Shown here: positions 1-64,000 of the stretch, piece after piece | Position numbering within the stretch: the stretch's first letter is position 1 | How the letters are laid out: each line of letters opens with the position of its first letter | Assembly (NCBI RefSeq): GCF_051903065.1 | Contig: NZ_CP178438.1 | Strand: one strand, 5' to 3' | DNA: 64,000 nucleotides | DNA from: Escherichia coli | GTDB lineage: Bacteria; Pseudomonadota; Gammaproteobacteria; Enterobacterales; Enterobacteriaceae | Notes under the pieces: generated by a model | Told to the model about the DNA's origin: nothing | Databases searched by the model: none | What the model saw: the letters and a program-made list of their open reading frames with translations, nothing else | Translations under genes and position numbers: made by a program

Positions 1-263
1 AAGCATACCGCCTGGGCGGCGATGAATTCGCTATGGTGCTCTATGATGTACAGTCGGAATCTGAAGTGCAGCAGATATGCTCAGCACTGACACAAATCTT
101 TAATCGCCCGTTTGATCTTCATAATGGCCATCAGACCACCATGACATTAAGCATTGGTTACGCAATGACCATTGCGCACGCTTCTGCGGAAAAATTACAA
201 GAGCTGGCCGATCACAATATGTATCAGGCCAAACACCAGCGTGCCGAAAAGCTGGTGAGATAA
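1..263 (+). CDS. dgcN: Diguanylate cyclase, C-terminal fragment (5' end outside window)
   Basis: Frame is open from the window start and translates AYRLGGDEF (GGDEF motif) before the listed ORF; lies upstream of yfiB as in the yfiR-yfiN-yfiB locus. Confidence 0.75.
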   Translation, partial: AYRLGGDEFAMVLYDVQSESEVQQICSALTQIFNRPFDLHNGHQTTMTLSIGYAMTIAHASAEKLQELADHNMYQAKHQRAEKLVR

Positions 264-278
264 CAAGGATATATCGAT

Positions 279-761
279 ATGATAAAGCACCTGGTAGCAC
301 CCCTGATTTTCACCTCACTAATACTGACTGGCTGCCAGTCCCCTCAGGGAAAGTTTACTCCTGAGCAAGTCGCCGCTATGCAATCTTATGGATTTACTGA
401 ATCCGCCGGCGACTGGTCGCTGGGCTTATCAGATGCCATTCTGTTCGCAAAAAATGACTACAAATTGCTCCCGGAAAGCCAGCAACAGATCCAAACCATG
501 GCAGCCAAATTGGCCTCGACAGGGCTAACACATGCCCGTATGGATGGACACACCGATAACTATGGTGAAGACAGTTACAACGAAGGCTTATCATTGAAAC
601 GGGCGAATGTCGTGGCCGATGCATGGGCTATGGGTGGACAAATTCCACGCAGCAATCTCACCACACAGGGTTTAGGAAAAAAATATCCCATAGCCAGTAA
701 CAAGACCGCCCAGGGCCGCGCCGAGAACCGCCGCGTCGCAGTGGTGATTACTACCCCTTAA
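279..761 (+). CDS. yfiB: OmpA-family outer-membrane lipoprotein YfiB
   Basis: 160-aa ORF with lipoprotein signal (LTGC) and OmpA-like C-terminus (NRRV motif); conserved position. Confidence 0.85.
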   Translation: MIKHLVAPLIFTSLILTGCQSPQGKFTPEQVAAMQSYGFTESAGDWSLGLSDAILFAKNDYKLLPESQQQIQTMAAKLASTGLTHARMDGHTDNYGEDSYNEGLSLKRANVVADAWAMGGQIPRSNLTTQGLGKKYPIASNKTAQGRAENRRVAVVITTP

Positions 762-780
762 AACACGAGCAAACAGATAA

Positions 781-812
781 AAAAAGGGCCAGCCAATTGG
801 CCAGCCCTTCTT
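781..812. terminator. Putative stem-loop terminator between convergent yfiB and rplS
   Basis: A-tract, short GC-rich hairpin (ggcca/tggcc) and T-rich tail between two convergent gene ends; stem is short. Confidence 0.35.
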
Positions 813-837
813 AACAGGATGTCGCTTAAGCGAAATC

Positions 838-1188
<351 letters not shown>

Positions 1189-1226
1189 TTAATCTCTTAT
1201 CCTGGGTAAACTGATATCTCGGGGGC

Positions 1227-1994
1227 TTACGCCATCCCATCATGTTTATGTTGCTGTTGTGCGTGTTCCGTTTTGAACTCCGCCAGCAACCTTGCTTGCT
1301 CTTCAGTCAGAGCCAGGTTTTCCAGAAGTTCAGGTCTTCTAAGCCAGGTACGGCCCAGCGACTGTTTCAAACGCCAGCGACGTATCTCGGCATGGTTGCC
1401 CGACAGTAACACTGGCGGAACTTCCATCCCTTCTAACACCTCAGGCCGCGTATAGTGCGGGCAATCCAGCAATCCTTCAGCAAAGGAATCTTCCGTTGCC
1501 GAGGCTTCATGTCCCAGTACTCCCGGAATAAACCGGGAAACGGAGTCAATCAGCGTCATTGCTGGTAACTCACCACCACTGAGAACGTAATCGCCGATTG
1601 ACCATTCTTCGTCAATTTCGGTTTGGATCACGCGCTCATCTATACCTTCGTAGCGACCGCACACCAGAATCAATTTTTGATTCGTTGCCAGTTCGCTGAC
1701 GCCCGCTTGATCAAGCTTGCGTCCCTGTGGTGAAAGATAAATCACCTTTGCGCCTTCACCCGCCGCGGCTTTTGCTGCATGAATGGCGTCCCGCAAGGGT
1801 TGCACCATCATTAACATCCCCGGTCCGCCGCCGTAAGGACGATCGTCCACGGTACGGTGCCGGTCATGCGTGAAGTCGCGAGGACTCCAGCTCTGGATGC
1901 TCAGCAGGCCATTTTTAACTGCCCGGCCAGTTACCCCGTAATCGGTAATTGCGCGGAACATTTCAGGAAACAGGCTAATTATGCCAATCCACAT
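1227..1994 (-). CDS. trmD: tRNA (guanine37-N1)-methyltransferase
   Basis: 255-aa [16 protein letters not shown], recognised as TrmD; operon position upstream of rplS. Confidence 0.95.
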
Positions 1995-2024
1995 AGCGCC
2001 GTCTTTTACCGTTTATCCGGTGGT

Positions 2025-2573
2025 TTAAAAACCAGGATCCCAATCTACTTCGATTGAACGAGTAGTGAGATCGACTTTCTTGATAACCTGCCCATCGAGG
2101 AACGGTACGAGACGTTCCTTGATACCAAACGCATCTTTCAGGTTTGCCTTAATGACGAGAACGTCATTGGATCCGGTTTCCATCATATCGACGACTTTAC
2201 CGAGATCGTAGCCTTCAGTGGTTACTACCTGGCAGCCCATCAGGTCTTTCCAGTAGTAGTCACCCTCTTCAAGCTGAGGCAGCTGCGATGAATCCACGAC
2301 AATTTCACAATTCGTCAGCAGGTTCGCCGCATCACGATCGTCAACGCCTTTCAGCTTGATGATCATGTCCTGATTGTGGTGCTTCCAGCTTTCCAGCTGG
2401 ACTTGCTGCCACTGACCCGCCTTCTGGATAAACCAAGGCTGATAGTCAAAAATGCTTTCGGCGTCTTCGGTGGAAGAAAACACTCTGAGCCACCCACGAA
2501 TACCGTAAGACGAACCCATTTTTCCCAAAACGATGGGATCAACAGGTGCTTGCGCGGTGAGTTGTTTGCTCAT
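2025..2573 (-). CDS. rimM: Ribosome maturation factor RimM
   Basis: ORF containing [20 protein letters not shown]; start placed at the internal Met matching the known N-terminus. Confidence 0.9.
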
Positions 2574-2591
2574 CATGACCACCGTGACAGA

Positions 2592-2918
<327 letters not shown>

Positions 2919-2976
2919 TTACTGATTTCTGGAGAAAATGCAATCAGCAGTTAATAACTCTGTCGCATAAGGTCAT

Positions 2977-4338
2977 TTAGCGACCAGGAAATCCCGGCGG
3001 CATCATCCCCTTCATGCTTCTCATCATCTTCGCCATTCCGCCCTTCTTCATTTTCTTCATCATGCGCTGCATGTCGTCGAACTGTTTCAGAAGACGGTTA
3101 ACGTCCTGCACCTGCATACCGCAACCGGCAGCAATACGGCGTTTACGCGAACCTTTGATGATTTCTGGCTTAGCGCGCTCTTTCATCGTCATCGAGTTGA
3201 TGATGGCTTCCATACGCACCAGCACTTTATCGTCCATCTGTGACTTGACGTTATCCGGGATCTGCCCCATGCCCGGCAGCTTGCCCATCAGGCTAGCCAT
3301 GCCGCCCATATTTTTCATCTGGCGCAGCTGCTCAAGAAAGTCGTTGAGATCGAAGCCGTCACCTTTTTTCAGCTTGCTGGCTAATTTCTCTGCCTGCGCG
3401 CGGTCAACTTTGCTTTCGATATCTTCGATCAGCGACAGTACGTCGCCCATGCCGAGAATACGCGACGCGATGCGGTCCGGATGGAACGGCTCCAGCGCCT
3501 CAGTTTTCTCGCCAACACCGAGGAACTTGATCGGTTTGCCAGTGATGTGACGAATAGAGAGCGCCGCACCGCCGCGGGCATCGCCGTCCACTTTGGTCAA
3601 CACTACGCCGGTAAGCGGTAACGCTTCATTGAATGCTTTTGCCGTATTGGCCGCATCCTGACCGGTCATGGCGTCAACCACAAACAGGGTTTCAACCGGG
3701 TTAATCGACGCATGGACTTGTTTGATCTCGTCCATCATCGCTTCGTCAACGTGCAGACGACCAGCGGTATCCACCAGCAGCACGTCGTAGAATTTCAGTT
3801 TGGCTTCTTTCAGCGCCGCGTTAACGATATCTACCGGCTTCTGACCAACATCAGAAGGGAAGAAATCAACGCCCACCTGCTCTGCCAGCGTCTCAAGCTG
3901 TTTGATTGCCGCCGGGCGATAAACGTCGGCAGAAACCACCAGCACTTTCTTCTTGTGCTTCTCGCGCAGGAACTTACCGAGTTTACCAACGCTGGTTGTT
4001 TTACCGGCACCTTGCAGGCCCGCCATCAGCACGACCGCTGGCGGTTGCGCAGCCAGGTTCAGGGTCTGGTTCTCTTCGCCCATCGCCGCAACCAGTTCGT
4101 TACGGACGATTTTGACGAACTCCTGCCCCGGCGTCAGGCTCTTATTAACTTCATGACCAACCGCTTTCTCTTTTACGCGATTGATAAACTCACGCACTAC
4201 CGGCAGAGCGACGTCCGCCTCCAGCAGCGCCATGCGCACTTCGCGCAGCGTATCTTTTACGTTGTCTTCAGTGAGGCGTCCACGGCCACTGATATTGCGC
4301 AGCGTGCGCGACAAACGATCGGTTAAATTATCAAACAT
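2977..4338 (-). CDS. ffh: Signal recognition particle protein Ffh
   Basis: 453-aa ORF with GTPase P-loop (GLQGAGKTT) and Met-rich C-terminal M domain. Confidence 0.95.
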   Translation of the reverse strand: MFDNLTDRLSRTLRNISGRGRLTEDNVKDTLREVRMALLEADVALPVVREFINRVKEKAVGHEVNKSLTPGQEFVKIVRNELVAAMGEENQTLNLAAQPPAVVLMAGLQGAGKTTSVGKLGKFLREKHKKKVLVVSADVYRPAAIKQLETLAEQVGVDFFPSDVGQKPVDIVNAALKEAKLKFYDVLLVDTAGRLHVDEAMMDEIKQVHASINPVETLFVVDAMTGQDAANTAKAFNEALPLTGVVLTKVDGDARGGAALSIRHITGKPIKFLGVGEKTEALEPFHPDRIASRILGMGDVLSLIEDIESKVDRAQAEKLASKLKKGDGFDLNDFLEQLRQMKNMGGMASLMGKLPGMGQIPDNVKSQMDDKVLVRMEAIINSMTMKERAKPEIIKGSRKRRIAAGCGMQVQDVNRLLKQFDDMQRMMKKMKKGGMAKMMRSMKGMMPPGFPGR

Positions 4339-4504
4339 TGTCTCTCGCCTGGGGTGGAAACGGTTGGCCGCAATCGCGACACATCATCAGTATTTTGCCG
4401 CAGTATAACATGAAGGCGTCTTTGTTGTTATGCAACGGTTGGAGCAGCGTTCACCTGACGCTATACTGCTTCTCTTTCTTATTGCTCAAACTGTCGACAT
4501 TACT

Positions 4505-5296
4505 ATGCCCGTTTTTGCTCTGCTCGCGCTTGTCGCCTACTCCGTCAGTCTTGCGCTGATTGTTCCCGGTCTGCTGCAAAAAAACGGCGGCTGGCGGCGC
4601 ATGGCTATTATTTCTGCGGTCATTGCGCTGGTCTGCCACGCAATCGCTCTGGAAGCCCGCATCCTGCCCGACGGTGATAGCGGACAAAACCTCAGCCTGC
4701 TGAACGTTGGTTCATTGGTCAGTTTGATGATCTGTACGGTAATGACCATTGTGGCTTCTCGCAATCGTGGCTGGTTGCTGCTACCCATTGTCTATGCCTT
4801 TGCGCTTATCAACCTGGCGCTGGCGACCTTCATGCCCAATGAATACATCACCCATCTGGAAGCAACGCCTGGGATGCTGGTGCACATTGGCTTATCGCTC
4901 TTTTCCTATGCCACGCTAATTATCGCCGCCCTGTACGCGCTGCAACTGGCGTGGATTGATTACCAACTGAAGAACAAGAAGCTGGCGTTTAACCAGGAAA
5001 TGCCGCCATTGATGAGTATCGAGCGTAAAATGTTCCACATCACGCAGATTGGCGTGGTGCTGCTAACGCTCACGCTTTGCACTGGCCTGTTCTACATGCA
5101 CAACTTATTTAGCATGGAAAATATCGACAAGGCTGTGCTCTCTATCGTGGCGTGGTTTGTCTATATTGTGCTGCTGTGGGGACATTATCATGAAGGATGG
5201 CGTGGACGTCGCGTCGTCTGGTTTAACGTTGCGGGTGCAGTCATTCTGACACTGGCCTACTTCGGCAGCCGAATTGTCCAGCAGTTAATCAGCTAA
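4505..5296 (+). CDS. ypjD: Inner-membrane protein YpjD (cytochrome c assembly-like)
   Basis: Multi-TM ORF; start placed at MPVFALLALVAYS inside the listed 288-aa ORF; divergent from ffh. Confidence 0.8.
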   Translation: MPVFALLALVAYSVSLALIVPGLLQKNGGWRRMAIISAVIALVCHAIALEARILPDGDSGQNLSLLNVGSLVSLMICTVMTIVASRNRGWLLLPIVYAFALINLALATFMPNEYITHLEATPGMLVHIGLSLFSYATLIIAALYALQLAWIDYQLKNKKLAFNQEMPPLMSIERKMFHITQIGVVLLTLTLCTGLFYMHNLFSMENIDKAVLSIVAWFVYIVLLWGHYHEGWRGRRVVWFNVAGAVILTLAYFGSRIVQQLIS

Positions 5297-5340
5297 ACCC
5301 AGAAAAGGAGTTTCCCCTGGAACACATTTCTACTACTACG

Positions 5341-6603
5341 TTGATCATTATTCTGATCATCATGGTGGTCATTTCAGCCTATTTTTCCGGGTCCGAAACC
5401 GGAATGATGACCCTCAACCGCTATCGTCTGCGACATATGGCGAAACAGGGTAATCGCTCGGCCAAACGCGTCGAAAAATTGCTGCGTAAGCCAGACCGCC
5501 TGATAAGCCTGGTGTTAATCGGCAATAACCTGGTCAATATTCTTGCCTCCGCGCTCGGCACTATTGTTGGGATGCGTTTGTACGGCGATGCGGGCGTGGC
5601 AATTGCGACTGGTGTGCTGACTTTTGTCGTACTGGTTTTTGCTGAGGTATTGCCGAAAACCATTGCCGCGCTGTACCCGGAAAAAGTCGCTTATCCAAGT
5701 AGTTTTCTGCTGTCTCCGCTGCAAATTTTGATGATGCCGCTGGTCTGGTTGCTGAATGCTATCACCCGTATGCTGATGCGCATGATGGGTATCAAAACCG
5801 ATATCGTGGTTAGCGGCTCTTTGAGCAAAGAAGAGTTGCGCACTATCGTGCACGAATCGCGCTCACAAATTTCCCGTCGCAATCAGGATATGCTGCTGTC
5901 GGTGCTCGATCTGGAAAAAATGACCGTTGATGACATCATGGTGCCGCGCAGTGAAATTATCGGTATTGATATCAACGATGACTGGAAATCTATTCTGCGC
6001 CAACTCTCCCACTCACCTCACGGGCGCATCGTGCTCTACCGTGATTCGCTGGACGACGCCATCAGTATGCTGCGAGTACGTGAAGCCTGGCGGTTGATGT
6101 CGGAGAAAAAAGAGTTCACCAAAGAAACCATGCTGCGCGCCGCGGACGAGATCTATTTTGTGCCGGAAGGTACGCCGCTCAGCACGCAGTTGGTAAAGTT
6201 TCAGCGCAACAAAAAGAAAGTCGGCCTGGTCGTCAACGAGTATGGAGACATTCAGGGGCTGGTGACGGTTGAAGATATTCTGGAAGAGATTGTCGGCGAT
6301 TTCACTACGTCGATGTCGCCAACACTTGCCGAAGAGGTCACGCCGCAAAACGACGGTTCGGTGATTATCGATGGCACCGCCAACGTGCGGGAAATCAACA
6401 AAGCCTTTAACTGGCATCTACCGGAAGATGATGCCCGCACGGTTAATGGCGTCATTCTTGAGGCACTGGAAGAGATCCCTGTCGCAGGCACCCGCGTGCG
6501 TATTGGCGAGTACGATATCGATATTCTCGACGTACAGGACAATATGATTAAGCAGGTAAAAGTTTTTCCTGTGAAACCGCTGCGCGAGAGTGTGGCGGAG
6601 TAA
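5341..6603 (+). CDS. yfjD: CorB/YfjD-type Mg/Co efflux protein (CNNM TM domain, CBS pair, CorC_HlyC)
   Basis: 420-aa ORF with N-terminal TM region and a C-terminal domain typical of CorC/HlyC-type transporters. Confidence 0.85.
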   Translation: MIIILIIMVVISAYFSGSETGMMTLNRYRLRHMAKQGNRSAKRVEKLLRKPDRLISLVLIGNNLVNILASALGTIVGMRLYGDAGVAIATGVLTFVVLVFAEVLPKTIAALYPEKVAYPSSFLLSPLQILMMPLVWLLNAITRMLMRMMGIKTDIVVSGSLSKEELRTIVHESRSQISRRNQDMLLSVLDLEKMTVDDIMVPRSEIIGIDINDDWKSILRQLSHSPHGRIVLYRDSLDDAISMLRVREAWRLMSEKKEFTKETMLRAADEIYFVPEGTPLSTQLVKFQRNKKKVGLVVNEYGDIQGLVTVEDILEEIVGDFTTSMSPTLAEEVTPQNDGSVIIDGTANVREINKAFNWHLPEDDARTVNGVILEALEEIPVAGTRVRIGEYDIDILDVQDNMIKQVKVFPVKPLRESVAE

Positions 6604-6657
6604 CGAAAACGGCCCTGCATTCGCATGCAAGGCCGTGAATTATTACGAAAACAGAAA

Positions 6658-7284
<627 letters not shown>

Positions 7285-7296
7285 CTAACTTCGCTT

Positions 7297-7325
7297 ATTA
7301 TGGGGATCAGTTTCAGGGTTTCAAG
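7297..7325 (-). promoter_or_regulatory. sigma32 heat-shock promoter of grpE
   Basis: On the grpE strand reads CTTGAAA - 13 nt - CCCCATAAT, matching the sigma32 -35/-10 consensus about 45 nt upstream of the ATG. Confidence 0.75.
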
Positions 7326-7373
7326 GGAAGCACTCACATTGTCATCAATCTTCGCAACAAGGACCTCGGAAAA

Positions 7374-8252
7374 ATGAATAATCATTTCAAGTGTATTGGC
7401 ATTGTGGGACACCCACGGCACCCTACTGCACTGACAACACATGAAATGCTCTACCGCTGGCTGTGCACAAAAGGTTACGAGGTCATCGTTGAGCAACAAA
7501 TCGCTCACGAACTGCAACTGAAGAATGTGAAAACTGGCACGCTCGCGGAGATTGGGCAACTGGCTGATCTCGCGGTAGTCGTTGGTGGCGACGGTAATAT
7601 GCTGGGCGCGGCACGCACACTCGCCCGTTACGATATTAAAATTATTGGAATCAACCGTGGCAACCTGGGTTTCCTGACTGACCTTGACCCCGATAACGCC
7701 CAGCAACAGTTAGCCGATGTGCTGGAAGGCCACTACATCAGCGAGAAACGTTTTTTGCTGGAAGCGCAAGTCTGTCAGCAAGATTGCCAGAAACGCATCA
7801 GCACCGCGATAAATGAAGTGGTACTTCATCCAGGCAAAGTGGCGCATATGATAGAGTTCGAAGTGTATATCGACGAGATCTTTGCGTTTTCTCAGCGATC
7901 TGATGGGCTAATTATTTCGACGCCAACAGGCTCCACCGCCTATTCCCTCTCTGCGGGCGGTCCTATTCTGACCCCCTCTCTGGATGCGATTACCCTGGTG
8001 CCCATGTTCCCGCATACGTTGTCAGCACGACCACTGGTCATAAACAGCAGCAGCACGATCCGTCTGCGTTTTTCGCATCGCCGTAACGACCTGGAAATCA
8101 GTTGCGACAGCCAGATAGCACTGCCGATTCAGGAAGGTGAAGATGTCCTGATTCGTCGCTGTGATTACCATCTGAATCTGATTCATCCGAAAGATTACAG
8201 TTATTTCAATATATTAAGCACCAAGCTCGGCTGGTCAAAAAAATTATTCTAA
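7374..8252 (+). CDS. nadK: NAD kinase
   Basis: 292-aa ORF with GGDGN motif ([14 protein letters not shown]). Confidence 0.93.
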
Positions 8253-8271
8253 TTTTACGCCAGCCTCTTTA

Positions 8272-8287
8272 CTGTATATAAAACCAG
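8272..8287. promoter_or_regulatory. LexA box 1 upstream of recN
   Basis: CTGTATATAAAACCAG (CTGT-N8-CCAG), overlapping the promoter region about 50 bp upstream of recN. Confidence 0.7.
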
Positions 8288-8293
8288 TTTATA

Positions 8294-8309
8294 CTGTACA
8301 CAATAACAG
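8294..8309. promoter_or_regulatory. LexA box 2 upstream of recN
   Basis: CTGTACACAATAACAG, a perfect CTGT-N8-ACAG SOS box. Confidence 0.8.
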
Positions 8310-8337
8310 TAATGGTTTTTCATACAGGAAAACGACT

Positions 8338-9999
8338 ATGTTGGCACAACTGACCATCAGCAACTTTGCTATCGTTCGTGAGCTTGAGATTGATTTTCAT
8401 AGCGGCATGACCGTAATAACTGGCGAGACCGGCGCGGGTAAATCTATTGCAATAGATGCCCTCGGTCTTTGTCTCGGTGGTCGCGCTGAAGCCGACATGG
8501 TGCGTACCGGCGCTGCTCGCGCTGACCTGTGCGCCCGTTTTTCTCTGAAAGATACGCCAGCGGCTCTGCGCTGGCTGGAAGAAAACCAGCTTGAAGACGG
8601 GCATGAATGTTTGCTTCGTCGCGTGATCAGCAGCGATGGTCGCTCCCGTGGTTTCATCAACGGTACAGCTGTTCCTCTGTCACAACTGCGCGAACTGGGT
8701 CAGTTGCTGATTCAGATCCATGGTCAGCACGCTCATCAGTTACTCACCAAACCCGAGCACCAAAAGTTCCTGCTTGATGGCTATGCCAATGAAACCTCTC
8801 TACTCCAGGAAATGACCGCACGTTATCAGTTGTGGCATCAAAGCTGCCGTGACCTCGCGCATCATCAACAGTTAAGTCAGGAACGCGCCGCCCGTGCGGA
8901 ACTGCTGCAATACCAATTAAAAGAACTTAACGAATTTAATCCGCAGCCCGGAGAGTTTGAGCAAATCGACGAAGAGTACAAACGTCTGGCGAACAGCGGT
9001 CAATTGCTGACCACCAGCCAGAATGCTTTGGCATTAATGGCCGACGGTGAAGACGCAAACCTGCAAAGTCAGCTTTACACGGCTAAACAACTGGTGAGCG
9101 AATTGATTGGCATGGACAGCAAACTGTCCGGCGTACTTGATATGCTGGAAGAAGCTACCATCCAGATTGCTGAAGCCAGCGACGAACTGCGCCACTACTG
9201 CGATCGTTTGGATCTCGATCCCAACCGGCTGTTTGAACTTGAACAACGCATCTCAAAACAGATTTCGCTGGCACGTAAACATCACGTCAGCCCTGAGGCA
9301 TTACCACAGTATTACCAGTCGCTACTGGAAGAACAGCAGCAACTGGACGATCAGGCCGACTCACAAGAAACGCTCGCGCTGGCGGTAACGAAACATCATC
9401 AGCAGGCACTGGAAACCGCGCGCGCATTACACCAACAACGCCAGCAATATGCAGAAGAACTTGCACAGCTGATCACCGACAGTATGCATGCGCTCTCAAT
9501 GCCGCATGGGCAGTTTACGATCGATGTTAAATTTGACGAACATCACCTGGGCGCTGACGGTGCCGATCGTATTGAGTTTCGGGTAACCACCAACCCAGGT
9601 CAGCCAATGCAGCCTATTGCCAAAGTCGCATCCGGTGGTGAATTGTCCCGCATCGCACTGGCAATCCAGGTCATCACAGCGCGTAAAATGGAAACCCCGG
9701 CACTGATTTTTGATGAAGTGGATGTAGGGATTAGCGGTCCAACAGCGGCAGTTGTCGGCAAACTGCTGCGTCAACTCGGCGAATCAACTCAGGTGATGTG
9801 TGTTACCCACCTGCCACAAGTCGCGGGATGTGGTCATCAACACTATTTTGTCAGCAAAGAAACCGATGGTGCGATGACAGAAACGCATATGCAATCTCTG
9901 GATAAAAAAGCGCGGTTACAAGAGCTGGCGCGCCTGCTTGGTGGCAGTGAAGTCACACGTAACACACTGGCGAATGCGAAAGAACTGCTTGCGGCGTAA
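8338..9999 (+). CDS. recN: DNA repair protein RecN
   Basis: 553-aa SMC-like ORF with Walker A (GETGAGKS) and a long coiled coil; preceded by LexA boxes. Confidence 0.95.
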
Positions 10000-10147
10000 A
10001 CTTTTTTCCTGCTTCACGGTCAGAGTAAACAGCAAAACGCCGTAAGACCGGAAAGCAAAAGGTTTTAAAGTGATGAAAGGTCTATTATCATCGGCATATT
10101 ACAGATGAGCCACGTACTGCTCGGGCCCGAAAAGGAATCAAATCACT

Positions 10148-10489
10148 ATGCGCTGTAAAACGCTGACTGCTGCAGCAGCAGTACTATTGATGTTGACCGC
10201 AGGCTGTTCCACTCTGGAGCGAGTGGTTTACCGTCCTGACATCAACCAGGGGAACTATCTGACCGCTAACGACGTATCCAAAATACGTGTTGGCATGACG
10301 CAACAACAAGTTGCGTACGCATTGGGTACACCGCTGATGTCCGATCCATTTGGTACGAATACCTGGTTCTATGTCTTCCGCCAGCAACCAGGTCATGAAG
10401 GTGTAACGCAGCAAACGCTGACGCTAACCTTTAACAGTAGCGGTGTGTTGACCAATATTGATAACAAACCTGCGCTGAGTGGTAACTAA
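10148..10489 (+). CDS. bamE: Outer-membrane assembly lipoprotein BamE
   Basis: 113-aa lipoprotein (LTAGCS lipobox). Confidence 0.9.
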
Positions 10490-10514
10490 TAATAAAGTTG
10501 CTCTCAAAGACGTT

Positions 10515-10543
10515 AAAAAAGGTGCTCAATGAGCACCTTTTTT
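10515..10543. terminator. Bidirectional rho-independent terminator (bamE / ratB)
   Basis: AAAAAA + GGTGCTC-AAT-GAGCACC hairpin + TTTTTT between convergent genes. Confidence 0.85.
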
Positions 10544-10550
10544 CTGTCCG

Positions 10551-10841
10551 TTATTTATTCGCTGATTTTTCTGCTCGTTGCCTGCGAAGCTCTTTCGGAT
10601 CGGCAATGAGAGGGCGATAAATCTCCACCCGATCGCCATCATGCACACTATCGCTTAGTTTTGCCGGACGGCTGTAAATGCCGACTTTGTTTTTAGTTAA
10701 ATCGATATCGGTACGCAATTCCAGCAAGCCACTGGCGCGAATAGCTTCTTCAACCGTCGCGCCCTCCTGCAGCGTCACGCGCTGCAGGTACTGCTTCTCA
10801 GGTAGCGCATAAGCCACCTCAACGGCAATTTTACCTGGCAC
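10551..10841 (-). CDS. ratB: RatB/YfjF family protein
   Basis: Start placed at [20 protein letters not shown] within the listed 124-aa ORF; overlaps the ratA end. Confidence 0.75.
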
Positions 10842-11307
10842 TGTAAACCTCTTTCGCACGAACCGTAAAAGCCTGGACCATATTAGCCGCCAGCTCTTTA
10901 AACACGCGACCAAAGGCGAGTTCAATCAACTTATTGGTAAACTCAAAGTCGAGATGAAACTCGATACGACACGCCTCCTGGCTCAGCGGCGTAAACTTCC
11001 ATCCACCGATCAATTTCTTGAACGGCCCATCCACCAGATTCATAAGAATACTTTGGTTACTGGTCAACTGGTTGCGGGTAGTAAACGTTTTGCTGATCCC
11101 AGCCTTAGAGACATCTACCGCCGCAGTCATCTGCCCAGGAGTGGACTCCAGAATCCGACTTCCGGTACAACCCGGCAAAAACTGAGGATAAGACTGAACG
11201 TCATTCACTAACTGATACATTTGCTCCGCGCTGTAGGGTACCAGTGCGGTCCGGCTAATCTGAGGCATAACAATTTCCATCAACAAAAATCCAACAAATA
11301 ATATCAT
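10831..11307 (-). CDS. ratA: Ribosome association toxin RatA (SRPBCC fold)
   Basis: 158-aa ORF containing [34 protein letters not shown]. Confidence 0.85.
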
Positions 11308-11438
11308 TTATCCTGCTGTAAAAAAAACGCTATCCCGGCGCTGGGTAACATCGGGTTCATGCTAAGATAGAGCCTTGTCCCCCGCAGGATTGATATGGGG
11401 TGTTTTCGATTTCAGATTACCGATGATTCACGACGCTT

Positions 11439-11921
11439 ATGACGAAGAAAAAAGCACATAAACCTGGTTCAGCGACCATCGCGCTTAACAAGCGCGCCCG
11501 TCACGAATACTTTATCGAAGAAGAGTTCGAAGCGGGACTTGCCCTGCAAGGCTGGGAAGTTAAATCCCTGCGCGCAGGAAAAGCCAATATCAGCGACAGC
11601 TACGTCCTTCTGCGTGACGGAGAGGCATTTCTGTTTGGCGCTAACATCACGCCAATGGCCGTGGCCTCCACGCATGTGGTGTGCGATCCTACCCGTACCC
11701 GCAAGTTACTTCTCAACCAGCGCGAACTGGACTCATTGTACGGTCGCGTCAATCGAGAAGGCTATACCGTAGTGGCGCTCTCCCTGTACTGGAAAAATGC
11801 CTGGTGCAAAGTGAAAATCGGCGTCGCCAAAGGTAAGAAACAGCACGATAAACGTTCAGATATCAAAGAGCGCGAATGGCAGGTGGATAAAGCGCGTATC
11901 ATGAAAAACGCCCACCGTTAA
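11439..11921 (+). CDS. smpB: SsrA-binding protein SmpB
   Basis: 160-aa [37 protein letters not shown]; immediately upstream of ssrA. Confidence 0.95.
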
Positions 11922-12135
11922 ACCTGCACTCCAATTATTGACCAGTTCCTCACCGCGCCTCCCTCTCCGGCGGCGCGAATGAACATCTTATTGGTTATCA
12001 CATCCGACACAAATGTTGCCATTCCATTGCTTAATCGAATAAAAATCAGGCTACATGGGTGCTAAATCTTTAACGATAACGCCATTGAGGCTGGTCATGG
12101 CGCTCATAAATCTGGTATACTTACCTTTACACATT

Positions 12136-12498
12136 GGGGCTGATTCTGGATTCGACGGGATTTGCGAAACCCAAGGTGCATGCCGAGGGGCGGTTGGCCT
12201 CGTAAAAAGCCGCAAAAAATAGTCGCAAACGACGAAAACTACGCTTTAGCAGCTTAATAACCTGCTTAGAGCCCTCTCTCCCTAGCCTCCGCTCTTAGGA
12301 CGGGGATCAAGAGAGGTCAAACCCAAAAGAGATCGCGTGGAAGCCCTGCCTGGGGTTGAAGCGTTAAAACTTAATCAGGCTAGTTTGTTAGTGGCGTGTC
12401 CGTCCGCAGCTGGCAAGCGAATGTAAAGACTGACTAAGCATGTAGTACCGAGGATGTAGGAATTTCGGACGCGGGTTCAACTCCCGCCAGCTCCACCA
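12136..12498 (+). ncRNA. ssrA: tmRNA (SsrA), intact 363 nt
   Basis: Starts GGGGCTGATTCTGGATTCGACGGG, contains the tag-peptide reading frame region and ends ...GGTTCAACTCCCGCCAGCTCCACCA. Confidence 0.95.
12454..12498. repeat. Prophage attachment-site repeat, ssrA-proximal copy (45 bp)
   Basis: ATGTAGGAATTTCGGACGCGGGTTCAACTCCCGCCAGCTCCACCA is repeated exactly at 45935-45979. Confidence 0.9.
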
Positions 12499-12621
12499 AA
12501 TAAATCAAGGGGTTACGTGAAAGCGTAGCCCCTTTTTCTTTGGTAGTGGCGGCAAAATGGCGACAGACTTTTGCGTCCATCTTGCCTGTCGCCATCTTGA
12601 AATCATGCAAAGAGGTTTCAC

Positions 12622-13104
12622 ATGGAAGAACTTCACTTTGTTTACATCAATGCAAATGGTCGTATCGGTGTTCACTCAATACAGAGCATCAGTTATAGCG
12701 AAAATCATATACAGGGCATTTGTAAGAACACCGATCGAATAAAAACCTTCCGAAAAGACCGCATTCTTAAACAGTACGATTCACCAGAACAAGCCATTCA
12801 GGAATGCGCGTCATTCCTCCCCGAAAACTACTCACATCTCACTAAGCAGTCTGGTCCGAAAAAAAATACATTCGATGTGTGCTTCACCGGATTTAAGAAA
12901 GCAGATAAAGAAAGATTGGTTGATAAGGCGAATGAACAAGGATTAACGGTAAGAACCTCTGTAACCCAAAGCCTTCAGATGCTCTGTTGCGGTTACAATG
13001 CAGGCCCATCAAAAGTATCGGCAGCCAGGATGAAAGGCACAATCATCATAGATGAGCCTGGCTTTATACATTTTCTTGAAACGGGTGAGATCCCAGATGA
13101 ATAA
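12622..13104 (+). CDS. Prophage cargo protein with WYL-like N-terminal segment and BRCT-like C-terminal segment
   Basis: 160-aa ORF between ssrA and ogr; N-terminal ...KTFRKDRI resembles the WYL-domain signature; C-terminal VCFTGF...GTIIIDEPGFIHFL resembles BRCT; by-eye assignments only. Confidence 0.55.
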   Translation: MEELHFVYINANGRIGVHSIQSISYSENHIQGICKNTDRIKTFRKDRILKQYDSPEQAIQECASFLPENYSHLTKQSGPKKNTFDVCFTGFKKADKERLVDKANEQGLTVRTSVTQSLQMLCCGYNAGPSKVSAARMKGTIIIDEPGFIHFLETGEIPDE

Positions 13105-13130
13105 AAACCTGCCGTAGCAGGTTCTCTTTC

Positions 13131-13349
13131 TCAAAAATTCATATGCCCCTGACCACCTGGCAATGGATGTGGAGGGGCTGTAGCAATCAATGCAGGTGTC
13201 ACAATAAACCGGACCACTGTTTCATGGGTAACAAAAGTGCTCCCGCAGTTAATATTTTGGCACTGGCAGTAACGCTCTTTGGTGCTTTCTGTTACTTGAA
13301 AACTGCTCCTTGTGTGCGCCGCATGACCACACTTCGGACAATTCATCAT
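13131..13349 (-). CDS. ogr: Ogr/Delta-type zinc-finger late-gene activator
   Basis: CPKCGH...CQCQNINC four-Cys finger; start set at the internal Met of the listed 87-aa ORF; adjacent to gene D. Confidence 0.8.
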   Translation of the reverse strand: MMNCPKCGHAAHTRSSFQVTESTKERYCQCQNINCGSTFVTHETVVRFIVTPALIATAPPHPLPGGQGHMNF

Positions 13350-13417
13350 ATCCAGATCCCTACCTTTGCTATCAGAATCATTGTAATGATACACAAAATA
13401 TCAATATTGAGAACACT

Positions 13418-14518
13418 TTATTCCATTTCAAGATCATCAATCTTCACTTCGAGTTCAATACTGGTTGTAAAACCGTTATCCGGGCTGACGGTATGTGTCA
13501 GAGTCGTAATGGTCCATTCCGCATCATCTATCGGCTGTTTAAAGCCACTGACTTTCACTGGCATTTCCGTGTAGAGATCTGCCCGACCTTCCGCCAGTTG
13601 TAGCGAGAATGACGCAACGCCGCGTTGCAGGCGTTCCCACTGCATTTTCGCTGCCCGTTCAGCGTTGCTCCGGTTGGCATAAGTGCGATTAAGTACCAGC
13701 ACGTTTTCATCCGTACCCACCAGGTAATCGCCCTGCTTTGCTTCCGGCTCTTTCTTCTGCTTTGCGGTCCTGCGCTTACGCTTCACCGTGGTGCTTTCTT
13801 TCTTCGCGGGTTCGCGGGTATGCAACCAACTGGCAATTACGCCCGTATAGGCTCCGCGATCTGCCAGGGTAAAGCGGTGACTGTCGCCGTCCTTGCGTGT
13901 GATAGTGATCACCGGCAGAGGTTTACCGCTGGCGCTTTTGCCCTGTCCCTGCCGGATGAATAACAGATTGCCATTTTTCACCGACGCAATAGCACCGTAC
14001 TGGCGCGCCAGCCGCATCAGAAAACTGCCGTCACTCTCATTGGTCTGGTCTATATGTTCCACGGGCTTATCCGACAGGTCTTTACCCAGTGCCATCTTCA
14101 GCTTGTGCCGCGCGGCTATTTCCTTCACCACTTCCCCGACGGTGGTCTTGTGCCACGACTTTTCACGACGGGTATTCAGCGTTTCCCGAAAATCAGCACT
14201 TCGCGCCCGGATAGTCAGGCGGTCCGGTGCGCCAGTGTGTTCAATCTCGTCCACCGTGAATGCCCCTTTAGGGAAAAGCGGCTGCCCCTTCCAGCCCAGC
14301 GCCAGCGTAATGACCGCACCACGGCGCGGCAGCACGATTTTTCCGTCGGCGTCGTCCAGCTCCAGATCAAGCTGGTCCGCTTCAAAGCCCCGATTGTCCG
14401 TCAGAGTCAAACTCATCAGGCGGTTATCCAGCACAGTGGTGATATCCCTGCCCTCAATACTGATGCTGAATGCGGGAGTTTTGTTGCCTTTGTTAAGCAG
14501 TTCAGAGCTGAAATTCAC
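13418..14518 (-). CDS. Tail protein D (late control gene D family)
   Basis: 366-aa ORF at the P2 D position; overlaps the U stop. Confidence 0.85.
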   Translation of the reverse strand: MNFSSELLNKGNKTPAFSISIEGRDITTVLDNRLMSLTLTDNRGFEADQLDLELDDADGKIVLPRRGAVITLALGWKGQPLFPKGAFTVDEIEHTGAPDRLTIRARSADFRETLNTRREKSWHKTTVGEVVKEIAARHKLKMALGKDLSDKPVEHIDQTNESDGSFLMRLARQYGAIASVKNGNLLFIRQGQGKSASGKPLPVITITRKDGDSHRFTLADRGAYTGVIASWLHTREPAKKESTTVKRKRRTAKQKKEPEAKQGDYLVGTDENVLVLNRTYANRSNAERAAKMQWERLQRGVASFSLQLAEGRADLYTEMPVKVSGFKQPIDDAEWTITTLTHTVSPDNGFTTSIELEVKIDDLEME

Positions 14519-15000
14519 GACAGCAGCCCTCCCACCGTTTTACTGATATCACTTAAGGCAGATGTTGCCGTGTCCTGCAGATTATTCAGTTGCGTACTGA
14601 GATCACCGAACATATCGGACAGGGATTCATCCACCCGTTTGAGCGACAGGGTGAACTCAATCCGGCGCGGCATACCGTCGCGGAAAAACTCCGTTTTAGT
14701 CAGATTCAGTCCCTCAATCACATACATGCCGTAAATCGTGCCGCTGCCTTCAATCAGGGGCCATGCTTTTCCCTGTTCTGCCATCTGCTCCAGAGCCAGC
14801 AACGACAGCCTGCCGCCCGTTATCTCCGGCATAAGAACACCAGAAAGCGTCAGCATGTCGTTGTCCGGTCCCAGAAACTGCGTGGACGGACGACGGTTTA
14901 CCCGGCTGTTTGCCGCATGTCGCCAGCTGCGTTGATACTGCAGTTCCTGATACGGAACGGTGCGCAGCATAAACACGTACAATCCCAGCACCATCATCAT
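14515..15000 (-). CDS. Tail protein U
   Basis: 161-aa ORF between T and D. Confidence 0.8.
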   Translation of the reverse strand: MMMVLGLYVFMLRTVPYQELQYQRSWRHAANSRVNRRPSTQFLGPDNDMLTLSGVLMPEITGGRLSLLALEQMAEQGKAWPLIEGSGTIYGMYVIEGLNLTKTEFFRDGMPRRIEFTLSLKRVDESLSDMFGDLSTQLNNLQDTATSALSDISKTVGGLLS

Positions 15001-18000
15001 GCGTCGTATCCCCCCTGATCGCTGTAGTTACTCCTGGCTTTTGCCTTCAGCCTGCGTTCACGTTCATCAAGCTGGCGTGCCACCTCCCGCGCAATATCCT
15101 GCGCACTTTGTCCTGGCTGCGTCTGAATGATGATCTGCGTCGGTGCCTCAATCCGGTGAACGGGCGGCACAGTGGCTGCACGACTCACCATCGCTTCGCC
15201 GCCTTTCGCGGGAAGTGCCAAAGGATGCAACGGTGGAAGCTCTGCAGGCGCGGCAGCAACGCCCATCATTCCGGCAACAACGGCAGCCAGTGCAGCTGTA
15301 TTTCTCCGGCTGGTCACATTTGCCGGGCCGTTAACAATTTCCGGCCCGTTTTCACCGACGATGCCAAACTGCCCGCGCGGGATATAGCCGCCGCTGTCAT
15401 ACATCCCCGCAAAGCCATATCCCCATGACGGAAAACCACCCGGTGGCATCATCACTTTACCGTCTGCATTCACCGTCGCAGGTTGCTGACGCGTCACTCT
15501 TTCCGGCAGTTTCGCCTTTGCAGCCTCTTTACTGACAATGCCGAGTTTCTCCAGCAACCAGGAAACGCCGGATTTCAGGGAGTCCAGCGGATGCATGACC
15601 ATATTCAGCCCTTCCGCCAGTGCCTCCCCGAATCGTCGCCCCATTGCCGCTGCGCTCTGCAGTTCGGCAGAGGTCGACTTAACGGGCGTCAGCAGATCAG
15701 TAAACCAGCCCCACAACGCCTGCACTTTGTCGCCAATCCACTGAAACACAGGCTTAAGTGGTTCGAATGCTGCACTGATGGGACCTGCCGCCGCTTTGAA
15801 TCCTTCCACCACACCAGCGAGAAATGCGGTGATGGGTTGCCAGTATTTCCAGACAACCAGCGCCACGCCCGCCAGTGCAGTAACCACAAGACCTATCGGA
15901 CTGAGCAGAGCACCTAACAGACCAGATATGGCATACAGGGCAACGCGCAGCATCGCCAGCGGACCAGATGCAAGCACACGAAGCACCGCGCCTGCGGCAG
16001 CCAGTCCACCGCGCAGTACCGCCAGAGGATTCATAAACATCACAGCAACCGCACGTAAACCGGATAATCCAGACCGCAATAGTGCAACCGGCGCACCTGC
16101 TACAGTTTTCAGGACATTTCCCGTCAGTGATGCCGTACGGCGCAAAGACGACAACGGCGCAGTAAGTAAACCCGCTGCGTTACCCGATGAAGCAAGCCCG
16201 CGTCGCAGCACTGCCAGTGGTGCGCCTGCCAGCCAGGACAAAGCGTTGCTGGTTCGGGTTACTGCTGCCGTAACGGAAGGTAACGTTTTGATACCCAGCA
16301 CAGAGAGTCCCAGACGGATGACTGCCAGCGGCCCCAGCACTGCAGCCAGCGCCACCGCTAAGGTGCCGAGGCCCACGGTAACGGCAGCCACCACTGCGGC
16401 TACTTTCATCAGAGTGCCCGTCAGTTCCGGGTTAGCTTCCACCCAGCGACGCAACGCCCCCGTGACGCTTTTCACCGTGTACAGAATATCCATCAGCGGC
16501 TGGCGCAGCGTTTCGCCCAGGCTGCTGAAGGTGTTCTGTGCTCCGGTTTTGACCAGCAACCACTGAGCAGAAAGTGAGTCTTTGTTGATGTCGGATTCTT
16601 TCTGCATGGAGCCGAGCGCATCATTGCCCGCAGTCAGTTTTAGCTGGCGCTGTAGTTCCGGCAGGTTGTTTGCCAGTTTCGCCGCGTCATCGCCAAACTC
16701 TTTACCAAACAACATGGTCATGGCAGACAGACGCTTATCCTGCGGCAGTGCGTTCACCTTCTCCAGCACACGCTGGATAGTTCCCATCGCATCCTTCGTC
16801 ATCTGCTTTTCAATCACTTCAGGATTGAGTTTCAGCAGATTCATCCCTTCAAAGAAACTCTTGCTTTGCATGGTGGCAATGGACAATTCACGCACCATCG
16901 CGTTTGCTGCACTGGCTGCAACCTCCGGCGCAGCGCCCAGTGTCAGAAAGGTGGAACCCAGTGCCGCAGCTTTACGATAATCCAAACGGTCAGCCACACC
17001 ACCCAGGCGTTGCATGACATCAATAATGTCCGCCCCTTTCGACATGGCGTTATCATCCAGATAGTTCAGCGCATCACCGAGCTGTTCAATATTGCGGGTA
17101 GGGATTTTGTAGAGCTGGGCGATTTTCCCCAGACTTTCTGACAGTTCATCCGCTGGCAGCTCAAAGGCTGTTGCCGCCTTTGCTGCCGTACTGGCGAAGG
17201 CCAGCAGGTCACGTTTCTGGTCCTCCCAGCTGTCGTCAGGGTTTGCGACGTTCATGCGCGCCCCACCTTCAACCAGTGCAGCGAAATCCACCGCACCGTT
17301 TTCCATCGGCAACTGTTCGCTGGCAGCCTTGATGGCATCCTGCATTTCATAAAAACGTGCAGTGGGGTTGCCATTATCGTCACGCAGACCATTGACCTGC
17401 TTTGCCACACCTTTCATGGCATCTTCCATGCTGGTATAGATTTTTACTGCCGCCATCACTGGTGCGCCCATTGCCAGCCCTGCAGCCGTGGTGGTGGCTC
17501 CGGCACCTGCAATACGATCACGCACCTCCAGCGAACGGGCATAACTGGCACGCGCTGCATTCATCCTGCGCTGAGCTTCCCCCAGTCGCTTCAGCCGCGC
17601 CTCCTGTTTCGAAAGTTCCTGGTTATAACGTGATGTTTCACGGGCTAAACGGGCAGTTGCTCCCGCATCATCTTTCGCAGAAATTCCCGCCCGGTACAGT
17701 TCAGCACGCACAAGCGCCGTTTGCTTCTGCAAATATTTTTGTTGTTCTTCCAGGCGTTGGACTGCCAGCGTTTGCCGACCTAAAGCCACAAGATGCCTTT
17801 GTGATGGTTGCTCCATCGCCTCCAGCTCAGAGCTAAGCAAATTAGCCTTCTGTCTGGCATAGTTCAGCCTGTCGCCTAACTTCTTGTTATCAGCCTGCAG
17901 CTTGCGAAATTTTTCCAGGCTGTTACCCGCCTGATTGAGTTGCTTTAATGCGTCACGGGAGTTTCTGATTGCGCCAGCCAGCTCTTTCGAACTGGCCTGT

Positions 18001-18074
18001 GCAGCACGGAATGGGCGGGTGAGTTTGTCAACCGCATTAAGAATGACCTGCAGGCGCAGGTTGTTATCACTCAT
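14997..18074 (-). CDS. Tail tape-measure protein (gpT-like)
   Basis: 1025-aa Ala-rich protein with coiled-coil N-terminal part and hydrophobic central repeats. Confidence 0.9.
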   Translation of the reverse strand: MSDNNLRLQVILNAVDKLTRPFRAAQASSKELAGAIRNSRDALKQLNQAGNSLEKFRKLQADNKKLGDRLNYARQKANLLSSELEAMEQPSQRHLVALGRQTLAVQRLEEQQKYLQKQTALVRAELYRAGISAKDDAGATARLARETSRYNQELSKQEARLKRLGEAQRRMNAARASYARSLEVRDRIAGAGATTTAAGLAMGAPVMAAVKIYTSMEDAMKGVAKQVNGLRDDNGNPTARFYEMQDAIKAASEQLPMENGAVDFAALVEGGARMNVANPDDSWEDQKRDLLAFASTAAKAATAFELPADELSESLGKIAQLYKIPTRNIEQLGDALNYLDDNAMSKGADIIDVMQRLGGVADRLDYRKAAALGSTFLTLGAAPEVAASAANAMVRELSIATMQSKSFFEGMNLLKLNPEVIEKQMTKDAMGTIQRVLEKVNALPQDKRLSAMTMLFGKEFGDDAAKLANNLPELQRQLKLTAGNDALGSMQKESDINKDSLSAQWLLVKTGAQNTFSSLGETLRQPLMDILYTVKSVTGALRRWVEANPELTGTLMKVAAVVAAVTVGLGTLAVALAAVLGPLAVIRLGLSVLGIKTLPSVTAAVTRTSNALSWLAGAPLAVLRRGLASSGNAAGLLTAPLSSLRRTASLTGNVLKTVAGAPVALLRSGLSGLRAVAVMFMNPLAVLRGGLAAAGAVLRVLASGPLAMLRVALYAISGLLGALLSPIGLVVTALAGVALVVWKYWQPITAFLAGVVEGFKAAAGPISAAFEPLKPVFQWIGDKVQALWGWFTDLLTPVKSTSAELQSAAAMGRRFGEALAEGLNMVMHPLDSLKSGVSWLLEKLGIVSKEAAKAKLPERVTRQQPATVNADGKVMMPPGGFPSWGYGFAGMYDSGGYIPRGQFGIVGENGPEIVNGPANVTSRRNTAALAAVVAGMMGVAAAPAELPPLHPLALPAKGGEAMVSRAATVPPVHRIEAPTQIIIQTQPGQSAQDIAREVARQLDERERRLKAKARSNYSDQGGYDA

Positions 18075-18200
18075 CGTTGGCCCCGCATCTCTGAATCGCT
18101 TTATACCGCCATTCCAGCACTTCGGTCAGCGGCATAACGTCAGTAACGGATGGCGGCCAGTGAAAAATGGTGGCGATATCTGCCACCAGATCGTCAACCG

Positions 18201-18503
18201 TCAGGCTGTCGGTAAACCGGCAAGTACCGACTTCTTCAACAAAAAAGTGACAACCTCAACCGACATAGCGGTGAGATCTGCCGGGTCCATCTCTGCAATT
18301 TCCTGTGCAGTCAGTGCCGGGCTGGAGATGCGGGGGATCACGGTCATCATCGCGTTCACATCCATATCCATAATGGCCTGCAGGCGTGTACCGCGCAGTG
18401 CACCGGACTGCGGTTTACGCAGCACAATTTCGGTGATTTCCGTTTTACCGCGCTTGATAGGGGTATCCAGTTGAATAGTCTTTTCAGTCTGCTTATCGCT
18501 CAT
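18201..18503 (-). CDS. Tail assembly chaperone E (E+E' extension by -1 frameshift)
   Basis: 100-aa ORF ending ...TFLLKKSVLAGLPTA; T_TTT_TTG heptamer in frame near its 3' end. Confidence 0.8.
   Translation of the reverse strand: MSDKQTEKTIQLDTPIKRGKTEITEIVLRKPQSGALRGTRLQAIMDMDVNAMMTVIPRISSPALTAQEIAEMDPADLTAMSVEVVTFLLKKSVLAGLPTA
18240..18246 (-). other. Programmed -1 frameshift slippery site (TTTTTTG) for the E+E' product
   Basis: Minus-strand TTTTTTG falls in the X_XXY_YYZ frame of E (ACT TTT TTG); the downstream -1 frame stays open toward the T start. Confidence 0.7.
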
Positions 18504-18557
18504 TTTTCTGTCCTGTAAATTGGGTTCTGGCGCGGCATTCCGCGCCGTTCAGATACA

Positions 18558-19073
18558 TCAGAGGCCGAGTGCGTTGCGGTGCGCTTCCATCAGGTCCACA
18601 CCGTCCACAATTTCCACCATGTTGATAAGGTCCACTTCATAGAGCACCTCACCATTGATAGTCAGCTTCGCGTAGCTGTTGGTACTGGTCACTTTGGTGG
18701 TGTTGCTTTCGCCCGTCTTCCACTCGCCGGAATCCACTTCTTTGTGACGTCCACGCACCACAAGCTCCACGGCCTGCACTTCTCCGGTATCGTCACGCTG
18801 GATAGAGCCGGTGAAGCGCAACTGGATGCCATCCACCGTGGCTTTGCCCATCTGTTTAAACAGCAGCAGTTCAGTACCACCAATGGAAAATTCTGTGTCC
18901 AGCGCACTGTCATCAAGCCCCAGATCCACATCCACTGCACCCGGCATTCCGCCGCCGCGATACTTCTCATATTTGCGGGTGAATTTCGGCAGCGTCAGCG
19001 ACTCAACGATCCCCTGCCAGTTGTTCCCGTCATTAAACAGGTTCAGGTGTTTTAATTTGCGTGGTAAAGCCAT
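18558..19073 (-). CDS. Tail tube protein FII
   Basis: 171-aa ORF between FI and E. Confidence 0.88.
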   Translation of the reverse strand: MALPRKLKHLNLFNDGNNWQGIVESLTLPKFTRKYEKYRGGGMPGAVDVDLGLDDSALDTEFSIGGTELLLFKQMGKATVDGIQLRFTGSIQRDDTGEVQAVELVVRGRHKEVDSGEWKTGESNTTKVTSTNSYAKLTINGEVLYEVDLINMVEIVDGVDLMEAHRNALGL

Positions 19074-19082
19074 GTTGTCCCC

Positions 19083-20255
19083 TTACGCGCTGACCTGGCT
19101 GGAGAAATTCACCAGGTACTGATCGGTGATGCGCTGACGCAGCATCAGGTTTTCAAGTGGCGGCACTGGCGTGTAGTCGTAGTCGATGGTGAGTTTTCCG
19201 GCTTTCAGCGTGTCTTTGTCGTTCACCGACTCATCCAGCCAGCAATCACCACCAATGAGATAGCCCTGACTGACCAGGCTGCGCATTTTGGCGCGGATAC
19301 CCTCGATAATGTCGCGGGCCAGCGACGGATTCAGCGGTTTATCCACCGCCCACATGTGCGCTTCTGCCATCGTGTCCGTCAGCACCTGCGCCGTGCGGGT
19401 GTAGTTTTCGAAGGCAAAGAGCGGGTCATCACTCAGGCAGCGGGAACCCCAGAAGCGAAAACCGTCTTTGCGGATAAGGGTGGTGACGTCGTTCTGGTTC
19501 AGCAGTCCCGCATCGGTTGCCGGGTCCTGCAGATCCCAGAACACATCAGCAGAAATTCCGGTGACACCGTTAACGCCCACGTTGGACAGGCTTTTGTGCC
19601 ATCCGGTCTGCTCGTCAATTTTGGCGCGCAGACCAAGCGCACGGGCGGTGGCATAAGCCGTTGCTTCGGCATTCAGCACCGTGTCCCAGCCAGTAAAGTC
19701 GGGCCAGATCAGCATTCCTTCGCGCTGGCTGAAGTTTTCACGGTAAGTGATCGCCTCCTGTACCGTCTTGCAGCCATACGCTGACAGGTAGGCAAACCCA
19801 CGCAGGCTTTGCGCCACGCTCAGCAACTCAGTAGCAACGGCTTTGTTATCGTGACCTGGCACGCCGAGAATGCGCGGTTTAACGCCGAGCTGTGTCTGGG
19901 CAGATAACAGGGCTTTCATGCCTGTTTTTTTACCTTCAGCAGTCACTGCGCCGATGATATTGGTCGTGGTTTCTTCTTCCGTTTCACCCTGCGGCACACG
20001 CACAACAACGGTCACTGGTTTTGCCTGGTCAGCGATGGCATCCAGCGAACGGGCCAGCGTGCCGGACTCACCCGCTTTACCGCTGGCAGTCAGCACATCA
20101 GTGATCAGCACGGGTTTATTAAGAGGAAACATTTTTGCATCGGCATCATCGCCCGTGCAGACCATACCCACGATGGCGGTGCTCACCGTGGTAATGGATC
20201 GGGTGCCTTCGTTGACTTCAGCAACGCGCACCCCGTGGTGGTAATCCTGAGCCAT
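19083..20255 (-). CDS. Contractile tail sheath protein FI
   Basis: 390-aa ORF, size and position of P2 FI. Confidence 0.9.
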
Positions 20256-20397
20256 AGTGGCGAACCTCCTGATTGGATTAGGCTTCGCCCTATGTTGAAG
20301 TGATTGTGCCTGACAAACAGCTAAGCACAGTTGTGTCGTTATTCACACAAAATGACGGTATTTGTCCGCTTACAGGAAAAATCAAAATAATACTGAC

Positions 20398-20964
20398 TCA
20401 GGGCGATTCATTGCTCTCATTCGCCGGAAATTTTCTATAAATGGTAGAAACGCCCACATCAAAAATCAGTGCAATACGCTGTCTTGATTCTCCGGCCTCG
20501 AGTAAACGTCCAATCTGTGCCCACTGTTCGGTGGTCAACTTAGGACGGCGTCCACCTACTCTGCCTTTGGCACGAGCTGCAGCCAGCCCTGCTCTGGTAC
20601 GTTCAACTATCAGTTCACGTTCCATTTCAGCCAGAGCCCCCATGACGTGAAAAAAGAAACGGCCCATTGGGGTACTGGTATCAATACTGTCAGTCAGGCT
20701 TCGGAAATTCACACCACGCTGGCGCAACTCTTCTATCAGCGTAACAAGATGCCGCATACTGCGCCCCAGTCTATCCAGCTTCCAGACAACCAGCGTGTCT
20801 CCTGCCGATAGTGTCCTGAGCAGTTTTTTAAGCCCCGGTCTGTCGGACTTAGTGCCACTGATTTTATCCTCAAAAATCCGCTCACATCCCGCGCAGTTCA
20901 GTGCATTACGTTGCAAATCGGTGTTCTGGTCATTTGTTGACACGCGTACATAGCCAATAAGCAT
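20398..20964 (-). CDS. Serine DNA invertase (Hin/Gin/Cin/Pin family)
   Basis: Resolvase N-terminal catalytic motif (GYVRVSTNDQ) and C-terminal HTH; start placed at MLIGYVRVS; adjacent to the invertible tail-fibre segment. Confidence 0.9.
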   Translation of the reverse strand: MLIGYVRVSTNDQNTDLQRNALNCAGCERIFEDKISGTKSDRPGLKKLLRTLSAGDTLVVWKLDRLGRSMRHLVTLIEELRQRGVNFRSLTDSIDTSTPMGRFFFHVMGALAEMERELIVERTRAGLAAARAKGRVGGRRPKLTTEQWAQIGRLLEAGESRQRIALIFDVGVSTIYRKFPANESNESP

Positions 20965-20991
20965 GATCAATCCCCTGAATAAAAACCGGGG

Positions 20992-21468
20992 ATGATGCCA
21001 GTTAGCCATTATCTCTGCATTTTCTTAAACGTTGGTTTGGGAGAAGGTTCGGCATTACCCGTTGGTGTGCCTGTTCCGTGGCCTTCTGCAATACCGCCTA
21101 CTGGCTGGCTGAAATGTAACGGTGCGGCTTTTTCTGCCGTTGAATATCCTAAACTGGCGAGGGTTTACCCGACAAATAAATTACCTGATTTACGCGGTGA
21201 GTTTATTCGTGGCTGGGATGATGGGCGTGGAGTGGATAGTGGGCGCGCGTTATTATCAACTCAAACAGATGAATTTAAATCACATAGTCATTATTTCGAA
21301 AGAACATGGGCACAAACTGGATTTGATACAACAGGTGGATATTATCTTTTAGCCGCTGATGTTTCTGGCTCAGTAAATCAACAGAGATCCGATAGCACTA
21401 ACTCGGTGGGGGGGAGAGAATCTCGCCCTCGTAATATTGCATTTAACTATATTGTGAGAGCTGTGTAA
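20992..21468 (+). CDS. Alternative tail-fibre C-terminal variable segment (silent orientation)
   Basis: Open frame without its own start context; encodes ...LNVGLGEG... paralleling ...LAYLGLGEA... in H at the crossover site; followed by a tail-fibre assembly gene. Confidence 0.65.
   Translation: MMPVSHYLCIFLNVGLGEGSALPVGVPVPWPSAIPPTGWLKCNGAAFSAVEYPKLARVYPTNKLPDLRGEFIRGWDDGRGVDSGRALLSTQTDEFKSHSHYFERTWAQTGFDTTGGYYLLAADVSGSVNQQRSDSTNSVGGRESRPRNIAFNYIVRAV
21022..21045. repeat. Invertase crossover site (gix/cix-like), invertase-proximal
   Basis: TTCTTAAACGTTGGTTTGGGAGAA; its reverse complement matches 22555-22578 over about 17 nt. Confidence 0.7.
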
Positions 21469-22073
21469 TGGATAATGCTGTATTAAATAGCGAACATATT
21501 GCTACGAAGGCTGGAAATGTTACTGTTTATAACTTTGACGGTGAAACGCGAGAGTATATTTCCCCATCTATTGAATATATTGCCGTTGGTGTCGGTATTC
21601 CGGCATATTCATGTTTAGATGCTCCTGCCACACGTAAAGATGGTTATGCTATTTGCCGTTCTGCAGGCTTAAACTCATGGGAATATATACCAGACCATCG
21701 CAGTGAAATTGTCTATAGCACTGAAACAGGAGAATCAAAAGAAATCACAGCTCTGGGGGATTACCCTGAAAATACAACCATTATCGCCCCATTAACGCCA
21801 TACGATAAATGGGATGGTGAGAAATGGGTGACGGATACCGAGGCACAGCGTAGCGCCGCAGTAGACGCGGCAGAAGCACAGCGCCAGTCGCTGATTGATG
21901 CTGCTATGGCTTCCATTAGCCTGCTTCAACTGAAATTACAGGCCGGACGGAAGCTGACGCAAGCAGAAACAACCCGACTAAACGCCGTGCTGGATTACAT
22001 TGACGCGGTGATGGCAACGGATACCAGCAACGCGCCGGGGGTTATCTGGCCAGTTCCACCTGAGATGGTTTAA
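21468..22073 (+). CDS. Tail-fibre assembly chaperone for the alternative segment
   Basis: 201-aa ORF directly coupled to the alternative fibre segment inside the invertible region. Confidence 0.7.
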   Translation: MDNAVLNSEHIATKAGNVTVYNFDGETREYISPSIEYIAVGVGIPAYSCLDAPATRKDGYAICRSAGLNSWEYIPDHRSEIVYSTETGESKEITALGDYPENTTIIAPLTPYDKWDGEKWVTDTEAQRSAAVDAAEAQRQSLIDAAMASISLLQLKLQAGRKLTQAETTRLNAVLDYIDAVMATDTSNAPGVIWPVPPEMV

Positions 22074-22329
22074 TCTCAATCAGAATGGGTTCGCCCTTCT
22101 CGTTAACAGATATTTCCATTCCTTCAGGGATTTCAGATGCAGTAAAAAACCAGTTATCTTCTGGTAATTCAACAGCCCCGGTCACGTCATGAAGACCGGG
22201 GATTACTTCAGTCAAAGTAACAGGATTAAACAGGCGCACAATAAACTCTCCAAGAAAAAGCACTTGTTGATGGTCTTCCGTCGTACATCTGGCAGCGGAC
22301 ATAAAAACCGGTATTAGTGACCTGGTCAT
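22042..22329 (-). CDS. Possible short or degenerate tail-fibre assembly protein for the expressed orientation
   Basis: ORF downstream of H on the same strand, but overlapping the H 3' end in another frame; true start unclear. Confidence 0.3.
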   Translation of the reverse strand: MTRSLIPVFMSAARCTTEDHQQVLFLGEFIVRLFNPVTLTEVIPGLHDVTGAVELPEDNWFFTASEIPEGMEISVNEKGEPILIEIKPSQVELAR

Positions 22330-23617
22330 CCACGATCATTGAAACGTGAACGTTATTAGATGTGCTCCCGTAATCCGTTCTTATTCTTTCCGCTATGCTG
22401 ATAAAACGTGAAAGCTTAGGTAGCGCAATTGGATAAACGACTTTAGCCAGTCCATTATCATTAGAACCACCCGTTCCAAAGACTTCTATTGCACCATCTG
22501 ACCAGCGTATCCATGCACCATTGGCATTAGCTCCTCGTTGAATGACATATCTGGCTTCTCCCAAACCAAGGTATGCGAGAAGACCAGCTACATCCTTTCC
22601 ACTCAAATTGGTAAGCGTATTGTCCAGCGGTTGTTTACCTGCCAGCGCATTAAGCATTGTCGTGGCAAAGTTCGGATCATTCCCCAGTGCCGCCGCCAGT
22701 TCGTTCAGTGTATCCAGTGCCGCAGGTGCAGAACCCACCATTGCTGCAATCGCTGATTTCACAAAAGCCGTGGTGGCAATCTGTGTATTGTTGACCGACT
22801 GTGCCGCAGTAGGTGCGGTTGGCGTTCCGGTGAGTGCCGGACTCGACAGCGGCGCTTTCAGTGCCAGTGCATTGTTAATGGTGGTACTGAATTTCGGATC
22901 ATTGTTAATGGCTGCGGCTATTTCTTTCAGCGTGTCCAGCGTGGCTGGCGCACCATTAATAAGAGCCGTCAGAGCCGCCTGAACAAACGCGGTGGTCGCA
23001 ATCTGCGTGGTGTTATTCCCTGCTGCTGGCGTTGGCGCTTTGGGTGTCCCGGTAAACGTCGGACTTTCTTTGGGTGCATACTGTGAATGCGGGTCCGGTG
23101 CGGCAAGATGTTTTGCCATCTGATCATCCGCGTACACCTTCAGCTCCAGTGCCTTGTCATCCACATACTTGCGGGTTGCCAGCACTACAGCAGGGTCGAT
23201 TTTCAGGGTGATATTGTCCGTGCTGCTGGTAATCAGCACCATGCGCACGGTCTGAGTGCGCCCGCTACCTTCAGCCAGTTGCGGCTTATAGCTTTCCGGG
23301 CAGTTGCCCACGGCAATCAATGCCTCGGACTCATCAAACAGGCCCACTTCACGAATCCACCAACCGCCCTCGTTTTCAGGGATCACCTGTTCGGCAATAA
23401 TCTGGCTGCTGTTCTGCGGGTCGATATAGAGCATATTCAGCGCAGCCCGGCGTTTCTCATTTACCAGTGCAGTCTGCTTTGAGTCTGGCGTTGGCAATAC
23501 TCCGCCGCCATCGCCGACCGCCATATGGGTAATTTTTAGCGGCACACCGAGCGCGGCGGCGCTGGCAAGTTTCGCCGCGCCAATATCCGTCAGCAGGGTA
23601 TAAAATTTTGTGCTCAT
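22226..23617 (-). CDS. Tail fibre protein H (constant N-terminal part plus currently expressed variable C-terminus)
   Basis: 463-aa ORF with internal roughly 56-aa tandem repeat (NTTQIATTAFV...). Confidence 0.88.
   Translation of the reverse strand: MSTKFYTLLTDIGAAKLASAAALGVPLKITHMAVGDGGGVLPTPDSKQTALVNEKRRAALNMLYIDPQNSSQIIAEQVIPENEGGWWIREVGLFDESEALIAVGNCPESYKPQLAEGSGRTQTVRMVLITSSTDNITLKIDPAVVLATRKYVDDKALELKVYADDQMAKHLAAPDPHSQYAPKESPTFTGTPKAPTPAAGNNTTQIATTAFVQAALTALINGAPATLDTLKEIAAAINNDPKFSTTINNALALKAPLSSPALTGTPTAPTAAQSVNNTQIATTAFVKSAIAAMVGSAPAALDTLNELAAALGNDPNFATTMLNALAGKQPLDNTLTNLSGKDVAGLLAYLGLGEARYVIQRGANANGAWIRWSDGAIEVFGTGGSNDNGLAKVVYPIALPKLSRFISIAERIRTDYGSTSNNVHVSMIVDDQVTNTGFYVRCQMYDGRPSTSAFSWRVYCAPV
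22555..22578. repeat. Invertase crossover site inside tail-fibre gene H
   Basis: TTCTCCCAAACCAAGGTATGCGAG; inverted-repeat partner of 21022-21045; coincides with the LGLGE coding position of H. Confidence 0.65.
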
Positions 23618-24219
23618 GGATTCACTCTCATTGTGTCAATAACATGGACCGCCCCGCCTTCATGCGCGGTGCCGCCAGAAATAATTGTTTCGTTGATATA
23701 CGGATAGATCGTGATTTCTTCGCCAAGATAGCTGGCGGCTCCCACCCAATGCGGGCCGCTGGTCTGCAGATTGATGGACATGCCGATCATGTGGCGGCTA
23801 CATGGTTTGGCATCGCTTATCAGTCGCTCAAGTTCCAGATAGGTATCTTCAGTGATGCCCTGGTCCTGCACGCCGATATCCAGGCGAAACGTGCCCGGAG
23901 CCTCTCCGGTCTGCCACCACTCAATAATGCGGATCAGGAATCCGAACGGTTCCACCACCCGCCGCACGGCACTGGTGGTTCCTTTATGCTGATGAATATA
24001 AAAAGCATCCTTCACTACCTGGCGTTTGACGCTTTCTGTCCAGCCCTCGTCCCAGCGATCCACAGAGAACGCCCAGGCGAGATAAGGCAGGAAGCTGACC
24101 GGGCAGGTAGCCGGATTCCACAAGTCACGCAGCGGCACCTGCAGATCAGAAATCCCGCTACAGGTTTGCGCCAGTCGGCGCTCCAGTGAAGTTGAACCCG
24201 GTGGCAGCAGACTATTCAT
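23614..24219 (-). CDS. Baseplate protein I
   Basis: 201-aa ORF at the P2 I position, coupled to J and H. Confidence 0.8.
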   Translation of the reverse strand: MNSLLPPGSTSLERRLAQTCSGISDLQVPLRDLWNPATCPVSFLPYLAWAFSVDRWDEGWTESVKRQVVKDAFYIHQHKGTTSAVRRVVEPFGFLIRIIEWWQTGEAPGTFRLDIGVQDQGITEDTYLELERLISDAKPCSRHMIGMSINLQTSGPHWVGAASYLGEEITIYPYINETIISGGTAHEGGAVHVIDTMRVNP

Positions 24220-25159
24220 CCGTTCCTCCGTTGGTTACGCTCCACTGCGTACATGATGCCGCCTGTGTTTTGTTCAGGACCACATCCGCCAGAGGAGAAG
24301 CCAGCTCCACACGCTGCACACCCTCAACATGCAGGGCGGCAAAGATGGCGCTACGGCGAATATCCCGACCAAGACGCGTCTGACTGGCGATGTACTTCTG
24401 CAGGCTGGCTTTTGCCGCTGCCATTACCGGCTCTGCTTCCGGTCCCGGATAGAGAAAAATGGTGGCTTCCACGCGATACGGGATGATTTCTGCGCTGCGA
24501 ACCGTCAGACGGTCAGCCACCGGGCGGACGTTCTCACTGTTCAGAGCTTTTTCCACCACGTCCAGCAGGTCTTTTTCTGCAGTTCCATCGCCTTCGCGGC
24601 TAAGGACAGTCAGCACCACCTCTGCAGGTGCCGGGCTGGTTGCACTGGCATCCGCCACCCGACCGTCGGCGCTTCGGGCATGAAATTCATAAGCTGCAGT
24701 TGGCCCCGCAACAGAAAGCCCTTCAAAGGCTGCAGGCACACGCAGGCGTAACGCTTCATCGCTTTCCATCACAGCTGCAACGGGCGGCACAGCATCATTA
24801 TCAGCAGGCGTCACCGTCAGGCGTGTCACGTTGTAGTTGGCAGCGAGCTGGTCAAGATCGCCGCCCATCGCGTAAGCCACCATCACCGCCTGCGCGGCTT
24901 CGTTAATGCGCTGGCGCAGAAGCAACTCACGGTAAGCGTTCTCCTGCAACAATTTAGTGACGGGTTCAGATTCCAGTTCCAGCGTTCGGATCACGGCTTC
25001 CTGCTCATCTTTCGGATGAAGCGCCACAAATTCTGCCTTGCGTTCGGCAAGCAGCGTCTCAAAGTCCGGCACATCCACAATCTGCGGTGCAGGCAACTGC
25101 GAAAGGTCAATCACTGCCATTCTCTGCTCCTGTTGATACGGAAAGGGACACAGGCACAC
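24212..25159 (-). CDS. Baseplate protein J
   Basis: 315-aa ORF at the P2 J position. Confidence 0.85.
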   Translation of the reverse strand: MCLCPFPYQQEQRMAVIDLSQLPAPQIVDVPDFETLLAERKAEFVALHPKDEQEAVIRTLELESEPVTKLLQENAYRELLLRQRINEAAQAVMVAYAMGGDLDQLAANYNVTRLTVTPADNDAVPPVAAVMESDEALRLRVPAAFEGLSVAGPTAAYEFHARSADGRVADASATSPAPAEVVLTVLSREGDGTAEKDLLDVVEKALNSENVRPVADRLTVRSAEIIPYRVEATIFLYPGPEAEPVMAAAKASLQKYIASQTRLGRDIRRSAIFAALHVEGVQRVELASPLADVVLNKTQAASCTQWSVTNGGTDE

Positions 25160-25466
25160 CGTTATTCCGCCGCCCGGTCAGCTCCACCACCATAGAACCG
25201 TCAAAGTTGCTGTTGATGGTGATGGAATCCAGCGTCAGCCGTGGCTCCCAGCGACTCAGCGCCACATACACTGCCGACATGACCTGCAGGCGTAATGCCG
25301 GATTTTGTGGCTGATCTATTAAAACCGACAGGAGGGAACCATATTCCCGGCGGGCAATACGGCTACCCTGCGGTGTCAGCAGAATGTCCCGCACCGACTG
25401 GCGCAGATGATCAATATCAGTAATGACTTTGCCGCTGGTATTGTTCATCCCGCTATAAAGCGTCAT
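25107..25466 (-). CDS. Baseplate protein W (gp25-like)
   Basis: 119-aa ORF at the P2 W position. Confidence 0.8.
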   Translation of the reverse strand: MTLYSGMNNTSGKVITDIDHLRQSVRDILLTPQGSRIARREYGSLLSVLIDQPQNPALRLQVMSAVYVALSRWEPRLTLDSITINSNFDGSMVVELTGRRNNGVPVSLSVSTGAENGSD

Positions 25467-26041
25467 ACCGGGCCTCCGGTTGTATCGCCGCCTTTCAGGA
25501 CGCCAGTATGCTGATGCGCATCAACCACGATCCCGTTAGAACTCATCGCTCCGCCGCCCTGGGTAACGCCACCATTGATCACCACTTCGCTGTTAATGCG
25601 CGTGCGGTCAGCCTCCAGTACAAACTCACTGGTTTTCATGGTGATGTTGTCAGCAGCCTCAATGACCATTGATTTGATGCCCCTGACATACCAGCGCCCG
25701 GTGGCGGGTTCGTATTCAAACCAGCCACCGTCAGGATGTTCTGTCACGCAGGCGTCCGCCGACGTCGACGGTGGTGCGAACTGATTCGAATAGACAGCGG
25801 GCAGCGCAAAGGCGGTTTCCAGATTGCCGCCCAGACTCAGCAGCACCACCTGCTCACCTTCCGATGGTCGCCACCATGTACGGGCATTCCCGGCACGCAG
25901 CGTCAGCCAGCTGATCCAGTTGGTTTCAAGCTCGCCCGTTTTCACCCGGCAAAGCCAGTTTTCCCTGTCCACTTCGGTGACTACCCCTGTGCGGATCAGG
26001 TTGGTGATAAGGCGCATGATTTCGGTTAATTGTGCGTTCAT
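25463..26041 (-). CDS. Baseplate spike/assembly protein V
   Basis: 192-aa ORF at the P2 V position. Confidence 0.85.
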   Translation of the reverse strand: MNAQLTEIMRLITNLIRTGVVTEVDRENWLCRVKTGELETNWISWLTLRAGNARTWWRPSEGEQVVLLSLGGNLETAFALPAVYSNQFAPPSTSADACVTEHPDGGWFEYEPATGRWYVRGIKSMVIEAADNITMKTSEFVLEADRTRINSEVVINGGVTQGGGAMSSNGIVVDAHQHTGVLKGGDTTGGPV

Positions 26042-26109
26042 AGGGAAAGGTTGCCATCAGGGGAAGAAAGGCGGCAATGCTGCAACTTGTATCAGTGCTG
26101 ATACAAAGA

Positions 26110-26556
26110 TCACCCCGCCAGCCATTGCAGAATCATGTCACGGGTCATTGCCTCAACATCATCATTTACACCCAGAAGGCGACGCTCTGCGTAACGCACC
26201 TCCGGTCCCTTACGACTGACGCGATCTCGCAGGCCGTAATGGTGAACGCGGGCAATGCGCTGCACCTTGCCTTCAAACTGCACGCTGGCAGAGTCGGTGC
26301 TGGCGGCAGTTTTCAGGTATTTTGTGGTGCGCAGCTTTGCAAACATCTGACGTTTGATACGGCCTTTTTTACTGCGTGCTGTTACCCGTCGCGGTTCATA
26401 GCTGCTGCCGTCAGGGTTGCGCTGCATCCTGATATTCTGCTGCTGTGTCCGGCGAAGTTCCTGCGCCAGCTGGCGCATCATGCGGCTTCTCGTGGCTGGT
26501 TCCAGATTCGCCAGCAAGGCACTCAGCCAGTCGTCCACCTTCTGCAGTTCAGCCAC
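26110..26556 (-). CDS. Tail completion protein S
   Basis: 148-aa ORF at the P2 S position. Confidence 0.75.
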   Translation of the reverse strand: MAELQKVDDWLSALLANLEPATRSRMMRQLAQELRRTQQQNIRMQRNPDGSSYEPRRVTARSKKGRIKRQMFAKLRTTKYLKTAASTDSASVQFEGKVQRIARVHHYGLRDRVSRKGPEVRYAERRLLGVNDDVEAMTRDMILQWLAG

Positions 26557-27001
26557 GTTTCACCGTCCACATTTCTTCAGGTGCATCAGGTTCCGCTATA
26601 GCTTCAACGCTCGACACACTGCCGTCAGTGCTGACCAGCACACGCTCCGTCAGTTGCAGGTTCAGGCTGATATCACAGACATCGTTGCGCAGAATATCCA
26701 CCTCAAAGGTGAATAACTTTTCCCGTAAAGCTGGATTATTGATGGCATCGGGCTGGTTATCCCGCAGCCACAGCAAAACCGGGGCCATCAGCAGATTCTG
26801 GTCGCCGCTGAAATCCTCAATCACCACGTTCAGGGTGTAGCGGTACTCCCATGACATGGAGCTGGCCCCCGTGGCAACCAGCGAACCGTTATCCACAAAC
26901 AGATGCAGTTTGTCCGGGTTATTGCGGACATAAGGCACCGCCTTATTGAGTGCGTGGCGCAGGGATTGTGGTTTGTTCACTATTTCGCTCCTGACACGCA
27001 A
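26549..27001 (-). CDS. Tail completion protein R
   Basis: 150-aa ORF at the P2 R position. Confidence 0.75.
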   Translation of the reverse strand: MRVRSEIVNKPQSLRHALNKAVPYVRNNPDKLHLFVDNGSLVATGASSMSWEYRYTLNVVIEDFSGDQNLLMAPVLLWLRDNQPDAINNPALREKLFTFEVDILRNDVCDISLNLQLTERVLVSTDGSVSSVEAIAEPDAPEEMWTVKRG

Positions 27002-27233
27002 TAATCATGTCCACTTTGTCTGCACAGACCGCCCAGGCGGCCTCCGTTTCATCCAGCAACGCGTTCAGATCACCGTTAGTGTGCGGCGCTGTCTGATCCA
27101 GCCGACACGGCGTCACTCGCGGACAGCCACTGACGGTAAGCTGCACCTCCGGTGAATGCCGGGCGTTTCCGCAGCCGGATAATGTCAGCAGGCAAAGGAG
27201 TATCAGCCCAGCGGCGTAAATCCTCGTTCTCAC
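26943..27233 (-). CDS. Outer-membrane spanin lipoprotein (LysC/Rz1-like), embedded in lysB
   Basis: Signal peptide with LSGC lipobox; overlaps the 3' part of the Rz-like gene in another frame. Confidence 0.6.
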   Translation of the reverse strand: MRTRIYAAGLILLCLLTLSGCGNARHSPEVQLTVSGCPRVTPCRLDQTAPHTNGDLNALLDETEAAWAVCADKVDMIIACQERNSEQTTIPAPRTQ

Positions 27234-27504
27234 GTTTCAGTTCCTCGATCCGGTGTTGTCGTTGACTCAGCAGCGCGCTAGTCTGTTCTGCTTCGGCATA
27301 GAGCCGCGCCTGCTCCCGGTTATTGGTTTCAGCCAGAATGGACAGACCGATCAGCTGGCTGTTTTTCTTCGTCAGTTCCTGCGCTTTACTTTTCAGCGCC
27401 GTGCGCTGCGTTTCGATGGTGTGGCTGGCGCTGTTAAGCCGCCACGACTGCCAGCCCAGCGCAACGAGTGCCAGCGCCACCACTACTGCCAGTGCACGCG
27501 TCAT
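27076..27504 (-). CDS. Inner-membrane spanin (LysB/Rz-like)
   Basis: N-terminal TM helix followed by a charged coiled coil; downstream of the endolysin. Confidence 0.75.
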   Translation of the reverse strand: MTRALAVVVALALVALGWQSWRLNSASHTIETQRTALKSKAQELTKKNSQLIGLSILAETNNREQARLYAEAEQTSALLSQRQHRIEELKRENEDLRRWADTPLPADIIRLRKRPAFTGGAAYRQWLSASDAVSAGSDSAAH

Positions 27505-28016
27505 AGTCCAGCTCCTTTAAGGCACCAGGCCATCTCCCGCGCACGGCGGTTATCCAGCCCCTGATTAAACACACCTTTTACATACACCCAGCGCGGCAAC
27601 TGTCGGCACGCATCCGCCCAGCGCCGCTGATTGAGCAATTTCACCAGCGTGGAACTACAGGCATTGCCCGTCCCCACGTTGAAGGCAAACGACACCGTAG
27701 CGTCATACACCTTCTGCGGTGGCTGTTGCTTCACACACCTTTCCAGCGCCCGCTCCACACGTAGCACGTTGGAGATCAGCCCTTCCGCTGCCTGTCGTTC
27801 CGTAATGGTTTTGCCTGGAATGACGCCAGATGTATTACCAATGCCGTCGGTCCAGACACCCGCGCTGCACTGATACGGCTGCAGACGACAGCCTTCGTAA
27901 TCGGCAATCAGTTTCAGCCCCTCCACGGAGGTGTGAAGCTGCTGAAAACCCGGCAGCGTGGCAGCAATAGCCAGCACGGCCCCGACAAGGCAGCGTTTAA
28001 CGATTGATGGATTCAT
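27501..28016 (-). CDS. Endolysin, T4-lysozyme-type with signal-anchor N-terminus (SAR-like)
   Basis: EGLKLIADYEGCRLQPYQCSAGVWTDGIGNT catalytic motif; hydrophobic N-terminal segment. Confidence 0.85.
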   Translation of the reverse strand: MNPSIVKRCLVGAVLAIAATLPGFQQLHTSVEGLKLIADYEGCRLQPYQCSAGVWTDGIGNTSGVIPGKTITERQAAEGLISNVLRVERALERCVKQQPPQKVYDATVSFAFNVGTGNACSSTLVKLLNQRRWADACRQLPRWVYVKGVFNQGLDNRRAREMAWCLKGAGL

Positions 28017-28212
28017 AGTCCTCCCGCGAGATCTGCCCGTCGCGCAGAAGCTGGTAGGCTTTGTGTTTGTAGTACCAGTTGATAGCCAGCATCAGCACAC
28101 CAATCATCAGGCCGCCCAGCGTTGAGGCATCCTTGATGGACAAATCGCCCAGCCAGGCCAGCACAACGGCGATGCAGTACGTGATAAAGGCGCTGATTCG
28201 CTCAAGCGTCAT
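27997..28212 (-). CDS. Holin
   Basis: 71-aa protein with two TM helices and a charged C-terminus, immediately upstream of the endolysin. Confidence 0.75.
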   Translation of the reverse strand: MTLERISAFITYCIAVVLAWLGDLSIKDASTLGGLMIGVLMLAINWYYKHKAYQLLRDGQISREDYESINR

Positions 28213-28215
28213 AAT

Positions 28216-28419
28216 TCAGTCCCATAGCTGGACGGTCTGCACGGTGGTGGTGGTCGGAATGTCCGGCAGCTCCACCTGCAGCCCGTGAGGTAAAAAGGGG
28301 CCATATTCGGCAAGCCCCGGATTTGCCTTCAGTACCTGCTCCGTGACACCCTGCGTGCGCCCGTAATGACGCCAGCAAAGCGCGTCCACCGTGTCATACT
28401 GATGCGCACGCACTTTCAT
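28216..28419 (-). CDS. Tail protein X
   Basis: 67-aa ORF between L and the holin. Confidence 0.75.
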   Translation of the reverse strand: MKVRAHQYDTVDALCWRHYGRTQGVTEQVLKANPGLAEYGPFLPHGLQVELPDIPTTTTVQTVQLWD

Positions 28420-28946
28420 CAGATAAGCTCCACTGTGCAGTGCGGCGCATCCTGCACCCGGCTGATGGCCCAGCGGGCGTCACGCCACAAATCACCGCTT
28501 GATTCCGCCAGTTCCTCGCTCCGCTTCACACCGGATGCCGTGGCGTCATAGTCCTGGTAACGTTCGTTGAGCATGGCGCGAGCCCAGCAGTAAACCGCGT
28601 TGAAATAGTGCTGAATGCGCTCACTTTTCCCGTCCAGCTGTTCCGCCGGAACCTCAGCCAGCGACGCATACCCCAGCATCTGCTGGCGTCTGCGAAACTC
28701 ATACAGCTCTGCGTTAACCTCCGAAATTGCCGACAGCGCAACCTGCTTTAAACGCGGCTGCGTCACCGTGCCGTCAGTGCGCATGACACTGCGAAACTCC
28801 GACAGGTCCACATCAGGCCAGAACGGCGTATTCCTGATGATTTCCGCCTGTTCCGGTGCCTGTTCTGGCGCAACAAACTTCATGCTGCTTTCTCCTGAAA
28901 TAGAGGGCGGTGGACGGGGTTTTGATGTGGCAGTGCCTTTCGCCAC
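28419..28946 (-). CDS. Head completion/stabilisation protein L
   Basis: 175-aa ORF at the P2 L position. Confidence 0.8.
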   Translation of the reverse strand: MAKGTATSKPRPPPSISGESSMKFVAPEQAPEQAEIIRNTPFWPDVDLSEFRSVMRTDGTVTQPRLKQVALSAISEVNAELYEFRRRQQMLGYASLAEVPAEQLDGKSERIQHYFNAVYCWARAMLNERYQDYDATASGVKRSEELAESSGDLWRDARWAISRVQDAPHCTVELI

Positions 28947-28978
28947 CCCGTGCCGCCCGTGCGCGGGGGCACGTTCTG

Positions 28979-29629
28979 TCAGCGGCTGTCATTGCGCAGT
29001 CTGCGCTCCAGCTGCTGTTTGTCTTTTTTCACGCCACAGCGGGGATCGAGCTGTAGCGCATGGTTGAGATGATTAAGGGCGAACGCCGGATTGTTTTCAC
29101 TCAGAACAGCGCCAATCGCTTTATGCAGACGCGCCCGTGACTGGTCCGGCATATCCATACCGTCTGTCAGCTCCAGCGTCTGCAGCAACAGATCGGCATC
29201 AAAGCCGGTGGCGGCAAGCATTGCGCTCTGGGCTGCATCTGCCATTTCCTCTGCCAGCACGGTCTGCACGTTGCGGTTACCCAACGGCATCACCCAGCCA
29301 TGACGCAGGGCGTGACGCCCGATCTCCAGCGCCCCGGCATAATCTCCGGCATCAATGCGCCACAGCATCACGTACATCAGCACGTCATCCTGCTGTACGC
29401 CTCCGGCAGTCAGGACACCCTCTGCCCAGGCGGCGTACTTCGGCAGCAGTTCCACCTTAATTTCCGCTTTTTTGACCGTGGACTGAACGCCCTTGAGACG
29501 GCGGCGGTCTTCCGCCAGTTGCAGCAGCATCAGGTCATAGCCCGACGCGTGGCGAACGCTGCCGCCCTCGCGGGCGGCCTGTTCAGCCTGAACGCGCAGG
29601 CGATGCTGCCGTGCGGGACTCAGGCTCAT
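28979..29629 (-). CDS. Terminase endonuclease (small) subunit M
   Basis: 216-aa ORF at the P2 M position. Confidence 0.8.
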   Translation of the reverse strand: MSLSPARQHRLRVQAEQAAREGGSVRHASGYDLMLLQLAEDRRRLKGVQSTVKKAEIKVELLPKYAAWAEGVLTAGGVQQDDVLMYVMLWRIDAGDYAGALEIGRHALRHGWVMPLGNRNVQTVLAEEMADAAQSAMLAATGFDADLLLQTLELTDGMDMPDQSRARLHKAIGAVLSENNPAFALNHLNHALQLDPRCGVKKDKQQLERRLRNDSR

Positions 29630-29632
29630 GGG

Positions 29633-30691
29633 TTACGCTCCGGCTTCTGCTGCAGCGGCGCTGAAATCGCCAATCTGGATGTTTTCCACCAGTGCGGCGC
29701 AGCGGTAATCCTCAACCACATAGGCTTCGTTAACGGATTCAAAGTTTTCAATCCGGTCACGTTTCGGGTTGTCGATAACTGAACGGCGGCGGGTGTCTTC
29801 CTGCCAGTAGATGGACAGGTTATCCAGACGGGTGATCAGCAGCGCATTCGGCGGGAAGAACGGCGCACGCACGGCCTGCAGGCCACCCATGCGTTTCTGG
29901 CTGATGATCATATCGGCAGCCAGTTTTTCACTGTTTTCCTGCTCTTTGTTGACCAGCGGGAAATACTTGTCAGACAGCAGTTCACGACCGCAAATCACCA
30001 CCAGATCGTCATCGTCCTGGTAGACCACGTCGATAAGCTCATTGACGGCATCCATCACCACGGCGTCCAGGTTGGCATATTCGCCACCTTTACCGACTTT
30101 CACCGCACCCGGTGTGGTTTCACCGCCCGTGGTGGTGCTGCCCATGACGTGATCCGGTGCATCTTCACGGATTTTCTGCAGCCAGCCTTTGTTCACATCC
30201 TGCAGCAGCGGGCTTTCGCTACGGTTGGAGGTTTTCGCACGCTTCACGCCGTTAAAGCCGATCATGATGCGGTCCAGTGCCTGACGTTTTACGATGGCGT
30301 CACGGATACGCACCTGGAAATCCTGAAACTTCGCCCACAGGTCCAGCTTCGCGTAGGTCAGCACCGTGTCAAAGTTAGTCTGCTCGCATTTATATTCCAC
30401 ATCGACCATCAGCGTCGGATCGACAGGCTCACGCTCTTTAGCTGTGGTATCAGTGGTTCCGGCAATGGTGCTGCCAACACCCAGCCCCAGCAACTGACCA
30501 GACTGCTCAGTCACTGGCGTGACGTTAATCAGCGTCAGGAATGCGGCGGACTGCTGGATCTGATCTTCCAGCGTCTGCTGCACAGACGGCTCTACAGTGA
30601 ACTTGCTGGACAGTTCTTCAACGGCCACACCGTTCAGACGCGCCAGCTGCTGCAGGTAAGCGTTAAAAGCAAAGCGGGTATTCTTCTTCAT
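29633..30691 (-). CDS. Major capsid protein N
   Basis: 352-aa ORF at the P2 N position. Confidence 0.9.
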   Translation of the reverse strand: MKKNTRFAFNAYLQQLARLNGVAVEELSSKFTVEPSVQQTLEDQIQQSAAFLTLINVTPVTEQSGQLLGLGVGSTIAGTTDTTAKEREPVDPTLMVDVEYKCEQTNFDTVLTYAKLDLWAKFQDFQVRIRDAIVKRQALDRIMIGFNGVKRAKTSNRSESPLLQDVNKGWLQKIREDAPDHVMGSTTTGGETTPGAVKVGKGGEYANLDAVVMDAVNELIDVVYQDDDDLVVICGRELLSDKYFPLVNKEQENSEKLAADMIISQKRMGGLQAVRAPFFPPNALLITRLDNLSIYWQEDTRRRSVIDNPKRDRIENFESVNEAYVVEDYRCAALVENIQIGDFSAAAAEAGA

Positions 30692-30707
30692 CGGGTTTTG
30701 TGCTCCA

Positions 30708-31541
30708 TCAGCAATTGGTCAGAGTGTCAGCGTGGGCGTTACCGCCTGTTGCACGCTGGCGGTAGTCCTGGCGGCTGTCTTCATGACTCAGCTTATTCAC
30801 CAGTTCGTTAAAGGCGGTCTGCTGTGCCTGCAGGGCAGTCTCCAGCTCAGACAGACGTTCTTCCTGCTCAGACAGGGATTTTTCGGTGCGTGCGCTCAGG
30901 TTTTGCTGCTCAGTGGCGACCAGCTCCACGGCCTTATGCACATCAGAGAACCGGGCATCGTCGGACTGCTCTTTTTTGGTGAACAGCGCCGTGACGCGGG
31001 CAAACAGGGACGGCTTGTCCTCCTGGATTTCTTCCAGTTCGATCACCGTTTCCTCTGCGGCGGTAAAGAGATTGGCGGGATTCTGCTTGCGGTTTGCCAG
31101 CGGGTTATGGGCTGCACTGGCGCTGAATGTCAGCATTTCAGTGCCCAGACTGGCAGGGTCATCAGTGGCAGCCAGGCCGACCAGGTAGGCTTTGCCCGTA
31201 TCAGCAAACTTCGGGCTGACTTCCATAGAGGTGAATAATTTCTGGCCTTTTTTCACCAGTTCCACCAGGGATTCCGTTGGCTCAACGTCGGCATACAGCG
31301 CCATCTTGCCTGCCAACGGACCTTCCGTGATTTCTTCAGCAAACAGCGCCGTCACCTTGCCGTAGCGGTTAAAGGTGCTGTCCGGCAGATAAGACTTGAT
31401 GTGCTCAAGGTTAATCAGCGCGGTATACACCGCCGGGTTGTAGCTGGCTGCCATCTGTTCCAGCCATTCACGCTGGATTTCGCGTCCGTCGGTGGTGGCA
31501 CCTTCCACCCCGATGCGAAAACGCTTTGCTTTCACTGTCAT
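30708..31541 (-). CDS. Capsid scaffolding protein O
   Basis: 277-aa ORF with coiled-coil C-terminal part. Confidence 0.85.
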   Translation of the reverse strand: MTVKAKRFRIGVEGATTDGREIQREWLEQMAASYNPAVYTALINLEHIKSYLPDSTFNRYGKVTALFAEEITEGPLAGKMALYADVEPTESLVELVKKGQKLFTSMEVSPKFADTGKAYLVGLAATDDPASLGTEMLTFSASAAHNPLANRKQNPANLFTAAEETVIELEEIQEDKPSLFARVTALFTKKEQSDDARFSDVHKAVELVATEQQNLSARTEKSLSEQEERLSELETALQAQQTAFNELVNKLSHEDSRQDYRQRATGGNAHADTLTNC

Positions 31542-31683
31542 GAGCCGTGCTCCGTTAGAAAAAACTTACTGGAGCCTTATGGTTGCGGTGATGGGGGCAG
31601 TGAAACAATGCGCGGTATTTGTACCGACAACCACACAAACCGCAGGCGGGGAAAGCCTTCATTCAAGGCTGTAGGTTTGTGCC

Positions 31684-33450
31684 ATGAACACCACACTGAC
31701 ACCCGCAGATCTCGATCCCCGTCGGCAGGCCATGCTGCTGTACTTTCAGGGATACCGCGTCGCCCGCATTGCTGAAATGCTAGGCGAGAAAGTTGCAACC
31801 GTTCACAGCTGGAAAAAACGCGACAAGTGGGGTGACTATGGGCCGCTGGATCAGATGCAGCTCACCACCGCCGCACGCTACTGCCAGCTCATTATGAAGG
31901 AGCACAAAGAAGGGAAAGATTTCAAAGAGATTGACCTGCTGGCGCGCCAGTCGGAGCGCCACGCGCGGATCGGCAAGTTTAACAATGGCGGCAACGAAGC
32001 CGACTTAAACCCTAACGTCGCCAACCGCAACAAAGGCCCACGCCGTCAGCCGGAAAAGAATGTTTTCACCGATGAACAGATTGAGAAGCTGGAAGAAATC
32101 TTCCATTCCTCCATGTTCAACTACCAGCGCCACTGGTGGGAAGCCGGAAAAACCAACCGCATCCGCAACCTGCTGAAGTCACGCCAGATCGGCGCAACCT
32201 TCTATTTTGCCCGTGAAGCCCTGATTGACGCCCTGCTGACCGGACGTAACCAGATTTTCCTTTCCGCCAGCAAGGCACAGGCCCACGTCTTTAAGCAGTA
32301 CATCATCGACTTCGCCAAAGAAGTGGAGGTGGAGCTGAAAGGTGATCCGATGGTGCTTCCTAACGGTGCCACGCTTTACTTCCTCGGCACCAATGCCCGC
32401 ACTGCCCAGAGTTATCACGGCAACCTGTATCTGGATGAATATTTCTGGATACCGAAATTTCAGGAGCTGCGCAAAGTGGCTTCCGGTATGGCTATTCACA
32501 AAAAATGGCGACAAACCTATTTTTCCACGCCATCCAGCCTGACACACAGTGCTTATCCGTTCTGGTCCGGTGCGCTGTTCAACCGTGGACGCAACAAAGC
32601 CGACAAGGTGGACATCGACCTGTCCCACAGCAATCTGGCCCCCGGCCTGCTGTGCGCAGACGGGCAATACCGCCAGATAGTCACCGTGGAAGATGCGGTG
32701 CGCGGCGGCTGTAACCTGTTCGACCTCGACCAGCTACGCATGGAGTACAGCCCGGACGAATACCAGAACCTGCTGATGTGCGAGTTCGTGGACGATCTCG
32801 CGTCCGTGTTCCCGCTCAGCGAACTGCAGGCGTGCATGGTGGACAGTTGGGAAGTCTGGACCGACTTTCATGCACTGGCCCTGCGCCCGTTTGGCTGGCG
32901 CGAGGTGTGGATCGGTTATGACCCGGCAAAAGGTACGCAGAACGGCGACAGCGCCGGATGCGTGGTGGTGGCACCGCCAGCCGTGCCAGGCGGTAAGTTT
33001 CGCATTCTTGAGCGTCACCAGTGGCGCGGGATGGACTTCCGCGCCCAGGCTGACGCCATCAAAAAACTGACCGAACAGTACAACGTGACCTATATCGGCA
33101 TCGACTCGACAGGTGTCGGTCACGGGGTTTACGAGAACGTGAAAGCGTTCTTTCCTGCCGTCCGGGAGTTTGTCTACAACCCCAACGTTAAAAACGCCCT
33201 GGTACTCAAAGCCTACGACATTATCAGTCACCGTCGTCTGGAGTTTGACGCCGGACACACCGACATAGCGCAGTCATTTATGGCAATCCGTCGCGCCACC
33301 ACCGCCAGTGGCAACCGCCCGACCTATGAAGCCAGCCGCAGCGAAGAAGCCAGCCACGCCGATCTGGCCTGGGCAACGATGCACGCACTGTTTAACGAAC
33401 CGCTGCAGGGCGAGTCCGCCAATACCAGCAATATTGTGGAGATTTTTTGA
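31684..33450 (+). CDS. Terminase ATPase (large) subunit P
   Basis: 588-aa ORF; divergent from O and coupled to Q. Confidence 0.9.
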   Translation: MNTTLTPADLDPRRQAMLLYFQGYRVARIAEMLGEKVATVHSWKKRDKWGDYGPLDQMQLTTAARYCQLIMKEHKEGKDFKEIDLLARQSERHARIGKFNNGGNEADLNPNVANRNKGPRRQPEKNVFTDEQIEKLEEIFHSSMFNYQRHWWEAGKTNRIRNLLKSRQIGATFYFAREALIDALLTGRNQIFLSASKAQAHVFKQYIIDFAKEVEVELKGDPMVLPNGATLYFLGTNARTAQSYHGNLYLDEYFWIPKFQELRKVASGMAIHKKWRQTYFSTPSSLTHSAYPFWSGALFNRGRNKADKVDIDLSHSNLAPGLLCADGQYRQIVTVEDAVRGGCNLFDLDQLRMEYSPDEYQNLLMCEFVDDLASVFPLSELQACMVDSWEVWTDFHALALRPFGWREVWIGYDPAKGTQNGDSAGCVVVAPPAVPGGKFRILERHQWRGMDFRAQADAIKKLTEQYNVTYIGIDSTGVGHGVYENVKAFFPAVREFVYNPNVKNALVLKAYDIISHRRLEFDAGHTDIAQSFMAIRRATTASGNRPTYEASRSEEASHADLAWATMHALFNEPLQGESANTSNIVEIF

Positions 33451-34475
33451 TGGGAAAGAGTAAGAAAAACCGCGCTGCGGCGACGAATCAGCTCAAGCAT
33501 AAAAGCCAAACTTCAGCCGAAGCATTCAGCTTCGGTGATCCCATTCCAGTACTTGACCGCCGCGAACTGCTGGACTATGTGGAATGCGTACAGACGGATC
33601 GCTGGTATGAGCCACCCGTAAGTTTTGACGGACTGGCGCGAACATTCCGCGCCGCCGTTCACCACAGCTCACCGATTGCAGTGAAATGCAACATTCTGAC
33701 CAGTACCTACATCCCTCACCCGCTGCTCAGCCAGCAGGCTTTTTCGCGTTTTGTGCAGGACTATCTGGTTTTTGGTAACGCCTACCTGGAGAAACGCACG
33801 AACCGGTTCGGTGAAGTGATCGCCATTGAGCCTGCTCTGGCAAAATACACCCGACGCGGGTTAGACCTTGATACCTACTGGTTTGTGCAATACGGTATGA
33901 CAACCCAGCCGTATCAGTTCACGAAAGGCAACATTTTTCATCTGATGGAACCTGACATTAACCAGGAGATCTACGGCCTGCCCAGCTATCTTTCTGCTAT
34001 TCCGTCCGCCCTGCTCAACGAGTCCGCCACGCTGTTCCGCCGCAAGTATTACATTAACGGCAGCCATGCAGGTTTCATCATGTACATGACCGATGCCGCG
34101 CAGAACCAGGAGGATGTGAACAACCTCCGCAACGCGATGAAAAGCGCCAAAGGTCCAGGCAATTTCCGCAACCTGTTTATGTACTCGCCTAACGGCAAAA
34201 AAGACGGACTTCAGATCATTCCTCTGTCTGAAGTCGCGGCGAAGGATGAGTTTTTAAACATCAAGAACGTGAGCCGGGACGATATGATGGCTGCGCATCG
34301 TGTTCCGCCACAGATGATGGGGATCATGCCGAATAATGTTGGGGGGTTTGGGGATGTGGAGAAGGCCAGCCGCGTGTTTGTCCGAAATGAATTGATGCCG
34401 CTTCAAAAATGTCTTGAAGGTATCAATTGTTGGCTAGATGCAGATGTAATAAAGTTTAACCAATACATTTTGTAA
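33447..34475 (+). CDS. Portal (capsid vertex) protein Q
   Basis: 342-aa ORF, size and position of P2 Q. Confidence 0.9.
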   Translation: MMGKSKKNRAAATNQLKHKSQTSAEAFSFGDPIPVLDRRELLDYVECVQTDRWYEPPVSFDGLARTFRAAVHHSSPIAVKCNILTSTYIPHPLLSQQAFSRFVQDYLVFGNAYLEKRTNRFGEVIAIEPALAKYTRRGLDLDTYWFVQYGMTTQPYQFTKGNIFHLMEPDINQEIYGLPSYLSAIPSALLNESATLFRRKYYINGSHAGFIMYMTDAAQNQEDVNNLRNAMKSAKGPGNFRNLFMYSPNGKKDGLQIIPLSEVAAKDEFLNIKNVSRDDMMAAHRVPPQMMGIMPNNVGGFGDVEKASRVFVRNELMPLQKCLEGINCWLDADVIKFNQYIL

Positions 34476-34483
34476 ATTCCTTC

Positions 34484-34511
34484 GGTAAAAGGCCGCTATG
34501 CGGCCTTTTTT
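34484..34511. terminator. Bidirectional terminator between Q and the cargo operon
   Basis: AAAAGGCCGC-TAT-GCGGCCTTTTTT hairpin between convergent gene ends. Confidence 0.8.
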
Positions 34512-35202
34512 AATTTGCGTCATCATTTTTTTTATTTTCTAAAGACTCAATATACCCTCGCAAATTAAATTCTTTATTTTCTCTGAGTTTAGGTCCTTCT
34601 TTAGTATCTGAGCCTCGTTGCTCACGTAAACTTTTATTCAAAGCATCGATCAATTCTTGTCTAGAGATTTCCGTTGCAATTAACCCATCAAAATATCTCT
34701 TCATTTTTCTCGCGCTCTCGGTTACTTTAACAACTTCAAAACCAAGGCAGAGCAAATAAATTAGCGTTGTTATTGTAAATCCAGTATCTACAGAGATAAA
34801 ATAGCCAATATCGAGCACTTTCTTAAGTGATTCCAAGGGCATAACCATGCACAATAAAACCAAAAGCAAACCAGTGCCAAGATATAAATAAGTCATTGAG
34901 TTTCTTTCAATCAGCTTGAAGTACTCATCTCTCTGACCTTCAAAGCTAGCAACAATCTTAGGGGGTGTTTTTTTTGGAAGATCGAGGTCTCGAATTTTAT
35001 CCTGAAGATCTACGTATCTTTTAATAAGTAAACCGACTATGGCAGCAGTGATTAATGAAAGCGTTTTCGATAAAATATTGCCCATTTCCACGAGCACATT
35101 TAATTTATAATTAATCAGATATACTACACTCGATGCCAATACTCCACTTAAAATGGATAATATTATATAAAACGCATATCGCTCCACTCGATTTTTAATC
35201 AT
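34510..35202 (-). CDS. Cargo protein B: predicted 4-TM membrane protein with charged C-terminal tail
   Basis: 230-aa ORF with four hydrophobic helices (approx. residues 9-30, 43-60, 96-114, 133-149); AT-rich; start overlaps the stop of the upstream ORF (ATGA). Confidence 0.7.
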   Translation of the reverse strand: MIKNRVERYAFYIILSILSGVLASSVVYLINYKLNVLVEMGNILSKTLSLITAAIVGLLIKRYVDLQDKIRDLDLPKKTPPKIVASFEGQRDEYFKLIERNSMTYLYLGTGLLLVLLCMVMPLESLKKVLDIGYFISVDTGFTITTLIYLLCLGFEVVKVTESARKMKRYFDGLIATEISRQELIDALNKSLREQRGSDTKEGPKLRENKEFNLRGYIESLENKKNDDAN

Positions 35203-36230
35203 GGATTTATTACCCCATCAGCTAACAATCTGAGCAACCACTCTACCATTTCCTCACAAACGCTATCAATAACAGGCATCCCATTATTATATTCAATATT
35301 GACGGTGTCTTTTATTTGTATTTCGTCATTTCTTAAAATACCTGCGCCTTTTAACTCTATGGTTAATGCTTCATCACGGTTATCGATAAGAGCCTCCGTA
35401 ATTTTCCTTAAAATATTTTGTTCCTCATCATTAGCTTTATATTTATACCCTATAGAAACATCTATCGTTAAATGTTCTCGAGACATGTCAACTGAAACAT
35501 CCTGTGATGCATTGTGTTTACGCAACACATCAACTCTGTGCTCACCGATAAGAGATTTCAATAATTCACTAGCGACATCATCTACTCCATCTCCATAAGA
35601 GGATAGAGGCAGCTTCAAGCTTACATTTTTTACATTGCTACGCATCAGCAATTCATTAGTCAAACGTAAATTTCCTGCTTGTAATATAATAAAGTTATCA
35701 ACATCAACCCTTAGATTATCCTTCAAAATGTAATTAATATAATTTTCAATATCTTTAATTCTAATTGCACGACTTTGCAATATTATTACATGATTTTTGA
35801 CAATCCCGATATATGCAACACTATCTAAATATTCTTTCGGAACACTTCCAGTAAGCTTTAATGCTTCATAAGCCAATCGATTTTTTTTATATTCTGAAAC
35901 ATCAAAAACTGGCACACTATTCCCTGGCTCAATATAAACTATTTCACCAAAAAATATACCATTCCGTTCGAAGGAATCAGATAAAACCATGTGCGCGTGG
36001 CTGCTAACACAAGGGTCACTATCTCCAGTTTCAAGATAGTAAATTCTGTCCTCAACGGTTGGAAACTTGTGATTAACAATTTCGTTCATACGATTCTGCA
36101 AATCACTTGCTAAAAGAGCATCCTTTTTAGGAAGCATTACTGCGTGTCGATAGTGTAACGCTTTAACTTTTGAGGGATTACTGGCCATGAAACATCCATT
36201 ATTAATCTTAGATTTAGTGATATGGAACAA
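35199..36230 (-). CDS. Cargo protein A: soluble protein of unknown function
   Basis: 343-aa ORF (start may be the internal MASNPSK); AT-rich; no motif recognised; translationally coupled to the 4-TM ORF. Confidence 0.7.
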   Translation of the reverse strand: MFHITKSKINNGCFMASNPSKVKALHYRHAVMLPKKDALLASDLQNRMNEIVNHKFPTVEDRIYYLETGDSDPCVSSHAHMVLSDSFERNGIFFGEIVYIEPGNSVPVFDVSEYKKNRLAYEALKLTGSVPKEYLDSVAYIGIVKNHVIILQSRAIRIKDIENYINYILKDNLRVDVDNFIILQAGNLRLTNELLMRSNVKNVSLKLPLSSYGDGVDDVASELLKSLIGEHRVDVLRKHNASQDVSVDMSREHLTIDVSIGYKYKANDEEQNILRKITEALIDNRDEALTIELKGAGILRNDEIQIKDTVNIEYNNGMPVIDSVCEEMVEWLLRLLADGVINP

Positions 36231-36274
36231 TCATACAATCTGTTAATTTTTCTTGCCACAACTCCTTTTCGCGC

Positions 36275-36294
36275 GCTCGTATCCCCGCCACGCC
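36275..36294. other. Putative cos (cohesive end) site, P2/186-like
   Basis: Reverse complement GGCGTGGCGGGGATACGAGC shares GGCGTGGCGGGGA with the remembered 186/P2 cos core; match is partial. Confidence 0.35.
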
Positions 36295-36498
36295 TGCCCG
36301 CTTTATGTAGTGGTTTTCATGCAGGTGCATGATCTACGCAAAAGCCCGCCAGTTCTGGCGGGCCTTAGCAAAAACGATCCTCAAACGATCATGCGATCTC
36401 ATGCGGCATAGACATGCACTACAGAGCTAACGCCTCGCAAGGGCTCGTTGTTCAACCTTGCTGACGCCAGAAACAAGTTCAGACGCCAGCAACGTTTC

Positions 36499-36804
36499 TT
36501 AATGCAGCCAGCTGTCGTCTTCCCACACCTTCTGCATAATTTTCATCACTTGTTTTCTTTCTTCGTCCAGTTGCAGTCCGGTCAGTTCCACACCGTTAGA
36601 GCTACCTTTGCGGATACGAATTACCGTTTTGGGATACAGGGGGCGCAGATTGCGGTAAAGCTCGGATTCAAGGGCGTCCAGTGTAGACTGGCTAATCTTC
36701 TGCTCTTTATCGATCATTATTTCAATGCGCATAAAAGTCACCTCAGCTGATGACATCCATTGAGCGGTTGTATTCGTGGGTTCTGATTTTTGCCATGAGT
36801 TCAT
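36499..36804 (-). CDS. DinI-family protein (Tum/DinI-like, SOS module)
   Basis: C-terminal part MRIEIMIDKEQK...LDALESELYRNLRPLYP...QKVWEDDSW resembles DinI; true start may be the internal Met. Confidence 0.65.
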   Translation of the reverse strand: MNSWQKSEPTNTTAQWMSSAEVTFMRIEIMIDKEQKISQSTLDALESELYRNLRPLYPKTVIRIRKGSSNGVELTGLQLDEERKQVMKIMQKVWEDDSWLH

Positions 36805-36931
36805 CTGTCAGTTCAGAAACCCACTGCAGAGCCAGCCCCTTCTCTTCATCACTACACTCACTAGCCGCTACAAGCTTAAGAAAAAAATCAATGCGCTGGA
36901 GCTTCAAAGACTCCAAAAAATAGTCCTGCAT
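36743..36931 (-). CDS. Small hypothetical protein, first gene of the LexA-controlled operon
   Basis: 62-aa ORF starting about 43 bp downstream of the LexA box. Confidence 0.45.
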   Translation of the reverse strand: MQDYFLESLKLQRIDFFLKLVAASECSDEEKGLALQWVSELTDELMAKIRTHEYNRSMDVIS

Positions 36932-36973
36932 CTTTCCTCCTATGACACCAAAGCAATACTGTATATATAATCA

Positions 36974-36989
36974 CTGTTTATATTTACAG
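36974..36989. promoter_or_regulatory. LexA (SOS) box in the prophage
   Basis: CTGTTTATATTTACAG, perfect CTGT-N8-ACAG, in an AT-rich promoter-like region upstream of the minus-strand small ORF and DinI-like gene. Confidence 0.75.
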
Positions 36990-37083
36990 TATATAATAAT
37001 CTTACTGATGTAAAACGTTTTTTTACGTTCATCAGCCTGATATGCCTGGTATTATTAAGAGCACGAATTGTTAACCCGCGTAA

Positions 37084-39498
37084 TTAATACAGGTTTCGCC
37101 ACTTATCATCTTCCTGCAAACGCTGGTTCCGATAGAAGATACGCAGGCCTGCTCCTGACGGAATACTGCCACCGCGAAGGAGTAAATCGACCTCTTTCTC
37201 GCTGCCATCAAATCCTCTGGACTTCAGTTCATAGACGAGCTGCTGTCGCTGATGATCTGTAATTCGCTGTTTGTAGTCTTTACGCCGTTTCGGCTTAACC
37301 AGGCGTAACCTTGCTGCCAGTTCCCGGCGCTCTTTTTTGCTCATACTGTGCAGATAATCGTGCAACTCCTTGTCATCCATGCGGGTAATATCCGTTCTGG
37401 TGTCCCCATCAGCTGATTTATCTTTCTCCTGTTGGTTCAAATTTTCAGCAAGGGGACAGTTATTGCCACGAGTCCAAGGGGCGCAAGCGCCCTGGTCGGC
37501 TACCGCCTCCTGAACGTCAACGGCTTTACGAACCATTTTCCACTTCACTGCATGAGTGCAGATCTTGCCCTCTGCAATGGGTGACCAGATGCCATAAATA
37601 CGAATGCCGTGATCGCCATAGGCGGTCGGCTCTTCGTTAATTTCATAAGCAGTTCTGATGAGGTGATATTTGCGGGGAACCAGTACGCCACCCTGCTTCA
37701 TGATGTAAGTGGCAAAACAACCAGCATCAGCAGCAGCCAGGATGGCATCAAGGCGCGGGTTATCCAGTACCGGCGCACCTGCTTTTTTGTCGCCCTGTTG
37801 CCTTGCCGCCTGACCAGCCAGCAATCGCAGTTCACGGTAAGCCTGACGCCCCGGAATACCAAAGAAGCGGAATTGCTGAACACGATGCAGAGACGCCCAG
37901 GCATTAACGTATTCAGCGTTATCACGCAGGGATTTACCCGTTTCCTTGCTGATCTCGCCAGCCAGACCACGCCCGTCAATGTTCTTACTAATGTATTTCG
38001 CAATGTAGCTTGTCGGCGTTCCTTTGCGCGGGTTTATCAGCTCAGACTTAAAGCGTGGCCCCGTGTTATTGCCCAGCTCCTCGCGGTCTTCACGGATGGC
38101 AAACTTACGCAACAATGCAGTAATGGCGCGGCGGTCTTTTTTGCGCATGAAACACAACAGGTGCCAGTGAACTGTGCCGTCATGATGCGGCTCAGCCACC
38201 CGCACGCCATACCAGCGCAACCCGGCTTTGTGCATAGCCTTACGAAATGCAGCAAACATGCCGACCAGATAATCGCTGCTTTGTCTTACTGTCGCGTTGG
38301 TCCAGGTCGGGTTTGGCCTGCCGTTATTTAGCGTGGAATGGAAACGTGACGGACAGGTGATGGTGTAGAAAACGGCGCAGTCACCACGCATTTCCGCGAT
38401 AAGCTCCAGGCCTTTAACACAGGCCATCATCTCGTTGCGGCGATGCGCCGGGTTGCTGCTGCTGGCGTTTACCACATCCTCCATGTTCAGCGTGTCGCCG
38501 TCTTCGTTCACCAGTTCATGAGAACGGAAAAACTCCAGCGACTTACGGCGCTGCTCACGTTTATGCATCACGGCTTCATAGCTAACATAGGGAGATGCTT
38601 TTTTGCTGACCAGGCAGACAGCACGCAACTGCTCTTCCCGCAATTCGCAACGCATCTTCCATAATTTCCGATACCACCAGTCGGCGCACAGCATACGCGC
38701 CAGCGAACCCGGAATGAGTTCATAAGGCACAGGTTTGCGGCGGTTTCTTTTCCGGCGGAGTTGCTCAAACGCAGGCGGTATGACATCCAGTCGCAGGGTT
38801 TCTGCAGCCACCTTTTCCCATGTCTTGCGGATTTCTTCTGGCTTAACATCATCGGAGGCGTACAAATCACCACAAGCGGCATCAAGACACATGCTCATAT
38901 GCGCAGCGACAAGGGTAGACAGGCGTTTCACCTGATCCTGACTCATTTCAGGCAGGATCAGCAGACCGTCCAGCCCCTCATGGCTTGCCATAAAACGAAA
39001 AGATGCAGATAGCTGGCTGTCGCGTACATGCTCCAGTCGTTCCAGACATGGCTTAATCGTCTCACGCAAATAGCGGGAATAAGCCTTTGGCCTGCCCATG
39101 CTGCTGAAATATTCAATACGTTGCATCAGCGGCTTGCTGATATGGGAAGGCTGGGCGTTGACGTCAGCCAGAATGACCATGTCTGGATTAAAACGCTGCT
39201 GCTCATGCGCCATCTTTGCCCGGCTAATGAGCTTATCCTGCTCCATTTCGCGTTGGACAGGATCACGGGATTCATTAAAGAAATAATGCTCCCAGACCTG
39301 ATCACTCAGTGCCTCGCGGCGCAGTTGTTCCTGCTCGTTATCGGTAGCGTACAGAGTGATCAGGTTTGAAAGCGCAGAAACCGGCGCAACTTCCGCCGGG
39401 TCCAGATAAGGGTTAATGGCCTTTTTCGGGCTGTTCCATGAGAACGCTGCGGCAGCCTCGTTAAAGCCGCAGCAGTTGTTCATATCGGCATGACTCAT
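37084..39498 (-). CDS. Replication initiation endonuclease A (rolling-circle, HUH-type)
   Basis: 804-aa ORF with HxH motif (GTVHWHLL); P2 gene A position. Confidence 0.88.
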
Positions 39499-40352
39499 GC
39501 ACGTACTCCGTACACGGCAGAACTATCCACGCCACGCGAATAATCAAATCCCACCCAGCAGCGCGGCCCGGAAACAGCAATGATTTCTGTTGCTGATTTA
39601 CCCTCGCCAGCTGCCACACCGATGCTGCGTTTTACCTTGATATAGTGGTGAATAAAATTGCGATACAGCGAACGGATCAGGGATGTGTCACTGTTAGAAA
39701 CAATGACCGGATGTCCTTCTGATGACCGATGTTCAAGAACGGATGCCAGGTGATACTGATCATCTTCAGTGAAACCATCAGTGTGATAGCCGGAAAACGT
39801 ACCGTCATACGGCGGATCGCAATACACCACATCCCCCGCCTTCAACATCGCCAGCGTTTCATCAAAGCTGGCGCAGATAAACGTTGCTCGCTGGGCTTTT
39901 TCTGCAAATGCGCGAATTTCTTTTTCAGGGAAATACGGATTTTTATAATTACCGTAGGGAATGTTGAAATGCCCGCTCTTGTTATAGCGACATAAACCAC
40001 GGTAACCGTGACGATTGAGATACAGGAAATATACCGCTTTCATGAAATCAGTAATTTCAGTTGAGTAATTAAACTCCTGCCTTATGTTGTAATAAGCCAC
40101 CTCCCTGTTTGCGATCTCAAATAAAACTCTGGCGCGAGATATAAACGATTCACAATCAGCAGCAACCTTTTTATAGAGGTTGATTAAATCAGGATTAATA
40201 TCCGCAACAAGATAGCTGGGGTACTCCGTCTCCATCATCACTGCACAGGAACCCGCGAAAGGTTCAACCAGTCGCGGGCCAGCAGGAAGGTGTTTTTTCA
40301 GTTCGGACATAATTGCGGTTTTATTTCCCGCCCATTTCAGGATGGTGCTCAT
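39495..40352 (-). CDS. DNA adenine methyltransferase (Dam-like orphan MTase)
   Basis: KWAGNK and DPPY motifs; stop overlaps the A start. Confidence 0.85.
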
Positions 40353-40576
40353 ACAGCACCTCCGTTGTAATGTTTGCCTTTCAGCTCTGCGATTTCCTGA
40401 CAGGTAATGCAAAGCTGCACTCCAGGAATGGCGCGGCGGCGTGCTGGCGGAATTGGCACTTCACATTCAATGCAAAGCACGCGAGACACGCCCGGTGTTT
40501 TGGCACGGGCAGCACGGATATGGCGCTGGCGTTCTTCTTCAACGCGCTGCTGTACGAGATCCATTGCATCAGCCAT
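40349..40576 (-). CDS. TraR/DksA-family C4 zinc-finger protein
   Basis: 75-aa ORF with CIECEVPIP...CITCQ four-Cys motif. Confidence 0.7.
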   Translation of the reverse strand: MADAMDLVQQRVEEERQRHIRAARAKTPGVSRVLCIECEVPIPPARRRAIPGVQLCITCQEIAELKGKHYNGGAV

Positions 40577-40815
40577 TAGTGGATCTCCTGCGCTTCGTTC
40601 TGGATTGCTTCAGCGGTCACACGCAGCAGTTCTGCCGCTTCGACGTGGTTTAGCTGGCGGGATGTGATATGACACGCAAGACTATCAAGGCGGGCAGCCA
40701 TTGCTTCAGCCCTTGCCCGGCGTTCTTCCAGACGAGCCTCTGTCAGTAAAATATTAAGCCCTACGTCATCCGGTCCGGTTTTAGTCGTGAGGGTTTCAAT
40801 ATTACGCATAATCAA
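40576..40815 (-). CDS. Hypothetical early-region protein
   Basis: 79-aa ORF coupled to neighbours. Confidence 0.45.
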   Translation of the reverse strand: MIMRNIETLTTKTGPDDVGLNILLTEARLEERRARAEAMAARLDSLACHITSRQLNHVEAAELLRVTAEAIQNEAQEIH

Positions 40816-40876
40816 TTCTCCTGAATTTAGATAAAGGGATGCCCGGCGGGTTTACGCCATTAATTTCATTAGTTGG

Positions 40877-41218
40877 TTAATTCGGCATGGTTAGCCGTCT
40901 GGGAAATAAGCTCACTACTGCACGAAAATGATTCATTGCTTTAATCAACTCCCGCTTTTCGTCAGTGGTCAGCTCATTAATGCTGATGCTATGACGTTCA
41001 GCTGGAATTTTTGCCATAAAGAATATGGCAGCCAGTGCCCGTTTATTTTGTTCGCTATTAATATCCCGTGGATCACGCATATCTTTAATAAACCGTTCAA
41101 GCTCTGACTCAATATTAAGACCAAAAACTTTCGCCCTTAACTCCGCAATATGATTAAGTCCATTCAGGCGTTCACCGGGGCTTAATGGAACAGTCGCCGC
41201 AGCGCCTTCAATAGCCAT
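40877..41218 (-). CDS. Hypothetical early-region protein
   Basis: 113-aa ORF in the early operon. Confidence 0.45.
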   Translation of the reverse strand: MAIEGAAATVPLSPGERLNGLNHIAELRAKVFGLNIESELERFIKDMRDPRDINSEQNKRALAAIFFMAKIPAERHSISINELTTDEKRELIKAMNHFRAVVSLFPRRLTMPN

Positions 41219-41412
41219 TTGTTCCCCCGTTTTTTCGTAGATAGTTCTGCCAGCAATTCATCTTGTGAACGGCACGGATGCCAGCGTTTACCATCCTCAC
41301 CCATGATCCAGCCGTGACCGTAGTGCATTGCCGGGCTTTGTTTAACCAGCAGCGATGCAAATGATGGTTCTTTCGTAAGCATAAGCACCTCACAGCAAAC
41401 CGAATGAAGCAC
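41182..41412 (-). CDS. Hypothetical small early protein
   Basis: 76-aa ORF overlapping neighbours; start uncertain. Confidence 0.3.
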   Translation of the reverse strand: MLHSVCCEVLMLTKEPSFASLLVKQSPAMHYGHGWIMGEDGKRWHPCRSQDELLAELSTKKRGNKWLLKALRRLFH

Positions 41413-41899
41413 CGAGGCCAGTCACGGTATCAACTGCACTCGCCATCGCAGGGTTAGCCTGTAAACGGGCCTGCAGTGAAACAGCAGCCAGCGCCATCAG
41501 TCGTGTTACAGAGTTAATGCTGCTGATAGCATCACGACGACCTGCACTGGTTTTTACATCGCCAGATACCGCACCTGCAGCAACACGCCCGATCTCTGCG
41601 GTTGCACTCATGACGTAATGCGGCAGTTTCTCTTTTGCTACCTCATTAATCGGTACACATGGCAGGCAGTGAATCTGTGCCAGAAAACCATCTATCAGCG
41701 TTGAATCTTCAGTCAGATCGGTAAGCAGCCAGATTTCTGGCGCATTGAGCTGATGCGGTTGATCTGGGTTGAGTTTGTTTCGCAGAGTCTGGACATTCAT
41801 TCCTGCACGTTCTGCCAGCTTCGCCATATTGTGACGAAGTGCAAAAGCTCTACAGGCTTCATCAAAATGCGGGTGTTTGGAAATCTTATAATCAAACAT
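41390..41899 (-). CDS. CII-like lysogeny establishment regulator (186 CII-type)
   Basis: 169-aa ORF with HTH (AERAGMNVQTLRNKLNP); resemblance to 186 CII from memory. Confidence 0.7.
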   Translation of the reverse strand: MFDYKISKHPHFDEACRAFALRHNMAKLAERAGMNVQTLRNKLNPDQPHQLNAPEIWLLTDLTEDSTLIDGFLAQIHCLPCVPINEVAKEKLPHYVMSATAEIGRVAAGAVSGDVKTSAGRRDAISSINSVTRLMALAAVSLQARLQANPAMASAVDTVTGLGASFGLL

Positions 41900-41931
41900 G
41901 CTACCCCCTTAGAAAGTTCTCATAATTGAAC

Positions 41932-52468: not shown

Positions 52469-52690
52469 TTTAATGTTATATCTGCCCCGCTAAAACGGGG
52501 CAGATAATATGTTTAGTTTACTGACGGTCATTTTGCAGTGAAGCCATTTACTGTTTTTTATCGACCAGATAATCTGTTCTCTGATGGTAATTCCCCCCTA
52601 ACCTGTTGCTTTAGTTATTCATTTCCTGTCTCACTTTGCCTTAATACCCTACGTTAAATGTTACTAATTTGTTGTTTTTGATCACAATAA

Positions 52691-53782
<1,092 letters not shown>

Positions 53783-53800
53783 CGCAAAGGAATTGAGCGG

Positions 53801-55069
53801 ATGTATGATTTTGTGATTATTGGCGGTGGCATCATCGGCATGTCGACCGCCATGCAACTGATTGATGTCTACCCGGATGCCCGCATTGCGTTGCTGGAGA
53901 AAGAGTCCGGCCCGGCCTGTCACCAGACGGGCCACAACAGCGGCGTGATCCATGCCGGGGTTTATTACACGCCCGGCAGTCTGAAGGCGCAGTTTTGCCT
54001 GGCGGGAAACCGCGCCACCAAAGCCTTTTGCGATCAAAACGGCATTCGCTACGACAACTGCGGCAAGATGCTGGTCGCCACGTCTGAACTCGAAATGGAA
54101 CGGATGCGCGCCTTATGGGAACGCACGGCCGCGAACGGTATCGAGCGCGAGTGGTTAAACGCCGATGAACTGCGCGAGCGCGAACCGAATATCACCGGGC
54201 TTGGCGGTATTTTTGTGCCGTCCAGCGGCATTGTCAGCTACCGCGAAGTCACGGCGGCGATGGCAAAAATCTTCCAGGCCAGAGGCGGCGAGATTATCTA
54301 TAACGCCGAAGTCAGCGGCCTTAGTGAGCATAAAAACGGCGTGGTGATACGTACCCGTCAGGGTGGCGAATACGAAGCGTCAACGCTGATTAGCTGTTCC
54401 GGGCTGATGGCTGACCGGCTGGTGAAAATGCTCGGCCTCGAACCGGGCTTTATTATCTGCCCGTTCCGTGGCGAGTATTTCCGCCTGGTGCCGGAGCATA
54501 ACCAGATTGTTAACCACCTGATTTACCCCATCCCCGACCCGGCAATGCCGTTTTTAGGCGTTCATCTCACCCGCATGATCGACGGTAGCGTCACCGTTGG
54601 GCCAAACGCAGTGCTGGCGTTCAAACGCGAAGGCTATCGCAAGCGCGACTTCTCGTTTAGCGACACGCTGGAGATTTTAGGCTCGTCGGGGATTCGCCGG
54701 GTGCTGCAAAACCATCTACGCTCAGGACTGGGCGAGATGAAAAACTCGCTGTGCAAAAGCGGCTATCTGCGGCTGGTGCAAAAGTATTGTCCCCGGCTTT
54801 CGTTAAGCGATCTCCAGCCCTGGCCCGCCGGTGTGCGGGCGCAGGCGGTATCGCCGGACGGCAAGCTGATTGACGATTTTCTGTTTGTCACTACCCCGCG
54901 CACGATCCACACCTGCAATGCGCCCTCCCCGGCAGCGACATCAGCAATTCCTATTGGTGCGCATATTGTCAGCAAGGTACAAACGCTGTTGGCAAGCCAG
55001 AGTAACCCCGGACGCACGCTGCGAGCGGCACGTAGTGTGGATGCCTTACACGCCGCATTTAATCAATAA
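53801..55069 (+). CDS. lhgO: L-2-hydroxyglutarate oxidase/dehydrogenase
   Basis: 422-aa FAD enzyme, MYDFVIIGGGIIGMSTA. Confidence 0.9.
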   Translation: MYDFVIIGGGIIGMSTAMQLIDVYPDARIALLEKESGPACHQTGHNSGVIHAGVYYTPGSLKAQFCLAGNRATKAFCDQNGIRYDNCGKMLVATSELEMERMRALWERTAANGIEREWLNADELREREPNITGLGGIFVPSSGIVSYREVTAAMAKIFQARGGEIIYNAEVSGLSEHKNGVVIRTRQGGEYEASTLISCSGLMADRLVKMLGLEPGFIICPFRGEYFRLVPEHNQIVNHLIYPIPDPAMPFLGVHLTRMIDGSVTVGPNAVLAFKREGYRKRDFSFSDTLEILGSSGIRRVLQNHLRSGLGEMKNSLCKSGYLRLVQKYCPRLSLSDLQPWPAGVRAQAVSPDGKLIDDFLFVTTPRTIHTCNAPSPAATSAIPIGAHIVSKVQTLLASQSNPGRTLRAARSVDALHAAFNQ

Positions 55070-55091
55070 CCTTTGTAAACAGGATGTAGCG

Positions 55092-56540
55092 ATGAAACTG
55101 AACGACAGTAACTTATTCCGCCAGCAGGCGTTGATTAACGGGGAATGGCTGGACGCCAACAATGGTGAAGTCATCGACGTCACCAATCCGGCGAACGGCG
55201 ACAAGCTGGGTAGCGTGCCGAAAATGGGCGCAGATGAAACCCGCGCCGCTATCGACGCCGCCAACCGCACCCTGCCCGCATGGCGTGCGCTCACCGCCAA
55301 AGAACGCGCCAACATTCTGCGCAACTGGTTCAATTTGATGATGGAGCATCAGGACGATTTAGCGCGCCTGATGACCCTCGAACAGGGTAAACCGCTGGCT
55401 GAAGCGAAAGGCGAAATCAGCTACGCCGCCTCTTTTATTGAGTGGTTTGCCGAAGAAGGCAAACGCATTTATGGCGACACCATTCCCGGTCATCAGGCCG
55501 ATAAGCGCCTGATTGTTATCAAGCAGCCGATTGGCGTCACCGCGGCCATCACACCATGGAACTTCCCGGCGGCGATGATTACCCGTAAAGCCGGCCCGGC
55601 GCTGGCGGCAGGCTGCACCATGGTGCTGAAGCCCGCCAGTCAAACGCCGTTCTCTGCGTTGGCGCTGGCGGAGCTGGCGATCCGCGCGGGCATTCCGGCA
55701 GGCGTGTTTAACGTGGTCACCGGTTCGGCGGGCGCGGTGGGTAACGAACTGACCAGCAATCCGCTGGTGCGCAAACTGTCGTTTACCGGTTCGACCGAAA
55801 TTGGCCGCCAGTTAATGGAACAGTGCGCGAAAGACATCAAAAAAGTGTCGCTGGAGCTGGGCGGCAACGCGCCGTTTATCGTCTTTGACGATGCCGATCT
55901 CGATAAAGCCGTGGAAGGCGCACTGGCTTCGAAATTCCGCAACGCCGGGCAAACCTGCGTCTGCGCCAACCGTTTATATGTGCAGGACGGCGTGTATGAC
56001 CGCTTTGCCGAAAAATTGCAGCAGGCGGTGAGCAAACTGCATATCGGCGACGGGCTGGAGAAAGGCGTCACCATCGGGCCGCTGATCGATGAAAAAGCGG
56101 TAGCAAAAGTGGAAGAGCATATTGCCGATGCGCTGGAGAAAGGCGCGCGCGTGGTTTGCGGCGGTAAAGCGGATGAACGCGGCGGCAACTTCTTCCAGCC
56201 GACCATTCTGGTGGACGTTCCAGCCAACGCCAAAGTCTCGAAAGAAGAGACGTTCGGCCCCCTCGCCCCGCTGTTCCGCTTTAAAGATGAAGCCGATGTG
56301 ATTGCGCAAGCCAATGACACCGAGTTTGGCCTTGCCGCCTATTTCTACGCCCGTGATTTAAGCCGCGTCTTCCGCGTGGGCGAAGCGCTGGAGTACGGCA
56401 TCGTCGGCATCAATACCGGCATTATTTCCAATGAAGTGGCCCCGTTCGGCGGCATCAAAGCCTCGGGTCTGGGTCGTGAAGGTTCGAAGTATGGCATCGA
56501 AGATTACTTAGAAATCAAATATATGTGCATTGGTCTTTAA
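55092..56540 (+). CDS. gabD: Succinate-semialdehyde dehydrogenase (NADP+)
   Basis: 482-aa aldehyde dehydrogenase starting MKLNDSNLFRQQALINGEW. Confidence 0.92.
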   Translation: MKLNDSNLFRQQALINGEWLDANNGEVIDVTNPANGDKLGSVPKMGADETRAAIDAANRTLPAWRALTAKERANILRNWFNLMMEHQDDLARLMTLEQGKPLAEAKGEISYAASFIEWFAEEGKRIYGDTIPGHQADKRLIVIKQPIGVTAAITPWNFPAAMITRKAGPALAAGCTMVLKPASQTPFSALALAELAIRAGIPAGVFNVVTGSAGAVGNELTSNPLVRKLSFTGSTEIGRQLMEQCAKDIKKVSLELGGNAPFIVFDDADLDKAVEGALASKFRNAGQTCVCANRLYVQDGVYDRFAEKLQQAVSKLHIGDGLEKGVTIGPLIDEKAVAKVEEHIADALEKGARVVCGGKADERGGNFFQPTILVDVPANAKVSKEETFGPLAPLFRFKDEADVIAQANDTEFGLAAYFYARDLSRVFRVGEALEYGIVGINTGIISNEVAPFGGIKASGLGREGSKYGIEDYLEIKYMCIGL

Positions 56541-56553
56541 CTGGAGAACGCGA

Positions 56554-57834
56554 ATGAGCAGCAATAAAGAGTTAATGCAGCGCCGCAGTCAGGCAGTTCC
56601 TCGTGGCGTTGGGCAAATTCACCCCATTTTCGCTGATCGCGCGGAAAACTGCCGGGTGTGGGACGTTGAAGGCCGTGAGTATCTTGATTTCGCGGGCGGC
56701 ATTGCGGTGCTCAATACCGGGCACCTGCATCCTAAAGTGGTTGCGGCGGTGGAAGCGCAGTTGAAAAAATTGTCGCACACCTGCTTCCAGGTGCTGGCTT
56801 ACGAGCCGTATCTGGAGCTGTGCGAGATTATGAATCAGAAGGTGCCGGGCGATTTTGCCAAGAAAACGCTACTGGTCACCACGGGTTCCGAAGCGGTGGA
56901 AAACGCGGTGAAAATCGCCCGCGCCGCCACCAAACGTAGCGGAACTATCGCCTTTAGCGGCGCGTACCACGGGCGCACGCATTACACGCTGGCGCTGACC
57001 GGCAAGGTGAATCCGTACTCTGCGGGCATGGGGCTGATGCCTGGGCACGTTTATCGCGCGCTTTATCCTTGCCCGCTGCACGGCATCAGTGAAGATGACG
57101 CTATCGCCAGCATTCACCGAATTTTTAAAAATGATGCTGCGCCGGAAGATATCGCCGCCATCGTGATTGAGCCGGTTCAGGGCGAAGGCGGTTTCTACGC
57201 CGCGACGCCAGCCTTTATGCAGCGTTTACGCGCGCTGTGTGACGAGCACGGGATCATGCTGATTGCCGATGAAGTGCAGAGCGGCGCGGGGCGTACCGGC
57301 ACGCTGTTTGCGATGGAGCAGATGGGCGTTGCGCCGGATCTTACCACCTTTGCGAAATCGATCGCGGGCGGTTTCCCGCTGGCGGGCGTCACCGGGCGCG
57401 CGGAAGTGATGGATGCCGTCGCTCCAGGCGGTCTGGGCGGAACCTATGCCGGTAACCCGATTGCCTGCGTAGCTGCGCTGGAAGTGTTGAAGGTGTTTGA
57501 GCAGGAAAATCTGCTGCAAAAAGCCAACGATCTGGGGCAGAAGCTAAAAGACGGATTGCTGGCGATAGCCGAAAAACACCCGGAGATCGGCGACGTACGC
57601 GGCCTGGGAGCGATGATTGCCATCGAGCTGTTTGAAGATGGCGATCACAGCAAACCGGACGCCAAACTCACCGCCGAGATCGTGGCTCGCGCCCGCGATA
57701 AAGGCCTGATTCTTCTCTCCTGCGGCCCGTATTACAACGTGCTGCGCATCCTTGTACCGCTCACCATTGAAGACGCTCAGATCCGTCAGGGTCTGGAGAT
57801 CATCGGCCAGTGTTTTGCTGAGGCGAAGCAGTAG
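56554..57834 (+). CDS. gabT: 4-aminobutyrate aminotransferase
   Basis: 426-aa class-III aminotransferase starting MSSNKELMQRRSQAVPRGV. Confidence 0.92.
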   Translation: MSSNKELMQRRSQAVPRGVGQIHPIFADRAENCRVWDVEGREYLDFAGGIAVLNTGHLHPKVVAAVEAQLKKLSHTCFQVLAYEPYLELCEIMNQKVPGDFAKKTLLVTTGSEAVENAVKIARAATKRSGTIAFSGAYHGRTHYTLALTGKVNPYSAGMGLMPGHVYRALYPCPLHGISEDDAIASIHRIFKNDAAPEDIAAIVIEPVQGEGGFYAATPAFMQRLRALCDEHGIMLIADEVQSGAGRTGTLFAMEQMGVAPDLTTFAKSIAGGFPLAGVTGRAEVMDAVAPGGLGGTYAGNPIACVAALEVLKVFEQENLLQKANDLGQKLKDGLLAIAEKHPEIGDVRGLGAMIAIELFEDGDHSKPDAKLTAEIVARARDKGLILLSCGPYYNVLRILVPLTIEDAQIRQGLEIIGQCFAEAKQ

Positions 57835-57844
57835 CACCGCCCCC

Positions 57845-58110
57845 ATGCCGGAGGCGACGCTGCGCGTCTTGTCCGGCCTACAGGTATCAGGTCGGATAAG
57901 GCGTTTACGCCGCATCCGACATTCGGCGCACCATGCCGGAGGCGACGCTTACGCGTCTTGTCCGGCCTACGGAAATGTAGGTCGGATAAGGCGTTTACGC
58001 CGCATCCGACAATCGGCGCACCCATGCCGGAGGCGACGCTTTGCGTCTTGTCCGGCCTACGGGGATCCAGGTCGGATAAGGCGTTTACGCCGCATCCGAC
58101 AATCTGTACG
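57845..58110. repeat. REP/BIME palindromic element cluster (three units)
   Basis: Three copies of GCCGGATGCGGCGTAAACGCCTTATCCGACCTAC-type REP units in alternating orientation between gabT and gabP. Confidence 0.85.
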
Positions 58111-58250
58111 TGAACAGGAATAAATCTATGTTGGCCGGGTAAGGCGGAGCCGCTCTCCGGCAAAAAGAATCAATAACAATTAAACGCGTGACCCGACGCG
58201 GGAAATGTCGGGGCGCTCTCCCAAGTGACACACTTTCGAGAGGATTCAGG

Positions 58251-59651
58251 ATGGGGCAATCATCGCAACCACATGAGTTAGGCGGCGGGCTGAAGTCACG
58301 CCATGTCACCATGTTGTCTATTGCCGGTGTTATCGGCGCAAGTCTGTTTGTCGGTTCCAGCGTCGCCATCGCCGAAGCGGGCCCGGCGGTATTACTGGCC
58401 TATCTGTTCGCCGGGCTACTGGTGGTTATGATTATGCGGATGTTGGCGGAAATGGCGGTTGCCACGCCCGATACCGGTTCGTTTTCCACCTATGCCGATA
58501 AAGCCATTGGTCGCTGGGCGGGCTATACCATCGGCTGGTTGTACTGGTGGTTTTGGGTACTGGTTATCCCGCTGGAAGCCAACATCGCCGCCATGATCCT
58601 GCACTCGTGGGTTCCAGGCATTCCCATCTGGTTATTTTCCCTCGTCATTACCCTTGCCTTAACTGGCAGTAATTTATTAAGCGTTAAAAACTACGGCGAA
58701 TTTGAGTTCTGGCTGGCGCTGTGCAAAGTCATCGCTATCTTGGCCTTTATTTTCCTTGGTGCAGTCGCAATTAGCGGTTTTTACCCGTATGCCGACGTGA
58801 GCGGGATCTCAAGATTGTGGGATAGCGGCGGCTTTATGCCCAACGGCTTCGGTGCGGTATTAAGCGCGATGTTGATCACCATGTTCTCGTTTATGGGCGC
58901 AGAAATTGTCACCATTGCCGCCGCGGAATCCGACACGCCGGAAAAACATATTGTCCGCGCTACCAACTCGGTTATCTGGCGTATTTCTATCTTCTATTTG
59001 TGCTCTATTTTTGTCGTAGTGGCGTTAATACCGTGGAATATGCCGGGGCTGAAAGCCGTTGGTTCTTATCGCTCGGTTCTGGAATTGCTCAATATTCCCC
59101 ATGCGAAATTAATCATGGACTGCGTGATATTACTTTCCGTAACCAGCTGTCTGAACTCGGCGCTGTATACCGCGTCAAGGATGCTCTACTCCTTAAGCCG
59201 TCGCGGTGATGCGCCCGCGGTAATGGGCAAAATCAATCGCAGTAAAACCCCGTATGTGGCGGTGTTACTCTCCACCGGAGCGGCATTTTTAACGGTGGTG
59301 GTGAACTATTACGCACCTGCGAAAGTGTTTAAATTCCTGATAGACAGCTCCGGTGCTATCGCCCTGCTGGTTTATTTAGTCATCGCCGTTTCACAGTTGC
59401 GGATGCGTAAAATTCTGCGAGCAGAAGGAAGCGAAATTCGCTTGCGCATGTGGCTTTACCCGTGGCTCACCTGGCTGGTAATAGGCTTTATTACCTTTGT
59501 GTTGGTGGTGATGTTATTCCGCCCGGCGCAACAGTTAGAAGTGATCTCTACCGGCTTATTAGCGATAGGGATTATCTGTACCGTGCCGATTATGGCGCGC
59601 TGGAAAAAGCTGGTATTGTGGCAAAAAACACCCGTTCATAATACGCGCTGA
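58251..59651 (+). CDS. gabP: GABA permease (APC family)
   Basis: 466-aa multi-TM transporter starting MGQSSQPHELGGGLKSRHVTML. Confidence 0.92.
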   Translation: MGQSSQPHELGGGLKSRHVTMLSIAGVIGASLFVGSSVAIAEAGPAVLLAYLFAGLLVVMIMRMLAEMAVATPDTGSFSTYADKAIGRWAGYTIGWLYWWFWVLVIPLEANIAAMILHSWVPGIPIWLFSLVITLALTGSNLLSVKNYGEFEFWLALCKVIAILAFIFLGAVAISGFYPYADVSGISRLWDSGGFMPNGFGAVLSAMLITMFSFMGAEIVTIAAAESDTPEKHIVRATNSVIWRISIFYLCSIFVVVALIPWNMPGLKAVGSYRSVLELLNIPHAKLIMDCVILLSVTSCLNSALYTASRMLYSLSRRGDAPAVMGKINRSKTPYVAVLLSTGAAFLTVVVNYYAPAKVFKFLIDSSGAIALLVYLVIAVSQLRMRKILRAEGSEIRLRMWLYPWLTWLVIGFITFVLVVMLFRPAQQLEVISTGLLAIGIICTVPIMARWKKLVLWQKTPVHNTR

Positions 59652-59671
59652 TAATGATCAGGAGTCACACC

Positions 59672-60334
59672 ATGACCATTACGTCTCTGGATGGCTATCG
59701 CTGGCTGAAGAACGATATTATTCGCGGTAATTTTCAACCGGATGAAAAATTACGAATGAGTTTGCTGACATCGCGTTATGCACTTGGCGTTGGGCCGTTA
59801 CGGGAAGCTCTTTCGCAACTGGTGGCGGAACGGCTGGTCACGGTGGTGAATCAAAAAGGGTATCGGGTGGCGTCTATGTCAGAGCAGGAGCTGCTCGATA
59901 TTTTCGACGCCCGCGCCAATATGGAAGCGATGTTAGTGAGTCTGGCGATTGCCCGCGGTGGCGATGAGTGGGAGGCAGACGTTCTCGCAAAAGCGCATCT
60001 GCTGAGTAAGCTTGAGGCCTGTGACGCCAGCGAGAAAATGCTTGATGAGTGGGATCTGCGTCATCAGGCGTTTCATACTGCAATTGTGGCGGGCTGTGGT
60101 TCTCACTATTTGCTGCAAATGCGTGAACGGTTGTTTGATCTGGCGGCGCGTTATCGATTTATCTGGCTGCGGCGAACGGTGCTTTCGGTGGAAATGCTGG
60201 AGGATAAACACGATCAGCACCAGACCCTGACTGCGGCGGTACTGGCGCGAGATACCGCGCGCGCCAGTGAGTTAATGTGCCAGCATTTACTGACGCCAAT
60301 TCCCATTATCCAGCAGGCGATGGCTGGCAATTAA
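59672..60334 (+). CDS. csiR: GntR-family transcriptional repressor CsiR
   Basis: 220-aa ORF starting MTITSLDGYRWLKNDIIRGNF. Confidence 0.88.
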   Translation: MTITSLDGYRWLKNDIIRGNFQPDEKLRMSLLTSRYALGVGPLREALSQLVAERLVTVVNQKGYRVASMSEQELLDIFDARANMEAMLVSLAIARGGDEWEADVLAKAHLLSKLEACDASEKMLDEWDLRHQAFHTAIVAGCGSHYLLQMRERLFDLAARYRFIWLRRTVLSVEMLEDKHDQHQTLTAAVLARDTARASELMCQHLLTPIPIIQQAMAGN

Positions 60335-60784
60335 CTACTCTTCAGGAATACGCAACACTTGCCCCGGGTAAATTTTATCCGGGCTTTTTAGCATCGGTTT
60401 ATTCGCTTCGAAGATTTTATTGTACAGATTGGCGTTACCGTAGACCTGTTTGGAAATGGCACTCAGAGTGTCGCCAGACTTAACGGTATAAAACTGGCTG
60501 GCAGTGGCTGGTGTCGCCGTTTTCACCTGATCATCGACACTGGCAATACCGGAAATATTCCCCACCGCAACAAGGATTTTCTCCTTCGCCTCCTGACTCA
60601 GGCCGTCACCAGTGACCGTCGCTTTGCCGTCGGCAATTTGAATGTTCACTTTATCGGCATCCGGTATACCGGTTTTGTTCAGATGCTCCTGCACCTTCTT
60701 CGCCTGATCGTCTTTATCGTGCTGACCTGTAACCGCGTCCCAGAGTTTTTCTCCGGCATCTTTCACAAAATTGAACAGACCCAT
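60335..60784 (-). CDS. ygaU: LysM/BON-domain protein YgaU
   Basis: [15 protein letters not shown]... with C-terminal LysM ([18 protein letters not shown]). Confidence 0.88.
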
Positions 60785-60867
60785 AGCTACCTCATTCGTT
60801 AACGGAAACACTCAGAAAGTGTAGCAGAGGAACGCGGCGCGTTAACGCCGCGGGGATGAGCACAGGT

Positions 60868-61026
60868 TTAATCGCGGGTTTGCACCCAGAACGCGTGAAT
60901 CAAACCGGGGATATACCCAAGCAGTGTCAGCAGAATATTAATAATGAACGCCCAACCGAACCCTTTACCGAGCAGCACGCCGAGCGGCGGCAGAATGATG
61001 GTGATGACGATTCTCCAGAAACCCAT
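60868..61026 (-). CDS. yqaE: Small membrane protein YqaE (Pmp3/UPF0057 family)
   Basis: Minus-strand 52-aa ORF MGFWRIVITIILPPLGVLLGKGFGW..., hand-translated; not in the ORF track because it is under 60 aa. Confidence 0.8.
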   Translation of the reverse strand: MGFWRIVITIILPPLGVLLGKGFGWAFIINILLTLLGYIPGLIHAFWVQTRD

Positions 61027-61208
61027 ATGTACTCCCTATAAGAAAATTACTCATTGTTTAAAAAGAGATTTTATCTCTTAAGCGTAGTAATTTTAGCGGA
61101 GGCTGCCAGTTTCAGCTTACGCTTTTACTCTCATTTACGCTGCTGATGCTGGTATATGTTGCATTTTTAGTTTAGAGTTTACTTAATTTAGAAAATACTT
61201 AAATAAAT

Positions 61209-61508
61209 ATGACTGAACTCGCGCAATTACAGGCCAGTGCCGAACAGGCAGCGGCCTTATTGAAAGCAATGAGCCACCCTAAACGGTTGCTGATTCTGTG
61301 CATGCTTAGCGGTTCCCCCGGCACCAGCGCGGGAGAGCTGACGCGCATTACCGGACTGAGTGCCTCTGCGACATCACAGCATCTCGCCCGTATGCGGGAC
61401 GAAGGGCTTATCGACAGCCAACGGGATGCCCAACGCATTCTATATTCCATTAAAAATGAGGCGGTAAATGCCATTATCGCCACCCTGAAAAATGTCTATT
61501 GTCCGTAA
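61209..61508 (+). CDS. ygaV: ArsR-family transcriptional regulator
   Basis: 99-aa HTH ORF; upstream of ygaP. Confidence 0.85.
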   Translation: MTELAQLQASAEQAAALLKAMSHPKRLLILCMLSGSPGTSAGELTRITGLSASATSQHLARMRDEGLIDSQRDAQRILYSIKNEAVNAIIATLKNVYCP

Positions 61509-61517
61509 GGAGTCACT

Positions 61518-62036
61518 ATGGCTTTGACAACCATTTCGCCGCATGATGCACAAGAATTAATCGCACGCGGCGCAAAGTTAATCGATATTCGTGACGCTGA
61601 TGAATATCTTCGTGAACATATTCCTGAAGCAGATCTGGCTCCATTATCCGTGCTGGAACAGTCAGGTCTCCCGGCTAAATTACGTCGCGAGCAAATTATA
61701 TTCCACTGCCAGGCAGGTAAACGCACCAGTAATAACGCCGATAAATTAGCAGCGATTGCCGCCCCCGCAGAAATCTTTTTACTCGAAGATGGGATTGATG
61801 GCTGGAAAAAAGCAGGATTGCCAGTAGCGGTAAATAAATCTCAACCCTTGCCGTTAATGCGCCAGGTGCAGATCGCTGCGGGTGGTTTAATATTAATCGG
61901 CGTTGTACTGGGTTATACCGTAAATAGCGGTTTCTTCTTATTAAGCGGCTTTGTTGGTGCCGGGTTACTGTTTGCAGGAATTAGCGGTTTTTGTGGGATG
62001 GCAAGGTTGTTAGATAAGATGCCGTGGAACCAATGA
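61518..62036 (+). CDS. ygaP: Membrane-anchored rhodanese-domain protein
   Basis: Rhodanese active-site Cys (HCQAGKRTS) plus C-terminal TM helices. Confidence 0.85.
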
Positions 62037-62088
62037 GCTTGAGAAGCGACGCCGGACGCGCCATAGCAGCGACATCCGGCCTCAGTAA

Positions 62089-62493
62089 TTAGATCAGGAA
62101 ATCGTCGAGAGATTTACCTTCTGCCAGCGCCTGAGCGATTGGCTTCGGTGTACGGCCCTGACCGGTCCAGGTTTTAGTTTCACCGTTAACATCGGTGAAT
62201 TTATATTTCGCCGGACGCGGCTGGCGTTTTTTACCAGCACGTGGTGCAGCAGCAGAGCTATTACCCAATAACTCTTCCGGGTTAATTCCGTCAGCTTTCA
62301 TCAGCTCCAGCCAGGTGCTAATTTTTTCCTGGCGCTCTGCCAGTTCACGCTGCTGCTGTTCTTCTTCTTCACGTCTTTCTTTAGTGACAACCCTGAATTT
62401 TTCGAGCATTTCTTCAAGAACGTCAATGGAGAATTCGCGAGCCATCGCACGGAGGGTGCGAATGTTATTTAAACTTTGTAACATTACGGACAT
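62089..62493 (-). CDS. stpA: H-NS paralogue StpA
   Basis: 134-aa ORF with H-NS-type C-terminal DNA-binding motif ([10 protein letters not shown]). Confidence 0.92.
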
Positions 62494-63160
62494 AATAAAG
62501 AAAACCTTTTAACGCCAAAACAAAAAAGTATTTCGTCGCGTAGTGTAAGCGATCACTTATTATATTTCCACAAAATTTAATCTATTTACAGTCCTGCGCG
62601 AGATTATTTCAGCTGTTATTTTCTGAAACTCTCAGAATAATTTCAAGATTATATATTAGCCATTTTGATGAGTAATTTAGGTTATTGGTGAACAGAGTGG
62701 CGCTCTCTGCTCGCTAATTCCGCAAGCCTGACAAAACCGAAGTGAATAAAAATGCAATATAACAGAATAAAAGAAAACACCACTCACTGGTGCTTTCTGC
62801 TGTTAATGTACATTTTCTGGCATAAAAAATGCTGTAAATGACCCGGTCACGACATACACCGAATTCTCTACGCTTATAGCGTTACCTCACCCCCAAACTT
62901 TCATTAGTGAAATTAAAGGAAAGGTCATATCTAATTGATTTAATTGAAAATAAATCATATCGGCATGTAAAAATCCACAATGTACAAAAAACGAGCCGTT
63001 ACGGAATATTTTATCTACAAAAACTGACTAAATAAAAATTTTTCACTAATTGATTAGTCATAGTCAGCGATATACGCTATGCGAAAATGCAGATGGCAAT
63101 GAGATCCACTGCTTTCATCTCCATTAACATCCCATTACGCTTTTATTAAGGAGCATTAGC

Positions 63161-63610
63161 ATGTTCTCACCGCAGTCACGCTTGCGTCATGCAGTTGCAG
63201 ATACGTTCGCGATGGTTGTTTACTGTTCTGTCGTGAACATGTGTATTGAAGTTTTCCTCTCCGGAATGAGCTTCGAACAGTCTTTTTATTCCAGATTGGT
63301 AGCGATTCCGGTGAACATCTTAATTGCATGGCCATACGGTATGTACCGCGATCTGTTTATGCGCGCGGCACGCAAAGTTAGCCCGTCGGGCTGGATAAAA
63401 AATCTGGCGGATATCCTGGCTTATGTGACGTTCCAGTCACCGGTGTATGTGGCGATCTTGTTAGTGGTGGGCGCAGACTGGCATCAGATTATGGCGGCAG
63501 TCAGTTCAAACATCGTTGTTTCGATGTTGATGGGGGCGGTTTATGGCTACTTCCTCGATTATTGCCGCCGACTGTTTAAAGTCAGCCATTACCAGCAGGT
63601 AAAAGCCTGA
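63161..63610 (+). CDS. alaE: L-alanine exporter AlaE
   Basis: 149-aa small membrane protein [21 protein letters not shown]. Confidence 0.88.
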
Positions 63611-63620
63611 CTCTTCTTTT

Positions 63621-63643
63621 CGCGACTGGCATCGCCAGTCGCG
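63621..63643. terminator. Stem-loop between convergent alaE and ygaC
   Basis: CGCGACTGGC-ATC-GCCAGTCGCG perfect 10-bp stem; weak T tract. Confidence 0.5.
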
Positions 63644-63646
63644 TCT

Positions 63647-63991
63647 TTAACTGGCTTCGCCAAATAAACCATTCAAATAACGTTCAAGCGCAACACGCGA
63701 ACTAAAGCCATGCGGGATACCGTAATGCTCGTGTCGCTCGCCTGCTAAATAGAGCGGAAATTGTTGATAATGATCGCAAGTTTTAATATCGGAAGCGGGT
63801 TCAGCCAGTGTCGAACTACGTTCTTTTAATGTTGGATGAATTACCAGTGCGGTACGTCCCATTCGCGCTTCGCGATTAACATAGACATAATTTTCCCCAC
63901 GGCGGTAACCATACGCTTTCTGGGTTACCACATCGACAGTAAAACCGACTTTTTCAAGTACGCGCGCCACCTCGTCTGGTCGTAAATACAT
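63647..63991 (-). CDS. ygaC: Uncharacterised protein YgaC
   Basis: 114-aa ORF at the conserved position. Confidence 0.8.
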
Positions 63992-64000
63992 ATTTGATCC

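What the first reader, a model, noticed from the sequence alone, without database searches (positions are those of the whole stretch)
12499..13130. Small WYL-like/BRCT-like protein inserted between ssrA and ogr
In P2 the ogr gene abuts the attachment site; here a 160-aa ORF sits in that gap. Its N-terminal half ends with ...KTFRKDRI, reminiscent of the R.FRlDRI hallmark of WYL ligand-sensing domains. Its C-terminal half (VCFTGF...TVRTSV...GTIIIDEPGFIHFL) has the spacing of a BRCT fold as in NAD-ligase C-termini. A sensor domain joined to a protein/DNA-interaction domain at a prophage end could be a regulator of superinfection exclusion or an anti-defence factor.
Basis: partly seen in the sequence, partly recalled or inferred. 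Interest (0 to 1): 0.6.

Follow-up and report, generated by a model that had tools for sequence, protein, structure and literature searches.

The report
Prophage WYL–BRCT DNA-sensor gene
A real, conserved 160-residue gene at the ssrA end of a P2/186-like E. coli prophage joins a WYL ligand-sensing barrel to a DNA-ligase/RFC1-type BRCT domain, and belongs to a large uncharacterised family that nearly always sits in the phage's lysogeny (repressor–integrase) module, which suggests but does not show a role in excluding other phages.

Summary
The ORF at 12622-13104 (+), 160 aa, lies between ssrA (12136-12498) and a convergent ogr (13131-13394).

Both domain guesses hold.
- It is not a DNA ligase and not a gene fragment. 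Synonymous sites are saturated while dN is only 0.2-0.35.

New findings:
- The family is large: 2694 cluster representatives.
- In distant P2-like phages the gene sits directly downstream of the CI repressor on the same strand (8 loci). In one further locus it is one gene removed from an HTH repressor.
- In enterobacterial ssrA-integrating phages it lies after int, across attP. Integration therefore moves it behind ssrA; 76 of 80 IMG/VR loci have the gene-then-ogr layout.
- About 31% of the closest representatives carry N-terminal transmembrane helices.
- The other attP flank of this prophage carries an anti-phage dCTP deaminase.

Best reading (confidence about 0.4): a lysogen-expressed nucleic-acid sensor acting in superinfection exclusion or abortive defence, analogous in position to lambda cI-rexAB. 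No experiment on this family was found. Novelty: new variant of a known kind. Interest 0.5.

The parts
12622..13104 (+). WYL-BRCT gene, 160 aa plus stop. RefSeq calls it 'BRCT domain-containing protein' (WP_000391794.1); it matches phrog_2561.
   Evidence: ORF list. phrog_2561 at E = 2e-77 over residues 1-159. RefSeq annotation. Purifying selection.
12622..12840 (+). N-terminal WYL domain, residues 1-73. A five-stranded Sm-like barrel (residues 3-52) is followed by two short helices (55-73). The signature K41-T42-F43-R44-K45-D46-R47-I48 is present.
12871..13086 (+). C-terminal BRCT domain, residues 84-155, of the RFC1/LigA type. The phosphate-pocket residues T89-G90 and K131 are invariant and K96 is nearly invariant.
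12610..12615 (+). Shine-Dalgarno sequence AAGAGG, 6 nt upstream of the ATG.
   Evidence: Read from the sequence.
12507..12534 (+). Phage-borne intrinsic terminator that replaces the ssrA terminator after integration (12-bp stem plus a T run). It lies between ssrA and the gene.
   Evidence: Conserved in relatives that integrate at ssrA.
12547..12594 (.). Conserved repeats: TGGCGGC (12547-12553), TGGCGAC (12558-12564) and an inverted GTCGCCA (12588-12594). They are probably Int arm-type sites of the attP P' arm, which overlaps the gene's upstream region.
   Evidence: TGGC..CAAAATGGC is invariant in an alignment of 10 upstream regions that have different att cores. The function is inferred, not tested.
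13106..13123 (.). Stem-loop between the convergent WYL-BRCT gene and ogr.
12454..12499 (+). attL core: the 3' end of ssrA, 46 bp identical to the attR core at 45935-45980.
12136..12498 (+). ssrA (tmRNA), the integration target. It lies immediately upstream, on the same strand as the gene.
   Evidence: ARAGORN.
13131..13394 (-). ogr, the late-gene activator, convergent with the WYL-BRCT gene.
   Evidence: NCBIfam PRK09678 at E = 1.9e-32, 111.6 bits against a curated cut-off of 116. RefSeq annotation as an ogr/Delta-like zinc-finger family protein.
42294..43941 (+). CI repressor (42294-42926) and integrase (42928-43941). In the circular phage this lysogeny operon points towards attP and the WYL-BRCT gene.
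   Evidence: for the ORFs. RefSeq annotation of a near-identical prophage. Integrase families.
43955..45712 (-). Anti-phage dCTP deaminase, cargo on the int side of attP.
   Evidence: NCBIfam NF041025 at 420 bits against a cut-off of 400; PADLOC dCTPase at E = 2e-146.

Best explanation
**What it is.** The gene encodes a soluble two-domain protein with no enzymatic and no helix-turn-helix domain. A WYL barrel is linked by a flexible 10-residue linker to a single BRCT domain. In characterised proteins the WYL barrel binds single-stranded DNA. The BRCT domain is of the RFC1/LigA class, which binds DNA backbone and 5'-phosphate ends.

**Where it belongs.** It is an accessory gene of the lysogeny module of P2-like phages. 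In most lineages it is co-transcribed with the CI repressor. In the enterobacterial ssrA-integrating lineage it sits beyond int and attP, so integration places it directly behind the host ssrA gene.

**Most likely function.** It is made in the lysogen and recognises an abnormal DNA structure, such as ssDNA next to a 5'-phosphorylated end, nick or gap. Such structures are presented by an incoming or replicating foreign phage genome. Recognition would block that phage, either by superinfection exclusion or by abortive defence.

**How the forms may differ.** In membrane-anchored relatives the same sensor module is fused to 1-3 transmembrane helices. The stand-alone E. coli form would act by occluding the DNA end or nick, or by recruiting a host factor.

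**Shown versus inferred.** Shown: the domain architecture, conservation, genomic linkage and fusions. Inferred: expression in the lysogen, the ligand, and the defence role.
For: **Architecture**
- BRCT domain. WYL domain.
- The BRCT phosphate pocket is conserved. T89, G90 and K131 are invariant and K96 is at least 90% conserved. They align with the TG, R and K positions of Rfc1.
- The isolated Rfc1 BRCT binds 5'-phosphorylated DNA ends, especially those with a 3' ssDNA overhang, with a Kd of about 10 nM (PMC9293009).
- R47 of the WYL domain aligns with E. coli CapW R200, a residue required for the ssDNA response (PMC11662680).

**Lysogeny-module linkage**
- The gene is directly downstream of the CI/HTH repressor, on the same strand, with gaps of 3-35 nt, in eight loci: Mannheimia PHL101, Vibrio PV94, Xenorhabdus, Yersinia ruckeri, P0186, P0132, P0214 and P0236.
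- In Serratia it is one gene removed from an HTH repressor. In a Burkholderia phage it follows a helix-ribbon-helix protein and a hydrolase.
- It lies after int and across attP in E. coli, Klebsiella, phage Cartapus and Yersinia phage MLG42.
- In 76 of 80 IMG/VR loci a convergent ogr follows within 400 bp.

**Support for a defence or exclusion role**
- The cI-to-int slot of K139-like vibriophages is a published anti-phage hotspot (PMC9122126).
- The opposite attP flank here carries an anti-phage dCTP deaminase.
- 46 of the 150 closest representatives carry hydrophobic N-terminal helices. All three of these with usable context sit right behind the repressor.
- A distant member lies on an integrative island next to an Mrr-type nuclease and a DNA methylase.
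- WYL domains are typical sensors of defence systems (PMC4012209).
Against: - No effector domain is present in the 160-aa form, and no conserved partner gene accompanies it.
- No sigma-70 promoter was found between the ssrA terminator and the ATG. Expression in the E. coli lysogen is therefore assumed, through ssrA read-through or a weak promoter.
- The two arginines that flank the WYL motif and contact ssDNA in CapW/BrxR are E27 and Q31 here, so the ligand may not be ssDNA.
- The protein matches no defence model beyond its BRCT half. PADLOC gives only PDC-S48 at E = 1.8e-7 on the BRCT half. The NCBIfam GapS2 model gives no hit for the query.
- No paper testing this family was found.
- Linkage to the repressor fits a regulatory role equally well.
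Confidence: 0.4

Rival explanations
1. **DNA-damage sensor acting on the immunity switch.** The WYL domain senses ssDNA produced by DNA damage, as in PafBC, DriD and CapW. The protein then modulates the neighbouring CI repressor or Int/excision, for example as a ligand-gated anti-repressor or stabiliser. This would give non-cleavable 186/P2-type repressors an SOS-independent input for induction.
For: - The gene is tightly linked to CI and probably co-transcribed with it.
- Its best structural relatives (PafBC, DriD, CapW) are ssDNA-responsive regulators (PMC11662680, PMC12041258).
- BRCT domains commonly mediate protein-protein contacts (PMC10386641).
Against: - About a third of the closest relatives are membrane-anchored, which is hard to reconcile with a soluble switch co-factor.
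- One relative sits behind a Peptidase_S24 repressor that can already respond to RecA.
- In E. coli the gene is physically separated from CI by int, a cargo gene and attP, and the CI families it accompanies differ.
- No DNA-binding HTH or WCX domain is present.
Confidence: 0.2
2. **DNA-end or nick-binding helper for the phage's own DNA.** A LigA-like BRCT plus an ssDNA binder would bind the cohesive ends, nicks or gaps of the phage's own genome. This would protect them from nucleases or recruit host LigA, Pol I or the clamp. It would assist circularisation, integration/excision or rolling-circle replication.
For: - By sequence the BRCT is closest to the LigA and Rfc1 BRCTs.
- Database names such as 'DNA ligase' and 'exonuclease' reflect this similarity.
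- The gene neighbours int and attP in enterobacterial phages.
- Transcription from the lysogenic promoter would also occur early after infection.
Against: - P2 itself and many P2-like phages lack the gene, so it is not needed for the basic life cycle.
- Membrane-anchored and domain-fused variants, and its presence on a non-phage island, point away from a housekeeping helper.
- Tyrosine recombinases need no ligase.
Confidence: 0.15
3. **Anti-defence factor.** The protein would act as a decoy or sponge. It would soak up the ssDNA or nucleotide signal that host WYL regulators or sensors read, or mask DNA ends from host nucleases and sensors. This would protect the phage during infection or induction.
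For: - The WYL fold is the same as that of host defence regulators.
- The protein is small and has no effector domain.
Against: - Its position in the repressor operon means it is made mainly in the lysogen, not in the lytic programme.
- Transmembrane fusions are not typical of sponges.
- It has no similarity to any described anti-defence protein in the libraries searched.
Confidence: 0.1
4. **Non-functional remnant.** The ORF would be a fragment of an NAD-dependent DNA ligase or of another disrupted gene, or a spurious ORF in the attP arm.
For: Some records name it 'DNA ligase'.
Against: - The full-length family norm is 155-175 aa, and homologues align over residues 1-160.
- LigA models match only their last 70-100 positions, at 12-20 bits against cut-offs of 369 or more.
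- dN is far below a saturated dS and no homologue has a stop codon.
- Both domains fold with confidence.
Confidence: 0.02

Closest known systems
wHTH-WYL-WCX regulators (CapW, BrxR, PafBC, DriD)
   Same: - The RxFRxDRI-type motif is present.
- R47 aligns with CapW R200, which is needed for the ssDNA response (PMC11662680).
- Both are associated with phage-host conflict loci.
   Different: - There is no wHTH, linker or WCX domain; a BRCT domain follows instead.
- The literal WYL tripeptide is H29-I30-Q31 here.
- The CapW/BrxR arginines of the RWHVR motif are E27 and Q31 here.
- The protein is about 160 aa rather than about 290 aa, and it is not placed next to an operon it could regulate.
BRCT domains of NAD+-dependent DNA ligase LigA and of clamp-loader subunit Rfc1
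   Same: - These are the closest sequence matches.
- The single BRCT has the conserved T-G loop and the lysine at the start of helix 2, which form the phosphate pocket.
- The Rfc1 BRCT binds 5'-phosphorylated DNA ends (PMC9293009).
   Different: - It has no adenylation, OB, zinc-finger or HhH domains and no AAA+ module, so it is neither a ligase nor a clamp loader.
- Whether it binds DNA at all has not been tested.
Lambda cI-rexA-rexB and other exclusion genes co-transcribed with a prophage repressor, including the cI-int hotspot of K139-like vibriophages (Rousset et al. 2022, PMC9122126)
   Same: - The position is the same: directly behind the immunity repressor, on the same strand.
- Some relatives combine a cytoplasmic sensor with membrane helices, as RexA plus RexB do.
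- In Vibrio phage PV94 the gene lies in the described cI-int slot.
   Different: - There is no sequence or fold relationship to RexA or RexB; the resemblance is positional and conceptual (from my own knowledge of lambda).
- The E. coli form has no membrane part.
GapS2 (GAPS2), a single-protein anti-phage system of Vibrio GMT islands (bioRxiv 10.1101/2023.03.28.534373)
   Same: - It is a small (189 positions) single-gene defence protein.
- The C-terminal half of its NCBIfam model aligns with BRCT domains of this family's relatives (E = 6e-10 to P0121; weak hits to P0196 and P0102).
   Different: - The query does not match the GapS2 model at all.
- Only the BRCT part is shared by relatives, far below the 330-bit cut-off.
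- The nature of the GapS2 N-terminal half could not be examined.
PADLOC candidate PDC-S48
   Same: The C-terminal BRCT region matches at E = 1.8e-7, model positions 335-406 of 411.
   Different: Only the BRCT is shared. The first about 330 positions of the model have no counterpart in the query.

Membership tests
WYL domain (Pfam PF13280) | Sm-like five-stranded beta-barrel fold. | tested here: met
   [not shown]
WYL domain (Pfam PF13280) | Significant match to the family profile. | tested here: inconclusive
   The query itself gives no WYL hit at E <= 10. However, 2 of 48 close homologues and 15 of 51 longer homologues match at E <= 1e-3, the best at 2.3e-8. P0186 matches the PafBC WYL domain at E = 4.6e-4. 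Membership is therefore established transitively.
WYL domain (Pfam PF13280) | C-terminal R-x-F-R-x-D-R-I motif and the W-Y-L strand. | tested here: inconclusive
   The motif is present as K41-T-F-R-K-D-R-I48, with T42 invariant and F43, R44 and D46 at least 90% conserved. The W-Y-L tripeptide is H29-I30-Q31 and the flanking CapW arginines are absent.
WYL domain (Pfam PF13280) | Binds a nucleic-acid or nucleotide ligand (ssDNA in PafBC, DriD and CapW). | not testable with these tools
   Testing this needs EMSA, fluorescence anisotropy or a co-structure.
BRCT domain (Pfam PF00533), RFC1/LigA DNA-binding class | BRCT fold: a four-stranded parallel sheet flanked by helices. | tested here: met
   [not shown]
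BRCT domain (Pfam PF00533), RFC1/LigA DNA-binding class | Phosphate pocket: an S/T-G loop after strand 1 and a Lys at the N-terminus of helix 2. | tested here: met
   T89, G90 and K131 are invariant and K96 is at least 90% conserved in 48 sequences. They align to the TG, R and K positions of yeast Rfc1. Motif definition from PMC10386641.
BRCT domain (Pfam PF00533), RFC1/LigA DNA-binding class | Binding of 5'-phosphorylated DNA ends or nicks. | not testable with these tools
   Inferred only from the residue conservation above.
NAD+-dependent DNA ligase LigA (the 'DNA ligase' database label) | Adenylation, OB, Zn-finger and HhH domains; full-length match above the curated cut-off. | tested here: not met
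   TIGR00575 scores 19.6 bits against a cut-off of 444, and only model positions 549-650 of 652 are matched. The protein is 160 aa.
wHTH-WYL-WCX transcription regulators (CapW/BrxR/PafBC/DriD) | An N-terminal winged HTH and a C-terminal WCX domain flanking the WYL domain. | tested here: not met
   [not shown]
GapS2 anti-phage protein (NCBIfam NF047932) | Full-length match at or above 330 bits. | tested here: not met
   The query gives no hit at E <= 1. Relatives reach 13-40 bits on the BRCT part only.
Prophage lysogeny-operon exclusion genes (functional class, e.g. lambda rexAB) | Co-transcription with the immunity repressor in the lysogen. | tested here: inconclusive
   Eight loci show same-strand placement 3-35 nt after CI. 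In this window the gene is instead behind ssrA and a terminator, with no recognisable promoter. No transcript data are available.
Prophage lysogeny-operon exclusion genes (functional class, e.g. lambda rexAB) | Protection of the lysogen against other phages. | not testable with these tools
   Testing this needs plating assays.

The most novel reading that the evidence does not exclude
WYL-BRCT proteins would be a new, widespread class of single-gene, repressor-linked prophage immunity determinants. The WYL barrel and the 5'-phosphate-binding BRCT would together recognise the ssDNA/5'-P junction of an entering or replicating phage genome, for example cohesive ends, nicks or gaps. In the soluble form they would block its circularisation or replication. 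In the membrane-anchored form they would trigger or perform exclusion at the inner membrane. In the enterobacterial lineage, integration would rewire the gene from the phage Pc operon to read-through from the very highly expressed host ssrA gene.
Probability: 0.25. Interest if true: 0.7.

Novelty: new variant of a known kind. Interest (0 to 1): 0.5.

Why it matters
- **A different WYL output.** The WYL domains characterised so far that sense ssDNA do so as part of HTH transcription factors. Here the same sensor is wired to a DNA-end-type BRCT domain, and in relatives to membrane helices. This would be a non-transcriptional output for WYL sensing.
- **Abundance and testability.** The family is abundant: 2694 cluster representatives across Gamma- and Betaproteobacteria, and about 3% of complete E. 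coli genomes. It is mis-annotated as 'DNA ligase' or 'exonuclease'. It occupies one of the most informative positions in a temperate phage, directly behind the immunity repressor. A 480-bp single gene is trivial to test.
- **What a result would add.** If it protects lysogens, it adds a new single-gene defence and a new DNA-structure sensing principle. If instead it tunes induction, it would explain how P2/186-type phages with non-cleavable repressors read DNA damage.
- **Cargo slots.** The finding also marks both flanks of attP in ssrA-integrating P2-like phages as cargo slots. The slot on the other side holds an anti-phage dCTP deaminase here, and a RES-domain protein or an HNH nuclease in relatives.

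Tried and rejected
- **DNA ligase or exonuclease identity: rejected.** Only the BRCT tail of the LigA and DEDDh models matches, far below their cut-offs.
- **Fragment of a longer gene: rejected.** The family norm is 155-175 aa and both domains are complete.
- **Direct sequence link of the N-terminal half to solved WYL proteins: not significant.** The N-terminal profile gave only PafBC at E = 1.8. The link came from fold comparison and from a relative.
- **Promoter: none found.** The consensus scan found no sigma-70 promoter upstream of the ATG. A manual look at relatives gave only a weak TTCATT-18-TGTAAT candidate in the Klebsiella-type sequences. I do not rely on it.
- **Conserved partner gene: none.** Neighbours differ in every lineage.
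- **'Domain X' in fused relatives: unidentified.** It has no Pfam, PDB or PADLOC match.
- **GapS2 and PDC-S48 membership: not met.** Only the BRCT part is shared. I could not obtain the GapS2 sequence to examine its N-terminal half.
- **Literature: nothing found.** Searches for WYL+BRCT+phage, BRCT+prophage+P2-like, BRCT+anti-phage, and for accession and family identifiers found no study of this protein. Makarova et al. 2014 only list WYL-BRCT among observed fusions.
- **AFDB50 fold search: uninformative.** It returned only uncharacterised homologues named BRCT, WYL or 'DNA ligase'.
Full report
**1. What is in the sequence**

The window is E. coli chromosome (bamD...smpB-ssrA upstream, glaH-lhgO-gabDTP downstream). 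It carries a 33.5-kb P2/186-like prophage integrated in ssrA.
- ARAGORN finds the tmRNA gene at 12136-12498.
- A 46-bp att core at 12454-12499 is repeated exactly at 45935-45980.
- Inside the left end, a 160-codon ORF runs from 12622 to 13104 on the plus strand. It is preceded by AAGAGG, 6 nt before the ATG, and followed by a stem-loop at 13106-13123.
- It is convergent with ogr (13131-13394, minus strand) and gpD (13418-14518, minus strand).

**2. It is a real, conserved gene**

- The ssrA-ORF-ogr arrangement occurs at 98-100% identity in about 170 of 5426 complete E. coli genomes. RefSeq annotates the ORF as 'hypothetical' or 'BRCT domain-containing protein'.
- It is also present in isolated phages: Cartapus, 500465-1 and Yersinia phage vB_YpM_MLG42.
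- Orthologues at 57-77% amino-acid identity occur in Klebsiella, Citrobacter, Enterobacter, Pantoea, Pectobacterium and others. They keep a length of 157-162 aa.
- Against ten such orthologues, dN is 0.20-0.35 while synonymous sites are saturated, and none has a stop codon.
- The labels 'DNA ligase' and 'putative exonuclease' in phage records are over-interpretations. LigA and DEDDh models match only their C-terminal BRCT segment, at 12-26 bits against cut-offs of 369-1051.

**3. Domain architecture**

An alignment-based AlphaFold model is confident per domain (mean pLDDT 91.5). Only the linker at residues 71-80 is weak, and the pTM of 0.51 indicates two independently placed domains.

C-terminal half (residues 84-155):
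- Pfam BRCT hits 17 of 48 homologues at E <= 1e-3.
- The family profile matches the Rfc1 and LigA BRCT domains best, at E about 3e-5.
- The residues that form the BRCT phosphate pocket are the T/S-G loop after strand 1 and the lysine at the start of helix 2 (PMC10386641). Here they are T89-G90 and K131, all invariant. K96 is nearly invariant and aligns with the Rfc1 arginine.
- The isolated Rfc1 BRCT binds 5'-phosphorylated duplex ends, preferably with a 3' single-stranded overhang, at about 10 nM (PMC9293009).

N-terminal part, modelled separately (pLDDT 93.5, pTM 0.80):
- Pfam WYL does not reach the query itself. It does hit 15 of 51 longer relatives at E <= 1e-3.
- One relative matches the PafBC WYL domain directly at E = 4.6e-4.
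- That alignment also maps residues. K41-T-F-R-K-D-R-I48 is the R-x-F-R-x-D-R-I signature, and R47 corresponds to E. coli CapW R200, which is required for the ssDNA response (PMC11662680).
- The RWHVR arginines of CapW/BrxR correspond to E27 and Q31 here. The PafBC sequence aligned (DSTWYFEAYCH) has no arginine at either of these flanking positions, so their absence does not exclude ssDNA as ligand, but it leaves the ligand open.
- The WYL+BRCT combination had been listed among observed WYL fusions, without further study (PMC4012209).

**4. Family and fusions**

- A profile search of 1.84 billion cluster representatives finds 2694 relatives at E <= 1e-3 and 203 at E <= 1e-30.
- Of the 150 best, 84 are stand-alone proteins of 200 aa or fewer. 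46 carry one to three strongly hydrophobic helices, nearly all N-terminal to the intact WYL-BRCT module. 20 are longer without such helices.
- Some of the longer ones have a second BRCT. Others have an unrecognised domain of about 200 aa, which can lie on either side of the module and has no Pfam or PDB match.
- The WYL-BRCT unit therefore behaves as a portable module that is often tethered to the membrane.

**5. Genomic context**

In every P2-like phage examined the gene is in the lysogeny module, on the repressor strand.

Directly downstream of the CI/HTH repressor:
- Mannheimia PHL101: a 3-nt gap, with the ribosome-binding site inside the end of cI.
- Vibrio PV94.
- Xenorhabdus: the order is CI, then the gene, then int.
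- Yersinia ruckeri.
- Three membrane-anchored variants: P0186, P0214 and P0236.
- A domain-fused variant that sits behind a Peptidase_S24 repressor.

One gene removed: the Serratia locus, where an HTH repressor and one further gene precede it. In a Burkholderia phage it follows a helix-ribbon-helix protein and a hydrolase.

In the enterobacterial ssrA-integrating lineage the order on the circular phage is CI, int, optional cargo, attP, the gene, then a convergent ogr. This is seen in Cartapus and MLG42.
- Integration therefore detaches the gene from CI-int and puts it immediately behind ssrA (E. coli and Klebsiella).
- In 76 of 80 IMG/VR proviral loci with at least 55% identity, a convergent ogr follows within 400 bp. 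In 49 of them the ssrA core is within 300 bp upstream. Most of the rest start at the gene.

Other context points:
- One distant member lies at the edge of a small integrative island, next to an Mrr-type nuclease and a DNA methylase.
- Rousset et al. described the cI-int interval of K139-like vibriophages as an anti-phage hotspot (PMC9122126). PV94 carries the gene exactly there.
- In this window the int-side flank of attP holds an anti-phage dCTP deaminase, at 420 bits against a cut-off of 400. Relatives hold a RES-domain protein or an HNH nuclease in that position.

**6. Expression in this window**

- Between the phage-borne ssrA terminator (12507-12534) and the ATG there are 87 nt with no recognisable sigma-70 promoter.
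- This stretch contains an invariant TGGCGGC-AAAA-TGGCGAC repeat plus an inverted copy. The repeat is conserved even in relatives with other att cores. It most likely represents Int arm-type sites of the attP P' arm; this is an inference.
- Transcription in the lysogen may depend on read-through from ssrA. If so, the lysogen-state expression that CI co-transcription provides elsewhere would be preserved. This is inference only.

**7. Mechanism**

Shown:
- The protein is a sensor-type WYL barrel plus a phosphate-pocket BRCT, with no enzymatic or HTH domain.
- It is under purifying selection.
- It is linked to the immunity repressor across Pasteurellaceae, Vibrionaceae, Yersiniaceae, Morganellaceae and Enterobacteriaceae. 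It is also present in Burkholderia phages, where no CI-type repressor lies next to it.
- It is frequently fused to membrane helices.

Inferred:
- It is produced in lysogens.
- It recognises a DNA structure combining ssDNA with a 5'-phosphorylated end, nick or gap.
- It thereby interferes with a superinfecting or replicating foreign phage.
- This would be analogous in position and logic to lambda cI-rexA-rexB (my own knowledge; there is no homology).

I give this about 0.4. The main rival (about 0.2) is an ssDNA-gated modulator of the CI/Int switch. A helper for the phage's own DNA ends (about 0.15) and an anti-defence decoy (about 0.1) remain possible. A pseudogene or ligase fragment is excluded.

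**8. Novelty and verdict**

- No publication on this protein or family was found. PHROGs, RefSeq and UniProt/AFDB carry only domain-level or wrong names.
- Both domains are known kinds. The combination, its systematic placement behind prophage repressors, the membrane-tethered versions and the att-spanning relocation are not described.
- I classify it as a new variant of a known kind: a WYL-sensor protein and prophage lysogeny-module cargo gene.
- Interest is 0.5. It is a clean, cheap-to-test candidate rather than a demonstrated new system.

Noticed in passing
window 43955-45712 (-): A 585-aa gene lies between int and attR. It is an anti-phage dCTP deaminase (NCBIfam NF041025 at 420 bits against a cut-off of 400; PADLOC dCTPase at E = 2e-146). 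In related phages the same int-to-attP slot holds a RES-domain protein (Cartapus) or an HNH endonuclease (E. coli MARGA_3). This slot therefore looks like a second cargo or defence hotspot of ssrA-integrating P2-like phages, distinct from the cos-proximal hotspot of Rousset et al.
   Followed up: partly
window 12547-12594: A direct repeat TGGCGGC-AAAA-TGGCGAC and an inverted third copy GTCGCCA lie upstream of the gene. The core TGGC..CAAAATGGC is invariant in 10 relatives, including ones with different att cores. These are probably Int arm-type binding sites of the attP P' arm, which would overlap any promoter of the gene.
   Followed up: partly
window 12507-12534: The prophage supplies its own strong terminator (12-bp stem) and the last 46 bp of ssrA, so the tmRNA 3' end and terminator are phage-derived in the lysogen. 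The WYL-BRCT gene lies 87 nt further downstream on the same strand, so ssrA read-through could drive it.
   Followed up: no
proteins P0122, P0124, P0132, P0179 (loci L017, L105): An unrecognised domain of about 200 aa is fused either N- or C-terminally to the WYL-BRCT module. Its shared motifs resemble W.F.V..AFR.ALD ... WTQGH.F.F..GD. It probably corresponds to phrog_36782 and phrog_6785. It has no Pfam, PDB-sequence or PADLOC match.
   Followed up: partly
window 46140-50495: Immediately outside attR lie an Ag43/AIDA-type autotransporter gene (1046 aa, minus strand) and an IS5-family transposase (49527-50495, minus strand). They precede the glaH-lhgO-gabDTP genes, so there is further horizontally acquired material at the ssrA locus.
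   Followed up: no
L007 (E. coli MARGA_3, NZ_CM170101.1 1176000-1183000): In a strain with a near-identical prophage, a P4-like satellite lies in tandem just beyond the P2-like prophage's int end. It encodes a polarity-suppression protein, an integrase, and an ATP-dependent nuclease plus helicase pair.
   Followed up: no
window 36499-36804 (-) and 35199-36230 (-): A DinI-like gene and a 343-aa ORF with no NCBIfam match lie in the region between the replication gene A and the portal/terminase genes. That is the published cos-proximal P2 hotspot.
   Followed up: no
NCBIfam NF047932 (GapS2) versus P0121, P0196, P0102: The C-terminal half of the GapS2 anti-phage model (positions about 99-188 of 189) aligns with BRCT domains, at E = 6e-10 to a five-BRCT protein. 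The original GMT-island paper reported no recognisable domain in GAPS2, so GAPS2 may contain an unnoticed BRCT domain.
   Followed up: partly

What the first reader, a model, noticed from the sequence alone, without database searches (positions are those of the whole stretch)
18201..18503. Conserved -1 programmed frameshift site in the tail chaperone gene
A T_TTT_TTG heptamer (18240-18246, minus strand) lies in the X_XXY_YYZ register near the 3' end of E, with the -1 frame open toward the tape-measure gene, as in P2 E/E' and lambda G/GT.
Basis: partly seen in the sequence, partly recalled or inferred. Interest (0 to 1): 0.3.

Follow-up and report, generated by a model that had tools for sequence, protein, structure and literature searches.

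The report
P2-type tail chaperone frameshift site
This is the well-known "slippery" site at which ribosomes shift back one base near the end of a P2-like prophage's tail-chaperone gene to make a second, longer tail-assembly protein; it is real and conserved, and already described for phage P2 and its relatives.

Summary
TTTTTTG lies at 18246-18240 on the minus strand, in the register T_TTT_TTG of the 100-aa ORF 18503-18201. The -1 frame stays open from there to a TGA at 18069-18067, which overlaps the ATG (18074) of the 1025-aa tape-measure gene.

The ORF is a Phage_TAC_7 tail chaperone. The -1 extension is a full-length Pfam Phage_P2_GpE match. The gene order is that of the P2 FI-FII-E-E'-T-U-D operon.

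The predicted 145-aa fusion aligns without gaps across the junction with P2 gpE+E' (47% identity, E 6e-50). The P2 record annotates the frameshift site at the homologous position.

All 16 diverged homologues I examined keep an in-register slippery heptamer at the same alignment position. Fourteen are T_TTT_TTN and two are non-homopolymeric.

The heptamer alone is not rarer than chance. The case rests on its register, its position, the homology of the extension and its conservation.

The window carries a Fels-2-like prophage beside ssrA. About 1,000 E. coli genomes have near-identical copies, and the Fels-2 record already notes the slippage.

A weak downstream hairpin and an upstream Shine-Dalgarno-like motif are possible modulators but remain unproven.

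Verdict: already known, low interest.

The parts
18201..18503 (-). Gene E: tail assembly chaperone, zero-frame product of 100 aa
   Evidence: ORF list and translation. Pfam PF10109 Phage_TAC_7 E 1e-18. phrog_103 'tail protein' E 2.7e-42. 100% identical to the 'tail assembly protein' of Escherichia phage Cartapus.
18240..18246 (-). Slippery heptamer T_TTT_TTG, the proposed site of the -1 ribosomal frameshift
   Evidence: In register with E. Same heptamer at the same alignment column as the annotated P2 frameshift site. Conserved as T_TTT_TTN in 14 of 16 diverged homologues.
18067..18240 (-). E' : -1 frame extension of 57 codons plus TGA, read only after the shift
   Evidence: Translation. Pfam PF06528 Phage_P2_GpE full length, E 2e-17. 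phrog_1756 covers the extension from the junction. The stop overlaps the T start.
18067..18503 (-). Composite E+E' coding region; predicted 145-aa fusion ...VEVVTFL|VEEVGTCRF...GANDE
   Evidence: Gap-free BLASTP alignment with P2 gpE+E' across the junction, 47% identity over 139 aa, E 6e-50.
18067..18186 (-). The 39-codon ORF from an internal GTG that RefSeq/PGAP annotates as a separate 'GpE family phage tail protein'; most likely an artefact of not modelling the frameshift
   Evidence: ORF list. Annotation in E. coli genomes and phages. Homologues with W or I at this position have no start codon there.
18208..18231 (-). Candidate 7-bp hairpin GUCGGUA-N10-UACCGAC, 8 nt after the heptamer; a possible weak stimulator, unproven
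   Evidence: Fold. One compensatory U-A to C-G change in the Klebsiella-phage clade. Absent in YenM_42.18, P2 and 186, and not thermodynamically unusual (z -0.65).
18253..18257 (-). Shine-Dalgarno-like GAGGU, 6 nt upstream of the heptamer; a possible modulator, unproven
   Evidence: Anti-SD duplex energy falls in the best 5% of positions within E, here and in 8 of 16 homologues. It coincides with conserved (E/K)-V-V codons.
14997..18074 (-). Gene T: tail tape measure protein (1025 aa); its ATG overlaps the E' stop
   Evidence: TIGR01760 E 1.7e-93 and PF10145.
18558..19073 (-). Gene FII: tail tube protein, immediately upstream of E
   Evidence: PF04985 Phage_tube E 8.8e-60.
19083..20255 (-). 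Gene FI: tail sheath protein, first gene of the operon
   Evidence: PF04984, PF17482 and PF22671.
13418..15000 (-). Genes U (14515-15000) and D (13418-14518), completing the FI-FII-E-E'-T-U-D order
   Evidence: PF06995 Phage_P2_GpU E 9.5e-44 and PF05954 Phage_GPD E 1.9e-27.

Best explanation
The site is the programmed -1 ribosomal frameshift signal of the tail assembly chaperone gene pair E/E' of a P2-like (Fels-2-like) prophage.

Most ribosomes translate E to its stop at 18201 and make the 100-aa chaperone. A minority slip back one base on U_UUU_UUG: the P-site tRNA-Phe re-pairs UUU to UUU, and the A-site tRNA-Leu re-pairs UUG to UUU. They then continue in the -1 frame from GUU (18240) for 57 more codons to the UGA at 18069-18067. 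This yields a 145-aa protein E+E' that shares its N-terminal 88 residues with E.

By analogy with P2 gpE/gpE+E' and lambda gpG/gpGT, both proteins bind the tape-measure protein T. The E' domain of the rare long form recruits the tube protein to start tail polymerisation. Neither protein ends up in the virion, and the frameshift efficiency sets their ratio.

Shown here: the register, the open frame, the homology of both halves, the synteny and the conservation of the signal. Inferred: that slippage occurs in this prophage, its efficiency, the tRNA details and the protein partners.
For: - **Register and open frame.** The heptamer is in register and the -1 frame is open to the T start.
- **Protein families.** E matches PF10109 and the extension matches PF06528 over its full length. 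phrog_1756 matches from the junction residue onward.
- **Synteny.** The gene order sheath-tube-E-E'-tape measure-U-D is that of P2.
- **Match to P2.** The fusion aligns gap-free with P2 gpE+E' (47% identity, 6e-50). My reconstruction of P2 gives the published 91-aa and 142-aa products (PMC3091744). NC_001895 annotates E+E' as a joined CDS with a 'site of -1 translational frameshift' right after the same TTTTTTG.
- **Closest relative.** The Fels-2 record (85% DNA identity) notes that gpE+E' forms by translational slippage.
- **Conservation.** All 16 homologues spanning several Peduoviridae genera, a Vhmlvirus, and Zymomonas and Haematospirillum elements keep an in-register X_XXY_YYZ at the same place. 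About 0.0037 such heptamers per codon occur in this window's genes.
- **Non-homopolymeric variants.** Two homologues use G_GGA_AAG and A_AAT_TTT. These fit ribosomal slippage but not polymerase slippage.
- **Coding upstream of the GTG.** The -1 frame sequence between the heptamer and the internal GTG is conserved as protein (V-x-E-x-G...F/L-P...VDDL).
- **Literature.** The P2 -1 shift occurs at TTTTTTG and is conserved among P2-like phages (PMC3091744, PMC3931495, both citing Christie et al. 2002 and Xu et al. 2004).
Against: - No experiment on this prophage exists, so the evidence is comparative only.
- The heptamer string itself is as frequent as chance predicts.
- E' has an in-frame GTG at 18186 that annotation pipelines use as a start. 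Its Shine-Dalgarno match (-5.9 kcal/mol) is no worse than those of E (-4.0) or T (-5.0), so RBS strength does not rule out independent initiation.
- No strong stimulatory RNA structure is present.
- The homologues are related by descent, so 16 of 16 is not 16 independent observations.
Confidence: 0.9

Rival explanations
1. E' is an independent small gene translated from the internal GTG at 18186, as RefSeq/PGAP and several phage records annotate it. On this view the heptamer is just a Phe-Leu coding accident.
For: A GTG-initiated 39-codon ORF exists. It is annotated as 'GpE family phage tail protein' in about 1,000 E. coli genomes and many phages. Pfam PF06528 spans exactly this fragment. The SD match upstream of the GTG is weak but comparable to those of E and T.
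Against: In homologues the residue at this position is W (VP58.5) or I (Mannheimia, Mae-JY29, 3LV2017). There is no conserved start codon, while the slippery heptamer is always kept. The -1 frame is conserved as protein upstream of the GTG, and phrog_1756 matches from the junction. For P2, published work reports no ribosome-binding site for E' and treats it as a frameshift extension of E (PMC3931495, PMC3091744, citing Christie 2002).
Confidence: 0.04
2. The same E+E' fusion is made by transcriptional slippage rather than by the ribosome. RNA polymerase would insert one extra U on the T6 run, giving a fraction of mRNAs in which E and E' are in frame.
For: The site is a homopolymeric run: T6 here, and T7 in the Klebsiella-phage clade and in Smp131 (PMC3931495). 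A one-base insertion would give nearly the same product. Nothing computed here separates the two mechanisms at this locus.
Against: From general knowledge, efficient polymerase slippage in bacteria usually needs runs of about 8-9 or more. The T-run keeps a fixed codon register in every homologue, and the Mannheimia (G_GGA_AAG) and phage 520873 (A_AAT_TTT) homologues have non-homopolymeric heptamers that only tRNA re-pairing explains. The literature treats the P2 event as translational (PMC3091744).
Confidence: 0.05
3. Chance: the heptamer and the open -1 frame are coincidental and no second product is made.
For: TTTTTTG occurs 26 times in the window against about 20 expected. In-register heptamers occur about 70 times in the window's genes.
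Against: The extension is a full-length match to a curated protein family. The heptamer is conserved at the same column across very distant relatives. The frame ends precisely at the tape-measure start.
Confidence: 0.01

Closest known systems
Bacteriophage P2 E / E+E' programmed -1 frameshift (FETUD tail operon; Christie et al. 2002, as summarised in PMC3091744 and PMC3931495; NC_001895 annotation)
   Same: Identical heptamer TTTTTTG in the same register and at the same alignment column. The -1 frame opens 9 nt upstream of it in both. The extension is 57 codons in both and ends overlapping the T start. Both halves are homologous (47% identity, gap-free). The operon order is the same.
   Different: E is 100 aa rather than 91, because the zero frame runs 14 codons past the heptamer instead of 8. 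The fusion is 145 aa rather than 142. The tape measure is 1025 aa rather than 815. The residue at the annotated E' 'start' is GTG (Val) rather than ATG. A 7-bp hairpin lies 8 nt downstream here, whereas none is reported for P2 (PMC3091744).
Fels-2 (Felsduovirus) STM2699/STM2697.1 gpE-like pair and near-identical prophages and phages (Cartapus, 4LV2017, Kp48xx, 500465-1)
   Same: 85% (Fels-2) to 97-99.5% DNA identity across the whole E-E' region. Same heptamer, same spacer and same hairpin. The Fels-2 record states that gpE+E' forms by translational slippage. The prophage here lies next to ssrA, which from memory is the Fels-2 attachment site.
   Different: Only point differences. For example, the window has GUCGGUA where most copies have GUCGGUG, which gives Thr or Ala in E' and is silent in E.
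Lambda gpG/gpGT and the general tail-assembly-chaperone frameshift of tailed phages (Levin et al. 1993; Xu, Hendrix and Duda 2004, via PMC5009743)
   Same: Two overlapping ORFs between the major tail gene and the tape-measure gene. [quoted passage not shown] The proposed roles are the same: both bind the tape measure, and the extension recruits the tail tube subunit (PMC5009743).
   Different: There is no sequence similarity to lambda G/T (stated in PMC3931495). From memory, lambda uses a different heptamer, G_GGA_AAG. P2-like phages have contractile tails with a sheath.

Membership tests
P2-type E/E+E' tail chaperone frameshift | Two overlapping ORFs located between the tail tube gene and the tape-measure gene | tested here: met
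   FII 18558-19073, E 18201-18503, E' 18067-18240, T 14997-18074, all on the minus strand. Family assignments.
P2-type E/E+E' tail chaperone frameshift | Slippery heptamer X_XXY_YYZ (TTTTTTG in P2), in register with the upstream ORF and inside the overlap with the -1 ORF | tested here: met
   T_TTT_TTG at 18246-18240, inside the 18-codon overlap 18255-18201. Same column as the P2 site.
P2-type E/E+E' tail chaperone frameshift | The upstream ORF is homologous to gpE (tail assembly chaperone) | tested here: met
   PF10109 E 1e-18. tblastn to P2 E gives 43.7% identity, E 5e-17.
P2-type E/E+E' tail chaperone frameshift | The -1 extension is homologous to P2 E' | tested here: met
   PF06528, 37/37 profile positions, 62.8 bits against a cut-off of 23. 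Colinear BLASTP with P2 gpE+E'. phrog_1756 covers residues 85-145.
P2-type E/E+E' tail chaperone frameshift | The downstream ORF has no translation start of its own | tested here: inconclusive
   A GTG exists at 18186 with a weak SD match (-5.9 kcal/mol, a value reached by about 30-44% of positions in the operon). The starts of E and T are equally weak. Several homologues have no start codon at that position.
P2-type E/E+E' tail chaperone frameshift | The signal is conserved across relatives that have diverged in sequence | tested here: met
   16 of 16 homologues keep an in-register heptamer, 14 of them T_TTT_TTN.
P2-type E/E+E' tail chaperone frameshift | A fusion protein is actually produced at a low fixed frequency and is essential for tail assembly | not testable with these tools
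   This needs protein analysis or genetics. It is reported for P2 (Christie et al. 2002, cited in PMC3091744 and PMC3931495) but not for this prophage.
Stimulated -1 PRF (dnaX or IS-element type, with a 3' hairpin and a 5' Shine-Dalgarno stimulator) | A stable, conserved RNA structure 5-9 nt downstream of the heptamer | tested here: inconclusive
   A 7-bp hairpin lies 8 nt downstream (about -9 kcal/mol). Its z-score is only -0.65. One compensatory change occurs in one clade. The hairpin is absent in YenM_42.18, P2 and 186. No Rfam family matches.
Stimulated -1 PRF (dnaX or IS-element type, with a 3' hairpin and a 5' Shine-Dalgarno stimulator) | An SD-like element upstream of the heptamer at a stimulatory spacing | tested here: inconclusive
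   GAGGU lies at 18257-18253, within the best 5% of anti-SD matches in E in 8 of 16 homologues. The spacing is only 6 nt, shorter than the roughly 10-14 nt that I recall as stimulatory for -1 shifts. The motif also encodes conserved residues.

The most novel reading that the evidence does not exclude
In the Fels-2-like and Klebsiella-phage clade, the E:E+E' ratio may be tuned by two cis elements that P2 is reported to lack or that have not been described. One is a 7-bp hairpin 8 nt downstream of the heptamer (18231-18208), maintained by a compensatory U-A to C-G change. The other is an internal Shine-Dalgarno-like GAGGU(G) 5-6 nt upstream. If so, this clade would be a stimulated variant of the otherwise structure-free P2 frameshift.
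Probability: 0.15. Interest if true: 0.3.

Novelty: already known. Interest (0 to 1): 0.1.

Why it matters
The site matters mainly for annotation. RefSeq/PGAP and many phage records split this gene into a 100-aa 'tail assembly protein' and a spurious 39-aa 'GpE family phage tail protein', instead of E plus a frameshifted 145-aa E+E'. The Pfam GpE family is modelled on the truncated fragment. Recognising the site gives the correct proteome of a prophage carried by roughly a fifth of complete E. coli genomes (988 of 5,426). Biologically it is one more instance of the conserved tail-chaperone frameshift that sets the ratio of two assembly proteins, and it opens no new question.

Tried and rejected
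- **Heptamer frequency.** The frequency of the bare string as evidence: rejected, 26 observed against about 20 expected.
- **Downstream folding.** Thermodynamic support for a stimulatory structure. The 45-nt downstream segment is not unusual (z -0.65). The 80-nt segment scores z -2.6, but only because of a distal hairpin about 52 nt away in the ADIATIF codons, too far to act on the slipping ribosome. The P2, phiCTX and KS5 segments are unremarkable.
- **Hairpin covariation.** One pair shows a double change, confined to one clade. The control shuffles and slides are only mildly beaten. The hairpin is absent in three more distant homologues. I treat it as weak.
- **Viral-contig scan.** A scan with the E protein, meant to gather diversity, returned 80 loci all 100% identical in protein. 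It was useful only to show how common the element is and to list point variants.
- **Shine-Dalgarno strength.** Using SD strength to rule out the internal GTG start was uninformative, because the real E and T starts are equally weak.
- **NCBIfam.** No model matched E or E+E'.
- **PDB sequence search.** No solved relative was found.
- **Rfam.** No relevant family matched.
- **Christie et al. 2002 (PMC135442).** The paper is not held in the library, so its results are cited second-hand.
- **Other in-register heptamers with long -1 frames.** GGGGGGA at 15015-15009 and TTTTTTC at 7266-7272 are explained by ordinary overlapping downstream genes.

Full report
**1. Observation**

The minus-strand sequence reads ...GTT GAG GTT GTC AC[T TTT TTG] TTG AAG AAG TCG..., with the heptamer at 18246-18240. 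ORF E runs 18503-18201 and encodes 100 aa. Position 18246 is the third base of codon 86, so the heptamer is in the X_XXY_YYZ register, 14 codons before the E stop.

The -1 frame read from the heptamer gives FFVEEVGTCRFTDSLTVDDLVADIATIFHWPPSVTDVMPLTEVLEWRYKAIQRCGANDE and then TGA at 18069-18067. That stop overlaps the ATG (18074) of the next gene. Upstream, the -1 frame is closed by a TGA 9 nt before the heptamer. The stretch in which a -1 shift could give the full extension is therefore only 18 codons, and the heptamer lies in it.

**2. Is it more than chance?**

The bare string is not unusual: 26 copies in the window against 20.2 +/- 4.2 in shuffles. Context is what counts.

Across 68 putative genes (18,730 codons) there are 70 in-register X_XXY_YYZ heptamers. 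Only two lie within 30 codons of a stop and open into a -1 frame that continues at least 30 codons beyond it. One is this site. The other, GGGGGGA at 15015-15009, is the Shine-Dalgarno sequence of the overlapping next gene U (anti-SD duplex -11.9 kcal/mol).

**3. What the genes are**

| Gene | Window coordinates (minus strand) | Family evidence |
|---|---|---|
| FI, tail sheath | 19083-20255 | PF04984, PF17482 |
| FII, tail tube | 18558-19073 | PF04985, 8.8e-60 |
| E, tail chaperone | 18201-18503 | PF10109 Phage_TAC_7, 1e-18 |
| E', -1 extension | 18067-18240 | PF06528 Phage_P2_GpE, 37/37 positions, 2e-17, 62.8 bits vs cut-off 23 |
| T, tape measure | 14997-18074 | TIGR01760, 1.7e-93 |
| U | 14515-15000 | PF06995 |
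| D | 13418-14518 | PF05954 |

This is the P2 FI-FII-E-E'-T-U-D operon. In PHROGs, phrog_1756 matches residues 85-145 of the predicted fusion, starting at the junction rather than at the internal GTG.

**4. Relatives**

The 561-bp region is 97-99.5% identical to copies in 988 of 5,426 complete E. coli genomes. It is similarly close to phages Cartapus, 4LV2017, the Kp48xx series and 500465-1, and 85% identical to Fels-2. The window holds a whole P2-like prophage next to the tmRNA gene (12136-12498). A related E. coli prophage shows the full P2-like gene set.

The Fels-2 record already says that gpE+E' forms 'if translational slippage occurs'. P2 itself (NC_001895) annotates E+E' as a two-piece CDS, with a 'site of -1 translational frameshift' feature directly after its TTTTTTG.

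**5. Comparative test**

I fetched 16 homologues down to about 31% protein identity: P2, 186, phiCTX, Burkholderia KS5, Shewanella M16-3, Vibrio VP58.5, Mannheimia 587AP1, a Zymomonas plasmid-prophage, a Haematospirillum element, Microcystis phage Mae-JY29, Klebsiella phages from several genera, Yersinia YenM_42.18 and Escherichia phage 520873.

- In every one, an in-register slippery heptamer lies in the E/-1 overlap.
- Fourteen are T_TTT_TTN (G, C or T at the last position). Mannheimia has G_GGA_AAG, which is noted in its own record. Phage 520873 has A_AAT_TTT.
- Shifting at these sites always yields an extension carrying the motif (V/M/I)AD(I/V)AxxFHWxP...EL..WRE.A.
- My reconstruction gives 91 aa and 142 aa for P2, matching the published sizes (PMC3091744).
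- The window's 145-aa fusion aligns with P2 gpE+E' without a gap across the junction (47% identity, 6e-50).

**6. Mechanism**

The best explanation is simultaneous-slippage -1 ribosomal frameshifting on U_UUU_UUG. It would give a majority product E (100 aa) and a minority product E+E' (145 aa, junction ...VVTFL|VEEVG...).

By analogy with lambda gpG/gpGT (PMC5009743) and P2, both forms bind the tape-measure protein. The extension recruits the tube subunit, and the ratio of the two is fixed by shift efficiency. The anatomy and homology are shown here. The occurrence and efficiency of the shift, and the binding partners in this prophage, are inferred.

**7. Rivals**

- **Independent initiation at the GTG (18186), as PGAP annotates**. 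Homologues have W or I at that position and so lack a start codon there. The -1 frame is also conserved as protein upstream of it. For P2, secondary sources report no ribosome-binding site for E' (PMC3931495). SD strength did not discriminate.
- **Transcriptional slippage on the T6 run.** I cannot exclude this computationally. It is disfavoured by the short run, by the fixed register, and by the two non-homopolymeric heptamers among the homologues.
- **Chance.** This is excluded by sections 3 to 5.

**8. Possible modulators**

A 7-bp hairpin, GUCGGUA-N10-UACCGAC (18231-18208), starts 8 nt after the heptamer.

- It is kept in the Fels-2-like and Klebsiella-phage clades, with one compensatory U-A to C-G change.
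- It is not thermodynamically exceptional (z -0.65).
- It is absent from YenM_42.18, P2 and 186.
- It overlaps two constrained reading frames.
- Published screens found no structure in P2, KS5, KS14 or KL3 (PMC3091744).

An SD-like GAGGU(G) lies 5-6 nt upstream. It is among the best anti-SD matches within E in 8 of 16 homologues. However, it coincides with conserved (E/K)-V-V codons, and its spacing is shorter than what I recall as stimulatory for -1 shifts. I treat both elements as untested. Rfam has no matching family.

**9. Novelty and verdict**

This is the already-described P2-type E/E+E' frameshift, in a very common Fels-2-like E. coli prophage, so it is not novel. Its practical value is for annotation: the 39-aa 'GpE family phage tail protein' CDS in RefSeq is best read as the C-terminal part of a frameshifted E+E'. 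Interest is low, about 0.1.

Noticed in passing
window 12136-12498 (+): The tmRNA gene (ssrA, tag ANDENYALAA) lies just beyond the D/ogr end of the prophage. The P2-like prophage (about 12.5-44 kb of the window) therefore appears to be integrated at ssrA, which from memory is also the Fels-2 attachment site. I did not look for att repeats or the exact boundaries.
   Followed up: partly
window 20398-23617: A Hin/Cin-type recombinase ORF (20398-21009, minus) sits next to oppositely oriented tail-fibre and tail-fibre-assembly ORFs. These are flanked by imperfect 27-nt inverted repeats (21020-21046 and 22555-22581, 81% complementary). This looks like an invertible host-range segment.
   Followed up: partly
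window 18168-18188 (-): A terminator-like hairpin, UGGUGGC-AGAUAUC-GCCACCA followed by UUUUUCACUG, lies inside the E' coding frame at the conserved VADIATIF codons, between the frameshift site and gene T. It is present in the Fels-2-like clade but not in P2. It could be a coding by-product or a weak attenuator ahead of T.
   Followed up: partly
window 18529-18546 (-): An all-GC 7-bp hairpin, GGCGCGG-AAUG-CCGCGCC, lies in the FII-E intergenic gap and has no U-tract. It is in the same position as the annotated partial terminator tI of phage 186 and a predicted terminator in the Mannheimia phage. It may lower E-T-U-D expression relative to sheath and tube.
   Followed up: no
window 18067-18186 (-) and RefSeq/GenBank records L001, L003, L104: Annotation pipelines call E' as a separate 39-aa 'GpE family phage tail protein' starting at an internal GTG. 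Pfam PF06528 covers exactly that fragment. The frameshifted E+E' product is missing from almost all of these records.
   Followed up: yes
window 15009-15015 (-): An in-register G_GGG_GGA lies five codons before the stop of the tape-measure gene, and its -1 frame is gene U. It is the Shine-Dalgarno sequence of U (ATG at 15000), so it is not a second recoding site.
   Followed up: yes
window 14997-18074 (-): The tape-measure protein is 1025 aa, against 815 aa in P2 and 935 aa in Fels-2 (sizes from the coordinates). This predicts a proportionally longer tail in this prophage lineage.
   Followed up: no
window 7266-7272 (+): An in-register T_TTT_TTC lies 36 codons before the stop of the chromosomal ORF 6625-7377. 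Its -1 frame is that of the overlapping next ORF (7374-8252). This is most likely a coincidence of two overlapping genes. I did not identify the genes.
   Followed up: no

Follow-up and report, generated by a model that had tools for sequence, protein, structure and literature searches.

Invertible fibre loci in P2-like Escherichia coli prophages and invertases of the Z/fun hotspot have already been published, and the phenomenon examined here is thus a known one. For the P2-like prophages of EPEC E2348/69, population-level flipping was documented by sequencing and PCR, with both orientations found in clonal cultures (Goldberg et al. 2014, PMC4272514). For the P2 Z/fun hotspot, invertases accompanied by inverted neighbouring genes are reported to be a common finding (bioRxiv 10.1101/2024.10.15.618418). 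The locus described here lies in a 64,000-nucleotide stretch of E. coli DNA, referred to as the window. It has its phage family and its slot in the phage genome in common with the EPEC and Z/fun loci, and like them it combines an invertase homologous to Hin with inverted repeats and alternative C-terminal ends for one fibre protein. The window has two sites; at one EPEC locus there are three repeats and four states.

Among the classical systems, the G segment of phage Mu offers the closest comparison of layout. Its invertase gene is colinear with that of the window (73–75% protein identity to Gin; 74.6% by tblastn), gixR is colinear with one of the window sites (site L), the sites are 26 bp long, and a putative Fis pair occupies equal positions. 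In both, a constant fibre N-terminus lies outside the segment and two tail-to-tail cassettes, each a tip plus an established or putative chaperone, lie inside. The two differ in segment length (~3 kb in Mu, 1.5 kb in the window), in the core dinucleotide (GA versus AA), and in the host phage, which is Mu-like in one case and P2-like in the other. In addition, no similarity could be detected between the window tips and Mu S or S', and one of the tips' partners is a non-canonical ORF of 65 amino acids. The closest classical invertase is Cin of the P1 C segment (79.1% identity by tblastn). Both the P1 C segment with Cin and the e14 P segment with Pin swap fibre tips as the window locus would, on different phage backbones. 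A further P2-like prophage at ssrA, Salmonella Fels-2, reportedly carries a Hin-family invertase, Fin, next to its tail-fibre genes (work of Kutsukake and colleagues in 2006), and by description it is similar to the window. Fin is known to cross-act on the flagellar H segment; nothing of the kind is implied for the window. Phages 500465-1 (Wadgaonvirus), KP12 and Kp4845-2 (Peduoviridae) match the window in the invertase (98–99%) and the constant part of H (97–98.6% identical), and their recombination sites are the same or one to two bases off. Their second cassette has a different gp53-like tip with a full 147-aa Tfa, in place of the tip allele and 65-aa ORF seen in the window.

The module sits in a complete prophage of P2-like (Peduoviridae) type, which is integrated at ssrA of its E. 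coli host. The ORF map and family matches give the P2 order D-U-T-E-FII-FI / H-I-J-W-V / lysis / capsid / P-Q / A / int, and att repeats are found at 12473–12498 and 45954–45979. A tailocin or domesticated remnant was ruled out by the terminase, portal, capsid, replication and integrase genes together with the intact att repeats. An accessory slot lies between the fibre genes and FI (19083–20255), and homologous loci are annotated in identical order. The invertase gene occupies this slot, which is that of P2 fun(Z); in P2, fun(Z) is directly upstream of FI. A TGT-N12-ACA box at 20332–20349, ~85 bp before FI, matches the P2 geometry. The features of the module are as follows.

20398–20964, minus strand: DNA invertase, Gin/Cin/Pin/Hin subfamily of small serine recombinases, 188 aa (profile, structure and residue matches)
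20880–20942, no strand assigned: putative recombinational enhancer, two Fis-motif matches 48 bp apart at invertase coding nt 23–37 and 71–85 (matches to a degenerate motif)
21020–21045, minus strand: recombination site L, 26 bp, read TTCTCCCAAACC-AA-CGTTTAAGAAAA (repeat search, Mu colinearity, sister-genome breakpoints)
21034–21468, plus strand: silent alternative fibre C-terminus, collar-type tip, 140 variable residues past GLGE (phrog profiles, simulated inversion)
21468–22073, plus strand: canonical tail-fibre assembly protein Tfa, 201 aa, partner of the silent collar-type tip (profile and homology)
22042–22239, minus strand: 65-aa ORF with GTG start, MRLFNP... family, downstream of the expressed tip (phrog_5400 and homologues)
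22226–23617, minus strand: tail-fibre gene H in its present state, 463 aa (Pfam, PGAP, identity to phage H)
22556–22581, plus strand: recombination site R, 26 bp, TTCTCCCAAACC-AA-GGTATGCGAGAA, within H codons A-Y-L-G-L-G-E (repeat search, sister-genome breakpoints)

A reading of the window from its sequence alone had placed a Hin/Gin-family invertase between sheath FI and the fibre genes, and profile and structure comparisons bear this out. The protein matched phrog_125 'DNA invertase' (E 7e-101), and its residues 1–184 aligned without gaps to residues 1–184 of the Mu Gin structures 3UJ3 and 4M6F (E 1e-92). The Hin DNA-binding domain (1HCR) aligned to residues 141–183, a C-terminal helix-turn-helix. 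The N-terminal catalytic domain contains the motif VRVSTNDQ with the nucleophilic S9, equivalent to Hin S10; the catalytic serine has thus not been lost, and R7, R42, R65 and R68 are kept with it. All catalytic and Fis-contact residues checked are retained, H106 and M114 among them. This includes, in Gin numbering, the basic helix-B triad (K46, K47, R50) and the Fis-contact patch (Q150, R153, L154). The corresponding triad (Hin K47, R/K48, K/R51) and patch (Hin Q151, R154, L155) are conserved in Fis/enhancer-dependent invertases and not in resolvases (PMC3798978). Against three E. coli homologues, pN was 0.002–0.007 and pS 0.12–0.18, indicating strong purifying selection.

When called at the first possible start, the invertase ORF spans 20398–21009 (203 aa). 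Translation most probably begins at the ATG at 20964 (MLIGYVRVST, 188 aa), as PGAP has it in homologues. The 203-aa ORF and an ORF for a '158-aa phage tail protein' (20992–21468) are ORF-calling artefacts that annotation of the locus should heed. Scanning with a consensus yielded no sigma-70-like promoter for the invertase. By eye, only a weak candidate (TTCTCC-15 nt-GAAAAT) overlaps site L, and the colinear Mu sequence is TTCCTG-15 nt-GATAAT.

The top inverted repeat from the repeat search paired 21020–21046 with 22555–22581 (27 nt, 81% complementary). The two inverted sites of the sequence-only reading (21022–21045 and 22555–22578) were thereby recovered to within a few bases. Sites L and R lie in inverted orientation and have an exact 15-bp common inner arm, CTTCTCCCAAACCAA. 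No exact inverted repeat of at least 15 bp arose in any of 200 dinucleotide shuffles of 20256–23700 (largest 14). Both sites are gix/hix-like and imperfectly palindromic: their half-sites form a pseudo-dyad and resemble those of Mu gix (TTCCTGTAAACC / TTATCCAAAACC), the inner halves (TTCTCCCAAACC) are identical, and the central dinucleotide is AA in each. As in Mu at gixR, site L is upstream of the invertase start. The sites flank a segment of 1,536 bp and are present in just two copies in the 64-kb window, ruling out a multi-site shufflon. The Fis-motif pair KNNYRNNWNNYRNNM is found at identical coding positions in the window invertase gene and Mu gin, the motif being weak and degenerate. Centre to centre, the proximal motif and site L are ~98 bp apart; the enhancer-to-site distance reported for hin is ~100 bp (PMC3798978).

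As the sequence-only reading had proposed, both sites fall at a conserved LGLGE coding position: each encodes ...(L/V)GLGE, one within H (minus strand) and the other within a fibre C-terminus that has no start (plus strand). H consists of constant residues 1–350, the common GLGE at 351–354 and a gp53-like variable tip at 355–463 (22226–22555). Its N-terminus matched Pfam Phage_tail_fib (E 8e-64) and its tip, weakly, Gp53-like_C (E 0.11); PGAP labels a protein of related E. coli modules 'gp53-like domain-containing protein'. The silent collar-type tip has no in-frame start codon of its own with a ribosome-binding site. It matched phrog_523 'tail collar fiber protein' (E 4e-70) and extends to the end of profile phrog_3100, with a conserved collar and C-terminal motif and a hypervariable middle. 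The two tips are unrelated folds, collar type versus gp53-like. The constant N-terminus is encoded outside the segment and the two C-termini inside it on opposite strands, with the reading frame open in both orientations. Simulated inversion converted H (463 aa, gp53-like tip plus 65-aa ORF) to an in-frame H' (494 aa, collar-type tip plus 201-aa Tfa). E. coli genomes carry annotations of either fused form, examples being 'phage tail protein' genes of 1392 nt and of 1560 or 1635 nt. Alignment of the tips with Mu S/S', suggested by the sequence-only reading, returned E 0.6 for BLASTP against Mu S, and tblastn of both tips against Mu 29.5–36.7 kb gave nothing at E 1e-3. The tips are not homologous to S/S', and the locus therefore resembles Mu in mechanism but not in what its cassettes contain. 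NCBIfam held no family for any of the four fibre and chaperone proteins.

The partner proteins of the two tips differ markedly. The 201-aa Tfa matched phrog_105 'tail fiber assembly' (E 2.5e-92), is 83–85% identical to Tfa of phages 500465-1 and KP12, and has a C-terminal domain that aligns with Mu U. The partner of the expressed tip had been described as short and overlapping H. It is indeed short (65 aa) and overlaps H by 14 nt; the 104-nt overlap results from ORF calling at the first possible start, the PGAP start being the GTG at 22239.

This short ORF raises the possibility, which we consider unlikely, of a working switch whose present, gp53-like orientation leads nowhere, as a dead end. 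The ORF would then be a truncated Tfa, fibres would go unassembled, and infectious phage would come only from the collar/Tfa state. Consistent with truncation, phrog_5400 was matched over positions 1–66 of 145 only (E 3.5e-22). Likewise, a MAFFT alignment with the 147-aa Tfa of 500465-1 and KP12 covered just its N-terminal ~68 residues (25–30% identity), the conserved C-terminal ~80 residues being absent. No isolate in the phage collection has the expressed tip of the window at >35% identity. However, the short form is the family norm: nearly all of the 141 homologues are 57–66 aa long, and they span at least eight genera (E. coli, Enterobacter, Salmonella, Kosakonia, Cronobacter, Yersinia, Hafnia and Citrobacter). 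Relative to the strain 64 homologue, frame and length are kept over 17% nucleotide divergence with a pN/pS of 0.30, similar to that of the adjacent Tfa (0.25–0.33); the gp53-like tip gave 0.06–0.22. A GGAG lies 8 nt upstream of the GTG, and the overlap with the H stop is like that of translationally coupled genes. The pairing of a gp53-like tip with a mini-ORF recurs in Peduovirus S164, where the tip is related. The earlier suggestion that one orientation may be degenerate is not upheld by these data.

The 65-aa ORF is instead a probable minimal fibre-assembly or accessory protein. Pfam has no family for it, and hhalign linked it only weakly to the Tfa N-domain (probability 8%, E 0.004). Its AF2 model (pLDDT 85) gave no Foldseek match to the PDB at E ≤0.001, and Mu Tfa (5YVQ) was absent from the matches listed. 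Fold matches in BFVD were marginal; the best named was a Pantoea phage LIMEzero protein of 60 aa with the annotation 'tail fiber assembly protein' (E 0.16, probability 0.85), which, though weak, also speaks against the dead end. We tentatively suggest that the MRLFNP... protein might be a distinct, minimal single-domain partner of gp53-like tips. It could act as a chaperone without the canonical Tfa helical trimerisation domain, or as a small tip-bound accessory protein or adhesin.

Natural inversion of the module is evident from other genomes. The module is present at roughly 91–94% nucleotide identity in at least 218 complete E. coli genomes; counting matches at ≥80% coverage, 92 have the window orientation and 126 the simulated inverted one. 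Three sister-isolate pairs (strains 64/61, DG341-1/DG343-1 and M11957/M00057) are 100% identical over 6.5–9.5 kb save for an exact inversion, the breakpoints of which fall within the 15-bp common repeat of sites L and R. Their invertases differ from that of the window by one to three residues. That three independent, otherwise base-identical pairs differ in orientation indicates that flipping is recent and frequent.

These pairs bear directly on a second, very improbable explanation, in which the module of the present strain is a frozen relic of old inversions with an invertase no longer expressed or active. The failure of the consensus scan to recognise a sigma-70 promoter upstream of the invertase would fit such a relic. 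Yet the invertase is intact, and a single C-terminal residue (E183K) separates it from the enzyme of M11957/M00057, inversion being the only difference between those two prophages. Moreover, the 26-bp sites of the window are exact in two of the three pairs, and the DG pair differs by one base in the outer half of site R. That inversion proceeds by general RecA-dependent homologous recombination of short inverted repeats, the recombinase gene being unrelated cargo, can safely be dismissed: the arms do have an exact 15-bp repeat, but this is far under the length needed for efficient RecA recombination, in 26-bp pseudo-dyad structure and in location the repeats are like gix/cix sites, they adjoin a Gin orthologue, and breakpoints are exact in all three independent pairs.

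Taken together, the switch anatomy, the in-frame fusion in both states, the kept residues and natural inversion at the sites in homologous prophages make it very likely that this region works as a site-specific DNA-inversion switch with two states, belonging to the Mu Gin / P1 Cin / e14 Pin type and exchanging the tip of fibre H. The proposal of a Mu G / P1 C-style switch in the P2 Z/fun slot is thus well supported by invertase sequence, site anatomy, simulated inversion and sister genomes. Judged from its sequence and the sister genomes, the switch is probably active in the present strain. Invertase dimers would bind the two inverted 26-bp sites, whose centres are 1,536 bp apart. Host Fis would bind the putative enhancer within the 5' part of the invertase gene, at distances of ~98 and 146 bp from site L, to form an invertasome; this dependence on Fis is predicted. 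The four strands would be cut at the central AA/TT, one half turned by 180 degrees and the ends rejoined. The late operon V-W-J-I-H is read on the minus strand and H residues 1–350 lie outside the segment, so each flip would change the cassette that is read. The present orientation would express the gp53-like tip (H, 463 aa) with the 65-aa ORF, and the other the collar-type tip (H', 494 aa) with the 201-aa Tfa. Induced particles would then carry one of two receptor-binding tips, a form of host-range hedging; by analogy with Mu and P1, the two states may differ in host range.

The switch brings nothing new in principle. If our tentative suggestion for the 65-aa partner of the gp53-like tip is true, a second class of tail-fibre assembly factor is hidden as 'hypothetical protein' in many Enterobacterales P2-like prophages. 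In practice, the product of H depends on segment orientation, and assemblies of one clone can therefore differ here without real divergence. The switch would double the receptor repertoire of the prophage, which is relevant to host-range prediction and to the engineering of P2-type phages or tailocins.

The strongest inverted repeat across 20256–23700 was formed by 21020–21046 and 22555–22581 (27 nt, 81% complementarity) and includes an exact 15-bp core. An exact inverted repeat of 15 bp was reached by none of 200 dinucleotide shuffles, and the repeat has only two copies in the 64-kb window. Both encode (L/V)GLGE, the coding position at which the sequence-only reading had set its two inverted sites. 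One copy lies within the tail-fibre gene H (22226–23617, minus strand); the other, on the plus strand, heads a fibre C-terminus that lacks a start. The two recombination sites are each 26 bp long, with pseudo-dyad half-sites and a central AA common to both:

22556–22581: site R, TTCTCCCAAACC-AA-GGTATGCGAGAA
21020–21045: site L, TTCTCCCAAACC-AA-CGTTTAAGAAAA (reverse complement, same sense as site R)

Their half-sites resemble those of Mu gix, TTCCTGTAAACC-GA-GGTTTTGGATAA, and site L was colinear with Mu gixR when the regions upstream of the invertase genes were aligned. The segment between the two crossover centres spans 1,536 bp and carries two tail-to-tail cassettes:

Plus strand: silent cassette, a collar-type tip (phrog_523, E 4e-70) and a canonical 201-aa Tfa (phrog_105, E 2.5e-92)
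Minus strand: expressed cassette, the C-terminal 109 residues of H plus a short ORF

Simulated inversion (reverse complement of 21032–22569) joined the collar tip in frame to H, so that the 463-aa protein became a 494-aa H' ending in that tip, bearing out the proposal of an alternative fibre C-terminus on the opposite strand. The tip now expressed matched Pfam Gp53-like_C weakly (E 0.11); in related E. coli modules, PGAP annotates a protein as 'gp53-like domain-containing protein'. In the silent collar tip (21034–21468), a hypervariable middle separates the conserved collar (~75 aa) from a RPRNIAFNYIVRA motif conserved at the C-terminus. At 144 aa, this tip was the shortest of four alleles compared (others about 153–195 aa). 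The silent cassette was also called as a 158-aa ORF beginning MMPVSHYL (20992–21468, plus strand), which is an ORF-calling artefact; in RefSeq homologues its equivalent is annotated 'phage tail protein'.

Orientation was surveyed in all complete E. coli genomes using the window configuration and the simulated inverted one as queries, with matches required to span ≥80% of the 3.4-kb query. The window configuration was found in 92 genomes and the inverted one in 126. The module is common in E. coli, being recognisably the same in at least 218 of 5,426 complete genomes. About 5% of the query was left uncovered in these matches owing to differences in collar-tip length and hypervariable middle. 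Three pairs of sister isolates differed in orientation. Strains 64 and 61 were 100% identical over 9.5 kb save for one exact reverse-complemented block, as were DG341-1 and DG343-1, and M11957 and M00057 were identical over 6.5 kb apart from the inverted block. In every pair the breakpoints could be placed only inside the shared TTGGTTTGGGAGAAG. The 26-bp sites of the window were carried exactly by the 64/61 and M11957/M00057 pairs, and the DG pair showed a one-base difference in the outer half of site R. Invertases of the sister pairs differed from that of the window by 1–3 residues, the sole difference in M11957 being E183K in the C-terminal tail. These sister genomes, rather than the window strain itself, provide strong indirect evidence that the module is active. 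In E. coli W, KO11FL and a record labelled DH5alpha, an IS3-family transposase interrupts the homologous module, so the switch may be disabled there.

The Hin/Gin-family invertase expected between FI and the fibre genes was confirmed:

20398–21009, minus strand: serine recombinase ORF

Translation likely starts at the ATG at 20964, giving 188 aa with the N-terminus MLIGYVRVST; PGAP picks the same start in homologous loci. The 15 codons 5' of this start (20965–21009, minus strand) are an ORF-calling artefact. Residues 1–184 aligned without gaps to two Mu Gin crystal constructs (E 1e-92). The protein shares 98–99% identity with invertases from isolated Peduoviridae, 79.1% with P1 Cin and 74.6% with Mu Gin. 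Ser9, the nucleophile, is kept along with the conserved arginines, and pN was 0.002–0.007 against a pS of 0.12–0.18 in comparison with three E. coli homologues. Hin H107Y and Gin M114V are linked with Fis-independent activity. The window invertase has the wild-type H106 and M114, and the Mu Gin crystal constructs are altered at residue 114. It also keeps the basic helix-B triad (K46, K47, R50) and a Q150/R153/L154 patch, features conserved in Fis/enhancer-dependent invertases but not in resolvases (McLean et al., PMC3798978). A degenerate Fis motif occurs at coding nt 23–37 and 71–85, 48 bp apart, in both the window invertase and Mu gin. In the window the two matches fall at 20928–20942 and 20880–20894. 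Judged by motif matches alone, this pair is a putative recombinational enhancer. Its proximal match and the centre of site L are ~98 bp apart; the corresponding distance in hin is roughly 100 bp (PMC3798978). Between site L and the invertase start, a terminator-like hairpin precedes a T run (20984–21003, minus strand). Its stem is weak (6 pairs, 8-nt loop), and it could insulate the invertase against late fibre operon read-through.

The window comes from the E. coli chromosome; its recN-smpB-ssrA flank matches several complete E. coli genomes at 100% identity. The last 26 bases of the ssrA (tmRNA) gene (12136–12498), at 12473–12498, recur as an exact direct repeat at 45954–45979, and these repeats mark both ends of a 33.5-kb P2-like prophage. 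The intact ssrA adjoins the D/ogr end, not the integrase end. Gene order is that of P2: D, tape measure, FII and FI, fibre region, baseplate, lysis, capsid, terminase and portal, replication gene A, integrase. The constant parts were 96–98% identical to isolated Peduoviridae such as 500465-1 (Wadgaonvirus) and KP12. In the P2 reference, fun(Z) immediately precedes the pF promoter and FI, and the invertase fills this slot in the window, as had been read from the sequence. A TGT-N12-ACA box (20332–20349) stands ~85 bp before the FI start; its P2 equivalent is at ~83 bp.

Other genes were noted in and beside the prophage:

34510–35202, minus strand: 230-aa ORF with long hydrophobic stretches
35199–36230, minus strand: 343-aa ORF, sole match phrog_3482 (function not known)
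36499–36804, minus strand: DinI-like protein of the prophage (phrog_189, E 1e-30)
39495–40412, minus strand: Dam-family adenine methyltransferase of the prophage (TIGR00571, 318 bits)
43955–45712, minus strand: anti-phage dCTP deaminase (NF041025, 420 bits against a cutoff of 400; PADLOC dCTPase, E 2e-146)
46140–49280, minus strand: 1046-aa autotransporter with AIDA-I/Ag43-like repeats and a beta-barrel domain (TIGR01414, 333 bits)

The first two ORFs overlap within a low-GC island (34510–36230, GC 0.38). This island sits precisely at the P2 old/tin hotspot, with portal gene Q (33447–34475) on one side and replication gene A (37084–39498) on the other. Neither matched PADLOC, NCBIfam or Pfam, and they are a candidate pair of uncharacterised anti-phage cargo genes. 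The deaminase gene occupies a low-GC stretch (0.34) within the prophage, between the integrase (42928–43941) and the att repeat at 45954–45979; the autotransporter gene lies just beyond this repeat, outside the prophage.

The sequence-only reading described the locus accurately, and its main interpretation holds. In mechanism and architecture the switch is of the Mu G, P1 C and e14 P type, and its invertase belongs to that subfamily, in line with the original comparison to Mu and P1. The cassettes, however, are not those of Mu, as the suggested alignment of the tips with Mu S/S' revealed. Fels-2 Fin and carotovoricin Er, both cited in PMC4272514, are related systems. Invertible tail-fibre switches in P2-like E. 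coli prophages are already known: two such prophages of EPEC E2348/69, one switching between two states and the other, with three repeats, among four, flip in clonal cultures as seen by sequencing and PCR (Goldberg et al., PMC4272514), and a DNA invertase is 'often' found in the P2 Z/fun hotspot, together with inversion of the neighbouring tail-fibre genes (2024 preprint, 10.1101/2024.10.15.618418).

The short ORF 3' of the expressed tip (22042–22239, minus strand) had been read as a short chaperone overlapping H, possibly marking a degenerate orientation. The 104-nt overlap belongs to a 95-aa ORF produced by choosing the first possible start. The GTG at 22239, with GGAG 8 nt upstream and also PGAP's choice, gives 65 aa and a real overlap of 14 nt. 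The shortness itself held: the ORF lacks the conserved C-terminal domain of the 147-aa Tfa proteins behind other gp53-like tips (500465-1, KP12). Work summarised in PMC9608196 assigns trimerisation to this domain and fibre binding to the variable N-terminal one. Absence of the C-terminal domain would fit a gp53-like orientation that is non-functional, but we consider this quite improbable, and the suggestion that one orientation is degenerate is not supported. The short form is the rule in the family, almost all of its 141 homologues being 57–66 aa long, in E. coli, E. marmotae, Enterobacter, Salmonella, Kosakonia, Cronobacter, Yersinia, Hafnia, Citrobacter and others. The pN/pS of the ORF (0.30, against the strain 64 homologue at 83% nucleotide identity) is close to that of the neighbouring Tfa (0.25–0.33). 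The pairing also recurs in Peduovirus S164, where a 35%-identical tip is followed by a 68%-identical mini-ORF. Family members share an invariant MRLFNP...WFF...G.P core with variable tails. A confident AlphaFold model (pLDDT 85) gave a small beta-rich domain with no significant match in the PDB; among viral proteins the fold matches were only marginal, one of them being a 60-aa 'tail fiber assembly protein' of Pantoea phage LIMEzero. The 65-aa ORF is a real, conserved small protein. It probably serves as a minimal assembly or accessory factor, and this partner protein is the sole mildly novel thread of the locus.

Follow-up and report, generated by a model that had tools for sequence, protein, structure and literature searches.

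A diverged tandem repeat of 74 residues in the tail-fibre gene H of a P2-like Escherichia coli prophage and its copy-number alleles

Gene H and its invertible C-terminus

The window, as we call the whole 64,000-nt stretch of DNA analysed here, carries on its minus strand an ORF (22226..23617) that encodes, in the current inversion state, a 463-aa tail-fibre protein of a P2-like prophage. Residues 1-150 (23168..23617, minus strand) make up the N-terminal baseplate-attachment domain and match Pfam PF12571 (Phage_tail_fib) over the entire profile (positions 1-150 of 150; E 2.8e-64, 216.1 bits against a cut-off of 23). The product is 53% identical to Wphi gpH over residues 1-332, PHROG tail-fibre families match it, and the ORF order around it is V-W-J-I-H, with a sheath gene also flanking. 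Relatives share this layout, their Pfam-labelled neighbours being Phage_base_V, GPW_gp25, Baseplate_J, Tail_P2_I, H, sheath and tube. Taken together, the gene order, the PF12571 match and the identity to Wphi gpH justify the name of tail-fibre gene H.

Downstream, a serine DNA invertase of the Gin/Cin/Hin type is encoded at 20398..21009 on the minus strand (PF00239, E 2.9e-53; HTH_7, PF02796, E 1.7e-15). Adjoining the invertase gene is a crossover site (21020..21046), whose inverted-repeat partner at 22555..22581 lies within H at the boundary between its constant and variable parts. The two arms, given here without strand, are 27 nt long and 81% complementary. The site in H is hix/gix/cix-like and was compared with the boundary sequence of the Mu G segment; E. 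coli matches to H break off at gene nucleotide 1063/1064. The current variable C-terminal part (aa 355-463; 22226..22555, minus strand) has a weak Gp53-like_C match, PF21882 matching the C-terminal 132 aa with an E of 0.003 and being among the precomputed domains of close homologues.

Two sets of variable ends are opposed in the window, the expressed C-terminus on the minus strand and, on the plus strand, a currently unexpressed alternative exon with a Collar domain (20992..21468; PF07484, E 2.4e-14) together with the tail-fibre assembly protein of that alternative C-terminus (21468..22073; PF02413 Caudo_TAP, E 1.5e-30). The alternative ORF contains VGLGEGSALPVGVPVPW, which is the continuation found after GLGE in the relatives P0153 and PEC408, and judging from this sequence inversion would join the alternative exon at ...GLGE. 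Consistent with inversion, either C-terminus is found joined after GLGE among relatives. The repeat array that is the subject of this study belongs to the constant part of H, between the N-terminal domain and the crossover site and just 5' of the latter; the invertible segment is of the Mu/P1 type and exchanges the receptor-binding C-terminus.

Anatomy and divergence of the tandem repeat

The first-pass annotation had described two consecutive units of about 56 residues at 22700-23060. Both peptides that it quoted occur exactly in the H product, at residues 202-257 (22847-23014) and 276-331 (22625-22792), and the tandem pair is real; the period, however, is longer, as the 18 residues between the peptides repeat too (SPxxTGTPxAPTxA...) and the true unit is therefore 74 aa, or 222 nt. 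The array, residues 181-328 (22634-23077), overlaps the interval first given but exceeds its bounds, and the second quoted peptide by itself overruns the lower one, 22700, by 75 nt. Unit A, APKESPTFTGTPKAPTPAAGNNTTQIATTAFVQAALTALINGAPATLDTLKEIAAAINNDPKFSTTINNALALK, comprises aa 181-254 (22856..23077, minus strand) and unit B, APLSSPALTGTPTAPTAAQSVNNTQIATTAFVKSAIAAMVGSAPAALDTLNELAAALGNDPNFATTMLNALAGK, aa 255-328 (22634..22855, minus strand); they stand head to tail with no spacer, both delimited by full matches to positions 1-74 of a unit HMM (E 5e-45 and 4e-44, respectively) and, for unit A, by the in-register alignment. The N-terminal half of the unit reads SPxxTGxPxAPTx5NxTQIATTAFV and the C-terminal half APxxLDTLxE(L/I)AAA(L/I)xNDPxFxTTxxNAL.

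The similarity of A and B is far beyond chance. The alignment is ungapped, with 48 of 77 residues identical in register (62%; blastp E 4e-30 with composition-based statistics), or 46 of the 74 residues of the unit. At the DNA level the in-register identity of A and B is 60.6%, against 26.6 +/- 3.0% at all other in-frame offsets within H (z = 11.3). Following the array, a linker (aa 329-354; 22556..22633, minus strand), QPLDNTLTNLSGKDVAGLLAYLGLGE, runs to the crossover site. The linker is conserved behind the final (B-type) unit of the H-type relatives AH50 and RE2010, and likewise in P0151-P0154; in P0157 and in the P1/P2/lambda fibres a QPKD/QPLDATLTAL variant replaces it.

The repeat is much weaker as DNA than as protein. 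Tandem Repeats Finder run on 22000-23800 returned no repeat and megablast of unit A against unit B no match; blastn with a word size of 7 aligned a 32-nt stretch at 81% identity (E 1e-5) and a 91-nt stretch at 67%. A separate repeat search recovered only one direct pair, 32 nt long with a spacing of 222, which is the best-conserved DNA core of the units: 22983..23014 in unit A, encoding N-TTQIATTAFV, and its partner 22761..22792 in unit B, both on the minus strand and 81% identical. Third codon positions of A and B agree at 31%, no exact run exceeds 11 nt and the same codon is used at only 19 of the 46 identical residues; synonymous positions are saturated. This pattern indicates that both copies are maintained by purifying selection on the protein, with synonymous sites randomised.

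Units of both types, in the same order, also occur in the S protein of the P1-like phage RCS47, where A is identical to its window counterpart at 60 of 74 residues and B at 62 of 74. The 31% at third positions, the 11-nt longest run and the conservation of A and B types in RCS47 S show that the duplication is old rather than recent, and that the unit types predate the split between the window H and P1-like S. The earlier term "internal tandem duplication" is therefore correct as anatomy, for 74-aa units head to tail, and misleading if it implies a recent event in H, given the types shared with RCS47 S and the saturated synonymous positions. With the negative Tandem Repeats Finder and megablast results and exact runs of at most 11 nt, a stringent DNA dot-plot of H would look empty and a permissive one would give a faint diagonal at offset 222. 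The absence of a DNA-level repeat on a dot-plot had been proposed as grounds to refute the copy-number idea; applied in this way, the test would wrongly reject an idea that is correct.

Copy-number alleles and their junctions

Comparison of copy number among related prophages, which the first-pass annotation had proposed, revealed the variation directly. Among H proteins that share the N-terminal domain, the number of tandem units from residue 181 onward is 1, 2, 3 or 4, and several of the compared genes are 83-93% identical across the constant part. One unit is present in AH50, KW21, PEC408, 2013C-4974 and the Salmonella phage RE2010, two in the window, three in P0152-P0157, P0033 and P0098, and four in P0151 and P0017; these three- and four-unit alleles come from few assemblies, with 1-14 member sequences per cluster, among them GCA_050245305.1, GCA_014051965.1, GCA_045610785.1 and the Enterobacter roggenkampii record from which P0151 derives. 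In the close Enterobacteriaceae relatives examined the orders are A-B, A-(B/A)-B and A-A-A-B, and a B-type unit closes the array ahead of the QP(L/K)D linker; more distant arrays, such as that of P0017, combine features of A and B.

The units at the junctions are in-register chimeras, B5'/A3' in gains and A5'/B3' in losses, mostly with a single switch. In the P0152 gain the middle unit equals the allele's own unit 3 up to nucleotide 144 and its own unit 1 from nucleotide 153, with 87 of 88 informative sites fitting one switch and ACACTGAA as the stretch in common; in P0154 all 89 of 89 informative sites fit one switch, and AGTCCG is shared. The P0153 switch, at nucleotides 87-90, fits 70 of 85 sites, and its exchange point is the 32-nt DNA core. 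Among the losses, the single unit of the AH50 lineage is almost entirely A-type, being so up to nucleotide 204 and B-type from nucleotide 210, with AATGC shared. The RE2010 unit is roughly A-type in its 5' part, which resembles an AH50-type A unit, and B-type in its 3' part; a single switch fits it poorly (55 of 88 sites), and the switch, less well defined, is at or near the same core. Overall, identity at the exchange points is limited to 5-8 bases, all junctions are in exact register, and the net change is +/-222 nt; the mapped junctions fall at unit nucleotides 12-19, 87-90, 144-153 and 204-210. Such exchange is unequal and of short homology, unlike the homologous recombination usual for DNA repeats that resemble each other. 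Chimeric alleles also persist, the P0153 cluster having 14 members and the P0157 cluster 12, and the AH50 type occurring in at least 4 complete genomes. The suggestion that the repeats expand or contract by recombination is supported by this series of 1-4 units and by its chimeric in-register junctions. The one-unit alleles are probably losses from a two-unit gene, but may instead continue an ancestral one-unit gene.

Of the complete E. coli genomes, 5,426 in number, 914 contain at least 80% of the array region. When 60 of these matches were sampled at even spacing, 41 alleles had two units and 4 a single one, which makes two units the form in 41 of the 45 informative rows; when the P0152 array of three units served as query against complete E. 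coli genomes in RefSeq, every one of the best 60 matches was a two-unit genome aligned in two pieces, suggesting that three-unit alleles are rare. Being drawn from lists ranked by score or from small, evenly spaced samples, these copy-number counts are not a census. As far as these sequences indicate, the two-unit allele is overwhelmingly dominant; since it dominates so strongly, copy-number changes are rare and the locus is not hypervariable.

Our reading of the whole, which we regard as very probable, is that H contains an old two-copy array of 74-aa shaft units, selected at the protein level, whose copy number shifts by unequal exchange at short homologies. In-register exchange, with the units involved lying on sister genomes or on co-resident ones, would occasionally change the number of copies; taking place at microhomologies of 5-8 nt within the most conserved codons, it gives alleles with 1, 3 or 4 units. 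The route may be replication slippage, template switching or annealing by a phage recombinase, and would not be recombination of the RecA type. Rad52-like phage recombinases act on short diverged sequences, stf included (PMC3945230).

Different explanations can be weighed against this one. If the duplication were recent and its copies a hot spot of RecA-dependent homologous recombination, frequent length switching as in contingency loci would be expected, and tandem in-frame repeats of 222 nt are indeed a classic substrate, with alleles of 1 to 4 units in existence. The DNA divergence largely refutes this view, in that identity is 60.6% with an 11-nt longest run and saturated third positions, Tandem Repeats Finder and megablast find nothing, and exchange points share only 5-8 nt; moreover, two units are close to fixation (41 of 45 informative rows in an even sample) and three-unit alleles are absent from the best 60 matches, so that we hold a hot spot to be highly improbable. 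Horizontal mosaicism would instead explain the copy-number differences by swaps of whole fibre cassettes between different phages, with no need for units to misalign inside the array. The mosaic nature of fibre genes is established (Sandmeier 1994, pmid 8065255, as cited in PMC8986868), P1-like S has the A-B block too, 82% identical, and the RE2010 unit, with its AH50-like 5' part, poorly fits a single A/B switch. However, the middle units of P0152 and P0154 match their own flanking units at 87 of 88 and 89 of 89 sites, pointing to an event within those alleles, and every junction keeps the exact register, the length differing by +/-222 nt overall; cassette swapping therefore seems rather unlikely to us.

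It could also be argued that A and B are different, non-interchangeable domains, one an internal spacer and the other a terminal adaptor to the linker, and that the array is not a simple repeat. Each type is conserved across P1-like S and H, B-type units come last before the QP(L/K)D linker in the close Enterobacteriaceae relatives examined, and in single-copy fibres such as lambda Stf and Wphi H the unit is of B type. Against such a division of labour, chimeras of both the B5'/A3' and the A5'/B3' kind, with three different switch points, are maintained in several genomes, the AH50-lineage single unit is almost wholly A-type, and distant arrays such as P0017 blend features of both; we consider it unlikely, though a little less so than cassette swapping. 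In addition, A, T, P, N and L are abundant in the units, for which there is no Pfam match, and this would suit a resemblance arising as a by-product of Ala/Thr/Pro-rich low-complexity composition. Such a chance origin is refuted by the blastp E of 4e-30 under composition-based statistics, by the ungapped alignment over 77 residues in exact register and by a unit profile whose matches at E<=1e-10, 17,037 representatives, mostly span all 74 positions, and we give it practically no credence.

The 74-residue unit as a fibre module and its known counterparts

A profile built from the units of lambda Stf, Wphi H, RCS47 S and the H relatives matches 48,652 cluster representatives at E<=1e-3, 17,037 of them at E<=1e-10, and up to 11 full units per protein are found among its 150 best-scoring matches; the two-unit block is matched by 33 PHROG families. 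Full-length matches of the unit HMM lie at aa 252-325 of Wphi H, aa 303-376 of lambda Stf and aa 253-326 and 327-400 of RCS47 S, with 56-62 of 74 residues identical to window unit B. Lambda Stf, Wphi H and phage 520873 have a single unit, of B type in the first two, and RCS47 S has two; in Mu S, the profile comparison found no copy. In some relatives, P0158-P0164, an additional diverged unit is located within the variable part of the fibre. By these matches, the unit is a widely shared module of fibre proteins in phages. Contrary to expectation, no Pfam 'phage tail fibre repeat' model covered it in a scan of each unit at E<=10, which gave only spurious sub-threshold matches (Acyl-CoA_ox_N, HTH_3, DprA_N); the NCBIfam scan of H found no model over the unit, and the precomputed Pfam domains of H homologues include none over the array. 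Because no Pfam or NCBIfam model covers this very abundant module, despite some 48,000 representatives, fibre shafts are left unannotated.

Structure prediction of the two-unit block by AlphaFold2 (20-row alignment; pLDDT 44.5) and of a pseudo-trimer, three copies joined by (GGGGS)5 linkers (pLDDT 30.7), gave low-confidence models with only a helical tendency in the C-terminal half of the unit. That half matches aa 199-240 of gp4, the tail collar fibre of mycobacteriophage Bxb1 (PDB 9D93; E 5e-13), and aa 267-297 of 80alpha FibU, whose density in the PDB 6V8I chain ends at residue 123, leaving the matching region unresolved (PMC7048315). The N-terminal half matches gp24 of cyanophage A4 (aa 153-223, in two stretches), the tail fibre of phiTE (aa 131-167) and a protein of phage DEV (aa 663-700); the published accounts of the A4 and phiTE structures contain no description of the half-unit motif. 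In these five proteins only half-units match, and they are otherwise unrelated to H.

That the number of units changes fibre length, as first proposed, is plausible. Each unit would add a fixed increment to a predicted homotrimeric shaft and could thereby set the distance from the receptor-binding tip to the baseplate. The array might be an adjustable spacer and the rare 1-, 3- and 4-unit alleles selected variants that retune the reach of the tip through O-antigen or capsule of differing thickness, a reading we find doubtful; if it is true, unit number would be a second, slower host-range dial beside the fast invertase switch. Pseudomonas tailocins, for which discrete haplotypes of tail-fibre length are reported (bioRxiv 10.1101/2023.04.17.536465), may offer a parallel.

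The feature is real but ordinary and of little importance outside annotation; the window allele is the majority form of a prophage gene that roughly one-sixth of complete E. coli genomes contain. Nevertheless, a tandem repeat at the protein level can vary in copy number even though its DNA copies have diverged beyond the reach of a dot-plot or of RecA, and as the copy number of H varies despite such divergence, an absent DNA repeat is an invalid test for claims of this sort. The natural series of 1-4 units, with its mapped junctions, marks points of lengthening and shortening and could guide the engineering of P2-like phage or tailocin fibres.

A conserved shaft segment common to P2/Wphi gpH, P1 S and lambda Stf was reportedly recognised already by Haggard-Ljungquist et al. 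in 1992 (pmid 1531648), Sandmeier et al. in 1992 (pmid 1534556) and Sandmeier in 1994, works cited in PMC3945230 and PMC8986868. Lambda Stf, Wphi H and P1-like S have the same 74-aa unit in the same place, upstream of the C-terminus that determines host range; the window H has two copies, like P1-like S, whereas Wphi H and lambda Stf have one. The surroundings also differ, in that the window array follows the PF12571 domain directly at residue 181, while in Wphi H, 520873 H and lambda Stf 250-300 residues precede the unit, including a 'QLSSATNS..ETLAAT' segment.

In T-even phages, the gp37/gp38 adhesins undergo domain duplication and swapping at short conserved motifs, and duplications in the T4 adhesin, selected experimentally, widened the host range (Tetart 1996, pmid 8637004; Tetart 1998, pmid 9737921; both as cited in PMC3157838). 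Protein, sequence and position are unrelated, at the tip there and in the shaft in the window H, and the window series consists of natural alleles only; the likeness is the in-frame gain and exchange of modules at short conserved motifs inside diverged DNA. With the invertible tail-fibre segments Mu G, P1 C, e14 P and p15B Min, which belong to serine invertases of the Din family, the window has in common the invertase gene, the inverted sites of about 26 bp and the opposed sets of C-terminus and assembly genes. The array, in contrast, is excluded from this type of switch, lying in the constant part 5' of the site, and Mu S is without the unit.

Anatomy and genetic setting of the repeat in H

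The tail-fibre protein H (463 residues; gene at 22226-23617, minus strand) carries two head-to-tail copies of a 74-residue unit, here named unit A (residues 181-254; 22856-23077, minus strand) and unit B (residues 255-328; 22634-22855, minus strand). The first-pass annotation had described a tandem duplication of units of about 56 residues at 22700-23060. Both peptides that it quoted were found exactly, at residues 202-257 and 276-331, and the repeat is real, but the unit is longer, as the intervening 18 residues are also repeated, and the array spans 22634-23077. Units A and B align without gaps in the protein, with 48 of 77 residues identical (blastp, E = 4e-30). In DNA they are 60.6% identical in register, 11 SD above the 26.6 ± 3.0% of other in-frame offsets within the gene. 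More specifically, identity is 69%, 82% and 31% at first, second and third codon positions, the same codon is used at only 19 of the 46 residues conserved between the units, and the longest identical run is 11 nt. Tandem Repeats Finder reported no repeat in the array region, and megablast of unit A against unit B gave no match; find_repeats and blastn (word size 7) detected a 32-nt core at spacing 222, 81% identical, which encodes TQIATTAFV. The repeat is real in protein and only faint in DNA. A DNA dot-plot, which had been proposed as the refuting test, would have misled, since the copies are too diverged in DNA.

The surrounding DNA is E. coli chromosome, with the initial 19 kb 98.7% identical to recN-ffh-yfjD and the following genes and the final 24 kb matching ypjA and gabDP. 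The tmRNA gene (12136-12498, plus strand; tag ANDENYALAA) directly adjoins the end of the P2-like prophage, suggesting that ssrA is probably its integration site. Late genes follow the order V (25463-26041, minus strand), W, J, I (23614-24219, minus strand, 5' of H), H, then the invertase gene and the sheath gene (19083-20255, minus strand). The tail-collar fibre N-terminal domain PF12571 covers H residues 1-150 (E = 2.8e-64), and residues 1-332 are 53% identical to gpH of phage Wphi. In the region 40000-64000, which matches many sites per genome (IS-like repeats), relatives are annotated with an "anti-phage dCTP deaminase" alongside ypjA and gabD/gabP.

Next to the array lies a complete invertible tail-fibre switch of the Mu/P1 type (20398-22581). 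Its crossover sites, the arms of a 27-nt inverted repeat (21020-21046 and 22555-22581), flank a 1.5-kb segment, and a serine invertase gene (20398-21009, minus strand) adjoins this segment. An alternative, unexpressed H C-terminus, a Collar-domain exon (20992-21468, plus strand), stands opposite to the present one and is accompanied by its partner, a Caudo_TAP assembly gene (21468-22073, plus strand). Most E. coli matches to H end at gene nt 1063/1064, exactly the crossover site, which encodes ...LGLGE where the Mu G-segment boundary has ...LGLQE. This homology break and the position of the inverted repeat place the array in the constant part of H, where it ends 26 residues upstream of the crossover site, and it is therefore no component of the switch. 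A 95-aa ORF (22042-22329, minus strand), convergent with the Tfa gene, shares about 100 nt with the 3' end of H. It has a match to phrog_5400 (E = 3.5e-22), a family of unknown function, and none in Pfam; in one relative, a shorter hypothetical protein of 65 aa is annotated at this position. The ORF may encode the chaperone of the Gp53-like C-terminal variant.

Distribution and types of the unit

A profile of the unit gave one full-length match each in lambda Stf (aa 303-376), Wphi H (aa 252-325) and H of phage 520873, and two in the S protein of the P1-like phage RCS47 (aa 253-400), while Mu S gave none. Of 1.84 billion cluster representatives searched with the profile, 48,652 matched at E<=1e-3, 17,037 of them at E<=1e-10. 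Within the 150 top-scoring proteins, as many as 11 full units occur per protein, and the N-terminal half-unit alone (positions 1 to ~40) repeats up to ~20 times in other large fibre proteins. The two-unit block matches 33 PHROG families, most of those listed being tail-fibre families; in Pfam and NCBIfam scans, no model covers the unit. Among solved chains, the C-half is present in the Bxb1 tail-collar fibre gp4 (9D93, E = 5e-13) and in 80alpha FibU, where the matching region is unresolved in the structure (PMC7048315), and the N-half in cyanophage A4 gp24, the phiTE fibre and a phage DEV protein. The A4 and phiTE structure papers leave the fold of the motif undescribed.

Two types can be told apart, A (...PKAPTPAAGNNTTQ...INGAPATLDTLKEIAAAINNDPKFSTTINNALALK) and B (...PTAPTAAQ..NNTQ...GSAPAALDTLNELAAALGNDPNFATTM.NALAGK). 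Units A and B of H are identical to their counterparts in the P1-like S protein at 60/74 and 62/74 residues, respectively, compared to 46/74 between A and B, and lambda Stf and Wphi H each carry a single B-type unit. These matches across phages, together with saturated synonymous sites, place the duplication before the separation of these fibre genes; it is no recent event in H, contrary to what the first-pass annotation had implied. Some E. coli relatives of H (P0158-P0164) carry at aa 357-430, after the GLGE crossover point, a third, strongly diverged unit (~40/74 identical). This places it within the variable segment that inverts, and the module thus also occurs outside the constant part.

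Copy number and junctions among relatives

The proposal that the repeat can expand or contract by recombination was supported by comparing copy number, as relatives of H hold one to four units with in-register chimeric junctions. The array starts at residue 181 in every H protein sharing the N-terminal domain. One unit is present in E. coli AH50, KW21, PEC408 and 2013C-4974 and in Salmonella phage RE2010; two in the window and most relatives; three in the homologues P0152-P0157 (E. coli; constant part 85-93% identical), P0033 and P0098; and four in P0151 (Enterobacter roggenkampii, A-A-A-B) and P0017. The array region was matched in 1,318 of 5,426 complete E. coli genomes, 914 of them containing 80% or more of the region. 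Sixty matches sampled at even intervals comprised 41 two-unit and 4 one-unit alleles, the latter shorter by exactly 222 nt, the rest being partial matches to other fibres. The best 60 matches to the three-unit array of P0152 were all two-unit genomes, with no three-unit allele, and the three- and four-unit clusters comprise 1-14 sequences each. Considering the two-unit dominance and these small clusters, copy-number change is real but rare, and two units are the stable majority state. In E. coli 2013C-4974, the annotation breaks the single-unit H (NZ_CP027587.1, 745699-746982) into two pseudogene fragments ("incomplete; partial in the middle of a contig"). Translation across its repeat region (gene nt 481-870) revealed no stop codon, and the call may be an annotation artefact from unusual gene length.

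Junctions were mapped by informative-site analysis of DNA. Three-unit alleles, the gains, have in the middle a B5'/A3' chimera that switches type once. In P0152, 87 of 88 sites fit one switch at unit nt 144-153 (common stretch ACACTGAA), and in P0154 all sites (89/89) fit a switch between nt 12 and 19 (common AGTCCG); in both, the chimera derives from the two units that flank it in that allele. For P0153 and P0157 the switch falls at nt 87-90, within the TQIATTAFV core (70/85 sites). One-unit loss alleles have the reciprocal A5'/B3' form. The AH50 lineage shows an identical junction in four genomes, between nt 204 and 210 (common AATGC), and is therefore one event; the diverged RE2010 unit is roughly A-type in its first third and B-type in the remainder, only 55 of 88 sites fitting. 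Reciprocal chimeras, all exactly in register, indicate that the alleles arose by unequal exchange between misaligned units, as judged from their sequences. As only 5-8 bases are identical at the exchange points, we infer short-homology exchange and no classical homologous recombination; it could have come about through slippage or template switching, or a phage recombinase could have annealed the strands. For lambda stf, a phage recombinase is described to tolerate short diverged homology (PMC3945230).

Putative role of the array and relation to known fibres

Most plausibly, the array is a stretch of homotrimeric fibre shaft, each unit adding a fixed length. Several facts favour this reading: the array sits between the attachment domain and the receptor-binding part, unrelated phages have the unit in their fibres, copy number varies widely in other fibre proteins, and purifying selection is strong on a Pro/Thr-rich segment and the predicted-helical segment after it. 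AlphaFold2 models were of low confidence (pLDDT 44.5 for the two-unit block and 30.7 for a linked pseudo-trimer).

In conclusion, given the corrections to unit length and coordinates, recency and refuting test, the first-pass reading is essentially right. Only two items are mildly new: the mapped natural junctions of an allelic series of one to four units, and a very abundant fibre module without a curated family model. According to later papers that cite the original work (PMC3945230, PMC8986868), this region was recognised as homologous in P2 H, P1 S and lambda Stf in the early 1990s, when motif rearrangement in fibre genes was reported as well (Haggard-Ljungquist 1992; Sandmeier 1992, 1994). 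In T-even adhesins, as cited in PMC3157838, recombination at short conserved motifs is known to duplicate and swap domains (Tetart 1996, 1998). Considering these precedents, the H repeat is an ordinary feature of a kind already understood.

Follow-up and report, generated by a model that had tools for sequence, protein, structure and literature searches.

A candidate divergent RexAB-type phage-exclusion cassette beside the cos-like site of a P2-like prophage in Escherichia coli

What do two AT-rich genes lying next to the cos-like site of a P2-like prophage encode? The window analysed here, a stretch of 64,000 nt from Escherichia coli (RefSeq assembly GCF_051903065.1, contig NZ_CP178438.1), carries a pair of minus-strand genes, here called A and B, for which a preliminary description had proposed a RexA/RexB-type abortive-infection module. 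As far as the structural model and the gene arrangement allow, the cassette is most likely related, at a distance, to the classic RexAB system of phage exclusion and not a new kind of system. The full reading, in which the operon is cos-adjacent cargo acquired horizontally by a P2-like prophage and encoding a divergent RexAB-type phage-exclusion (abortive-infection) system, is given about an even chance of being correct.

The gene order runs from gpA (37084–39498) through a DinI-like gene, the cos-like core (36294–36276), A and B to the portal gene (33447–34475), and this order together with the cos context places the pair between portal gene Q and the cos-like site, as had been described. The variable AT-rich cassette extends from the portal stop codon to the conserved cos region (34476–36267), as delimited by the composition profile, comparison of E. 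coli genomes and matches to phage backbones; homology to other P2-like phage backbones restarts at approximately 36267–36270 (matches from query position 68–71). The conserved edge of the cassette is marked by the cos-like core, GGCGTGGCGGGGATACGAG (36276–36294, minus strand), which was read in the sequence, precedes the start of gene A by 106 nt and agrees with the P2/P4 cos context GCGGGC.GGCG.GGCGGGGA...GCGCGC of the Rousset constructs. A search for the exact P2 cos pattern, allowing up to three mismatches, gave no match; the window carries a variant form of the site, which aligning its context confirmed. In every P2-type locus this core precedes A by 90–106 nt, and in the P4-type (psu–int) loci by 413 nt.

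Between the cos-like site and the portal gene the DNA forms an AT-rich island with a GC content of 0.34, against about 0.53. The values for genes A and B were 0.348 and 0.341, compared with 0.507 for portal gene Q, 0.566 for terminase gene P and 0.528 for gpA, and the difference was also present at third codon positions (GC3 of 0.27 for A and 0.30 for B versus 0.57–0.70 for Q, P and gpA), in agreement with the earlier remark that these genes are AT-rich beside GC-rich phage structural genes. The cos flank was matched in 1273 of 5426 complete E. coli genomes, only two of which contained the cassette, and P2 has only about 140 nt between cos and the Q terminator. The gpA–gpQ interval of P2-like phages and the psu–int interval of P4-like elements, which adjoin cos, are an established defence hotspot (Rousset et al. 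2022). The cassette has the location, the variable content and the foreign base composition of this P2/P4 cos-proximal hotspot.

The open reading frame list contained both frames of the preliminary description, at 35199–36230 (minus strand, 343 aa from a TTG) and 34510–35202 (minus strand, 230 aa), but the first gene is probably shorter than was stated there. The true start of gene A is almost certainly the ATG at 36188 and not the TTG at 36230, since RefSeq annotates this ATG in a 99.5 % identical E. coli locus, the A homologues all start at its methionine, and the PHROG alignment begins at residue 15 of the long form. Gene A (35199–36188, minus strand) would thus encode a soluble, acidic protein of 329 aa, and gene B (34510–35202, minus strand; RefSeq WP_115440194.1) encodes an inner-membrane protein of 230 aa. 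Chance reading frames were ruled out by shuffling and by conservation across genera: in 500 shuffles of the region the longest stop-free run averaged 82 codons with a maximum of 191, compared with 343 observed, and full-length homologues with 38–92 % identity were present in Escherichia, Enterobacter, Vibrio, Aliivibrio and Aeromonas.

The ATGA stop/start overlap of the two genes (35199–35202, minus strand), noted previously, is visible in the sequence, and a −4 overlap is also found in close homologues (loci L013–L016). This overlap suggests translational coupling of A and B. The terminator that had been said to separate the pair from Q was recovered by a terminator scan and in the sequence as a hairpin with a 10-bp stem including six GC pairs (34487–34509). 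It lies between the stop codons of B and Q, is common to the converging A–B and portal/terminase operons, and holds the place of tQ in P2. The promoter scan identified a weak sigma-70-like candidate between cos and gene A (GTGGCA-18-TATGAT, 36230–36259, minus strand, 9 of 12 matches), which is to be read as a candidate only, with eight sigma-70-like sites found in the region against 9.3 expected by chance.

Sequence-based searches did not assign protein A to a named family. Neither protein matched a PADLOC model at E≤1 (the RexA model PDLC02339 finds lambda RexA at 9e-110) or an NCBIfam model, and in Pfam there was no match for A, for B or for any of 128 A-family members, including to the RexA family PF15969. 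Searches of PDB sequences with phmmer and with profiles were likewise negative for both proteins. Among the PHROGs, A belongs to phrog_3482 ('unknown function') and RexA to the separate phrog_12654, with B having no family. Comparisons by hhalign of alignment A1 with lambda RexA and of alignment A3 with a 19-sequence RexA alignment, the window protein being the first sequence in both A1 and A3, gave probabilities below 1 %. The A family itself is large, comprising 854 clusters at 50 % identity in a profile search. Looking in the literature for the protein accessions and for the PHROG number yielded no publication. A role for A in phage structure, packaging or replication was rejected; homology of that type, which the preliminary description had named as evidence that would count against it, was absent from every search. 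A PARIS, retron, Old or Tin-type system was also rejected, there being no PADLOC matches.

The predicted fold of A resembles that of lambda RexA (PDB 8TWQ), with two structure-comparison methods picking this same PDB entry by a wide margin; RdgC was also among the top structural matches of the model. The order of secondary-structure elements fits RexA, and the model of A has the elements that characterize the RexA fold, namely a split globular beta-sheet domain (residues 1–155 and 292–329) and, as the counterpart of the RexA dimerisation domain, an inserted alpha/beta domain (166–290). Confidence in the model is moderate, and since pLDDT is 43–67 in the inserted domain, it is mainly the globular domain that carries the RexA match. 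The predicted pI of A is 5.3, that of lambda RexA 8.6, and this difference between an acidic and a basic protein makes RexA-like non-specific DNA binding by A doubtful.

Protein B has four hydrophobic helices and a charged tail, as had been noticed from the sequence, with hydropathy and structural model in agreement. Hydropathy places the transmembrane segments at about residues 9–30, 42–60, 104–123 and 135–157, with a K/R-rich second loop of 43 aa and a charged, helical C-terminal tail of 73 aa. The four helices are accompanied by a positive-inside charge pattern, and the predicted topology has both termini in the cytoplasm. The AlphaFold model (pLDDT 72.6) is all-helical, with the fourth transmembrane segment running on into a long helix. 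B therefore corresponds to the description of a RexB-like protein as a small four-helix inner-membrane protein encoded directly downstream of a RexA-type gene. At the level of sequence profiles, B was unmatched in PADLOC, Pfam, NCBIfam and PHROGs, while lambda RexB hits PDLC02340 at 8.6e-61. Alignment by hhalign linked B to the partners, of about 170 aa, of distant A homologues (90.7 %, E=1.3e-6). Against the RexB-type alignment, the close B family scored 67 % (E=5e-5) and the broad B family 0.4 %, a comparison that is unreliable for hydrophobic proteins. A tblastn search of phage genomes with B gave no match, and a Foldseek search of viral structures with the B model returned nothing significant and no RexB.

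The pairing of A with a membrane protein is conserved: 76 of 80 viral loci had, directly after the A homologue, a membrane protein of 165–294 aa with three or four hydrophobic segments, at a spacing of −32 to +26 nt. Both members of the pair are co-inherited. The pair was found in the P2 gpA–gpQ hotspot, in the P4-type psu–int hotspot and satellite, and in lambdoid phages. About 38 loci have it next to antiterminator Q, and at least 18 have it immediately after CI and in the same orientation, the slot of rexAB in lambda; in two of the post-CI loci (L077 and L078) the CI protein is 61 % identical to lambda CI. The pair thus recurs at defence and moron slots, as a conserved operon of soluble and membrane protein in temperate phages and satellites. 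Of the checks proposed at the outset, three favoured a RexA/RexB-type module: conserved pairing across prophages, recurrence beside cos in other P2-like prophages, which extended to P4-like satellites, and the lack of homology to structural, packaging or replication proteins. The proposal of a RexA/RexB-type abortive-infection module is supported in part; PADLOC does not recognise the proteins, and their function is something that we infer.

A mechanism on the RexAB pattern can be outlined. Protein A would serve as the sensor in the cytosol, its RexA-like fold having two domains, of which the alpha/beta one is inserted into the split globular one, and protein B would be a four-helix effector in the inner membrane with both termini in the cytoplasm. 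The two would be produced from one transcript, in coupled amounts, in the lysogen. Infection by another phage would activate A, which would then engage the cytoplasmic loop or tail of B, and oligomers of B would open or disrupt the membrane, so that membrane potential and ATP would drop, growth would stop and the infection would be aborted. This scheme presumes that the genes are expressed in the lysogen and act against phages, that A activates B and that the membrane is depolarised.

Other explanations differ from this scheme in the role given to each protein. The roles may be reversed, as in mycobacteriophage Butters gp30/gp31, so that A would be the toxic or antiviral effector, which B would sequester and silence until infection. 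Exactly such a variant is found among the five Rex-like systems of the P. putida paper (PMC12894663), the 43-aa loop and 73-aa tail of B are cytoplasmic and could dock A, tight translational coupling suits a pair of toxin and neutraliser, and A is acidic, unlike the DNA-binding RexA. However, the membrane protein is the effector in four of the five described systems, and A has no detectable catalytic or toxin motif; this arrangement is regarded as unlikely. An equally low probability is given to an accessory module of the prophage whose main role is not exclusion but the tuning of lysis–lysogeny or induction, or which acts as an addiction or stabilisation pair or as a modulator of host physiology. 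Lambda RexA, without needing RexB, tips the bistable switch in favour of lysis, many family members lie directly after the CI repressor, and defence assays on one family member were negative. Against this, the pair is far from the immunity region here and in P4-like satellites, where it occupies cargo hotspots with validated anti-phage contents; an obligate membrane partner would be superfluous for a modulator of the switch, and acidic A is a poor candidate for binding operator DNA.

It is more improbable that the pair acts in superinfection exclusion at the membrane, blocking DNA entry or another envelope step without arrest of host growth, with B acting at the inner membrane and A as an accessory. 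B is a prophage-encoded inner-membrane protein, and prophage cargo often includes superinfection-exclusion systems, but the RexA-like fold of the cytosolic partner points to intracellular sensing, and known injection blockers generally need no cytosolic partner of 330 aa. That a model of moderate confidence has produced a spurious fold match, and that the pair is an unrelated cargo operon, is given similarly little weight: the agreement of two structure-comparison methods on one PDB entry and the presence of RdgC among the matches argue against it, as do an independent HHblits analysis that ties a family member to a RexA-labelled protein and the accord of gene order, partner type and post-CI location with rexAB. 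A divergent RexAB-type exclusion system remains the favoured reading of the cassette.

A broader view may be put forward tentatively. The pair would be the P2/P4-hotspot branch of a large, Pfam-less family combining a RexA fold with a four-helix membrane protein, and it would be this family, and not canonical rexAB, that commonly fills the post-CI and post-Q slots of gamma-proteobacterial temperate phages. The acidic sensor would recognise a phage protein and not DNA, and the subfamily-specific tail of B, in which the LRENKEFNLRGY motif is conserved, would serve for gating or docking, as a domain that RexB does not have. 'Rex' would then denote a structural superfamily of wide range whose abortive-infection systems act on the membrane and are largely missed by current sequence-based defence finders. 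We consider this possible, but not probable.

The type of system, the hotspot and the locus are already on record, and the result is of use as annotation without being surprising. Were the cassette active, it would add a sequence-orphan branch to the RexAB-like systems, of which only five have been described (PMC12894663), and would make the RexA fold with a four-helix partner a widespread cassette passing among P2-like phages, P4-like satellites and lambdoid phages. None of the PADLOC, Pfam and NCBIfam models tested recognises it. The compact construct of 1.8 kb could be used to ask what activates Rex-type systems, a question still open about 70 years after Benzer's rII experiments (PMC12894663). 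Its practical value is modest and lies in better annotation of prophage cargo and of defence-hotspot content in the Enterobacteriaceae.

Among named systems, lambda RexA/RexB (PDB 8TWQ; PF15969; PDLC02339 and PDLC02340) is the reference for the proposed type, and the window pair has no detectable sequence similarity to it. Protein A is 50 aa longer than RexA and acidic, and B has 230 aa compared with 144 for RexB; both membrane proteins have four helices, but the 43-aa cytoplasmic loop and 73-aa tail of B are absent from RexB. The window pair is located at the P2 cos hotspot, whereas rexAB lies in the immunity region. For RexABpp of P. putida prophage P1 (PP_5643/PP_5644), defence, DNA binding and RexB-dependent membrane damage are supported by experiment (PMC12894663). 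Its RexA was tied to lambda RexA by HHpred at 98 % (PMC12894663), a profile link of a kind that was not found for window A, while B resembles the P. putida RexB in having four hydrophobic helices. The actinobacteriophage pairs Sbash gp30/gp31, CarolAnn gp44/gp43 and Butters gp30/gp31 each combine a prophage-encoded cytosolic RexA-like protein with a membrane protein and confer heterotypic defence (PMC12894663). Compared by description, they indicate that the architecture tolerates extreme sequence divergence, but they belong to other hosts and phage lineages and to an immunity-region context, and Butters swaps effector and regulator.

The named pair 'TMRA' (WP_000654526.1 and WP_000841195.1), from an E. 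coli LF82 prophage and phage Perceval, was predicted to be a novel defence gene (DefensePredictor, 2026). Its A-type protein belongs to the same family as window A, with 24 % identity, a row in both A1 and A3, and a tblastn match. Directly downstream it has a four-helix partner of 168 aa, without the long C-terminal tail, and it lies directly after a CI-like repressor, in contrast to the P2 hotspot position of the window pair. DefensePredictor reported an HHblits link, at 95.8 %, to W7QHW3, a Halomonas protein that carries the DefenseFinder label RexA. TMRA was non-defensive when cloned and assayed in one screen (DefensePredictor); no test of any other family member is known. RdgC (PDB 2OWL), a chromosomal, recombination-associated, ring-shaped DNA-binding dimer, differs in lacking a membrane partner and in not being phage cargo.

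Among the P2 hotspot loci, Table S5 of the study by Rousset et al. (2022) lists the exact window proteins as 'hypothetical + hypothetical', and the pair is not among the tested systems consulted from that study. The P4-hotspot cassettes described there as 'RexA | RexB', 'RexA + 4TM' (pFR81) and 'HP + 4TMs' (pFR87) are, as here, cos-adjacent pairs of a soluble and a four-helix membrane protein, and the Pfam RexA and RexB models recognise some cassettes of this hotspot. These Rex-like cassettes belong to other protein families, the A-family HMM hitting none of their proteins, and the window system is therefore not one of the tested cassettes, which were inactive on a panel of eight phages (Rousset et al. 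2022). The comparison made at the outset with the region where P2 carries tin and old holds in that the cassette lies inside the gpA–gpQ hotspot, but not in its detail: relative to cos, the cassette lies towards Q, and old and tin lie towards gpA. P2 OLD, a nuclease/ATPase, and Tin are unrelated proteins, but their genes, like the A–B pair, are non-essential, AT-rich, cos-proximal cargo of the gpA–gpQ variable region, and they exclude other phages.

In the P2/186-like prophage of the window, the large terminase gene P (31684–33450) and the portal gene Q (33447–34475) are on the plus strand. The minus strand carries the gpA-type replication endonuclease gene (37084–39498) and, as conserved backbone between gpA and cos, a 62-aa ORF (36743–36931) and a DinI-like gene (36499–36804). 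Gene A, encoding a soluble protein (35199–36230 from a mechanically assigned TTG start at 36230), and gene B, encoding its membrane partner (34510–35202), lie on the minus strand between the DinI-like gene and Q. The ATGA overlap of the two ORFs at 35199–35202, pointed out in a preliminary description of this DNA, is present in the sequence, and the hairpin described between the operon and Q was identified by a terminator scan as a 10-bp stem between the stop codons of B and Q (34487–34509). The length of 343 aa given for A was corrected to 329 aa from the ATG at 36188. RefSeq places the start of WP_097289648.1 at this codon in an E. coli locus with 99.5 % identity, every homologue of A has its first residue here, and the PHROG alignment of A begins at position 15 of the 343-aa form. 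Use of the TTG at 36230 is therefore improbable.

The genes are AT-rich compared with the phage genes, as had been claimed: GC is 0.348 for A and 0.341 for B (GC3 0.27 and 0.30) versus 0.51–0.57 for Q, P and gpA (GC3 0.57–0.70). Both are thus compositionally foreign. The ORFs did not arise by chance, as the longest stop-free run in 500 shuffles of the region was at most 191 codons versus 343 observed, and several genera have full-length homologues. The cos-like core GGCGTGGCGGGGATACGAG (36294–36276, minus strand) precedes the start codon of gene A by 106 nt and has a context corresponding to the P2/P4 cos context of the Rousset constructs, GCGGGC.GGCG.GGCGGGGA...GCGCGC. A hairpin 3' of the DinI-like gene (GCCCGCC-AGAACT-GGCGGGC followed by TTTT; 36363–36344, minus strand) probably marks the end of the gpA operon ahead of cos. 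A promoter scan detected a promoter-like site with 9/12 matches between cos and gene A (36259–36230, minus strand); the region is not enriched in such sites relative to its shuffles. Backbone homology to other P2-like phages restarts at ~36267–36270, which delimits the cassette to ~34476–36267.

This position falls within the gpA–gpQ 'cos-proximal' interval, the P2 defence hotspot as defined by Rousset et al. (PMC9122126). Of 5426 complete E. coli genomes, 1273 matched the cos flank of the query and only two carried the cassette, indicating that the hotspot is variable at this locus too. Placement in a cos-proximal variable region was therefore borne out. However, the equation with the position of P2 tin and old was not, since these genes occupy the right end of P2, which is the gpA side of cos, and their transcription runs away from cos. 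The cassette is on the opposite, Q side, where P2 has ~140 nt (cosL 1–19, Q terminator 160–181 and Q 187–1221 on the P2 map).

Other features were observed in the prophage and its flanks. Directly past the integrase gene (42928–43941) is a 585-aa anti-phage dCTP deaminase (43955–45712, minus strand), which scored 420.5 bits with NCBIfam NF041025 (cut-off 400) and 2e-146 with the PADLOC dCTPase model; a known defence gene thus flanks this prophage end. Further out, an AIDA/Ag43-type autotransporter adhesin (46140–49280) and an IS5-family transposase (49527–50495), both on the minus strand, point to a mosaic island adjoining the prophage. Near the other end are the tmRNA gene ssrA (12136–12498, plus strand; tag ANDENYALAA) and a VgrG-related ORF (13418–14518), which suggests integration at or near ssrA. 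A Dam-family adenine methyltransferase gene (39495–40412, minus strand; TIGR00571, 318 bits) lies just upstream of gpA in the early region, and AT-rich dips at ~39800–40200 and ~40800–41200 may represent further cargo.

Neither A nor B had a match in PADLOC, one of the checks proposed initially, or in NCBIfam or Pfam, and A, searched alone against PDB sequences, matched nothing. As the PADLOC RexA and RexB models do detect lambda RexA and RexB (9e-110 and 8.6e-61), the lack of a match is a genuine sequence-level negative for Rex. A was assigned to phrog_3482 ('unknown function', E 3e-32) and lambda RexA belongs to phrog_12654. Searching 1.84 billion representatives with a profile built from A plus 20 relatives gave 854 clusters (50 % identity; E≤1e-3), indicating a sizeable family. 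No relevant Pfam family was matched by 128 A-family members, and profile–profile probabilities were <1 % against both lambda RexA and a 19-member RexA alignment.

The RexAB analogy of the preliminary description gained support from structure. An AlphaFold2 model of A (21-sequence alignment; mean pLDDT 71.5, pTM 0.68) had only two significant Foldseek matches in the PDB, both chains of lambda RexA (8TWQ; E 1.8e-6 and 2e-5). The model comprises a beta-rich N-terminal part (residues 1–155) broken up by an alpha/beta insert (~166–290), then a last strand and long C-terminal helix (292–323), an order consistent with the published RexA topology. Confidence is low in the insert (pLDDT 43–67), and the match therefore depends chiefly on the globular domain.

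The four hydrophobic helices and charged tail described for B were mapped to segments ~9–30, 42–60, 104–123 and 135–157 and a 73-aa C-terminal tail with 16 K/R. With a K/R-rich N-terminus and a 43-aa loop 2 containing 10 K/R, the positive-inside rule predicts an N-in/C-in topology. The model of B is all-helical (pLDDT 72.6); structural search against viral proteins was uninformative and profile comparison with RexB-type proteins was contradictory (67 % and 0.4 %). B is homologous to the shorter partners of A relatives over TM3, TM4 and the next helix (hhalign 90.7 %, E 1.3e-6), so the module is inherited as a unit. The final ~40 residues of B are specific to the P2/P4 subfamily.

The pair is retained by close homologues in three settings. 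A 63 %-identical A with a 228-aa partner occupies the same gpA–portal position in an E. coli 186-like prophage, a 45 %-identical A with a 226-aa partner is in an Aeromonas P4-like satellite, and a 38 %-identical A with a 220-aa partner is found in Enterobacter at the P4 hotspot, flanked by psu and int. A viral-contig scan yielded 141 relatives, 80 of which were analysed. In 76 of the 80 loci, the A homologue is followed at −32 to +26 nt by an ORF of 165–294 aa with 3–4 hydrophobic segments; of the four exceptions, three lack a downstream ORF (two with little sequence past gene A) and one lacks an intact A ORF. The gpA–portal setting accounts for four loci. In ~38 the module converges on late antiterminator Q, and in at least 18, including phage Perceval (LF82 prophage) and Acinetobacter phages, it is directly downstream of the CI repressor on the same strand. 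Two IMG/VR contigs, L077 (372–2721) and L078, encode a CI 61 % identical to lambda CI directly followed by a 345 aa + 185 aa module, in the slot held by rexA–rexB in lambda; at the DNA level they most resemble phage records from Proteus, Providencia and Salmonella. In every P2-type locus the cos core precedes A by 90–106 nt, and in the psu–int loci it does so by 413 nt, which fits cassette exchange via a shared cos region. In Shigella phage SfIV (L002, 3501–4324), the membrane partner measures just 108 aa, and its gene directly adjoins that of an IS1 transposase; this module appears to be inactivated by IS insertion. A distant A homologue in Acinetobacter phage phi1_092021 (L001, PQ859669; 4001–5002) was labelled 'DefenseFinder protein' by the depositor, without a system name, and had no PADLOC match. 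Some annotation pipeline has apparently already tied the A family to a defence protein.

The exact proteins (WP_097289648 and WP_115440194) were listed by Rousset et al. (2022, PMC9122126; Table S5), among P2 hotspots, as 'hypothetical + hypothetical', and are not among the systems given as tested in the available part of Table S2. In that study, other Rex-like P4 cassettes ('RexA + 4TM', 'RexAB-like' and 'HP + 4TMs') were cloned and entered under additional tested systems, not validated ones; their proteins were not matched by the A-family HMM and so represent different families. DefensePredictor (Science 2026, PMC13092281) lists WP_000654526.1, verified here as the LF82/Perceval member of the A family, as a 'predicted novel defense gene' linked by HHblits (95.8 %) to a DefenseFinder-labelled RexA from Halomonas. 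It was cloned with its partner as candidate 'TMRA' and scored FALSE in the 'defensive' column. Fold and context bear out the RexAB analogy, but the one tested relative was negative for defence. Because Rex-type systems have a narrow spectrum, this negative does not settle the matter.

On fold, coupling, pairing and context, the best reading of the operon is a divergent exclusion module of the RexAB type, with A as a predicted RexA-fold cytosolic protein translationally coupled to the four-helix membrane protein B, carried as accessory cargo of temperate phages and satellites at sites where the cargo validated so far consists of anti-phage systems. If it works like lambda RexAB and the RexABpp system of P. 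putida, infection of a host expressing the operon would activate A, signalling from A would switch on B oligomers, and these would depolarise or permeabilise the inner membrane, leading to growth arrest in defence against the phage. Polarity may instead be reversed, as in a Butters-type system, with the cytosolic protein as effector and the membrane protein as its keeper. A is acidic (pI 5.3 versus 8.6 for lambda RexA), making non-specific DNA binding doubtful, which may not matter since lambda exclusion does not strictly require it. B, unlike RexB, has large cytoplasmic parts. Both differences count against a module copied straight from lambda. It is conceivable, if rather doubtful, that the pair belongs to a large and mostly hidden RexA-fold/four-helix-membrane superfamily missed by sequence-based defence finders, having a trigger and a gating domain of its own. 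Set beside the RexAB-like systems described so far, only five according to the P. putida paper (PMC12894663), this cassette adds a new, sequence-orphan member to a known type of system, at a hotspot that was also known.
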